Shown: one piece after another, positions 1 to 41,443 of the stretch
How the letters are laid out: the number at the start of each line of letters is the position of its first letter
How positions within the stretch are numbered: position 1 is the stretch's first letter
DNA from: Octopus bimaculoides
Lineage: Eukaryota
NCBI RefSeq assembly: GCF_001194135.2
Contig: NC_069000.1
Coordinates: 36,686,336-36,727,778 of the forward strand
Direction of reading: 5' to 3'
DNA length: 41,443 bases
Notes under the pieces: generated by a model
The model's input: only the letters and a program-made list of their open reading frames with translations
Databases searched by the model: none
Told to the model about the DNA's origin: nothing
Made by a program: the position numbers and the translations under genes

Positions 1-558
1 TGAAACAAATAGACAAAGTGAGAAAATCAGTCTTTTTTAATTTTTTGTTTTTGTTTGTTTTGTTTTGTTTGTTTTTTAAGCACTTGTTTCTTTCTTTTTC
101 CGTTTCTTTTTTTGTGGTACAGCAATTTTGTATTAAGTTGTTGGTGGTTTTGGTGTTGTTTAACCCTTGGTCATTTCCCTGATTAAGCAAGCCCATGATC
201 AAAGATATTCAAGCCTTGATCATCATACCTTTTTAGGCGTATTTTTTTTTTTTTTGCTTTATTTTTCTTGACCCCCTAGGACTCACAAGGCTGGTTACTT
301 GGTTGCAATGGCCTATAACTGACCAAGATCATAACGTTCCCCTTGAATGCTATAGTAGAAGACACTTGCCCAAGGTGCTACGCAGTGGGACTGAACCCAG
401 GACCATGTGGTTGGTAAGCAAGCTACTTACCACACAGCCACTCCTGTGCCTATATATGCAGAAAAGATATGGAATGCTTCATGAAATAGCATGTTGTCCT
501 TGCACAGGGCCACGAAGGGCAAAGTAAACCCTGACAAGATTTGAAATAAGAGCATTAA

Positions 559-780
559 CCCTTTCATTACCATATTTCTGTTGAAATATACTATCTTTTT
601 TTTCAATTAATTTCAAAAATATTAATAGAATTATTAAAGTAACTCTGACATTATTCAGCTGGGATTTGGAAAATAAATTAACATGAAATTTTAATGGAAA
701 TTTTAATTTAGATTACTTTAAAATGGGAAGTTTGTATCATAGGACCAAGGGCAGCTTCAGGCGGGTTGGTATCTGAAGTG
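559..780 (+). mobile_element. piggyBac-type MITE (family with TTAA-CCCTTT ends)
   Basis: TTAA on both sides; homologous to the copies at 32223, 34633 and 35908. Confidence 0.7.
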
Positions 781-1443
781 TTAACCCTACAGGTACCAGA
801 AATGCTAGAGCTAGAAGAAATGCCACTAAGTATTTTGTCCAGCATGCTAACAATTCCACCAGCTTCCCACCATTTTTTTCAGGAATATGTAGGACTATGA
901 TATGTAATAGTGTGGAGGTGCACATCTTAGTATTTAGGATATTGGACTCTTGGTCGTAAGATTGTGGTTCCAATTCCTGAACTGGGCGACGTGTAGTGTT
1001 CTTTAGCAAAACACTTCATTTCACATTACACAGCTGGTAAAAACGAGTTATCCTGTGATGGACTGGCATCCCGTCCAGGGGATGACTGTATATGCCAGAG
1101 AAACCAGGGAAGCTGGCCTTTTACTCCTTATGGAGTAATGTAGATGAATGAGTATGTAATATGTCCCTTACCTTTATCTGTTGTTTAACCTCATGTCAGC
1201 TCTGATATGCCAGACATGATCAGAGGTATTCTGGCCACATTAATCACATTATTCCATGACCACAGTACTTATCATTTCCTTTTCTAAGATGGGAGGGTGT
1301 CATTTGAAGGAATTTGACTACTGTAGAGAGTACTTCATTAGAGCCTGTCCTTTTTGTATTCGCAATAGTAAAGTATATGGAATTTTGGGATATTTGGCAA
1401 TTACAGTGGGTTTTGCTAATACATACATATCTTTATATATATA

Positions 1444-2137
1444 GTGAATACCCGTCAGAGTGTAAGTATCTTGAGAGAAAAGCTGAACATTAGAAGCATC
1501 AGTTGTGGCGTGCAAGAGAGACGATTGCGCTGGTATGGACATGTGGTGAGAATGGAGGAGGATAGCTGCGTGAAAAAGTGCCACACCCTAACAGTTGAGG
1601 GAACCCGTGGAAGAGGTAGGCCCAGGAAGACCTGGGCTGAGGTGGTGAGGCAAGACCTTCGTACATTGGGCCTCACTGAGGCGATGACTACGGACCGAGA
1701 CCTTTGGAAATGGGCTGTGCGTGAGAAGACCCGGCAAGCCAAGTAAGATNNNNNNNNNNNNNNNNNNNNNNNNNNNNNNNNNNNNNNNNNNNNNNNNNNN
1801 NNNNNNNNNNNNNNNNNNNNNNNNNNNNNNNNNNNNNNNNNNNNNNNNNNNNNNNNNNNNNNNNNNNNNNNNNNNNNNNNNNNNNNNNNNNNNNNNNGGG
1901 TGGCACATAAAAGACACCATTTCGAGCGTGGCCGTTTTCGTGCGGGTGACACGTAAAAGCACCCACTACACTCTCTGAGTGGTTGGCGTTAGGAAGGGCA
2001 TCCAGCTGTAGAAACTCTGCCAAATCAGACTGGAGCCTGGTGTTGCCATCCGGTTTCACCAGTCCTCAGTCAAATCGTCCAACCCATGCTAGCATGGAAA
2101 GCGGACGTTAAACGATGATGATGATGATGATGATGAT
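1444..2137 (+). mobile_element. RTE-clade LINE, 3' end (ORF C-terminus, 3' UTR and (GAT)n tail), relatively intact, contains an N-gap
   Basis: Translation RRLRWYGHVVRM...GRGRPRKTW...DRDLWK is the typical RTE C-terminus; tail at 2114-2137. Confidence 0.92.
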
Positions 2138-2168
2138 ATATATATATACACACACACATATGCATACA

Positions 2169-2358
2169 CAGGGTTATTCAACTATCTCTTTCACATTCAT
2201 ATATTAACTGTTTAGATCTTAATTATAAAAAAATATGAAACCATTATTCTATGCTAATTTAGTTAATTGTAAGATAGAAATTTGAATTTAATAAAATGTA
2301 TTGAAAGAAATTTAAAGTGCCTACGTGATAACTGTAAACCTACTTTTGGACAGCCCTG
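2169..2358. mobile_element. Tc1/mariner-type MITE
   Basis: Imperfect TIRs CAGGGTTATTCAA / TTGGACAGCCCTG inside a TA/CA microsatellite. Confidence 0.6.
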
Positions 2359-3062
2359 TGTGTGTATGTATGTATGTATGTATATATATATATATTAGTC
2401 AAAACAGTCAGGCTGGTGAGAATCCAAATGATTCAGATTCTCACTAGCCTGACAAGAAAGGCTCTGTTAGGGCCTTCAAAGCTTGAAGTAGCATGGAATT
2501 TGAATCAGACTGTTTTGAACAATACATCTAACACCCAGTAAACGTGTTAAGTGCCCTTTCTTTTGTTTGTCCACTCACTCAAGTATACTCTTCTTCTTCT
2601 TCTTCTTGTACTCATCATCATCATTATTATTATTATTACACAATTAGAAGAGGATGATATATATTACATTTTCCATTTTGAACCTGAAGAAAACAGAAAT
2701 AATGTCGACCTCAGCGGAATTTGAACTCAGAACATAAAGACGAGTGAGATGCAGCTTAGCATTTCACCTGGTGTGCTAATGTGCTAATGGTTCTGCCAGC
2801 TCACCAATAATGATAATAATAATAATCTTTTCTACTGGAAGCACAAGGCCTCAAATTTGGGGGAAGAGATTAAGTCAATTACATCGACACCAGTGTGTAA
2901 CTGGTACTTAATTTATTGACCCCGAAAGGATGAAAGGCAAAGTCAACCCCGATGGCATTTGAACTCAGAACGTGAAGACAGATGAAATACCGCTAAGCAT
3001 TTTGCCCGGTGGGCTAACGATTCTGCCAGCTTGCCACCTTAATTATAATTATGATAATTATG

Positions 3063-3106
<44 letters not shown>

Positions 3107-3452
3107 TTCAAATTTTTTGCAGAAGGCAAAATTTTAGGGATTTACATCAGCCCCCAGGTCTTGAATTGTACTTATATTTTATGACCCNNNNNNNNNNNNN
3201 NNNNNNNNNNNNNNNNNNNNNNNNNNNNNNNNNNNNNNNNNNNNNNNNNNNNNNNNNNNNNNNNNNNNNNNNNNNNNNNNNNNNNNNNNNNNNNNNNNNN
3301 NNNNNNNNNNNNNNNNNNNNNNNNNNNNNNNNNNNNNNNNNNNNNNNNNNNNNNNNNNNNNNNNNNNNNNNNNNNNNNNNNNNNNNNNNNNNNNNNNNNN
3401 NNNNNNNNNNNNNNNNNNNNNNNNNNNNNNNNNNNNNNNNNNNNNAATAACA

Positions 3453-3842
3453 GGCGCAGGAGTGGCTGTGTGGTAAGTAGCTTGCTTACCAACCATATGG
3501 TTCCGGGTTCATTCCCACTGCGTGGCACCTTGGGCAAGTGTCTTCTACTATAGCCCCAGGCCGACCAAAGCCTTGTGAGTGGATTTGGTAGACGGAAACT
3601 GAAAGAAGCCTGTCGTATATATGTATGTATGTGTGTGTATATGTTTGTGTCTGTGTTTGTCCCCACCAACATCGCTTGACAACCGATGGTGGTGTTTACG
3701 TCCACGTAACTTAGCGGTTCGGCAAAGAGACCGATAGAATAAGTACTAGGCTTCCAAAGAATAAGTCCTGAGGTCGATTTGCTCGACTAAAGGTGGTACT
3801 CCAGCATGGCCGCAGTCAAATGACTGTAACAAGTAAAAGAGT
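3453..3842 (+). repeat. tRNA-derived SINE family A, full length
   Basis: A-box TGGCTGTGTGG, B-box-like GGTTCATTCCC, shared 3' part ending CAAGTAAAAGAGT; many copies in the window. Confidence 0.88.
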
Positions 3843-4084
3843 AACAATCTTAGAAAGCAAAACTATGCAGATGAAAGATATACATCATGAAGGCTGTAGA
3901 TGTTTTCCATGTTGTGACGGGATTTAAATGGATGTACCATATTTGATGGCATAAAAGATACCTGGACATTTAAGATGCATTCAGATTTCAGCAGCACATA
4001 TTCAGGATAAAAATAGCTTTTAGCTCATTGAAGCGTGTAATACTTACAGCAACTCAGTACTGCTCCCCCATCCCAGTTAAGCGG

Positions 4085-4430
4085 GGGCAGTTCTCTTGCA
4101 AAGTACTTGGTGACCCTGTCAGTGCTGTGCTGGTGCTATGTAAAATGCACTGGTATTGGTGCCACATAAAAAGTACCGGTGCTGGTCCACTGTAAAGCAC
4201 ATTGGTTCTGATGTTGTGTCAAAGGCACTGGTCTTGGTTCCACATAAAAAGCATGTGAAAAGTACCCAGTACACTCTGTAAGTGGTTGGCATTACGAAGG
4301 GCCATCCAACTGTAGAAACCATGCCAAAACAGGCAAACCTGGTTAAGCTCCCAGCCTTGACAGCTGTTGACAAATCATCCGACCCATGCCAGCATGGAAA
4401 AGGGATGTTAAGTGATGATGATGATGATGA
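4085..4430 (+). repeat. Repeat family C sharing the RTE 3' UTR and (GAT)n tail
   Basis: GTGGTTGGCATTA.GAAGGGC.ATCCA.CTGTAGAAAC...CCCATGCCAGCATGGAAA..GTTAA-(GAT)n, the same tail as the RTE at 1898-2137. Other copies near 7900-8040, 11290-11480, 12797-12962, 29985-30340(-), 38040-38240, 38590-38960(-) and 40090-40340(-). Confidence 0.8.
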
Positions 4431-4886
4431 CGACAAGGATGGTAAACTTCACGTATAGAACACAGGATCTTTTTTAGACATTTTGTTGGAAAAGAAAGTG
4501 TGTTTTATATACCATCCAATATGGTATTTTAAATATTGGAAGGTGTTAGGTCAGTGCTTTCTTGACCTTGCCAGTACCAGTAGAATATGGTGACGACAAA
4601 AACAATAAAGTGTGAGTTCTATATTTAAGAGATGAGGAATTATGTACATTATTTACATTTGACGGATATTTGTCCTCAAACAAGTCCAGGACAAATATCT
4701 GTCAAAAATGTAAATAATGTAAATAATGAACAAAGTGTATATACTTTACAATATTTAGTTTTGTATCTCTATTTTTCCAAGTTGAAACCCTATCAATCTC
4801 AGGTCTGCAAATACTAGTGTTGATTTCATTGATTATATCCTTTATCCGTGATTTTGTATCTTAGTGCCATTGTTAGAAATCAATAA

Positions 4887-5185
4887 ATAGAGGTAACTCG
4901 AATGTGGAATCTAAAAACAGAAACAATTCCTATCATAGTAGGTGCCTTAGGTATAATAAAAAAATATTCAGACAAATACATAACAAAAACACCAGGACTT
5001 ACAAATATATATAACATACAGAAAATTTCACTACTGGGCACTGCACACATCCTACGCAAAACGCTTTCAATACAGTAACCATAAGAGCATCACAGCAAAC
5101 CACATACCCAAGGCACACAGAGCTGCGCTCGGTAGTGAAGTGAAAGCACGTTATAAAAATAAAACTACTGAATAATAATAATAAT
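4887..5185 (+). mobile_element. 3' end of an R4/NeSL-like (restriction-like endonuclease) non-LTR retrotransposon with (AAT)n tail
   Basis: 4887-5078 translates IEVTRMWNLKTETIPIIVGALG...IQKISLLGTAHILRKTLSIQ*, the typical RLE C-terminus. Confidence 0.82.
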
Positions 5186-5261
5186 ACAGTGAGTGATCTG
5201 ATGTTTTTGGATAACTTGTAAAATATATTTTCTTGTTTTTTTCCTTCTTCTTCTCTCACAG

Positions 5262-5986
5262 GTTCATCCCATCATGTAGTCCCCATTAAAAAATTAGGCA
5301 CATTGGCATTAAAACCAAATGGATTTAACGACTCCAGGGCACCCCTGAAAGTTAATCACCGAATGACCAAAGAACCATCTCCACCATTCAATTTAGTTTC
5401 CAGCCCCTTGACTTCTAAACCAGTTTTCAGCAAAACCAACTGCCCAATCAACTGTAAAACAAATGAGAGCCTAAAACCACCACAGAAGATAGTCACGGAA
5501 ACAACAAAGAATTCTTCACCGACTGAAAAACTCTCTGATGTCCTGAATACTTCGCAACCCACTTTGACTGACACAGCTTCAAAATCTGCACCAATGCCTG
5601 CTGCCACATCTACATCTGCAGCAGGTGCAGCTACTGCTTCTGGTGGTGCTGGTGCTGGCTGTCAGCTAGCATCAAATCCAAATGTAGAGACATTACACAA
5701 ATCAACACCTGTTTGTAACAATTTTGACGTCAGTGCCAACCCTGTTATTTCTAATGGTAGTCTAATGTGGGAAAAAGATTCCTCGGTTATTTCTCAACTA
5801 TCCTCGTTCTTCAAAAATTGCCATCTTCAAGATAATTACTCGCAAGGTTCAGTTTGCCCTTCACAGCAAATCAGGACAGAATTGTATCCTCCAAAGTCTT
5901 ACTCAGTGGCATATCAGACACCAATCTCAGAATCAAGCCCCACCACTCAAAGGGATAGGTTACATCTTACACTTTTCTTGCATTAA
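5262..5986 (+). CDS. Terminal coding exon of an unidentified plus-strand gene (Ser/Thr/Pro-rich, ends RDRLHLTLFLH*); upstream exons not located
   Basis: Long polypyrimidine tract and CAG acceptor at 5260-5261. Frame is open from 5264 to TAA at 5984-5986 (240 sense codons), far longer than background. Higher GC than the flanks; followed by a repeat-free AT-rich UTR-like stretch. Confidence 0.8.
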
Positions 5987-6720
5987 CAAAAATATGAAAT
6001 TTTAATAATTTTTATGATTTTATTTTATTTTTCATTTTTACTCTTAACACTTTTTTTCAAAGATTTCTTCATTTAGTTTTAGTCCTTTTCTCCCGTATTT
6101 TTCTAGCATAACAAGAAAAAGGAAATTTAGGTTGGGATTTTTTATAGTTGAAAAAAAAAAAAAAAAAAAAAAAAAAAACTACTGCTTTGAGTTAATGTCT
6201 ATTTATTCATATAAAGTCTTGTGTATGTATATGTATTTAATATATTTTCAACATGCATGTTTTTAACACATACACATTAATTGATATTTAGCTGTCTGAA
6301 ACTCACTATTTTGACTGATTAAAAAGAGTAACATTTATTATATACATTGTAGAAAATTTTACATTACAAAAACAAGATATATATTATATATAACATGAAT
6401 GAATTTATAGTTTCATATTTAGACTTGTTTATTCTCCTATAATAGAGAAAATACACACATATATACACACATATACTAGATTTTGTTCATATGTATTAAG
6501 CCATTCATATTAAGTTGTTGCTTTTGATTTAGATATTTTTTCTAGATATTTTTTATATTCCTCTCTGACTCAGCTATTTTATAATATATATTTGTTGATA
6601 TCCAAAAGTGAATTTTTAGTATAAGCAATACAAGATATTAACTATTGCTTTATCCTATTGTGGGTTTTTTTTCCCCTTAAACATTTTTCTACTTCTAAAT
6701 GTTTTCACTGCTATTTCTAT

Positions 6721-6726
6721 AATAAA
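6721..6726 (+). terminator. Candidate AATAAA poly(A) signal of the plus-strand gene
   Basis: AATAAA about 735 nt after the stop codon, within the repeat-free AT-rich region. Confidence 0.45.
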
Positions 6727-8599
6727 CCTTTAAGAATGTTAATATTCGACGCATCATTAATTCTATATCACATAGTTTTCTGAGTATGTTAACATCTTTT
6801 TTTCTAATCAACATAGTCACAGACATTTATATTATACATTTTAAATACTATATAATATGTTTTAAAATATAAGCATTATTGATTATGATAAATATTTTCA
6901 AATTGTTCCACACTTTTCATTGATATCTTCTTATTTTAGATTACACATTGGTCATATAAACATATAAATATATATATATATATATGTACATATATATAAA
7001 CTTTCAAACTTATTTATTACAGCTTTCAGGTAAATTCTTTGTAAATTACCTTGCATGTGAAGGAAAGCTTTTCTTTAAAAATTACTTTTTTATATGTATA
7101 CCTTCTTTAGATTTAAGCTATATATCTGTATGCATGTACTTATGAATGTATGTTTTAATAATTTCCATCATCATTTAATGTCCACTTTTCCAGGCTTGCA
7201 TGGGTCAGATGGAATTTGTTGAGGCAGATTTTCTACAGCTGGATGCCCTTCCTGTCACCAATTTTCACCTGTTTTCAATTAAGATAATATTTCTCCAACG
7301 CCAGACATGTTTTTTCGTGGAAGATGAGAAACAAACAACATTGCTCAAGTGATGTTGATGATGATCATCATCATTTACAGCTATCATAGACAAGGGTATT
7401 TACACATGCAGACAGACATACACGTGTGTATGTGTGTGTGATGGGCTTCTTTCAGTTTCTATCTACCAAATCCTCTCACAAGGCTTTGGTCAGTGTGGGG
7501 CTCATGCAGTGGGACTGAAACCAAGACCACATGGTTGGGAAGCAAACTTTTCAACCACACAGCCTTGCCTGTGCCTAAATATTTATATATGTATGTGTAT
7601 AAACATACATGTGTATATGATATATGTGTATGTATGTTTGTGTATATATACACGTGTGTATAGTCACGGGCATTGTTCAGAAGCTTGCTTCCAAACCACA
7701 TAGTTTTTGTTAAAGTCTCGCTGCATAGCATCTTGGGCAGCTGCTGTCTGTTATGACCCTAGGCTGAGCAAAATCCTGTGAGTGGATTTGGTAGATGGAA
7801 ACTGAAAGAATCACATCATATAGATCTTTGTATGTATATGTATTGCATACAAGCAGTATCATTCGTTTCCAGTATTCTGCAAAAGCATGTCTGGACTTTA
7901 GGGGGAAATATGACCTGACTTTGCTTGGAAGCAGGTGGGGGTTGGCGACAGGAATGGCATCTGGCTGTAGAATGTCTGCTTCGATAAACTTTGTTCAACC
8001 CATGTAAGCATGGAAAGGTGGGCATTAAAATGATGATGGTGTGTGAGTGTTTGGTAATTCAGTGAGCTGGTGATGCATTTCATCAAGCAACTAAATCCTT
8101 ACCACTGAAACTGACAGCTGTACTTCCTTATATGGAACTGTATGTATGTAGGTGTAGGCATGGATGTGTGGTAAAAGAGTTTGTTTCCCAACCACATGGT
8201 TTTGGGTTCAATCCCATTGTGTGGCACCTTGGGCATCTTCTACAATAACCTAAGAGACTTGTGAGTGGATTTGATAGATAGAAGCTGAAAAAAGCCTGTC
8301 ATGTATGTGTGTTTGTGTCTCATTGTCTCAACATTTGATTGTTGTAAACGATTGTCATTCATTTCAATATTCTATGAAAACATATCTGGCCATGGGGAAA
8401 TGTTACTTTGCTTGGAAACTAAGTGAGGCTTGATGACAGGAAGTGCATCCAGCCATAGAAAATGTGTCACAATATAATTCTGTCTGACCCATTCGAGCAT
8501 AGAAAAAGCGGATGTTAAAACAATGAGTGTGTGTGTATATACCCAGTGACTGGCATATCAGTGTCATCATAAATTACCACAAAAGCAAAAGAGATATCT

Positions 8600-9460
8600 T
8601 AGAGTGAAACAACAACAGAGAGATCAAACTATTGGATCAGGTTATAAAGTCATGGAGAGAGTCTTAGCATAATTGATCGATGACAGAATAGACCTAGACG
8701 AGATGCAGTTTGACTTTGTGCCCAAAAGTGGTACCACATATACAGTCTTCCTAGTGAGGTAACTGCAGGAAAAAATACCTGGCTAAGAAATAAAACATTA
8801 TTCCTGGCTTTTGTTGATTTTGTGAAAACGTTTGGTAGGGTACCACGATTAGTAATTTGATGGTCCCTAAGGAAACTAGTTGTAGATTAAGGGCTTGTGA
8901 GGGCTGTACAAGCTATGTATAAAGATGCAATAAGAGAGATAACAACTTTGATTTTGAATTTAACATGAAGGTGGAAGTTCATCAAAGCTCAGTCTTCAGT
9001 TCTTCCCTATTCAATTTAGTCCTTCATATCTGCACAGTGGAGTTTTTATAAATGACTCCCTTACATACTGATGATCTAGATCTCGTAGCTGAATCTACAG
9101 GAGAAATAAGAGACATTCCAGGTGTGTAAGCTAAACCTAGAGAATCAGGAGGTCTTTAGGCACTTTTAGCAAAGATAAAGATTTTAGTAAGCAGGAAAGA
9201 AGACAGGACCCTGGTACCTTTGTGGAAATGGCCTTGCTCAATATGCATAAAAGGTGTAAGTATAAAGTCCATATGCTATACCCAGTGTAAGCTATGGACA
9301 CACTAGATATGTAGTGGAATCACAGGCAGACTAACAGGGAACATTCGTATGTGATAGATGCACTGGAGCAGTTCATACCATGAGCACGCCAGAAATATAT
9401 TCTCTTAAATGCCTGGATGGCTCACTAGAAATAGTTGATTGCTTTTGTTTCTTAGACTTG
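8600..9460 (+). mobile_element. Degenerate RTE LINE reverse-transcriptase fragment
   Basis: Stop- and frameshift-interrupted EMQFDFVP..GTT..LQEK..AFVDF.K.FGRVPR, VHQSS, YTDDL, then WPCSIC..TQCKLWTH. Confidence 0.88.
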
Positions 9461-9504
9461 ATATAACATACCTGATAAGTACAATAATAATCAAGGGAAA
9501 AAAC

Positions 9505-9690
9505 AAATGTCAAAAGTTTGTATGATGATTTGTTGTGTAAGAAAGGTGGCGCTTCTAATGAAAAATCTTTTCTGGGCTAGAAATGGTTGGTTTGAAAGAT
9601 TTAAAGAAGCACTTGAATTTACAAAACATATAAATAACTGGTAAAGCTGCCAGTGCTGATATGGATGCTGCTACTGGTTATCCTGATGAC
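9505..9690 (+). mobile_element. Tigger/pogo (CENP-B family) transposase fragment
   Basis: Frameshifted KSLYDDL..GWFERFK..ITGKAASADMDAA, matching the GWF.RFK and GE.ASAD motifs. Confidence 0.7.
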
Positions 9691-10351
9691 AGTTGTGTAT
9701 ACATGTTTCTGCTTCAATGTGCGTCATCAGCACGGTTGTCCTACCCTTATCTCCAGCAGCCAAGGGAATTAGACATATACAAGAAGAGTAGAACATACTT
9801 ATAGCCTTGGTACTTTGCATAAATGAAACAAAAATGAGCCAAAAGAAATAACTCTAAATGGGCCTGTAGCATGTATATGAACAACATAGACAAATACAGG
9901 TATATCACTACCTGTATTGTACCATACAACATAAGTTCTTGATGTTTTAAATAATTATCCATGCCACAATTACTAGCTGGCAATTGAGACCATATTTCAT
10001 ATGAGAAGGGGAGACAATTTCAAGAATCAACAATTCTCCAAAGTTGATATGCCATTAAAGAAAAATACTTCATATATCTAACAGTTAGCTCTTATATATT
10101 GGAGGCAACAAATTTGGTCTAAGTATCTCTGGCTCTGAGTTCACGTCATTGACAAGGCTCAAGAAAGCTAAAATGAATTTCATGTTCTTGCTAGCCATTG
10201 CCAGGAAGATTTTTTTGTCTCCCTTCGATATATGTTGTTTTTGACGCAGCACAGATTTTAATCTCAGAGGTAAACTGCAGAATCTTGCATGTCAGTGGTG
10301 TATATCCCTTAAGTATGATATTTGGATGGTGTGTATGTATACTCTATCTTT

Positions 10352-10707
10352 TTCTCTTTTACTTTATCAGTCATTTGACTGTGGCCATGCTGGAGCACCG
10401 TCTTTAGTCGAGCAAATCGACCCGAGGACTTACTCTTTGGAAGCCTAGTACTTATTCTATCGGTCTCTTTTGCCGAACCGCTAAGTTACGGGGACGTAAA
10501 CACACCAGCATCGGTTGTCAAGGGATGTTGAGGAGACAAACACATATACACACACATACATATACATATATGACGGGCTTCTTTCAGTTTCCGTCTACCA
10601 AATCCTCTCACAAGGCTTTGGTTGGCCCAAGGCTATAATAGACAACACTTGCCCAAGGTGCCACGCAGTGGGACTGAACCCGGTACCATGTGGTTCGTAA
10701 GCAAGTT
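10352..10707 (-). repeat. SINE family A
   Basis: Reverse complement of the 3453 and 13003 copies. Confidence 0.88.
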
Positions 10708-10722
10708 ACTTACCACATACAC

Positions 10723-10829
<107 letters not shown>

Positions 10830-13002
10830 CATACATACACACACACACACAGTTGGCCAGTAAACCAGCCCTGTAAATCTATATGACTCAGAAAGATGCA
10901 TTGCCCCCTACTTTTTCATCATTCACCTCTACCCCCATCCCTAACCACTTGTCGCTCTCCTCCCTCAATCCTATGAACTTGTTCATCCATAACTGATCCC
11001 CTGTCTATATTCTCCTTTATACTTGCCTTCTTGTACCTTGTGAGTAATTTCTGACACTTCATCACTAACATCTTTATCTTCTTTCTCACTACTCAGACAC
11101 ACACTCACTCTTATATAATCCAAGCTAGCCATATATTACTTCCAAAGCAAAACACCTGTACCTGTCTGTTTATTATGCTTAAGCCTCTCAACACCTTTTA
11201 TAAAACCAACTCCCTCTCTACTATAACCCCACTCAGTTGTAGGGACTTTGTCTATTGTTCTTTGTCCCCTAAGTTATTTTGCGACCTCACTAGTGCCAGT
11301 GTCACGAAAATAGCACCCAGAACACTTTCTGTAAAGTGATAGGCATTAGGAAAGGAATCCTGCCATAGAAACTATGTCAAAGCAGACACTGGAGTTCACT
11401 GCTGATTGACTGCCAGTTCACCTGGGTCCTTTCAAACCATTAAGTATGGAAGACAAATGTTAAATGATGGTGATAATGGAGGATGACAAAGATGATATGA
11501 TATATGTCTGTGTGTGTGTGTGTGTGTGTACTATATGCTTCTTTTCAGTTTCTGTTTGCCTCGTCTATTCATGAGGATTTGCTCAACCTGGCCTTATTGT
11601 AGAAGGCACTTTCCTAAGGGGTTATGCTGTGGGATTAAATCCAAAATGACATTGTAAAGGGAACTTTTTAGAACATGGCCATGCCTATATACATATCTAT
11701 ATATGTATGTATGTGCAGCTTTTTTCTTGTCAGACCGTCCAACCCATGCCAGCATGGAAAGCGGACGTTAAATGATGATGTATGTATGTATGTGTGTATG
11801 TATTTATAGGACTTGAGTTTATCCATTTGTTTTATTGTTTGAAATAATGACTTGTAACTCTCATATATATACTTCATGGGTTTTGGCAGTTTATTTGTAA
11901 CAATTCGTAGATGTTTTATATTTGAAATTTTCCAATTTGAACAAGTTTCCATCTATATAAAATATTAAAAAGAAAATGCATACGATAATCTTAAATTTGA
12001 CATTTATTTATTTTCTGCTAAATTTGCTATCTGATTTTACTATTTAATAACATTTACTGATATTTACTATTTTTTTATCCCAAACCAAAACTGATAACGA
12101 AAGCTTGATAATGGTTTTTTAAAAATTTCATAAGAATTTGTGACTTGGTGAGAAATATGTGCCTCAAAGCTGAAAAACTATTGGTGTATTTTGTTAAGTA
12201 AAAAAAAAAATTGAAAATTTATTGAAAATATTGTAATTTTGCCACTTAAATTTGTAAATTATCAGAAGATATAATCTGGTTTTGTATTTTTCTGTAATTT
12301 TTGCTCTTTAATCTGCTTTTAATTCTCCTGATGTGTCCTTTTCTTTTTTATAACTATTAATACTTTACATGCATTTGTGTGGCAAGTGGGTATTGCATAA
12401 AAATAACATGTCTCTTGTTTAATGCTCACTACTAAGCTAGACATTAAATAAACTCTCTTCTCCAAAGTACCATGAAAAAAATTCTCTAGATATATGTATG
12501 GTAACAGAGAGAGAAAGAGAGAGAGAGAGCATTTCAGACTGAATCTATTCCATTTATTGATTAAATGCATTTAGACATATGTGGGATATTTGAGTGTCAT
12601 GTTTGTTTTTATTGTGATGACAAATAAGATATTTCACTTTTTTTTTTTTTAATTTCTTCTTTCAAATTAAGATGTTGAATTTAAAAAAAAAATAACTGAA
12701 ACAAACTTTTTACAGCAGAATTCATTGTTTTGTTTTAGATTTCTTTTTTTTTTCTTCTGAGGTGTGAGAATTTCAATTCTAAATATATTATGTCTTACAG
12801 TCATCTCTACACTCTCGGAGTGGTTGGCGTTAAGAAGGGCATCCAGCTGTAGAAACTCTGCCAAATCAGATTGGAGCCTGGTGTCGCCTCCTGATCCATC
12901 AGTCCTCAGTCAAATTGTCCAACCCATGCTAGCATGGAAAGCAGACGTTAAACGAGGATGAACTTTGATTGAGACACATAACTTATTTAGAATAAATATA
13001 TA

Positions 13003-13382
13003 GGCGCAGGAGTGGCTGTGTGGTAAGTAGCTTGCTTACCAACCACATGGTTCCGGGTTCAGTCCCACTGCATGGCATCTTGGGCAAGTGTCTTCTACTA
13101 TAGCCTCAGACCGACCAAAGCCTTGTGAGTGGATTTGGTAGACGGAAACTGAAAGAAGCCCGTCGTGTATATATGTATATATATGTGTGTGTGTTTGATA
13201 TACACGTTTGTCCTCCCATGCTGGTGTTTACATCCCTGTAACTTAGCGGTTCAGCAAAAAGAGACCGATAGAATAAGTACTAGGCTTACAAAGAATAAGT
13301 CCTGGGGTTGGTTTGCTCGACTAAAGGCGGTGTTCCAGCATGGCCACAGTCAAATGACTGAAACAAGTAAAAGAGTAAAGAG
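13003..13382 (+). repeat. SINE family A, full length
   Basis: Near-identical to the 3453 copy. Confidence 0.9.
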
Positions 13383-13479
13383 CGTATCACTATCTTCAAG
13401 GAAATGAAATAACTTCAGGAAACCAGTCAGTTACCTGATCAGCTATCGAGTTGGTGGATACATAGACCAGATTGACTCT

Positions 13480-14330
13480 ATTCTCTTCAGAAAATAGTAT
13501 AGACAGATGTTTGTGTATGCAAAGTCCTTCCTAGGTGAAGAATGTACAAACCAACATAAGTTGGTGGCTAGTGACTTCAAACTTGGAGCTAGAAGGACTC
13601 AAGAGACACAAACCAGTCTGGAAAAGGATGATATAGAAGAGAAGTACTAGTTGAAGCATTTGACACAAAGTGGGGATGGGGGTGGAGACATACAAGATAG
13701 AGGAGAACTGGAAGATTCTTTGACACAACGTGCTGTGAATGACGGACCAAATATGTGACTACAAAGTTCCCAGCAGGCCAAGTGTGGCTTGTGAATGAAA
13801 CTGTGAGCCATACAGTAAAAAAGACAGCTTGGAAAGACTGGAAAATGGAGGTACCAAAGAATTATATCAGAGAGCTAGAAAAGAAGCCAGGCTACCAGAT
13901 GGAGAAGCAGAAAGATGTTTGCCAATTTTCTACCGTGTGAAGATCAGAAACATGGGGTGTTCCAGGTTGCAAGACAGTGTACCAGTTAGAATCGACATGT
14001 GGATGATAAGTGTGTATGGATGGATAAATTGTACATGTGCAATAAGCAGTTTTGAAAAGAAAGAGGCATGGAAGTATTATTATAAAGTGTGGAGTATGCA
14101 TGGGAGAAAGTGGAACTTCCCAATATGGACTCGACAAAGAATTGTTGATCACTAAATGTGGATAGAACTTGTAGAAGAGTTTGACCCAAGAACACATGGG
14201 ACAAAGTAGTGTAAGATTATCTAAAGATATTGAGCCTTACAGAAATGACAAGGGATCAGGTTGATCAGCTGTACTCAAAACTCGTATTACTGCTCAATAA
14301 ATTACCATGTTCCTTAAATCGTCAGGGACA
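13480..14330 (+). mobile_element. Degenerate RTE LINE, endonuclease C-terminus and linker
   Basis: QIDSILFRK..GEECTNQHKLVASDF; KKTAWKDWK/GGTKELYQRARKEAR; KKEAWKYY. Confidence 0.8.
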
Positions 14331-14689
14331 AAAACATTTCACTTGGACCTAGCAACTTCTACTGAGCGCATGTCACCATTCATGTAAAAAGCAATTAGGA
14401 TTTCTTGCATACATACATATGCACACACATATATATATAAATTCTTATTTATTTGTTTCAGCCATTGGTCTGTGGTCATGTTGGGACACCACATTTAAGG
14501 GTCTAGTCCAGTGGTTCTTGGCCAGGGTCCGTATAAGATTTTGTTGCTAAAATTTGTGCAATAAATTGCTGTAATTTTTTTTATACAATTCCTAATAATA
14601 TTTAATTATAAAAATACAGTAGGATTGTTTTATCAGATGTGATGGATGGGTTTTCTCAAGTAGTGAACCTCCAACCGTCTGTTTTCCTT

Positions 14690-15545
14690 GTCATCTCCTC
14701 TGTGAGAATCCGCTTTCACAACTGCGTCCTGGCAAACACCCACCTGAATTCGAATGTGTTACTGTTTCAGCACAAGATATACTTTTATGATTCCAGTGTT
14801 GTTGCTCTCCTTGTGGCTGATTCTCACCTGACTGGCAAGACCCCAGTACATGGCTTGTATGGATCCCACAAACCATTTTTCTGCTCCTAGCTTCTTTAGA
14901 TACTGCCATATTATGGAGTGAGGGACTATTGAAAACTTTCTCTTGTTCAATGAATGCTTAGTACAATGGCTTGTCTTTAGCTGAATATTTCTCCTGCAGT
15001 TGTCTTCCTAAGAAGCTGGCACAATAAATGTCTAAAATAGTCTAATTTTGTTTCTAAAAAAATTGAGTTATAACTCTCATGACCTAGTCCTGCAATTTGC
15101 TATCTCTGTATTTACTTCTACCTAAGACATCTGCACTACCCTTGTAACAGCTAATGATGCTACATCAGTCACTGGGTATCACATCTTATACAACCTGATT
15201 AACTCTACAGGGGAACTAACTAGACCATATCCAACTCAGCCAGATATTTCAACCATCTTACTGGTGATTCCTTTTGGACTAGAGGCTTTCTGTCTTCATA
15301 TCCTATACAACTTTATCTATCATAGTAAGGTTGTCAACTACGAAAGTTGGTCCCTCTGAATTTTTAAGTGTTTGCTAGGTCTTTGAGCTACTGTATGCTC
15401 CTTTTCCAGATTGGTTTGTCCCCCCCACCCCTGAGTTTTTCTGGCTCTAAGTCCAAAGTCACTAGTCTGTTAGATGTTTGTGAAGAATGCACAGTCTATC
15501 TTATTTCCTGGTTGGAATGCAGCCTGTGCACCCAAATGCCCAATC
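14690..15545 (-). mobile_element. Degenerate RTE LINE (endonuclease end to RT), internally deleted
   Basis: Minus strand reads RPIWKR, IISCYKG..KYR, RQLQEKYSAKDKPLY*AF, IVPHSIIWQYLKKLG..QAMY. Confidence 0.82.
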
Positions 15546-15599
15546 ACAGACACAAGTATATATACACTGAGACAGAGCTAAAGAGAAAAGTGAAAGACA

Positions 15600-16310
15600 T
15601 AAAAATTGATTTCATTATCAACATTTTCTGTTCAAATAACATCCAGCTTTATACTATAGTCTCATTTGTAGCTATACCTCAAATAATTCATGAACATATT
15701 TCCAAGTTAAGGAGTTTCATATTTTCTCCAAAAACATCCAACTGAAATACACTAACAAAACATTTGTCTATATCAAAGTTTCCAACCTAGACAATTCCTC
15801 CATTATTTCTTGTGCTCTATATTGAATAACCCTCGATATATTCTGCTTATTCTTCACTAAACTACAATGGAAAAACCTTCAGGCATAATTTTGGTTCTGT
15901 GTTCCCCACATAGTTCATGTACCTGAAATCTAAGCAGGTGAAACTGCATCTATTGTCATGATCTCATATAAATGTACAAGACCACTTTGCTGGAATTCAA
16001 CAACATGCACACCCAAAACATGTCTTTCTGCAATGTCTATGAACTTTCTGAGCTTTTTAGATATGTACCACCTGGTCAGGTCTCTTTTGTGGAGCCAAGA
16101 TTGTTGATTTCTGGGCATTTTGAGATGACAAACATGTTAAAAAAACAAATCATGGTATTTAGACAAGAATGCTGTATTCCTAGGGTTTCCTGAAAGAGAT
16201 GAGAGACCAGCTGGAACACCATTATTTTCTTTTATCAAGTAATCCATCAGACTTTAACTGAGATTAGTTTCAACCCAATGCCTGCAATTGCAGACCTTGC
16301 ATATTAACTG
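15600..16310 (-). mobile_element. Highly degenerate Helitron Rep-domain remnant
   Basis: Frameshifted LMDYL..SSLSGNPRN..KYHDLFFLT..RPDQVVHI / KKLRKFIDIAERHVLGVHVVEFQQSGLVHLY, in the order of the Helitron Rep motifs (EFQKRGLPH). Confidence 0.75.
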
Positions 16311-16368
16311 CATATCAGGTTGTCAACTGATAGGCTTAAATTGTGTAATACACACACACATATATATA

Positions 16369-16570
16369 AGGAAGTGCTGAAAAGTTCATGGCTTTAAAGG
16401 CCTGATTGGAAGCCCAACACTCCAAGTTCTTTTACAGGGCTTGGGGAAAACTGAAGCACTGCTGCAATAAGTATGTGAATCTGAAAGGCGAATAAGTTGA
16501 ATAAAAGCATAATTAACTGATCCTCCTGTATTTTCATTAACGCAAAGCCAGGAACTTTTCAGCACCTCCT
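16369..16570. mobile_element. Mariner-derived MITE
   Basis: 27-bp TIRs AGGAAGTGCTGAAAAGTTCATGGCTTT / AAAGCCAGGAACTTTTCAGCACCTCCT with TA on both flanks. Confidence 0.85.
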
Positions 16571-17285
16571 TATGTGTGTGTATATATGAGAGAGAGAAGA
16601 GCTATCCAATTCATTTTTGGCAGAAAATCAGATTGCTGTCATTTAAATATTTTTCTTGCTTGGTTGCAAATTTGAGAAGATAAAAATCACAAATATTTAT
16701 CCTTCTGTTACAAAACTATTTAATAGCCAAGTATTTTTCTCACATGACAGAATTAAAGCAATAGATTTGATCAGAATTGCAACACACAATTGTTTAATTT
16801 TTCAAATTTGACCATCTCAAGAAAACAGGGCCCTTTAATTCAATGAAGTTGAAATTTCATCAATATCTAAAAACAAACTTGTAGGTTTCAATTCCCATCA
16901 TATTGACAAGCAGTAGCTCTAATAGACCTACAGAGTAACTTTGTCAGAGACAGACACCTCGTTGAAACACCAGCACTGTCCACACAGGGAGATAATGGCG
17001 GATACACCATTGGATCAAATAAGAGATACAATATGATGAACTGGAGGGGTATGATAGACAGACAAGCACAGGTGTCTTACTAAAGAGAAGTCACACAACT
17101 ACTCATTACATAAGGGATGGAGGTGTATCTGGAAAGATAATATCACGGCGGTACCAGAGCAAACCCTCAAGGAGCTATTTGTAGAAACTGTTTAAATCTA
17201 GTTTCCAAGTCAGTTGCAAAATGTATACATAGAAGTAAATTATTTGTTGAAAACAAAACAACATGCCTATATGCATTTTAAAATT

Positions 17286-17291
17286 TTTATT
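17286..17291 (-). terminator. Candidate distal AATAAA poly(A) signal of PABPN1
   Basis: First minus-strand AATAAA I found downstream of the stop (about 1.3 kb), near the end of the repeat-poor region. Confidence 0.5.
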
Positions 17292-17844
17292 CAAATTTAT
17301 ACATAAATAGAAACATTTTTACCTACATTTCCTCTGCACCTGGCCATGAGGACTGAAAATGATGGCATACAGTCACTAACATCCATATCAATTGTTCTTC
17401 ACAAGAGAAATAACACAACTTGCATACTATGAATATTGCTTCTAGTTAAATGAAATCAAGAGCCAAGCTTGTACTTAAAATTTAAGCAGTAAATACCAAA
17501 TTGATAAGATATAAAGTAGAGTGCCAGTAATTTGAAGTGGAGACATTTTAGAAGAAAGTGAACCAAACGGCTAAACTAAACCATTAACAAAGAAGAAACA
17601 GCGGGAGAGGTTAAAAAGAAACCCAAGACTTGTGGAAAACACAGTTTAGATCCTAAGTCAGATAAATTTTAACATTTATAGTGAGAAAAAAAGCTCATGA
17701 TTTAAGACATTTCGTTTTCTTTTTTTGAATATATTTTTTTGTGAAAAGACAAAAAAATTCATGAATACCTTAATAGCAACTTAGAAAGACATACTTGCTC
17801 AAACAAGTTGACTGCACTTTGACTCTTGCAAATTAGCACAACAT

Positions 17845-17879
<35 letters not shown>

Positions 17880-18559
17880 TTTTAAAACTATTCTTCCCAA
17901 ATCACTTAAATATAATGAAAAACAGTGGAACAGGACTGGCCTAAGCAACTGAAACAAAAGGTTTTCTGTTAATCAACCAGTCAGTTGAACCTAAGTAATA
18001 AACAAGAACTGTTATAGTAGCAGAGATAGAAGAAATCACTTGACTGAAAACTGCACATGAAGGAAAATTCCAGCTAATAATTTAAATATATAATTAAGAC
18101 AATTTAAACTTAACTGGTAGTAATTAATGAATGTATGTTTTTGTGTTACCATGAATGTGTGTTTGTGTGTGTGTGTGTATGTACATATATAAATAAATAC
18201 ACTCATATACATACACAACAAAAAGTAAGCTAGTGCAAAATCTGTTCAAACATACTGTTTGACTTCAACAAAACTCAAAAATTATAAGAACTGACTCAGC
18301 TGAAAGAGCATAAAATATTTTCCCCAGTAGAAAAAAAAACTATTTCATTAATCAAGATACAAACTCCAGACACTTCCATGACAAGCACTCACACACTGAC
18401 CTAGAGTTATCCAAATGGGAGGAAAAATTCTAAAAATTCTGCAAAAATATAAAATAGGCCAGCTGAGTTGAGGGATCAACTAGTTGCCTGTTAGGAGATG
18501 GAAAAAAAAAAAAAAATTAAAAAGCGTGGCAGATGAAATGTAATCTCCTTGAAATTTTC

Positions 18560-18565
18560 TTTAAT
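18560..18565 (-). terminator. Candidate proximal ATTAAA poly(A) signal of PABPN1
   Basis: ATTAAA 30 nt after the stop, with a U15 run (18502-18516) downstream. Confidence 0.35.
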
Positions 18566-18594
18566 ACAATGGAAATCCTCCAAGTAAAGAGTGC

Positions 18595-18631
18595 TCAGTA
18601 AGGCTGGTACCAAAGCGACCTCCGGAAGCGA
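18595..18631 (-). CDS. PABPN1: PABPN1 terminal coding exon 7 ([12 protein letters not shown])
   Basis: Strong polypyrimidine tract and CAG acceptor; phase 2 matches exon 6; ends R-x5-PY then TGA, like the WYSPY end of vertebrate PABPN1. Confidence 0.93.
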
Positions 18632-21600
18632 CTGAAATTAAAAAATAAGAAAAGGAAAAAAAAAAAAGTATCATATATGGATANNNNNNNNNNNNNNNNN
18701 NNNNNNNNNNNNNNNNNNNNNNNNNNNNNNNNNNNNNNNNNNNNNNNNNNNNNNNNNNNNNNNNNNNNNNNNNNNNNNNNNNNNNNNNNNNNNNNNNNNN
18801 NNNNNNNNNNNNNNNNNNNNNNNNNNNNNNNNNNNNNNNNNNNNNNNNNNNNNNNNNNNNNNNNNNNNNNNNNNNNNNNNNNNNNNNNNNNNNNNNNNNN
18901 NNNNNNNNNNNNNNNNNNNNNNATATATATAAATAAATAAATAAATACACACATACACACAGGGTGTCCCAGAATTAACTATTTCAGTGAAATTAGACAA
19001 TTTTTTAAAAATTCACTTTTAATTATGTTCATCATCTTTGATATATGTTAAAAGTGTAAAAATTTATAATTTTCCTTTTTTCTCTTTTGATAATTTTATT
19101 TTCATTTTTGATGGATCCCACTTATCTGCAGAGTTGTTTTTCCAATTTGGTTGCAACCATTTTCTCCAACTCCATCCCCAGGATGGAGCAATAAGTTTGG
19201 CTGAACCTAAAGAATGCATTCAATTAGCAGTGCAGGAGGTAACTCCTGAAATGCTTCAAAATGTGGTTCATAACACTAAAGGATAGATTTGAAATTTGCA
19301 TGGATACAGAGCACATGTTGAAAATTTTCAATACAGTTTTGACATAAGATTTATAAATCCATTTGTTTTGGTATCACAATGATTTAATAAACATAAAATT
19401 GTCAGTTTTTTTTTTTTTTAATTGCCTATTTCATTGAAATAGACAGTTAAATTCTGAGAGACCCTGTACATGTATAAACATTTTTCACATATATTCACAT
19501 CAGCACAATTCACAAAGTCATTCACCTGGATGCTGTGGGTGCCTTGGAAACAAAATGACAGTTGCCATAAACTGTGGAGATTCACATGGTACAATCCTGC
19601 CTGAAGCTTCACTTTGAAAGATGGTGTATGTATAATCTTTATCTGAAGAAGACCCAAACAACAAAGTGTCAATAGCAATCTCAAAAATATTAAAAATTTT
19701 AATTATTGATTGAAATGTCACATCTGGTTATGATTGACTTATTATTTAAATGCCAAATTTAAGCACACGAAAAAATTAAGGCAATGAAACAGCAGGAAAA
19801 AAAAAATATATAAGTAATAATAATTTAGGCGCGAAATGAATATTTTTGAAGAGCTTTCCTCTTGACAATGTTGTTTGGGTCTTAATTTGAACTTGAAATC
19901 ATTGTTGTTCCAGCTTAAAGGAACTAAAGATATATGCTATCAGTCTATAGAGAGCCAAGTAGAATACTCACTATTACAGTAAACTTTAGCAATCCATGTA
20001 AATAAGAGAACAAAAGATTTCAAGTCCAAATGCTGTTAACCATCTGCTAACAAATTAACTTGGCAGTTTACTTCAGAGCAACGGAGGCCCGTAATCATAT
20101 TTGAGCACCAAAAGCAGTTTGGAAATATACAAATATTTTAGAAATAAATTAAGAGTATCTTTGTTACAGAGAAGAAAAAATATATATTTAAAATCGCCAA
20201 AAATTATTCAAAAATTTCCAATAGTGACTGCAGCCTTAATCAGTTATTAAAGTTAGGATTATACACACTATATAATCCAAAATTAAACTGTTTTTAAATA
20301 CAATTATAAACTTTTATAATAATAAAAAATAGTTTCACATACAATTTTAAGATACTCTTAAGACAGGAAATGAACTGTCAATATACATATTCATATGGTT
20401 GTTTATTAGCACTGATAAACTGTATATGCATATGTATATTTTTGTGTGAATATATATGAAGTGTATGTAAATATGAGTGTCTGTGTGTGTATACAGTCAG
20501 TGATAATGCAATGATGAAACAAAAAGCAAATCATACTTGCCTTGGACAGTTGAAAAATAAAGCACACATAACAAAAAATATATTACACTGACCTGTATCT
20601 AGGTCTAGATCTTGGTGCATAAGGATAATATCCAGATCCCATGCCACCTCTGAAATAACTCCCTCGTCGGGAACGCCCTCTGCCACGGTTTGTAGTGCTG
20701 ATACCAGGCCTATTAGTTCTCTTAGCCATTACCTTTTTGACAAAGTAGATAAAAAAAAAAACAAGAAAAAAATTGAAATGTTCTTGTAGTTTCTTTATGA
20801 ATAAGAATGTAAAGGAGTCCAGGACTGCTAAAATGGCCAAAACCATATTTTGCAAAATAAAAAAAAAAAGGAGAAAAATGAAAAAGTTACCAATAATGAT
20901 AAATGCCTTACTGAAGGAATTTATAAAAAAAAGTAAAGAAAAAAAAAATTAAAAAGTTACCGATAATGATAGATATCTTAATGAAGAAACTTAGAAAAAA
21001 AAGAAAAAAATGAAAAGGAAAAAAAGAAGAGAAAATGAAAGAAAAAAGAGCAGGGATGGGTGTAAAAAGAAAAAAATATAACTGAATCGACTTGGGTTAG
21101 TCAACATTTTTTTTAGGGTCCTACTACTCACCTGTACTCTGAAAGAAAAAAAATTCTTATAGAACAATGAGAAAAAATGCATTAAAAAAAATTTCATCAC
21201 ACTTTTTTTCTTTACCTTTTTTCTTTCCTCTTGCTATTTTTTCAATATTTTCTGGAAGAATTTTTTTATGCCTTTAAGTATTGAATATATATATAAATAT
21301 ATATACTGTTCATCCNNNNNNNNNNNNNNNNNNNNNNNNNNNNNNNNNNNNNNNNNNNNNNNNNNNNNNNNNNNNNNNNNNNNNNNNNNNNNNNNNNNNN
21401 NNNNNNNNNNNNNNNNNNNNNNNNNNNNNNNNNNNNNNNNNNNNNNNNNNNNNNNNNNNNNNNNGTTTTTAATTAAAAGCATAGCAAAATATGTGGGATA
21501 GCTTCTGCATCCTAAGTCTTCTAGTACATCTAAACTGACTGATGGAATTTCTGGAAATGGAAGTAGCAGCCATTGATGCTCAAGACACAAAACGTTAGTG

Positions 21601-24600
21601 CCACCTGAGCTTAGATCAATATCAAACACACTGCCAGAATTACAAGAGGCCATGTCTGTAGAGTAGTTACAACTGGGGTTATGTTAAAACTAAGGCTTAC
21701 CTTCAACGTGTGGCACTTCTGCGGCAGACATCCAACACCAATTCCACAATTTTACACAAGTAGCTGGTATTAGAAAACGCCCCATTTTCATTTCGCCATA
21801 ATAATTTTTTTTCCAGAAATTTTTTAAGATTTTTTGCTTTTTTTCATTTTTTTCTAACTTTTTTCTAGCTTTTTTTTTGTATCTTAATTTTTTTAGCAAA
21901 TTTTTTTTCCTGCTTTTTTAAATTTTTTTTTCAAGTTAATTTCTTATGTTGGAGCAATCTCATGATACCAGTATTTCTCCTCTTGAAATGCAAAGCCTCA
22001 TCTGCAAGCCAACCTGTTCTAAACAAAATGGCCGAAAGATCAAATACTGACAGGAAAGCTTACAAAAATACAAAATGTATATATCTTTTTTTCTCTTCTT
22101 TCTTTTTAGGATCTGTCGGCACCTCAGTGTATACATACTAACATGATGGGATGATCATGTATGTAAAGAGGCATACAGTGCAGAGTTAGAGATAAAATAG
22201 AACACAAGATCTTGGAATGTAATAGAATTTCAAAAACAGCATATTTAAGCATTGATGTTACAATTCACTACAAAAATGACAAAAAAAAAAAGAAAAGAAA
22301 AGAAAAAGTTCAGTTAGAACTCTGAGCATCCAATATAAATTAGACGCTATTGCAGGTAACTCGATAGCTGACAACTTAATTATATAATCGTTCATTTTTT
22401 AAGTGCAATGTAAATCATGGTTAAATAGCCAAGCAATACTTCCAAGATCTCTGTTTGTTAATTACATACACAATGTCCAATCTATCTAGCCTTAAAGATA
22501 AGGCACCATTCTTCAATATCTTTTCTTTGGTATGTATTTTTTTAAGTAAACTTTTTCCCCAACCTTATGGTGGGTGACTCCCGCTACATTAAAAGGAAAA
22601 TTTAATATCTCAACTAGTAACAGCTATATTAGAAACTAGAATGGAGTTATTGTTGTGTGTGAAAGGTTTTAACCCCCAACCTCCTTTTATTTCACTGGTT
22701 TAAGTGAAGTCAATGCAATGATGCAGTTTACTTACCTTGATTTGTCTTGCTCGAAAGAGGGACTCATCTAAAGCCATAGCAGTTCCTACTGAGTCTTTAT
22801 CAGCAAATTCCACATATGCAAACCTAAAATTTACAAAGACTCAAATCACGAACAACACACCAAGAAAGTATATTAAAAAAAAAAACACTTTTTAATAAGT
22901 GAATATCTATGTCCTGGTTTTCAATTTCACTTATTTCCAATAATAGAAAGAATACCAATGGGAACAACAAAAATGGTTTTCCCCACTCTCATCACCTAAC
23001 GTCCACTTTTCCAATGCATTCATGGGACAGATGGAATTATCTGAAGTAGATTTTTTACAGCCACACACCCTTCCTGTTTCCAAAAAAGGTAGTATTTTCC
23101 CATAGCCAGAAAGGTTTCCAGATAATTGAAAACAACCTCGAATTTTTGACAATTTAGAACCATTATGTGAAGGGCACAAATACACATATATAGACAACTA
23201 TATATATATATATACGACAAGCTTCTTTCAGTTTCCATCTACCAATTGCACTCACAAAGTTTCCATTGGCCTGGAGCTGAAGTAGCAGACACTTGCCCAA
23301 AGTGTCACATAATGGGACTGAACCCAAGACCACATGGTTGGGGAGCAACCACACAGCCATGCCTACTCCCTAGTGGGATATAACTGTAGAATTCTCCATC
23401 CAAACAAGCTTCACACAAGACATCAACCACTATTTTAGTATTGTTTATTGGCCGTTTTTTCTAATTTACTAATGGAATATATATATTGACTGGACATCAC
23501 AATTCCATAGAAATAAAAACCAATACTTACCCTTTTGGGTGTCCACTGTATTTGTCACACAAGATAGTTACTCTGTTAACTGAACCACAACCATGAAAAT
23601 GTTGTTCTAGTTCTTCAGCAGTGGCACCATAATCAACCTTTAAATAATAATAATAATAACAACAACAACAACTCCAAAGTGCAGAATATTAAGCAAGTTG
23701 ATATGGAGGACTAAATCAATTAATAAATTATCACTATTAATCTGGTATAGAAAACTGAGATGGCATTTAATAAAAATAACCATTTGTGTGTACCATACAC
23801 ACTACTGATAGACCAGTCGCAGCAGTATTTGTCACAGTGGTAGAACCTGTTAAGGTTCTTGTGTTAAAAACAAGGCAGAGAGTGGTGCAAATGTTCCAGC
23901 CACATCTGGCATTCGCAATGGTTGCTGCCAGGACAAACTTTTATCTCTCTGAAATTGTGATTTTAACACAGCAGGACTATAAGAGTAAATACTGCAGTAA
24001 CTGGTCTATCGACAGTGTGTATACAAGTATGATAATCATTATTATTAAATAATAACTTCTTATATAAGTACAAAGTCAAGATTGTTGGAGAACAGTCAAT
24101 TAGATCCAATTCCCAGTACTTGTACTAATAAATACTATTATATATATATCAAGATTTACTTACATTACCAACAAATATAGATCGCTGGTCAGCTTCCATT
24201 TTCTCTTCAAACGTAGGAAAATTTGGTGCTAAAATAAAATACATTGATCTTAATATAATCAATTTATAATAGTCATGTACAATTAATGGATTAAAAGTTG
24301 AAAGTACATAAAAAAGATTTTGATTAGATGGACTCTAGCCACTGCAAACATATTTGGGTAAAGTCTCATATAACAGACATCATGCCAACAGAACTGCTTT
24401 TGCTGTAGTCATCACTAGAATCTACAGATATTCATGGAAAACAACTAAAATATTATGGGAGACAAATGAATGTTTAACATTTAATTAATGCAGGGGTCAT
24501 TAAAAAAAGCTAATGCAACAAGTGGGGAAAAATGTATAGCATTCATGTTTAGATCTTCTCAGTATATGCTACACCATACTTAGAGACATAAAATATTTTG

Positions 24601-27600
24601 GCAGAAGTAAAGAATACATACACCACCTGTTTTCAGCAGAACAAAAACCCTAACCCCAAACACCAGGTATGCATATTCTTTACTTTTGCCAACAGTTTAC
24701 ATGAGTAGACACCGAATTTAAGCAGATTTTAAGAAAGAAAGAAAAACAAAATGCAGCAAGTTCAATGGAGTCTATCCTTTGCTGATGTCTAAGACTAAAC
24801 AAATGTTAGGGAGTTGTTTTCTGCACTTCCACCGTACAGTTTTTCTTCTATCAGCTACAGTAATTTTTAATGAACTTTTTAATGCTCACTGCTTTGAACT
24901 TTTAGAATCTACAAATAACTATGTGTTAAGGCATTTACTTTCCAACCACTTTTGGGTTGAGTCTCACAGCATGGCTCCTTGGGCAAGTATCTTCCTCTAA
25001 AGCTCTAGGTTGACCAAAGCCTTATTGAGTGCATCTGGCAGATGGAAACTTGAAGAAACCATTGCGTGCCTGTGTTTGTCTGCTGTTGTTTCCTTGCCTG
25101 TCATTGCACAATGGTTGTAGACAAGTGTTACTATTTTGCAATCATCCCTCCCATCTTCCATGAAAAATTGTCCGATGGTGTGGAAACACTAACTTTTGCA
25201 GAAACAAGTGAGAATTGGCGACAGGAAAGGTATCTGGCCATAGAAAATCCACCTGACCAAGGCAAATATGGAAAAGTATACGAAAGAGACAATATTTAGC
25301 ACGATCTTCGGATACAATGGATTGAACACCTGGAACATGTTTGATAATAATAGGGTTGTATTGAGTTAAGAAACAAGAACAAACTATTCTCTAAAATTAT
25401 TTTATTTATTCCATTACAGTGCCAATGAAAAAAATACTTTGTTGTAGAACTCAATGCCACAAAAACTCTCACTTACTTGCAGCACTAATATTCATCTGTT
25501 TTTCTACCTCACTCTGCAACTCTTTTAATTTTTCTGCTTCTTCCTCCATCTCTCTTACTCTGGCTTTAATAGCTTCTAATTCCTGTTGAAGAAATTCCAA
25601 GAACAATACAAATATGAAAATTTCACGTTTTAACAAAGACAGCGCGGAACAAAGAACAAAATATTGTTATATACGAAAAAAGTACGTTTGATTCAGACAG
25701 TTTTCTCCGGAATACACAGTATAAAAGCGAACGTGATGTTCTAAACTCGAAAAAAGTAAATAATTCCTAATCAAGAGGGTTTTTTTGACCGTAATTAAGG
25801 GATTTGGAAAAGTTTAATTATAAATTAAATACAAATTGTCTGCTCGATCAGAAACGGTAAAATTTTATCAAACAAAATAAAATATAACGAAATTGTTTGT
25901 AGTAACGTTTAATCACAGAAAGTATAATATATTTATTAATATGTCGAGTTGGGCTAAAACACCTATTTAAAGCAACGAGTACTTGAGACACGTAAATNNN
26001 NNNNNNNNNNNNNNNNNNNNNNNNNNNNNNNNNNNNNNNNNNNNNNNNNNNNNNNNNNNNNNNNNNNNNNNNNNNNNNNNNNNNNNNNNNNNNNNNNNNN
26101 NNNNNNNNNNNNNNNNNNNNNNNNNNNNNNNNNNNNNNNNNNNGCTGTCTATTGATTGACTGCAGAGGTGGATGCGTTAGTATGCTTGATGAAATGTAGC
26201 AACGTACACATTTGAAATGAACAACTTCACCTATATATATGTAAGGTTTAGGAGGGTATTGGATTTAACCAAACCGAAAGATACAGGTAATACCGAGTAA
26301 GTGCTGTATACCGGCTAGTTTCTATCCATAAAATATATTTCTAACTTTGCCATTGTTCTCTTTATCCTTTTCTCTATTTATACACACACACACATATTGC
26401 AAGTAATCTCAAAATATTAGACATTTTGTAGTGATTATCTTGTATGTCATAAAAACTTTTGTGAATACAAGAATTTATAATGCTAAAAAAATTTCCTAAC
26501 ACCTTCACATTATTCCAACATTGAATCGTTTGCAGGAATAACAAAACGATTTTTTTTTAAAGAATGGATATTGAAGTCTTTCAAATCGATCGTTCGTACA
26601 CGTGTATATGAGGGAGGCAGAGGAGAGAAGAACGGTTCTAAATCGATATTCAATTATGTAACAATTTCTGGTTATAATTATTTACTAGCAACCCAATTTT
26701 ATCCCCACAAACAAGAAACGGAAAGATACGGTCGTCAATTCCAAAAATAGCTTTTCTTTTTTATTATTACACTATCGGCAAAATAGCAGCAGCAATAGAA
26801 AATAAATAGGGCTGTGAACATAGAAGTGACCTTTTTTATATATATATATATATTTTAAATAGGTAAGACAGCTGATAGAATTTAATCAAGATTCTCCAAC
26901 CCGGGAAGCGTTCTCCATTCGCCAGTTTCCTTTGGAATCAAGCGCCAGCTTCTTCAGTAAAAGATGTCATATATCCTTCCTTGCACTAGACTGATATACC
27001 AATATATATATATTAGATTGATATACCAATATAATTTTTACATATATATATATATTACATCACGACAAAAGAATAAAATAAAAAACAATTTTCTAAAATT
27101 TTATTATTTCTTTAAAGAGAGTCGAAAGAAATTTCATCTATTATTTAAATTTTGCTTTATTTTATTATCCCCAAAGAGGAAAAAAGCATCTAGTTTTGAG
27201 CTACAAAATAGAAGCGGGAGTGTAGAAAAGAAACAAACGAATTAAAAGAAAGACATTCTTGAAATGGTATTTAAAGAAACGTGGGCGAATTTCTGAAACT
27301 ACAGCGGAGACGACGGACGGGTAGGTGTGAGGGGAGAAAAGCTTTTCTTTCTACCTTAAAAGATTTTACAAAACCTTCACACACATTTAATAAACAGCAT
27401 GACGAACAACCTGCTACCTGAAATAGTATAGGTTCTTCATTATTAAGCATCATAGGTTTCGGTTTTATTTCTGTCTACATGGCAAATCAGATTTTTTTGT
27501 TTGATTTTTAAGGAGGAAAAAAAAGAAAAAAAATATCTAACAGTAGGTGATGTCATGATAAAGAAAACCAAACTCCTGAGAAAAAACTAATCAAAGCGCT

Positions 27601-28053
27601 CTCATCAGTTGCTCCGCCATTTTCAGTGTCCATGCGTTAAGATTAAAAACGTTTATCTTTTTATAAATGTATATACACGTATGTATATATATGTACATAT
27701 ATAATAGGTCGAAATGTATAATTCTTTGTGAAATAGACAAAACTGCTGAATGGAAATAAATCGCAAAATGTTGCAAATATCAAAAGCAACATTCAAAATT
27801 CCTTAGTCTGCTCCTAGAAATATTAACAAAACAATGGCAAAGGTTCATTCCACCGCTAATAAGAAAAGGGATCTAACAAAAAAATCTATAACTATCTATC
27901 TAAAGATATATATATTATAGCACTTCATGTGTGAGAGAATTAGTCACTTACAGGATCTTCAACCGATTCATCATTTCCCGTAACTCCTATAGCATCTACC
28001 GACGAGTCCATGTTAAAACTTTCTTGTTCGCCGTTTTCAGTATCTGCCATCAT
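18595..28053 (-). CDS. PABPN1: Nuclear polyadenylate-binding protein (PABPN1/PABP2), complete 7-exon gene, 645-nt CDS, 214 aa
   Basis: Manual assembly join(28053-27952,25582-25477,24228-24164,23637-23531,22823-22736,20732-20593,18631-18595). All introns are GT-AG and phases match (0,1,0,2,0,2). Translation contains the coiled coil [23 protein letters not shown], an RRM ([16 protein letters not shown]...KGFAYVEF), an Arg/Gly-rich tail and a C-terminal WYQPY. Confidence 0.97.
18960..19466 (+). mobile_element. Non-autonomous Tc1/mariner element in the PABPN1 terminal intron
   Basis: TIRs CAGGGTGTCCCAGAATTAAC / GTTAAATTCTGAGAGACCCTG followed by TA; internal transposase C-terminal remnant [21 protein letters not shown]. 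Confidence 0.85.
20593..20732 (-). CDS. PABPN1: PABPN1 exon 6 ([46 protein letters not shown])
   Basis: AAG acceptor, GTCAGT donor, 140 nt, [11 protein letters not shown] motif plus RG-rich tail. Confidence 0.96.
22736..22823 (-). CDS. PABPN1: PABPN1 exon 5 ([29 protein letters not shown])
   Basis: TAG acceptor, GTAAGT donor, 88 nt, contains RNP1. Confidence 0.97.
23531..23637 (-). CDS. PABPN1: PABPN1 exon 4 ([36 protein letters not shown])
   Basis: AAG acceptor, GTAAGT donor, 107 nt, RRM core. Confidence 0.97.
24164..24228 (-). CDS. PABPN1: PABPN1 exon 3 ([22 protein letters not shown])
   Basis: TAG acceptor, GTAAGT donor, 65 nt, start of the RRM (RNP2). Confidence 0.96.
25477..25582 (-). 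CDS. PABPN1: PABPN1 exon 2 (coiled coil, [35 protein letters not shown])
   Basis: CAG acceptor, GTAAGT donor, 106 nt, near-identical to the PABPN1 helical domain. Confidence 0.97.
27614..27623 (-). promoter_or_regulatory. YY1-type motif AAAATGGCGG in PABPN1 intron 1
   Basis: Exact match to the YY1 consensus, about 330 nt into intron 1. Confidence 0.5.
27952..28053 (-). CDS. PABPN1: PABPN1 coding exon 1 ([34 protein letters not shown])
   Basis: ATG at 28053, 102 nt, ends EDP followed by GTAAGT donor. Acidic N-terminus ending EDP as in the vertebrate exon 1; no polyalanine tract. Confidence 0.9.
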
Positions 28054-28199
28054 TACGAGAACAAAATTATGTAAAGTGCAAACTACTCGATTTGCGCTAT
28101 CTAAAGAAGACAAATTCACCTAACTAAACAATGCATTTACCACAAGATGTTATCAGATGAATACACTTGTGCTCCTCTTACTACAAAAACGCAGATATT

Positions 28200-28440
28200 T
28201 AAACGAACAAAGATGGCTGTATTGCATGTAATAAACACACTTGGATGGAATTTTGGATGGGATCACGTGAACGCTGGAAACGAGGCTAGATTTTTCGCAT
28301 GCGTGCGCACTTGTCACTAACATATTCTTTTTCTAGCCGCCTGCGCACGTTGGCGATACGGTGTTCCCCCTACGTGGGTGGTTCTGTAACGGGAGATCGA
28401 AACTGAATTATTCGGTTGTACGGCAATATTACGATTAATT
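28200..28440 (-). promoter_or_regulatory. PABPN1 promoter region (CpG-enriched; E-box TCACGTGA 28263-28270; NRF1-like CGCATGCG 28296-28303)
   Basis: Local CpG and GC enrichment 150-390 nt upstream of the ATG, with housekeeping-type motifs. Confidence 0.65.
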
Positions 28441-28450
28441 CTTATTATAC

Positions 28451-28484
<34 letters not shown>

Positions 28485-31400
28485 ATTTTGTCTACAATGT
28501 CCTGTACCCAGATATGCATCTATATATACAGGTAGATGTAAGTATGTACATACATGTACGTATATATGCATATACTCATTTATTATTTGTATACATATAG
28601 ATGCCTGACAAAGTAGGTTCGTTCGACTAAACTTTAATTTGCATGGAGCAAATTAGAATTCAAAACACGTGTTTGTGTATTATATAATGGTAATAATAAT
28701 GATGATGATGATAATGAATGGAACATGGCCAGTAATTTCAGGAGAGGGGATAAGTCGATTACATCGACCCTAGTACTCAACCGATACCTATTTTATCGGC
28801 CCCGAAAAGATGAAAGACAAAGTCGACCCGAGGAGCCTTTTGAGCTCAACACGCAGACAGACGAAATGCTGCTAAGCATTTTGTCTGGCGTGGTTCTCCA
28901 ACCCTGGAAGCGTTCTCCATATAATAATAATAATAATCTAATAAGATTCTACCATATAATAATCAAAAAGGAAAAGAACATAGGCATTCCTTTATTTCAA
29001 ATGTTTAACGAAATTGACACAGCAATCGAAACCCGAAAAGCTTAATATGTTGTGTAAAACCCCTCACCGTTGATTTTGTTTCCTCATAAATGTTTAAATG
29101 GATATTTAAAAAAAAAAATTTCTACAGATACTTTTCAGGTGGTGTAGATTACGATTATATCGGAATTTAATAAAAAATCAAAATGTAGGGTACGCACAAG
29201 TACAGGGGACATTTGGAAATTGTAACGTTTCTGTGTGCGTGTGCGCACGGCTACCAATTTTATTTTATTTTACTTTTTCTTTAAATTCATTAAATTTCGA
29301 TATTATTGTAATCTGTATCATTTGAGTGCTAACTGTAGAAATTTTCATTCAAAAATAACCATTTTCTTGAGAGTTATGAGATAATAAATGTTGGAGCACA
29401 TATGTGTAGATAACCCCCCCCCCCACACACACACACATTATTTTTATGCTCATCTATAATAAAAACACCCTTATCTTCTCTTCTAAGCAAACACAAATGC
29501 ACAAAGGCATATTGACTAATTCTCAGGAAGACCTTGAGAGGACAAGACATTGAAGAGGTCACGAATAGCGACAATAGGACTTCAGCAAACAAACAACCAA
29601 TTGATTGCTTAACCGGCACATTAAGCAAAGGATCGATTAGTTAGCTGGTTGGTTATTTAACCAAATAACTAACAATAAAGAAGTGATATTGAACCAGTGT
29701 TTGTATTGTTATTACTGGATAATGACCCTCCCCAAGACATGACATAATAAAAAATCATTTTATCTTGTAGTTGCTAAGCATGCTTCTTAACCACACAGTC
29801 AGACTTCAGAATTAGGGGTTGTACAGGACAAATTTATTATTCTTAAACAAGAATATTACTGACAGTGACTTCGAAGTTTCAGCCAGCTAAGCAATCATTG
29901 GACTGTAGTCCAATGATGGCTTAGTCAAAACTTCAAAGTCACTGCCAACAACATTCTTGTTAAAGAATTTTATATATCATAAACATCATCATTTAACGCC
30001 CATTTTCCATGCTGGCATGGGTTGGACGGTTTGACCAGGGCTGGTAAGCTGAAGGCTGCACCAAACCCCAGACTGATTTGGCATGGTTTCTACAGCTGGA
30101 TGCCCTTCTTAATGCCAATCACTCCAAGAGTGTAACGGGTGTTTTTACCTGCCACCAGCAAGGGTGCCAGTTGTGTGACCCCAGTATCTGCTACGACTAC
30201 AATTTCACTTGGCTTGAGGTGTCTTCTATTCAAGCACAGCATATTGCCAAAGGTCTTGGTTGTTTGTCACTGCCTCCATGGGACCCAATGCTCAAAAGGT
30301 ACTTTTTACGTGACACCAGCATTGGCCACATTGCCTCCATCAAGCTTGTTTCAGCTTTAAAACCAGTCATGTTGGGGCACGCAAACACACACACATAATT
30401 ATGTATATATACACACGTGTGTATAAAACCCAGAGCTGATTTTTCAAAATCTTATTAGTATGGGTACCAATTAATTCTAAGAGGTTCCAGGCAAAGGAAT
30501 CAAGCCCAGCTCCTAAACTATAAGATTCACTAAGAAAAGCTTTCTTACTTTATGATGAATGTTACCCTATGCTTTAAAAAAAGAAATTCGTTTATCTAAA
30601 TGCAAAAATGTAAGACAGATGTAGTTGGACTTAATCAACTCACCCTCAGCACAACATATCTTATTTTATCAGACACAGCAAACTTAAGTGGAAAAAAAGT
30701 TGACTCTAACAATAATGTCAAGGAGGTTAAATATTGCCACCCGCCAAGTCATTTAAAATTAGCATTTTTCTGATTCTGGAATCCTTTCTAAAAAATAGAA
30801 ATATTAATATTTCTAAGTCTCTCTAAAGGAGACTACGGCAGCGGTACTAGATATTAATAGTTATCACCACACGAATCTGTGTCCATCGGACACAGATTCA
30901 CGTATCACATAGCCAGCTAGAGGCGATGGCCTCTTGGAGCTAATCAACGGCAGCATTCGTCCTATTTTTTTAGACTGCTATGTTAGCTTGGCGATAACTA
31001 TTAATATTTCTAAAAAAATGTTTTGAATAAAGTGTCATTAAAAGAATGTATACACATTTTAGGAAAGGAAAAATCTGTATATATCAGTGTTCTTGCAATT
31101 TGATAAAACATTGTAAGAGGTATTTATATTCATAGGGATATTTATACAAATTTTTCTCCTCTCCTAAAGTGTGTATACATCTTTTTGGTGGACTGTGTAT
31201 ACTAAGTCCAATGTCCTTGATTTTTAAATGGAGAACTAAAGAAGGTAAAATATATATTGTGCAGTGTTTGTGTACATCAATAGTAAATGAGATTTCTAAA
31301 TAACATTATGTTAATTCTAAAGCACACTTAACAACCACATGGTTTGGGGTTCAGTTCTACTGCACAGCACTTTGGGCAAGTATCTTTTATGGCCCTGCCT

Positions 31401-31539
31401 TGTGTGAAAATTTGGTAGATGGAAACTGAGTGGAACCTTATTGTGTGTGGGGTTGATGTAATCGACTTAATCCCACTGTCTGTCCTTGTTTGTCCCCTCT
31501 CTGTTTAGTCCCTTGTGGGCAATAAAGAAATAAGAAACA

Positions 31540-31935
31540 TTAGCACACTGGGCAAAATGCTTAGTGGTATTTCATCTATTTTTACGTTCTGAGTTCAAAT
31601 TCCACCAAGGTTGACTTTGCCTTTCACCCTTTTGGGGTCGATAAATGAAGTACCAGTTGTGTACTGGGGTCGATCTAATCGCCTAGCCCCTTTCCCCAAA
31701 ATTTCAGGCCTTGTGCCTAGAGTAGAAAAGAAAAGAATATTTAAAGGCAGCAAGCTGGTGGAAATATTAGCATGCCAGGCGAAATGCTCAGCGGTATTTT
31801 GTCTACGTCCTGAGTTCAAATTCCTCCAAAGTTGACTTTGCCTTTCAGGGACAATAAATTATGTACCAGCTGCATACTGGGGTCAATCTAATCGACCCCC
31901 CCAAAAAAAAATTTCCGGCCTTGTGCTCAGAGTAG
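31540..31935 (+). repeat. SINE family B, two tandem copies
   Basis: GAGTTCAAATTCC B-box followed by GTTGACTTTGCCTTTCA...AAGTACCAG. Minus-strand copies near 2830-3040, 28725-28890, 32000-32215, 33510-33860 and 36230-36410. Confidence 0.8.
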
Positions 31936-32222
31936 AAAAGAATATTTTACAGTGCTAAATTAAATAAAATTAAGATAACAACATTCCCTCTTATGAGACA
32001 CTGGTCCGTTGCAAGGCTCAAAGCCAGCAATTTTGAGAGACGGTGGTTAGTTAATACCATTGACCCCACTACTTGACTACTATTTTATTTCATCCAACCA
32101 TGAAGGAGTGAAAGGCAGAGTTGACCGTAGATGAATTTGAACCCAGAATGTAAAAAGCTGGAATAAATGCCACTATGCATTTTGTGTGACGTGCTAACGC
32201 ATTTGCCAGTTAGCTGCCTTAA

Positions 32223-32429
32223 CCCTTTCTGTTGAGATACTCTGCGTTTCTTTCAATTACTTTAAATATAACAAAGAATTTAGTAAAATAACTTAGTTAT
32301 CATTCAGCTAGTGTTAGGAACATAAATTGTGACTAAGGTTTGGTGGAAGATTTTAATTCAAAACTTATGAAAACAAGACATCTGTACTCAGAGCCACAGC
32401 CGGTTTCAGTCGGGTTGGTAATCAAAGGG
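32223..32429 (+). mobile_element. piggyBac-type MITE
   Basis: TTAA|CCCTTT ... AAAGGG|TTAA. Confidence 0.8.
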
Positions 32430-33129
32430 TTAAGGCGTGTTATCTGGTCTTTGGGTACCATCATATATACATATACACGTGTGTGTGTGCATCTTTGCGA
32501 GTATTTGTCACACCCCTCCACCACTTGACAACCAGTGTTGGTTTGTTTACATCTCTGTAACTTAGAGGTTTGGTAAACAAGAGAGACGCAATTAATACTA
32601 GACCGGAGAAGAAAAAGGAAAAATACAAATACTAGGGTCAATTTATTTAACTAAAACCTATTGAGGTGGTGCCCCAGCATGGCCACAGTCTAATGACTGA
32701 AACAAGTTAAAAGACAAATAGCAAAGTAAATTATCAGATTTTCAGAAAAAGAAACAAACAATGACAATAAGAGTAGCAGTAATGTACACTCTGTAAACTG
32801 TGATCATTCATGATCATCTCCATAAAATGAATTTTATTTTTTTATTGAGTAAAATGAAAGTGAAAGTAGGCTGAAATGATAGTGTGGAGTTTCAACAACA
32901 AATATTTTTTATCTTTAAATGTATTGACCAATTGCTCTCTGCCTTATGCGGCTGTTTTATAACATGAAACTGATTGGGAGCAGGATAAGTGTAAGTTTGA
33001 TAGGCACAATAACTGTCCCTTATAATGAAACATTCGTTTCAAATTTTGGCACAAGGCCAGCAATTTCAGAAGGGGGTAAAGTTGATTACATTGACCCCAC
33101 CCCGAATCATATTCTTTTAATTTTTTACA

Positions 33130-33510
33130 TGTTTTAGTCATTTGATTGTAGCCATGCTGGAGCACCACCATAAAGGGTTTTAGTCAAAGAAATCGACCCC
33201 AAGACTTATTCTTTGTAAGCCTAGTGCTTATTCTATTAGTCTCTTTTGCTGGACTGCTAAGTTACAGGGACATAAACACACCAACATCAGTTGTCAAGCG
33301 ATGGTGAAGGGACAAACACAGACACAAACACATAAATATATATACATATATACGACGGGCTTCTTTCAGCTTCCGCCTACCGAATCCACTTGCAAGGCTT
33401 TCATCAGCTTGAGGCTATATATAGCAGAAGACACTTGCCCAATGTGCCACGCAGTGGGACTGAACCTAGAACCATGTGGTTGGGAGGCAAGTCTCTTACC
33501 ACACAATCAC
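33130..33510 (-). repeat. SINE family A
   Basis: Reverse-complement copy. Further partial copies near 315-450, 7430-7830, 8155-8310, 23215-23365, 24925-25110, 31330-31520, 32470-32715, 35120-35345 and 37810-37990. Confidence 0.85.
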
Positions 33511-34632
33511 ACCTGCACTTGGTACTTATTTTATCGACCCTGTAAAGATGACAGGCAAATTCAACCTTGGTGGAATTTGAACTCAGAAAGTAAAGATGAA
33601 CAAAATGCTCTAGCATGCTAATGATTCTGCCAGCTTACTGCCTTATGATAAAATATTGATTTCAAATTTTATTATGTGGCCAGCAAGTTGGGATGAAGGG
33701 GTAAGTTGATTACATTGACCCCAGTCATATACTGATACTTATTTTATTGACCCCCGAAAGGATGCAAGGCAAAGTTAACATTGGTAGAATTTGAACTCAG
33801 AATGTAAGGACAGACAAAATACCACTAAGCATTTTGTCAGGCATGCTAATAATCGTGCCAGCTAGCAGAATAAAATATTGCAAATGAACCACAGTTGTAA
33901 CAGTCTGTTAGCACAAACTTGGGTAAAACTGCTAACAACATCAGCAGCTATATAGTGAGACTACATCATTTCATTACACCTTCTTCTGCACAATACATTT
34001 TAATTTCTTGTCTCTGGTCAATGTTATTTCCTATTTGTTCCCATCTAGAAATCAAAGGAAGTGACTATTATTCCTTTCAATTTTTGTTTTGTGACGGGGA
34101 CATCAATGTTTTGAAACTGACCTTATATTTTCCATTACATTTCAGACAGATTCAGTGCTGAGTTGTTGCAGTAGAAATGTCACTATAGCAAATATTCTGC
34201 TCAATACAACAAATTTGCTTGTCAGTTCTTGAGAGGTAGACCCCGAAACGGCGTGCATTCTTTCCAGATGACCCCATACACTTGCTGGCTTCCGGTATGC
34301 AGAGTTCTCGACTGGTAGCACTTGCATGTGCAAGTTGTTTGCAAGACATCAATATTCTGCTCAATACAACATATTTGCTTGTCAGTTGCCTGACCTTAAC
34401 CACACGAGCATGTCTTTTAGAGGATGCATCTCTGACCATGAGAAGTAGTTGGGGAGCATCATAACCATGTAATGAGAGGGATTCTTTGGGGTTTGAATAA
34501 ATGTAAGAAAAGCAAAGTTTGAAGGAAATATTAGCCATTGTTCATATTTTCTAGGGGTAAGCAAATAGGAAACAACAGTTGCTACCCAAAGACAAAAATG
34601 GTGGAGTGCAATTTTATTTAATGACTGCATTA

Positions 34633-34808
34633 CCTTTTGACACCAACCCATCTGAAACTGCTCACTGGCCCAATGATGCCAACTCCCAGTTTTTTAAAGG
34701 GGGATTTAAATCAAAACCTATCAAAATTTCACCAGTTTAATAGTCAAAATTATTTTACTAAATTCTTCATTATTCCCAAAATTTATTGAAGCAAAGGTAG
34801 AATAGAAA
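34633..34808 (-). mobile_element. piggyBac-type MITE, truncated by an N-gap
   Basis: Reverse complement aligns with the 559 and 32223 copies (GAATTTAGTAAAATAA...GGGTTGGTGTCAAAAGG). Confidence 0.7.
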
Positions 34809-35907
34809 NNNNNNNNNNNNNNNNNNNNNNNNNNNNNNNNNNNNNNNNNNNNNNNNNNNNNNNNNNNNNNNNNNNNNNNNNNNNNNNNNNNNNNNNNNNN
34901 NNNNNNNNNNNNNNNNNNNNNNNNNNNNNNNNNNNNNNNNNNNNNNNNNNNNNNNNNNNNNNNNNNNNNNNNNNNNNNNNNNNNNNNNNNNNNNNNNNNN
35001 NNNNNNNNNNNNNNNNNNNNNNNNNNNNNNNNNNNNNNNNNNNNNNNNNNNNNNNNNNNNNNNNNNNNNNNNNNNNNNNNNNNNNNNNNNNNNNNNNATA
35101 TATATATTATATATATATATATATGTATGCACATATATGTGTGTGTTTGTCCCCTCATTAACACTTGACAACCGATGTTGGCGTGTTATGCCCACATAAC
35201 TTAGAAGTTTAACAAAAGAGATCAATAGAATAAGTACTAGGATTAAAAAAAAAAGTCATTGGGTCAATTTGTTCAACTAAAACTCCTTAAGGCAGTGCTC
35301 CAGCATGGCCACAGTCAATTGACTGAAACAAGTAAAGGAGTAAAAGAGTATCTAAATCAATATTTTAGGAAGATCCACCTGTCAGCTATTTGCAAAAGAG
35401 TAGTGCGCCACCGTGGTGGCTACTCAGGGTTAACAGAAAACACCACAACTAAAAAATGCAAGTTTTTACATCCTGTAAGGCGTTTCTCTTGACTGAAATA
35501 TAAATAACTATAAGAAAGAAGAGAACACTGAAATATAGTATTCATACAACATGATTTATACATAGACATGATAAATTTATGGTTTCATACTTTATTCCAG
35601 AAAACTTTTACAATTTATTTACATGCACAAAAATCATGTTTCTCCCTACAGAAAAAAAAAAAAAAAATCATCTTCAAATATCTTTCAATGAGGGTGTAAT
35701 GGAATTCGTTTTATTATTCCACAAAATATACCTGTAAGATAAGAGTGTGTCTTATGCCAGAATGCATCTTATATGCCAGCAAATACAGTAATAAATATAA
35801 ATTTATTGAACACATATTTTTCAGCTTCCTAAATTAGCAACCATGAAATCTTTACTAAATGAAATGATTTACTTTGTCGTTGGCACAAAACCTTTTCAAA
35901 TGATTAA

Positions 35908-36112
35908 CCTTTTGTTTTTTGATAACACCTGCTGGTTCTATGATAAACATTTGTTGTTTCGATCTAAAAACCTTCCATCTAAATTTTATGTAAATTTAAG
36001 TTCAGAACACCAGCTTGATAGTGACAAAATCATTTCACTAAATTCATCATTTTTGAAATGAACTGAAACAGAGGCATTGTATTGCAACAGAAATTTGATA
36101 ATAAAAAGCAGG
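35908..36112 (-). mobile_element. piggyBac-type MITE
   Basis: TTAA-flanked; internal sequence homologous to the 32223 copy. Confidence 0.75.
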
Positions 36113-37294
36113 TTAAGCTACAATCACAACGTATTGATTTCATTCACCAGCACAATTCATTTCGAAAGGGCATGAGGGTATGTGACATTCACAACTTTCT
36201 CAAGGGCATTTCTTAGTTTCTAGAAAAGTGATTTCAAATTTTGGCACAAGGCCAGCAATTTCAGAGGTAAGTTGAACACATCAACTCCAGTGTTCAACTG
36301 GTACATATTTTACTGACCCACCACCATTGAAAAGATGAAAGGCAAAGTTGACCTTGGCAAAATTTGAACTCGCGATGTAAAGACTGAGAAAAATGCTGTT
36401 AAGCATCTACTATAATACTCCAGTGTTTTTTCCTGTCACAACATATGAATGAGAAAGGAAGGGGTGAAAAAAAAAAATCAAACAGTGTTTCAACACTAAG
36501 TATATGTGTGTGTATGTAAAAAGGAAGGTATGTGAATGTGTGTGTGTGTGCAATGGAAGTGGGATGGTGATATAGTAATACTCTTGTGTTTTTCTCCGTC
36601 ACAACATATGAATGAGAAAGGAAGAGGTGATGGCAAAATGTAAATGTTTATATGTGTGAGGGAAGATTCAATGCTGAAAAGAAAAAATCAAATAGTGTTT
36701 CAACTCAGGGGTGAGTATATGTGTGTTTGTGTGTGTACAAAGGAAGTATGTGAATGTCTGCATGTGTGATCATTATCTTATTTATATACATAAAAGGAGC
36801 TGGCCTAGTGCCGTCAAAAATGATGGCTAATTGTAGTATTCCATATATAAATAAGATCAATAATAATCGAACATACAAATATTTACATACTTCCCTTGTA
36901 CACGCTCTCATATATACTCATACAGAGTTGAAACGCTGTTTGATTTTTCTTTTCAGCTTTTGTCATCACCCCTTATTCATCTATCACCTCTCCCTTTCTC
37001 ATTCATGTGTCGTGACAGAGAAAAACACAAGAGTATTATTATAGTAAATACTACAATTAGCCATCATTTTTGATGGCATGGGGCCAGCTAGTAATAATCA
37101 ATAACTCTTTCTACTATAGGCACACAGCCTGAAACAAATGAACAGAATTGGCGTCAATGACAAATCAAAGCCCTTTTTTAAATTTGTCTCACCAACAGTT
37201 CAGCTCAAGTTTTTTAATGATTGCCTGAAACATAAAGAGAAATTTTAATTGGGGATTTTCAATTGAGAAACATCCAACACTGATTATTAATTAA

Positions 37295-37712
37295 CCCTTT
37301 AGCATTCAGATTACTTGGTTAAATACTATGTTTATTTATTCATATTGTTTTAAATTAATTCTGTATTATCTCATTACTTTGAGATTTCGATGATGTGATT
37401 GTTAATTTTTAGAATAACATTGTAAGAAAGGTGCGAGAAGAGAGATCTGGCCAGTTGGAACATAAAATAGGTAGAATATGTTGGCTGAACGTGGCCAGTT
37501 TCAATGCTAAAATATTCTGTTTGCTTTATGTTCAAACAAACAAGATCCAGCTTCTCACACCTACCCTATAATGTCATTCTAAAAATAAACAATCCTATCT
37601 TTGAAATCTCAAAGCTACGAGATAATGCATGATTAACTCAAAGCAATATGAATAAATAAGGCAAAGTTGACCTTGGCATTACATTTGACAAAATAACCTG
37701 AATGCTAAAGGG
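37295..37712. mobile_element. piggyBac-type foldback MITE with long inverted arms
   Basis: TTAA|CCCTTTAGCATTCAG ... CTGAATGCTAAAGGG|TTAA; arms stay complementary for over 150 bp. Confidence 0.88.
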
Positions 37713-39163
37713 TTAAAGTGTACTGAATGACATTCTAACACTATCCCTTGTAATATTAGAAAATCAAGATTATCAACAAAGAAATAGTAACTTTCTCACT
37801 TTAAAGAAGTATGGCTGCGTGATTGAGAAGCTTGCTTCCCAAATATGTGGTCTTGGAATGTCAATGTGTGACACTTTGGGTAATTTTTTTCTACTATAGC
37901 CTCAGGCAAACCAAAACCTTGTGAGCAAATCTGGTAGATGTAAACCCAAAGAAGCATATCATGTGTGTGTGTGTATGTATGTAGTGTTTGTTTGTGTGTC
38001 CCTTTACCTAGACATCACATGATGGCTGTAAATGAGCATCATCATCATCATCATCATACAAGCAAGGTAATTCGTTTTCAGTCATTCGTGAAAAACATGA
38101 CTGGCCAAGGGGAAGGTATTACGTTGCTTGGAGAAAGGTGATGGATGGTGACATGAAGGGCGTCCAGCCATAGAAAATCTGCTTCCATAAATGCTGTGTC
38201 TGACCCATGTAAGCATAGAAAAGTGGGTGTTAAATGATAATGATATATAATGATGGACTCTCCTGTTGAAGACAACGCATAAACAAATGATTTGTTTATA
38301 GTGATCAAATGTATGTGCTGTTCATATTTCCTAGAGAAATATCCACAGTGCAACACAAAACAGAGCCACTGTTCTAAGGAGACAACTCGTTAACAGCAGA
38401 ATGCAAAATGATAAGGGAAATACTAAATGAGTGGTTCAAAAGCGTTTTCATCCTTCCACTAGGACACAAAGAACCACTCCAGTGAAAGTAAACATTCTAT
38501 GTGTGCATACACATTTGGGTGTTGGGGACACCTGCTGTGTATGTGTATATATGTGTGTACACACACACACTCAAGCATATATACACACACCAACATCATC
38601 ATTTAAGGTCTATTTTCTACATTGGCATGGGTTGGATGGTTTGATAGAAGCTGGTAAACCAGAGGACGACACCAAGTCCCACTGTCTACTTTGGCTGTTT
38701 TTACATACTATATATACATATATATATCATCATCATCATTGTTTAACATCCATTTTCCTTGCAGGCATGTTAGCTGTCCAGATTCCAATTGTCTGTTGTG
38801 GCATGGTTTCTATGGCTGGATGACCTTCCTAATGCCAACCACTTTACAGAGTGTAGTGGGTGCTTTGTATGTGCCACCAGCACGAGAACGCTTACACAGC
38901 ACCAACACAGGTGCATTTTATGTGGCACCAGCACCTGTAAAGTACAAGCCTGTATTCATGTATGATGGCAATTTTACTTAGTTTGATGCATCTTATCAAG
39001 CACAGCAAATTGCCACATCTCTCGGTCCCTTGTCATTTCCTCAGTGAGGTACAGTGTCTGAAGATCCTTTCCACCACTTTGTTCGATGTCTTCCTAGGTC
39101 TACTCCTTCCACAGGTTCCCTCCACAATTAGAGCTTGGCACTTTTTTATGCAGTTGTCCTCAA

Positions 39164-39201
<38 letters not shown>

Positions 39202-39529
39202 TTTAAACAGAAGCTGGCAAGCTACAAGAAAGCAACTTTGGTACGGTTTCTACATGATATATATATATATATATAAACATGAAATAAACCACAATACTTG
39301 GCATTCACTGAAATAGAGAAAATACGGTTCCTCACTCACTAATCTGGTGGTCACTGTGGAAGCTAAGCATAGATGTAAGGCTGGTGATAGCCATTCAAAC
39401 CATGTACAGGTATGCTGTAAGGTGAAAGTTAGCAATGAGTAAAACAATGAATTTAGCGTGCAGGTAAGAGTTCAGGGTTCAGTTATCAGTTCCCTCCTGT
39501 TAATCATAGTCCTCTAGGCCATAACAGAG

Positions 39530-40085
39530 GAATTGGTTGCCTATGGGAACTCCTCTATGCTGATGGCCTTGTTCTTATAGCTGAAAATGTAGTAGAATTA
39601 GAAATAAAATTCCAAGGGCAGAAGCAAAACCTGGACTCAATGGGCCTTGAAATTAATTTAGCAAAAACTAAAGTTCTAGTTAGCAGGGAAACAGACAAGA
39701 TGCTAATCCCTTCAGGCATATGGCCTTGTTCAATATGTAGAAATGGATAGGGATTTCATACAGTGTACTCAGTGCAAACAAGGGGTGCAGTGGAATAACA
39801 GGAAAGTTTACAGAAAAATTGACTTTGTTTATGGCAGATGCACAGGTGCAATAAACACAAAGATCACATGAAAAATAGATTTTCTGGAATGCCCAGGAGG
39901 GTCTCTAGCAGGAGTAGGTAGTTTCTTTTACTTAGGTGACCTAATTAGTAATGGAGGAGGATGCTCTGAAAGTACAGCTGCTGGAATAAAAACTCTGGAG
40001 AAAGTTCAGGGAACTATGGCCTATGTTGGTAACAAAAGGCCTTGCTTTCAGAGTGAAAGGCAGATTGTACGATGCTTGTGTACAA
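39530..40085 (+). mobile_element. Degenerate RTE LINE RT C-terminal fragment
   Basis: WELLYADGLVLIAE..NLAKTKVLVS..WPCSIC..FLYLGDLIS..KGLAFRVKGRLYDACV. Confidence 0.88.
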
Positions 40086-40675
40086 ACACCATCACCATCG
40101 TCTAACATCCAGGCTCCATGCTGGCATGAATTGGACGATTTGACATGGAGCTGGCTAGCAAGGAGCTGTCCAGACTCCAACTCTCTGTTGTGGCATTATT
40201 TCTACGGTTGGATACTCTTCTTAATACCAACCACTAAACAGAGTGTGCTGGGTGCCTTTCCATGTACCACCAGCACAGGTGCATTAACGCAGCACCAACA
40301 CAGGTGCTTTTTAAGTGGCACTGGCACCCGAAAGGACAAGCCATGTATGTGTAATGCTAAATGGTTGTGAAACTTGGGCTGTGAATGCAGAGGACACATG
40401 AAGAGAAAGAGATGAAGCTAGCATGCTCCAGTGGATGTGCAACATCAGAGAGTACGTAAAACAAAGTACAGATGTATTAAGATATATTGTGTCCCCACTA
40501 CTGTCCCTTATGACCTCCTCCTCCCTAACTCGCTCCTATTTCCTTCCTTCACTTCCTTACCCCCTAACACATATTCACTGCATCCACCTCAATTCCTTGC
40601 CAGCAGAGAAAAAAGGAAGTTAAATTATGAGATAATATGTACATAGACATACACACACATGTAAATACATATAAG

Positions 40676-41072
40676 CTTTTACTTGTTTCAGTCATTTGAC
40701 TGTGGCCATGCTGGAGCACCGCCTTTATAGCCGAGCAAATCAACCCCAGAGCTTATTCTTTGTAACCCTAGTACTTATTCCATTGGTCTGTTTTGCTGAA
40801 CAGCTAAGTTACAGGGACGCAAACACACCAGCATCGATTGTCAAGTGATGCTGGGGGGGGGGGGACAAACAGACACACAAACATATATATATATATATAT
40901 ATACATATATGACGAGCTTCTTTCAGTTTCCATCTACCAAATCCACTCACAAGGCTTTGGTCAGCCCAAGGCTATAGTAGAAGACACTTGCTCAAGGTGC
41001 CATGCAGTGGGACTGAACCAGGGACCATGCGGTTGGTAAGCAAGCTACTTACCACACAGCCCCTCCTGCGCC
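40676..41072 (-). repeat. SINE family A, full length
   Basis: Reverse-complement copy ending CACAGCCCCTCCTGCGCC. Confidence 0.88.
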
Positions 41073-41119
41073 TGTGTGTATGTATATAAATATATATACA
41101 TATTTATATACACACATAC

Positions 41120-41410
41120 ACACTCTTGTCAGTTATGACGATGAGGGTTCCAGTTGATCTGATCAACAGAACAGCCTGTTCACGAAATTAACATGCAAGT
41201 GGCTGAGCACTCCACAGACACATGTACCCTTAGTGTATTTCCCAGGGAGATTCAACATGACACAGAATGTGACAAAGCTGGCCCTTTGAATTACAGGTAC
41301 TACTCATTTTTGCTAGCTGAGTGGACTGGAGCAACATGAAATAAAGTGTCTCGCTCAAGGACAACACATCACTGAGAATTGAACACACAACCTTACGACT
41401 GTGAGCTGAA
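41120..41410 (-). repeat. Additional SINE-like repeat
   Basis: Contains AGCTGAGTGGACTGGAGCAAC.TGAAATAAAGTGTCT.GCTCAAGGACA, a conserved SINE central-domain-like motif. Confidence 0.55.
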
Positions 41411-41443
41411 TCCCCTCTCTCTCTATCTATCTATGTGTATATA

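Follow-up and report, generated by a model that had tools for sequence, protein, structure and literature searches.

Introns 5 and 6 of the octopus gene for PABPN1 (polyadenylate-binding protein 2) each hold a conserved cassette exon with a stop codon, here called exons 5a and 6a. Given the dense oligo(A) tract of exon 5a, the gene probably senses the amount of its own protein and holds it down by unproductive splicing. With moderate confidence, we regard PABPN1 autoregulation through these two conserved unproductive exons as the best explanation of the findings. Judging from the alignments described below, the elements are conserved within the coleoid cephalopods.

The window, a stretch of 41,443 nt of Octopus bimaculoides chromosome DNA, carries the seven-exon PABPN1 gene on its minus strand, and the gene part of positions 12437-22020 is the 3' half of this gene. 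The product has a coiled coil, then a single RRM (Pfam RRM_1, E = 5e-16), and then an Arg-rich C-terminus with PY at its end. It is 72-100% identical to annotated PABPN1/PABP2 proteins of molluscs and vertebrates. The boundaries of exons 2-7 are those of opossum PABPN1, and each of the four products that the window predicts has an identical isoform in the database (P0123, P0001, P0121, and P0122). The following features frame introns 5 and 6, which measure 2003 and 1961 nt, respectively, both lengths including estimated N runs:

22736-22823, minus strand: exon 5, end of the RRM (...RARQIK), donor AAG/gtaagt; transcripts L001-L013 align here
20593-20732, minus strand: exon 6, ending ...RPRY, with the weak donor CAG/gtcagt
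18595-18631, minus strand: coding part of exon 7, R-X5-PY motif, intron position as in opossum (GRARATSWYSPY)
21316-21464, unstranded: assembly gap in intron 5, downstream of exon 5a; spanned by O. sinensis L006 13310-13448
18684-18922, unstranded: assembly gap in intron 6; its end lies 52 nt before the exon 7 acceptor

The gap-free O. sinensis locus L006 served as the reference for the two gaps. The intron 5 gap is replaced there by 139 nt of A-rich sequence and the intron 6 gap by a 72-nt TA/TG microsatellite (15851-15922), with collinear flanks in both cases. Both gaps are intronic and break no exon, so the reading frame is unaffected. The GTCAG donor of exon 6 is common to octopus, Argonauta, and opossum. 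The last exon encodes R-S-L-W-Y-Q-P-Y, which matches R/K/H-X2-5-PY. A PY-NLS, imported by transportin, is established for the PABPN1 family, and we take the R-X5-PY of the last exon to be this signal.

Intron 5 contains the following elements:

22018/22013-21701, minus strand: exon 5a, a poison exon of 318 or 313 nt
21805-21931, minus strand: sense oligo(A) tract in exon 5a, 127 nt, 68% A, 11 runs of A6-A9
22019-22092, minus strand: ultraconserved 3' splice-site region of exon 5a, found by alignment (TTTTTGTAAGC...CCATTTTGTTTAG)
22202-22279, minus strand: conserved block, 85% identical to Argonauta and 71% to L012/L013

Exon 5a has tandem acceptors, TTTAG/A (22018) and AACAG/G (22013), and a conserved donor, GAAG/GTAAGCC. 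Its predicted products, one of which ends in NRLACR-stop, equal P0121 and P0122, which are O. sinensis X3/X2 and O. vulgaris isoforms. Both acceptors are thus backed by annotated isoforms of two Octopus species, and the A-rich poison exon proposed in the first-pass annotation of this DNA can be identified with exon 5a. The donor is probably used as well, given its conservation; splicing from it to exon 6 was seen in none of the transcripts of the collection, and exact-sequence look-ups there found no 5a-spliced proteins of non-octopod cephalopods. The exon stops the reading frame just after the RRM, about 250-300 nt before its donor, well beyond the 50 nt that marks a premature stop.

The exon 5a region is 100% identical to O. 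sinensis over 392 nt and conserved in Argonauta and in squid-like transcripts; its core and 3' splice-site region are 93% identical to L008/L011 over 171 nt. Lineages differ in the reading frame of 5a by a 1-nt indel, so a peptide is not what is being conserved. A metagenome scan with the 20-nt 5a core yielded one chance match, on a GC-rich bacterial contig. The block at 22202-22279 is one arm of an 11-bp inverted repeat, with its partner at 22450-22440.

The A tract at 21931-21805 is the densest cluster of A>=6 runs in the window (11 runs, the next best having 4), and sense A>=6 runs reach 10.25 per kb in intron 5 as compared with 0-2.8 elsewhere. O. sinensis, Argonauta, L009, and L012 all keep 9-11 runs, with variable length and sequence of the tract. 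Oligo(A) is the natural ligand of PABPN1. The oligo(A) richness that had been ascribed to both introns and the 3'UTR holds for intron 5. Counts of A runs showed no overall richness in intron 6, where the A14 run lies inside a MITE-like insertion, or in the 3'UTR, whose A29 run is not kept. Two candidate pairings were rejected as low-complexity complementarity: that of the 5a A tract with U runs upstream of exon 6, which are lost in Argonauta, and that of the 3'UTR A29 with the polypyrimidine tract of exon 7, A29 being absent in Argonauta.

Transcripts that retain intron 5 after removal of introns 1-4 were found as seven contigs from six samples, a count possibly inflated, as the A tract may itself capture oligo(dT). 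L012 departs from L001 exactly at the exon 5 donor, and both come from one sample.

Intron 6 contains the second cassette, a stem upstream of it, and an insertion:

19526-19642, minus strand: exon 6a, a 117-nt cassette, cttcag/ATAAAG...CATCCAG/gtgaat
19643-20592, minus strand: intron 6 segment upstream of 6a under strong constraint, 97.4% identical to O. sinensis
19869-19883, minus strand: 5' stem arm (AAGACCCAAACAACA), unchanged in both O. sinensis and Argonauta
19649-19663, minus strand: 3' stem arm (TGTTGTTTGGGTCTT), which is the polypyrimidine tract of exon 6a (-21 to -7 from its acceptor)
18957-19470, unstranded: MITE-like insertion of about 510 nt with terminal inverted repeats of about 45 nt

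Exon 6a starts with A/TAA, and the stop at its bases 2-4 yields ...RPRYR-stop. Only the last 12 residues are removed, the R-X5-PY motif included, and the exon junction lies 113 nt past the stop, which again precedes the last exon-exon junction by more than 50 nt. The product ending in YR-stop is P0001, and such a protein is annotated in O. vulgaris. Four transcripts (L001, L002, L003, and L020) from at least three non-octopod cephalopod lineages, probably decapodiform, are spliced exactly at 19642/19526 between exons 6 and 7; the suggested YR-stop cassette therefore exists as exon 6a. Both cassettes have AG/GT limits, with use documented by the four transcripts and P0001 for 6a and by the acceptors for 5a, whose donor is assigned by conservation. 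Exon 6a is 100% identical to O. sinensis. Its nucleotide identity is 90-93% in two of the four transcripts (93% in L001), as compared with 79-87% for the coding exons. For both exons, nucleotide conservation exceeds that of the neighboring coding exons and is independent of frame, as in ultraconserved exons.

A clean stem, as noted earlier, does exist: in a conserved 15-bp stem, 19883-19869 pairs with 19663-19649. It is present in the predicted MFE and centroid folds, and the 271-nt region that contains it has a fold z of -2.56. As none of its pairs ever varies, the stem offers no covariation. A 13-bp stem (20361-20349 with 20161-20149) lies further upstream. Positions 20163-19493 can be aligned with Argonauta at 75%. 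The MITE-like insertion, which holds a sense A14 run, is present in O. sinensis; the Argonauta alignment ends at 19493.

A possible but not a likely alternative is that C-terminal switching is the main purpose. Exon 6a would then be regulated to give a stable mRNA for a functional PABPN1 without R-X5-PY, with another localization or activity, and its 117 nt would be splicing-control or 3'UTR sequence. The 6a stop removes exactly the last-exon peptide, and variants ending at the same junction occur in other molluscs (Physella X2, Littorina, and L014 by intron retention), besides the annotated YR-stop protein of O. vulgaris. In the non-octopod cephalopods, 6a is carried by all five full-length transcripts or proteins and is the only full-length form assembled (five contigs), but contig counts are not expression; exact-sequence look-up of their canonical protein in the collection found none. 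A stop codon alone needs no 117 nt at 90-100% identity, and a junction 113 nt past the stop is the classic NMD configuration. Furthermore, the last-exon peptide is strictly conserved, which implies that the canonical form has to be produced. That 6a should be the sole full-length form is odd if this isoform is degraded efficiently, and this calls for caution on decay.

We compared the divergence of these introns from O. sinensis with that of introns 1-4, where the identity of 84.4% gave the neutral baseline. The upstream parts of intron 5 (97.8%, p = 2e-27) and intron 6 (97.4%, p = 6e-35) lie far above this value, whereas the DNA downstream of the gene (85.0%, p = 0.5) equals it. The 3'UTR is 93.3% identical. 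In Argonauta, alignable intronic blocks occur only in introns 5 and 6. Introns 5 and 6 thus diverge far more slowly than introns 1-4, with the highest constraint on exons 5a and 6a and their splice sites. BLAST found neither cephalopod element at the Aplysia PABPN1 locus, whose introns have no A-tract cluster; the arrangement is therefore lineage-restricted. BLAST also revealed no homology of the elements with a gastropod transcript or the opossum locus.

The conserved introns could also represent a transcriptional enhancer, an unrecognized intronic RNA gene, or elements that long introns require for constitutive splicing, the isoforms being splicing noise and the retained contigs oligo(dT) capture of pre-mRNA. 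This reading agrees with the ends of the intron 5-retaining contigs, which lie in or just after the A tract, and with the assignment of the 5a donor by conservation. We nevertheless find it improbable: the AG/GT bounds of 6a are the splice points of four independent transcripts, annotated isoforms from two species of Octopus make use of the 5a acceptors, and the constraint is maximal at exons and splice sites. No other gene was called at these loci, and the Rfam scan of 17000-23000 gave no family match, only sub-threshold mir-297-like matches on a (TG)n repeat.

The 3' end of the gene and the DNA beyond it are laid out as follows:

17270-18594, minus strand: 3'UTR of about 1.3 kb, AATAAA at 17291-17286, A29 at 17876-17848
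12437-17269, unstranded: intergenic DNA with a SINE (12992-13388), a MITE-like inverted repeat (16351-16588), and the chance ORF EFFSWYF (12484-12437)

The 3'UTR has conserved islands at 18594-18340 and 17375-17270 and starts without A runs; in O. sinensis its A29 is represented by A12, and Argonauta lacks it. With AATAAA at 17291-17286, where transcript L001 ends, the 3'UTR ends near 17270, and 12437-17269 is intergenic. Downstream ORFs in 12437-17270 gave no Pfam match. The first-pass annotation had extended the 3'UTR to 12437 (about 6 kb) and had called it and introns 5-6 poor in SINEs. No intra-window interspersed repeat lies within 14256-22988, as compared with one per about 0.8 kb in the rest of the window. 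This zone takes in 3 kb of unconstrained intergenic DNA, and intron 6 still holds a MITE-like element. Simple counts of donor and acceptor motifs did not bear out a richness in splice-like sites.

That the full multilayer circuit operates, with microexons, YRSV-stop read-through, a distal EFFSWYF exon, a 3'UTR of about 6 kb, and an editing-prone UTR stem added to 5a and 6a, is highly improbable: a retained intron 6 would indeed encode YRSV-stop, and terminal-intron retention is known in the gastropod transcript L014 and in human, but no YRSV-stop protein or cephalopod intron 6-retaining transcript is in the collection, transcripts join 5-6 and 6-6a-7 directly, EFFSWYF lies 4.8 kb beyond the conserved poly(A) signal in neutrally diverging DNA with no transcript or protein, and the 45-nt inverted repeat of 16351-16588 is MITE-like and outside the mRNA. 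The core of the annotation, that introns 5-6 carry regulated exons that are unproductive or remove the PY motif, together with an oligo(A) element, survives, and the annotation as a whole is partly supported; isoforms other than the canonical one have been annotated in O. sinensis and O. vulgaris and also occur in transcriptome assemblies of other cephalopods, so the canonical mRNA is not the only one.

According to the autoregulation that we favor, excess nuclear PABPN1 would coat the A tract of its own pre-mRNA. This coating would divert splicing from the productive 5-6-7 path toward intron 5 retention, 5a inclusion, and possibly 6a inclusion. The resulting RNAs would be retained or degraded, by the nuclear exosome or NMD, or would encode an import-defective protein, and the PABPN1 level would drop. 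The conserved stem may hide the 6a polypyrimidine tract, making 6a skipping the default. A bolder version, which we think unlikely, is that the two-exon sensor has been kept in coleoids since before the split of octopods and squid-like lineages, that a genomically encoded mimic of the poly(A) tail in the poison exon reads free nuclear PABPN1, and that, through the stem-gated cassette, the PY-less form predominates among processed mRNAs in some tissues. If so, most PABPN1 message would be a non-productive or import-defective pool, quickly switchable to the productive form.

Human PABPN1 binds its own 3'UTR, as a result of which the terminal intron is retained and the exosome degrades the transcript (Bergeron et al. 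2015, Mol Cell Biol 35:2503, as presented in PMC5602073). The octopus gene belongs to the same family, and, by comparison with opossum, its terminal intron is orthologous, lying before the last 12 residues with the weak CAG/GTCAG donor. Clustered A runs also occur in both types of RNA: the opossum 3'UTR opens with 12 A>=6 runs in about 185 nt, and octopus exon 5a has 11. This near-identical tract beside the orthologous terminal intron strengthens the case for autoregulation. The outcome, by analogy, would likewise be a loss of productive mRNA. The analogy with the human terminal intron holds to this extent and fails for intron 6 retention: cephalopods have cassettes 5a and 6a and intron 5 retention instead, and their conserved A tract lies within the intron 5 poison exon, not at the start of the 3'UTR. 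Exon 6a removes precisely the segment that fits the PY-NLS of the family, and its role in import is assigned by analogy.

For splicing regulators, both SR proteins and hnRNPs, ultraconserved poison exons were reportedly described by Lareau et al. 2007 (cited in PMC5602073) and Ni et al. 2007. Exons 5a and 6a resemble them as non-coding cassettes in the gene of an RNA-binding protein: the stop comes early, before an exon junction, the nucleotides are better conserved than in coding exons, and sites for the encoded protein probably lie inside the exon. They differ in gene and lineage (coleoids, absent in Aplysia) and in that two exons have separate consequences. ARGLU1 has an ultraconserved retained intron with a poison cassette (Pirnie et al. 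2016, as cited in PMC5602073). Octopus-type intron 5 is likewise both retained (L008-L013) and host to a cassette, and its whole upstream segment is constrained; the genes are unrelated, and the A-tract content is specific to PABPN1. A literature search brought up no work on poison exons of PABPN1 or of cephalopods.

PABPN1 dosage is important in the synthesis of poly(A) tails, the selection of poly(A) sites, and RNA decay in the nucleus; in humans it is also important in oculopharyngeal muscular dystrophy. To our knowledge, its feedback loop has been described for human only. Automated annotation already lists the 5a and 6a isoforms, without interpretation. They add a clear invertebrate case to the ultraconserved poison exons, known mainly from vertebrates, and the A tract, tandem acceptors, and 15-bp stem form a compact, testable set of cis-elements. 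Cephalopod PABPN1 would follow the same logic as the human gene in another build, with the A-run element inside an ultraconserved poison exon and a second cassette that drops only the import signal. This suggests that the control of the last two PABPN1 introns is ancient yet evolutionarily plastic.

Coding exons were located by tblastn, using human PABPN1 as query. The search found five of them, all on the minus strand, and reading of the splice sites yielded a complete 7-exon PABPN1:

28053-27952, minus strand, exon 1
25582-25477, minus strand, exon 2
24228-24164, minus strand, exon 3
23637-23531, minus strand, exon 4
22823-22736, minus strand, exon 5
20732-20593, minus strand, exon 6
18631-18595, minus strand, coding part of exon 7

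The predicted product has 214 aa and matches polyadenylate-binding protein 2 from O. bimaculoides and O. sinensis (P0123) without a difference, and the O. bimaculoides chromosome CM046620.1 matches the window at 100% identity. Both N runs in the region are intronic:

21316-21464, assembly gap in intron 5, 3' of exon 5a; 139 nt, A-rich, in the O. sinensis locus L006
18684-18922, assembly gap in intron 6, leaving 52 nt up to the exon 7 acceptor; 72 nt of TA/TG microsatellite in L006

The gap-free L006 is collinear with the window on either side of the gaps. No exonic sequence is concealed by them, and frame continuity is unaffected; with the estimated N runs counted in, introns 5 and 6 measure 2003 and 1961 nt. 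Inside the first gap, O. sinensis has an extra sense A-rich patch (agaaaaaaaaaagtaaaaagaaaagagaaaaaaaatc, L006 13320-13370) downstream of the 5a donor. In Argonauta hians, the same 214-aa PABPN1 lies on two contigs (L004 and L005) of near-identical structure with a common downstream neighbour, representing haplotigs or else a recent duplication.

The A-rich poison exon proposed for intron 5 corresponds to annotated isoforms. Isoforms X3 and X2 of O. sinensis (P0121, P0122), annotated in O. vulgaris too, end in RQIK+NRLACR* and in RQIK followed by 17 protein letters not shown, respectively. Both ends are exactly reproduced by splicing exon 5 to TTTAG/A (22018) or AACAG/G (22013). In the acceptor region and the opening 90 nt of 5a, the sequence is near-invariant among Octopus, Argonauta and other cephalopod transcripts (93% identity over 171 nt to contigs L008/L011). 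A 1-nt indel shifts the downstream 5a frame between lineages, so the constraint acts on the nucleic acid. The exon contains the following elements:

21931-21805, minus strand, oligo(A) tract, 68% A, with 11 runs of A6-A9
21701, minus strand, last exon base at the predicted donor, where a second conserved block ends in the consensus GAAG/GTAAGCC

No other cluster of such runs in the 41-kb window is as dense as this tract (the runner-up has 4 runs). Across species it always comprises 9-11 runs, while its length and exact sequence vary. From the two acceptors and the conserved donor, a length of 318 or 313 nt follows for 5a. The backing for the donor is its conservation, and no transcript using it was found. 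Contig L009 stops precisely at GAAGGT, where the unspliced and the 5a-to-exon 6 paths share their last bases; this end point is compatible with donor use, though suggestive only.

Intron 5 is also retained. Seven contigs from six samples (L008-L013 and the P0130 contig) have introns 1-4 spliced out and intron 5 kept, although oligo(dT) capture or priming at the genomic A tract would inflate such RNAs. They run from exon 5 into intron 5 and through the 5a region, with the product RQIK+VSG...*. Contig L012 and transcript L001, from one sample, are identical over 647 nt and then split exactly at the exon 5 donor.

For intron 6, the proposed YR* cassette was recovered in transcripts. An insert of 106-118 nt lies between exons 6 and 7 in four assembled transcripts, one from a JGI metatranscriptome (L001) and three from Logan assemblies of three SRA runs (L002, L003, L020). 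They represent cephalopod PABPN1 of neither Octopus nor Argonauta (86% amino-acid identity), with at least three sequence types. The insert maps to one site:

19642-19526, minus strand, exon 6a, flanked by cttcag upstream and gtgaat downstream

The exon starts with A/TAA, and the protein therefore terminates in ...RPRYR. This predicted product is exactly the O. vulgaris isoform P0001 (203 aa), and the 6a-7 junction lies 113 nt downstream of the 6a stop codon. Exon 6a is 100% identical in O. sinensis and differs in Argonauta by two substitutions and one single-base insertion. Its identity to L001 is 93%, compared with 79-87% for the coding exons of the same transcripts. The main rival to a regulatory reading is that 6a mainly yields a functional PABPN1 lacking PY, the last-exon R-X5-PY import motif. 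In its favor, all full-length transcripts of non-octopod cephalopods contain 6a, and their canonical protein is absent from a 15-billion-sequence collection.

The polypyrimidine tract of 6a takes part in a predicted stem. Segment 19883-19869 (AAGACCCAAACAACA) pairs with 19663-19649 (TGTTGTTTGGGTCTT), the only GC-containing perfect 15-nt inverted repeat of introns 5 and 6, and 4 bp more form beyond a small internal loop. The 3' arm coincides with the acceptor's polypyrimidine tract (positions -21 to -7). Both the MFE and the centroid fold contain this stem (z = -2.56 for the 271-nt region). No base of either arm changes in O. sinensis or Argonauta, which shows conservation without variation to test covariation. 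A second pair of 13 bp (20361-20349 with 20161-20149) is kept in Argonauta too. The clean stem of the first-pass annotation stands as a conserved 15-bp stem at the 6a acceptor; transposon ends account for the longer "clean" inverted repeats. A MITE-like element of ~510 nt (18957-19470), common to O. sinensis, has ~45-nt terminal inverted repeats (ACAGGGTGTCCCAGAATTAAC...) and supplies intron 6 with its single long sense A run (A14). A 45-nt inverted repeat at 16351-16588 (82% complementary, 148-nt loop, CA/TA microsatellite flanks) sits 3' of the poly(A) site, outside the mRNA, and is probably another MITE. In both Octopus species, the ~370 nt 5' of exon 6 (20740-21110) are U-rich in the sense strand (48% U, 13 runs of U>=6). 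Argonauta has CT microsatellites instead, so only the pyrimidine richness is kept.

Interspecies divergence was determined segment by segment.

Identity between O. bimaculoides and O. sinensis (MAFFT alignment; p values against the introns 1-4 baseline)
Introns 1-4: 82.8-87.1%, pooled 84.4%, baseline
DNA downstream of PABPN1: 85.0%, p 0.5
Intron 5, exon 5 to 5a: 97.8%, p 2e-27
Exon 5a, 392 nt including flank: 100%, p 4e-28
Intron 5 remainder: 91.3%, p 5e-8
Intron 6 upstream of 6a: 97.4%, p 6e-35
Exon 6a: 100%, p 5e-9
Intron 6 downstream of 6a, MITE included: 89.5%, p 5e-4
3'UTR: 93.3%, p 7e-19

In Argonauta, alignable intronic DNA occurs only in introns 5 and 6 (22279-22202, 22105-21536 and 20163-19493). 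These blocks and the slow divergence from O. sinensis (89.5-100% in intron 5 and 6 segments versus 84.4% in introns 1-4) indicate that the two introns do not diverge neutrally.

The distal part of the proposed architecture was not retained. The L001 alignment reaches 17285, and AATAAA lies at 17291-17286 within a terminal 110 nt that is 92% identical between L001 and the window; the 3'UTR is therefore ~1.3 kb and does not extend to 12437. The segment 12437-17269 is intergenic, diverges at the baseline rate and has a SINE (12992-13388) among its repeats. The putative EFFSWYF exon, at 12484-12437, lies 4.8 kb beyond the poly(A) site and is a chance ORF. Motif counts gave no enrichment of donor- or acceptor-like motifs in introns 5-6 or the UTR, contrary to the splice-site richness suggested earlier. 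The repeat-free zone is real (14256-22988), but it spans unconstrained DNA as well. The A29 run of the 3'UTR (17876-17848) corresponds to A12 in O. sinensis and is missing in Argonauta. A mir-297/mir-466 match at 18151-18224 is (TG)n/(TA)n low complexity (Rfam 49 bits, below the gathering score of 90) and no microRNA gene. The two best-conserved 3'UTR islands, both read on the minus strand, contain splice-site-like motifs: GTGAGT (18392-18387) within GGTCAGTGTGTGAGTGCTTGTCATGGAAG at 18401-18373, and ATCATTTTCAG/TCC at 17364-17341, with AG at 17354-17353. An AG/GTAAAA also occurs ~35 nt upstream of the AATAAA. These motifs may point to an intron in the 3'UTR or to a U1 snRNP site; L001 and L002 leave the region unspliced.

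Outside cephalopods, none of these elements has a homologue in the Aplysia PABPN1 locus, where the A-tract cluster is absent. A gastropod transcript (L014, Logan SRR26439019) reads past the exon 6 donor (GG/GTATGTAGCG, ~795-830), keeps the terminal intron like the human type and ends in ...GYVATNGA*. The Physella X2 (P0104) and Littorina (P0015) annotations likewise differ at the exon 6 terminal junction. All intron positions coincide between opossum and octopus, the terminal intron preceding the last 12 residues in opossum. The non-consensus exon 6 donor CAG/GTCAG is common to Octopus (20592-20587), Argonauta (L004) and opossum (L019 5677-5682), whereas every other constitutive donor of the octopus gene is GTAAGT. 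Judging from these sequences, the weak terminal-intron donor seems ancient. In the opossum 3'UTR (L019 6645-6830), ~185 nt directly after the stop contain 12 runs of A6-A10 with single C/G spacers, closely resembling the 5a tract in form; the element bound by human PABPN1 is reportedly an A-rich stretch.

Our literature searches found no account of PABPN1 exons 5a or 6a. According to the summary in PMC5602073, human PABPN1 binds its own 3'UTR, and this causes retention of the terminal intron and decay through the exosome (Bergeron et al. 2015). Human-type terminal-intron retention and the 3'UTR element were sought in cephalopod PABPN1, and neither was found; where the human loop employs these two, the cephalopod gene has cassette exons and intron 5 retention. 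Homeostatic control through unproductive splicing is the most economical reading, and it is compatible with production of a PY-less protein. Under such homeostatic control, the 5a oligo(A) platform would be the sensor of PABPN1 and 6a a second, structure-gated switch, and the cephalopod gene would be controlled in the manner of the human loop.

Follow-up and report, generated by a model that had tools for sequence, protein, structure and literature searches.

The window analysed here, a 41,443-nt stretch of Octopus bimaculoides contig NC_069000.1 (positions 36,686,336 to 36,727,778), carries on its minus strand the 3′ part of PABPN1, comprising exon 6, the terminal intron and the coding start of the last exon (Table 1). 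The position and phase of this intron are those of the mammalian PABPN1 terminal intron (phase 2, 12 codons before the stop), and the identical position is also found in Aplysia and Ostrea. The tail encoded by the canonical last exon is the R-X5-PY core of a transportin-type NLS; its 12 C-terminal residues are the same in Octopus and Argonauta, and the last-exon coding start matches the JGI transcript L001 at 38 of 38 nt. The intron also holds a cassette exon, with a donor reading CAG/GTGAAT, and, upstream of it, two complementary arms predicted to form a hairpin.

Table 1. Features of the PABPN1 3′ region, in transcript order; positions are those of the window.
Feature	Position	Strand	Description and basis
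PABPN1 exon 6	20593-20732	-	Ends TAC AG, phase 2; tblastn to human PABPN1, junction reads, protein matches
Exon 6 donor GT	20592-20591	-	
PABPN1 terminal intron (intron 6 of the canonical mRNA)	18632-20592	-	1961 nt, a length that counts the assembly gap 18684-18922; skipping junction reads
Conserved 29-nt island GTTCAAATTAAGACCCAAACAACATTGTC	19864-19892	-	Holds the 5′ arm core 19869-19883 and the start of the extension helix 19862-19867
5′ arm AAGACCCAAACAACA	19883-19869	-	Inverted repeat I7
Predicted hairpin loop, about 190 nt	19674-19861	-	69% identical to Argonauta, with indels
Predicted inner 11-bp helix in the loop	19839-19849/19681-19691	-	Inverted repeat I12
3′ arm region	19649-19672	-	TTGACA 19667-19672, CTT bulge, polypyrimidine tract TGTTGTTTGGGTCTT 19649-19663
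Branch-point candidate A	19669	-	Inside TTGACA
Cassette 3′ splice site CTTCAG	19643-19648	-	AG at 19643-19644, just beyond the stem; junction reads 20593 to 19642
Cassette exon, 117 nt	19526-19642	-	TAA 19639-19641, rest non-coding; junction reads, conservation
Cassette 5′ splice site GTGAAT and conserved downstream intronic flank	19500-19525	-	Junction 19526 to 18631; conservation
Last exon, coding start	18595-18631	-	Final 12 residues (R-X5-PY tail) and TGA

Use of the cassette was assessed in three raw RNA-seq runs. Both junctions foreseen in the earlier note, 20593-to-19642 on the acceptor side (250, 264 and 212 reads) and 19526-to-18631 on the donor side (123, 79 and 110 reads), occur exactly as predicted, confirming the exon boundaries at 19642-19526 together with the acceptor and donor; the skipping junction 20593-to-18631 is covered by 91, 56 and 60 reads. 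Cassette inclusion amounts to about 57-82% by junction reads and is quoted as a range because the acceptor and donor junction counts are unequal. This imbalance (e.g., 250 vs. 123) most likely arises in mapping, since 150-nt reads extend over both junctions of a 117-nt exon. By unitig depth, inclusion is 62-74% and nearly constant across the samples examined; over independent studies and a second species taken together, it is about 60-80%. With NMD intact, the cassette mRNA is the majority isoform, accounting for about two thirds of mature mRNAs, and not a rarely used, gated poison exon. Intron 6 is retained at about 1% (intron depth 1-5 vs. exon depth 250-300), which rules out retention of the entire intron, the mammalian pattern; what takes place instead is splicing of a cassette. 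No read-through or polyadenylation past the cassette was detected, depth being 0-2 directly after the donor. Apparent coverage at 19405-19489 stems from a neighbouring repeat and an A-run.

Exon 6 and the cassette, once joined, read AG/A TAA, with the stop at 19641-19639 of the minus strand. The TAA lies 113 nt upstream of the cassette/last-exon junction, which exceeds the 50-55 nt threshold, and both this premature stop and the loss of the C-terminal R-X5-PY motif had been correctly anticipated. The cassette isoform protein terminates in ...RPRYR, 12 C-terminal residues shorter, and the remaining 113 nt of the cassette become 3′ UTR along with the last exon. It is doubtful that this mRNA is an efficient NMD target, because its steady-state level is high. 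The earlier note knew of no such element in PABPN1, but the isoform is already annotated as coding in Octopus vulgaris ("isoform X2", CAI9737415.1, ending ...RPRYR); no paper describing a PABPN1 cassette isoform was found in the literature.

The cassette is a coleoid-conserved alternative exon in the PABPN1 terminal intron, being present in the Argonauta genome and spliced into transcripts of four other cephalopods. In the four cephalopod transcriptomes, its nucleotide identity is 93, 96, 83 and 91%, vs. 82, 81, 79 and 83% for exon 6, and between Argonauta and Octopus 115 of 118 cassette positions are identical, compared with 120 of 143 in coding exon 6. The ATAAAG exon start and the stop that it contains are invariant in six cephalopod sequences, and the length of the exon differs among cephalopods (117, 118 or about 108 nt) without keeping to multiples of three. 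Within the cassette, conservation of internal structure is weak (positive covariation term). Neither the cassette nor the arms showed any similarity to the terminal introns of Aplysia and Ostrea. A non-cephalopod transcript with a divergent C-terminus turned out to be simple intron retention.

The arms AAGACCCAAACAACA and TGTTGTTTGGGTCTT are complementary at 15 of 15 positions, 205 nt apart, and the stem continues after a 1 × 3-nt internal loop with 6 bp between TGTCAA (19867-19862) and TTGACA (19672-19667), as described in the earlier note. The predicted 15 + 6 bp duplex, with an energy of about -29.3 to -29.8 kcal/mol, takes in the whole polypyrimidine tract. In a scripted motif search of the 90 nt before the cassette acceptor, the sole yUnAy located 18-45 nt upstream of the AG (UUGAC) falls within the helix. 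The same hairpin is predicted in both the MFE and centroid folds (z -2.75 in Octopus, -2.5 in Argonauta), and the Octopus-Argonauta consensus fold places 33 bp in the base hairpin, with 0 broken and two one-sided compatible changes. No rival helix competes for the 5′ arm, the next-best partner reaching -14.2 vs. -29.8 kcal/mol, so that a two-state RNA switch, as had been suggested, finds no sign in the RNA. For the 3′ arm, G/U-rich segments of exon 6 offer moderate alternative pairing (-21 to -22), not deemed meaningful.

Both arms are 100% identical between Octopus and Argonauta hians against a background identity of 58-69%, the upstream intron standing at 58%. The island containing the 5′ arm is, at 29 nt, the longest perfect run shared by the two species in the upstream intron, the exon-contiguous block excepted, and the next is 18 nt. 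Compensatory pairs number 0 in the Octopus-Argonauta comparison, the sole informative one, because the arms do not vary, and this count is silent on pairing. Close Octopus relatives (two to three) likewise carry the arms unaltered, but at 97-98% identity they are too near to inform. Conservation of the 3′ arm is expected in any case for a splice signal.

With a first-order Markov model as the null, 40 kb should contain 0.04 inverted repeats that are perfect, not of low complexity, at least 15 nt long and within 400 nt, and the arm 15-mer occurs only at these two sites within the window, even with 2 mismatches. The hairpin locus lies at a single-copy depth of 11.8 in one 1855-nt contig, with no extra contigs over the arms, in line with the earlier observation of an inverted repeat free of TE signature; the adjacent repeat at 19300-19459 reaches a depth in the thousands. 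The outcomes that had been named as speaking against the element, i.e. missing inclusion reads, arms from a repeat family or unconserved pairing, all turned out otherwise. Perfect inverted repeats are over-represented in the window, where five other loci were found, three of them with an arm spacing of 200-400 nt that made us think of MITEs. It is very improbable that the hairpin repeat itself represents the terminal repeats of an exonised MITE-like transposon, a candidate rejected on single-copy depth and Argonauta orthology: its size of about 235 bp is MITE-like and the five further loci lend the idea some colour, but the depth is flat and the arms attract no further genomic contigs, an orthologous element can be aligned in Argonauta, and no flanking target-site duplication is seen on reading the sequence. 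A recent or multi-copy transposon origin is effectively refuted, and a very ancient, now unique one would leave the maintenance of both arms unexplained.

RNA editing is extensive in cephalopods, and opening of the stem by editing had been put forward. The RNA reads contain no editing of at least 2% at the TAA stop or the cassette exon start, and the sole A>G site in the cassette, 19598 (2.5-9%), lies outside the duplex. Intronic RNA contigs spanning both arms show 0 A>G differences at a depth of 1-5, where only majority editing is detectable. Within these detection limits, the reads do not show an ADAR substrate in which the stop or the splice signals are altered.

The hairpin probably has a role in tuning acceptor use. 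In the mechanism we propose, the UUGAC branch-point motif and the polypyrimidine tract would make up one strand of the hairpin, the other strand lying about 220 nt upstream, and hairpin formation would compete with SF1/U2AF/U2 binding at the cassette acceptor. Such competition would shift splicing away from the cassette and towards the strong downstream acceptor, and would thereby determine how much mRNA is full-length and how much is truncated or unproductive. The full proposition, that a hairpin at the conserved cassette acceptor tunes PABPN1 between full-length and truncated or unproductive mRNA, has in our judgement an even chance of being correct. We infer that the stem may form in vivo, and further that it would repress rather than promote the cassette acceptor, that the isoform ratio may be regulated, for instance by PABPN1 itself, and that the cassette mRNA would be less productive. 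Any repression by the stem would be partial and the gate mostly open, because the acceptor is used in most transcripts; the samples seen give no sign of regulation, since inclusion is nearly constant among them.

The cassette could instead be a productive alternative last-coding exon, yielding a PY-NLS-less PABPN1 (...RPRYR) that is possibly more cytoplasmic, with its non-coding rest serving as a 3′-UTR regulatory element. This is a serious contender, albeit one whose chances we place somewhat short of even. Most of the steady-state mRNA is of the cassette form while NMD is intact, de novo assembly gave this form in all other cephalopod transcriptomes recovered, and public annotation lists it as coding; moreover, in contrast to the 60-80% inclusion of the octopus cassette, inclusion of the BRD2 poison exon reaches just 16-20% when NMD is active (PMC10789245). 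Yet a stop 113 nt upstream of the junction is the classical NMD-eliciting configuration, and the identity of the 12 lost residues between Octopus and Argonauta, together with the 38/38 nt in L001, implies strong selection on the long form. This possibility concerns the role of the exon and is compatible with a stem that tunes the isoform ratio.

With regard to the stem, the complementarity might be a relic of an ancient inverted duplication, the helix being functionless and each arm being kept for what it does as a single strand. The 3′ arm would then serve as branch point and polypyrimidine tract, and the CA/A-rich 5′ arm, to which a protein might plausibly bind through its CA-rich motif, would enhance or silence splicing from within the intron. 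Covariation between the arms is absent, sequences flanking a conserved alternative exon tend to be conserved as well, and the predicted stem does not prevent efficient use of the acceptor. We nevertheless consider a relic unlikely, as the 15/15 and 6 bp have been kept intact across Octopus and Argonauta while the loop fell to 69% with indels, which is hard to account for without selection on pairing, and the substitutions and indels of the extended hairpin are all unpaired or pair-compatible. There is a slim chance that the hairpin promotes cassette use, or that ADAR or another dsRNA-binding protein uses it as a dsRNA platform. Promotion might then come about in one of two ways: about 190 nt would be looped out, which would bring upstream elements or a distal branch point near the AG, or a G/U-rich silencer lying within the weak pyrimidine tract would be masked. 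Inclusion is high although the pyrimidine tract is interrupted by G and the downstream acceptor is much stronger, which is consistent with promotion, but no yUnAy was noted by eye directly upstream of the 5′ arm. The extended hairpin of about 33 bp would suit promotion and ADAR binding alike, and extensive editing is a general feature of cephalopods; against an ADAR platform, the intronic RNA contigs across both arms lack majority editing and the duplex-adjacent exon start is unedited.

Tuning of the cassette acceptor by a hairpin invites comparison with known systems. Mammalian PABPN1 autoregulates via its 3′-terminal intron, which is retained whole, and the RNA is degraded in the nucleus (Bergeron et al., 2015, as summarised in PMC5602073). 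The octopus case involves the same gene and intron, with TAC AG/gtcag in both and a last exon encoding the final 12 residues ending in PY, and in both lineages an alternative fate of the terminal intron gives an mRNA without full-length protein; unlike the mammalian event, it consists of a spliced 117-nt cassette, with retention at about 1%. BRD2 exon 3b and BRD3 exon 5b are poison exons under pairs of conserved complementary regions, and disruption of the pairing raises their inclusion (PMC10789245). They share with the octopus element a highly conserved PTC cassette, conserved long-range complementary intronic segments and the proposed direction of the effect; however, the complementary regions of BRD2 lie in the introns flanking the exon, whereas both octopus arms are upstream, and one of these is itself the putative branch point and polypyrimidine tract.

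A stem-loop in cTNT intron 4 competes with U2AF65 (Warf et al., 2009, cited in PMC7901844). There, and by prediction in octopus, a single-stranded 3′ end of the upstream intron lets U2AF65 bind and the exon be included, and pairing leads to skipping. The cTNT structure is a short local hairpin stabilised by MBNL1 at YGCY, whereas the octopus one is a predicted 15 + 6 bp stem closing a loop of about 190 nt. The ultraconserved poison exons found in genes for SR and hnRNP proteins (Lareau et al., 2007, cited by PMC5602073) likewise concern RNA-binding protein genes, with a non-coding cassette conserved beyond the neighbouring coding exon. The octopus cassette is far more abundant at steady state than is typical of them.

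PABPN1 dosage is tightly controlled in mammals through the homologous intron. A broader hypothesis, which we regard as rather unlikely, would see in the last intron of PABPN1 a bilaterian homeostatic node of ancient origin at which the mechanism has been exchanged, with retention in mammals vs. a hairpin-gated cassette in coleoids; the hairpin would be a sensor set by a trans-factor (PABPN1, a helicase or ADAR), and the cassette mRNA a stable reservoir or a cytoplasmic PY-less isoform. If the proposed tuning is true, cephalopods would possess a differing, deeply conserved solution, the regulatory position being older than the mechanism, and the element of about 240 nt would offer a compact, easily mutated model of structure-controlled 3′ splice-site choice outside vertebrates and insects. 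Since the cassette form is the majority, either the PABPN1 that cephalopods make mostly lacks its motif for PY-dependent nuclear import or the greater part of the gene's RNA is kept in a non-productive state, and both alternatives can be tested with existing octopus or squid material.

A tblastn search with human PABPN1 located five minus-strand coding blocks in the window, and the protein they encode is almost identical to Octopus PABPN1 entries ("polyadenylate-binding protein 2"). The acceptor, exon, donor, arms and 6-bp extension described in the earlier note were all present (see the table). Across the joint of exon 6 and the cassette the frame reads AG|A TAA; translation thus stops after ...RPRYR, with 113 nt remaining before the junction of cassette and last exon.

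Features of the PABPN1 terminal intron and its flanking exons, with positions counted within the window
Feature	Position	Strand	Details
PABPN1 exon 6	20732-20593	-	end ...AGA TAC AG
PABPN1 last exon	start 18631	-	coding begins (S)
Cassette exon	19642-19526, 117 nt	-	donor CAG|GTGAAT
Cassette acceptor	AG at 19644-19643	-	CTTCAG
3' arm core, pyrimidine tract	19663-19649	-	TGTTGTTTGGGTCTT; 15 nt, exact complement of 5' arm
5' arm core	19883-19869	-	AAGACCCAAACAACA; 205 nt from 3' arm core
Extension helix, 6 bp	19867-19862 with 19672-19667	-	TGTCAA with TTGACA, past 1x3-nt internal loop

Both predicted junctions had read support in each of three raw paired-end RNA-seq runs from the same species: 250, 264 and 212 reads joined 20593 to 19642, and 123, 79 and 110 joined 19526 to 18631, with 91, 56 and 60 for the skipping junction (20593 to 18631). 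The donor-side count was probably depressed by 150-nt reads crossing both ends of the 117-nt exon. Relative to exon 6, RNA depth was about 80% over the cassette and about 1% over the terminal intron, and showed no read-through past the cassette donor. Inclusion ranged from 57 to 82% according to the junction counted; unitig depth gave 67-71%, 62-64% and 74% in independent older studies and 68% in a second species, and assemblies from two further Octopus-like organisms contained the included form. Junction reads and depths across studies therefore establish that the cassette is real, yet it is the majority isoform and not a rare one. Of the proposed poison exon, the exon itself, its boundaries and an immediate stop more than 50 nt before the last junction were borne out, and at about 60-80% inclusion it is not rarely used.

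Transcript contigs of four other cephalopods (from a JGI metatranscriptome and three SRA studies; protein identity 85-90%) likewise all had the cassette joined to exon 6 on one side and to the last exon on the other, and every product ended in RYR. Nucleotide identity to Octopus in these four was 93, 96, 83 and 91% over the cassette, against 82, 81, 79 and 83% over coding exon 6; in the Argonauta hians genome, 115 of 118 and 120 of 143 positions, respectively, were identical. The ATAAAG start was invariant across the cephalopod sequences compared. Such comparisons show a cassette under strong constraint though not translated as protein, given its lengths of 117, 118, 118 and ~108 nt. No similar sequence was found in the homologous introns of Aplysia and Ostrea, and the module is therefore cephalopod-specific by sequence similarity. 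The Argonauta locus occupies two contigs (L002 and L003), identical over stem and cassette and with similar neighbours, perhaps as haplotigs or through a recent duplication.

The cassette is already in public annotation, but apparently undescribed: a 203-aa Octopus vulgaris protein (CAI9737415.1, "isoform X2"; UniRef n = 4 Octopus) ends in ...RPRYR, the canonical form having 214 aa (XP_014776876.1/XP_029647327.1), and literature searches on PABPN1, or cephalopods, together with poison exons or unproductive splicing brought up no paper on it.

The predicted energy of the stem was -29.3 kcal/mol as a two-strand duplex and -22.5 for the 15-bp core alone. A first-order Markov null predicts 0.04 perfect non-low-complexity inverted repeats of at least 15 nt within 400 nt per 40 kb, and the 15-mer had no further match in the window with two mismatches allowed. 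Five other perfect inverted-repeat loci of this class occur in the window (4645/4707, 30851/30993, 36814/37059, 37291/37702 and 37332/37645), and chance is therefore not the sole thing to exclude for the stem; 36814/37059 is a 27-nt pair ~220 nt apart, and the 200-400 nt spacing of several is reminiscent of MITEs. In the same-species genomic assembly, one 1855-nt contig at depth 11.8 covered 19347-20250 with 0 differences, and no extra alignments fell over the arms. This single contig rules out a repeat at the stem, whereas the neighbouring 19300-19459 reaches depths in the thousands. The absence of a TE signature claimed earlier agrees with the single-copy depth and with the orthologous Argonauta intron.

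The 19300-19459 element, which falls in the terminal intron's downstream half, is a high-copy dispersed repeat whose genomic contigs in organisms A, B and C have depths in the thousands; RNA assemblies show that it is expressed as well. An adjoining A-run (19406-19419) draws spurious poly(A)-like alignments. Around an N-gap (18684-18922, within 18640-19410), two joins are seen in RNA reads and contigs, 18946 to 19406 with an insertion of 31-33 letters and 18668 to 19407 with one of 30; the sequenced individuals therefore differ from the window assembly here, through a structural variant or mis-assembly.

The Argonauta intron aligned continuously to 20163-19493, with 58% identity over the upstream intron. 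The longest perfect runs were 72 nt (3' arm and exon start), 29 nt (19892-19864, with the 5' arm) and 18 nt. Argonauta retains both arms perfectly, while the loop diverged to 69% identity with indels of 5-15 nt; the arms were unchanged in three close Octopus relatives, which at 97-98% identity are uninformative. The long-range helix appeared in MFE and centroid folds of Octopus (-49.6 kcal/mol, z -2.75) and Argonauta (-52.0, z -2.5). Their consensus fold had a base hairpin of ~33 bp with 0 broken pairs and two one-sided pair-compatible changes (U-G to U-A, A-U to G-U); between these two species no compensatory change was found. The pyrimidine tract constitutes the 15-bp core, with the AG 6 nt beyond the helix, and the sole yUnAy 18-45 nt upstream of the AG (UUGAC, A at 19669) falls inside the 6-bp extension. 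Predicted pairing revealed no alternative partner for the 5' arm, and no supported internal structure was found within the cassette. The 18-nt run (20070-20087, CCTCCGTTGCTCTGAAGT), second-longest upstream-intron island apart from the exon-contiguous run, contains UCUGAAG, complementary over just 7 bp to CUUCAGA at the cassette acceptor; the run is also similar to a donor site (AAG|GUAAAC).

In the best-supported reading, the hairpin would compete with SF1/U2AF/U2 for the cassette branch point and pyrimidine tract, tuning the balance between cassette and canonical splicing; since both arms precede the exon, the helix could form once transcription has passed the tract. Partial occlusion of the acceptor is suggested by the 2:1 outcome; which way the hairpin acts, any trans-acting factor and any regulation are inferences. 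The hairpin resembles the conserved complementary regions restraining poison exons in BRD2/BRD3 (PMC10789245) and the stem-loop in cTNT intron 4 that keeps U2AF65 from binding (Warf et al. 2009, cited in PMC7901844). Opening of the switch by editing, as had been suggested, found no support: RNA-seq contained no A>G at 2% or more at the cassette stop or exon start, and intronic RNA contigs spanning both arms carried no differences. A>G at 19598 (T>C on the plus strand), outside the long-range duplex, reached 3.7, 9.2 and 2.5% of cassette-containing mRNA in three runs, as weak A-to-I editing would produce.

By the position of its stop, which follows the NMD rule, the cassette mRNA is a candidate NMD target. 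Making up 60-80% of the mRNA while NMD is active is nevertheless unusual for a poison exon, that of BRD2 being included at 16-20%, or 40% without NMD (PMC10789245), and it favours a serious alternative in which the mRNA is productive and encodes a PABPN1 isoform without the C-terminal PY-NLS motif, although the stop placement speaks against this. The observation in the earlier note is thus confirmed and its interpretation supported in part.

Elsewhere in the gene, intron 5 (20900-22850) contains a minor alternative exon joined to exon 5 (22736 to 22018; 11, 5 and 3 reads), matching an annotated Octopus isoform; an analogous form in other cephalopods (L008-L011) ends in ...QIKVSGILELLVASQT. Coverage of 21494-22747 at ~15-25% of exon depth, far above the terminal intron, points to retention of intron 5 or to an internal 3' end. 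In Ostrea edulis, a degenerate second copy of the exon 5 end (TTSCCNSESLFWGKQIKV; L017:9602-9655) closely follows the genuine exon 5.

The terminal intron has identical position and phase in octopus (...AGA TAC AG|gtcagt, then (S)) and in a mammalian PABPN1 locus (...GTC TAC AG|gtcagg, the last exon encoding GRARATSWYSPY), and its position is common to Aplysia and Ostrea. Mammalian PABPN1 binds its own 3' UTR, leading to terminal-intron retention and decay by the nuclear exosome (Bergeron et al. 2015, as summarised in PMC5602073). This ancient intron is therefore used in cephalopods too, by way of a cassette and not by retention. An anecdotal parallel to the mammalian retention is a non-cephalopod mollusc transcript (L012:803-1509, SRR26439019) retaining the whole ~707-nt intron (...CGGGG|GTATGT..., C-terminus ...GYVATNGA). 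The octopus exon is a structure-associated, PTC-introducing cassette in an RNA-binding-protein gene, and its significance lies in how deeply it is conserved, its use in the majority of mRNAs, a conserved helix made of splice signals, and its place in the same intron that mammals regulate.
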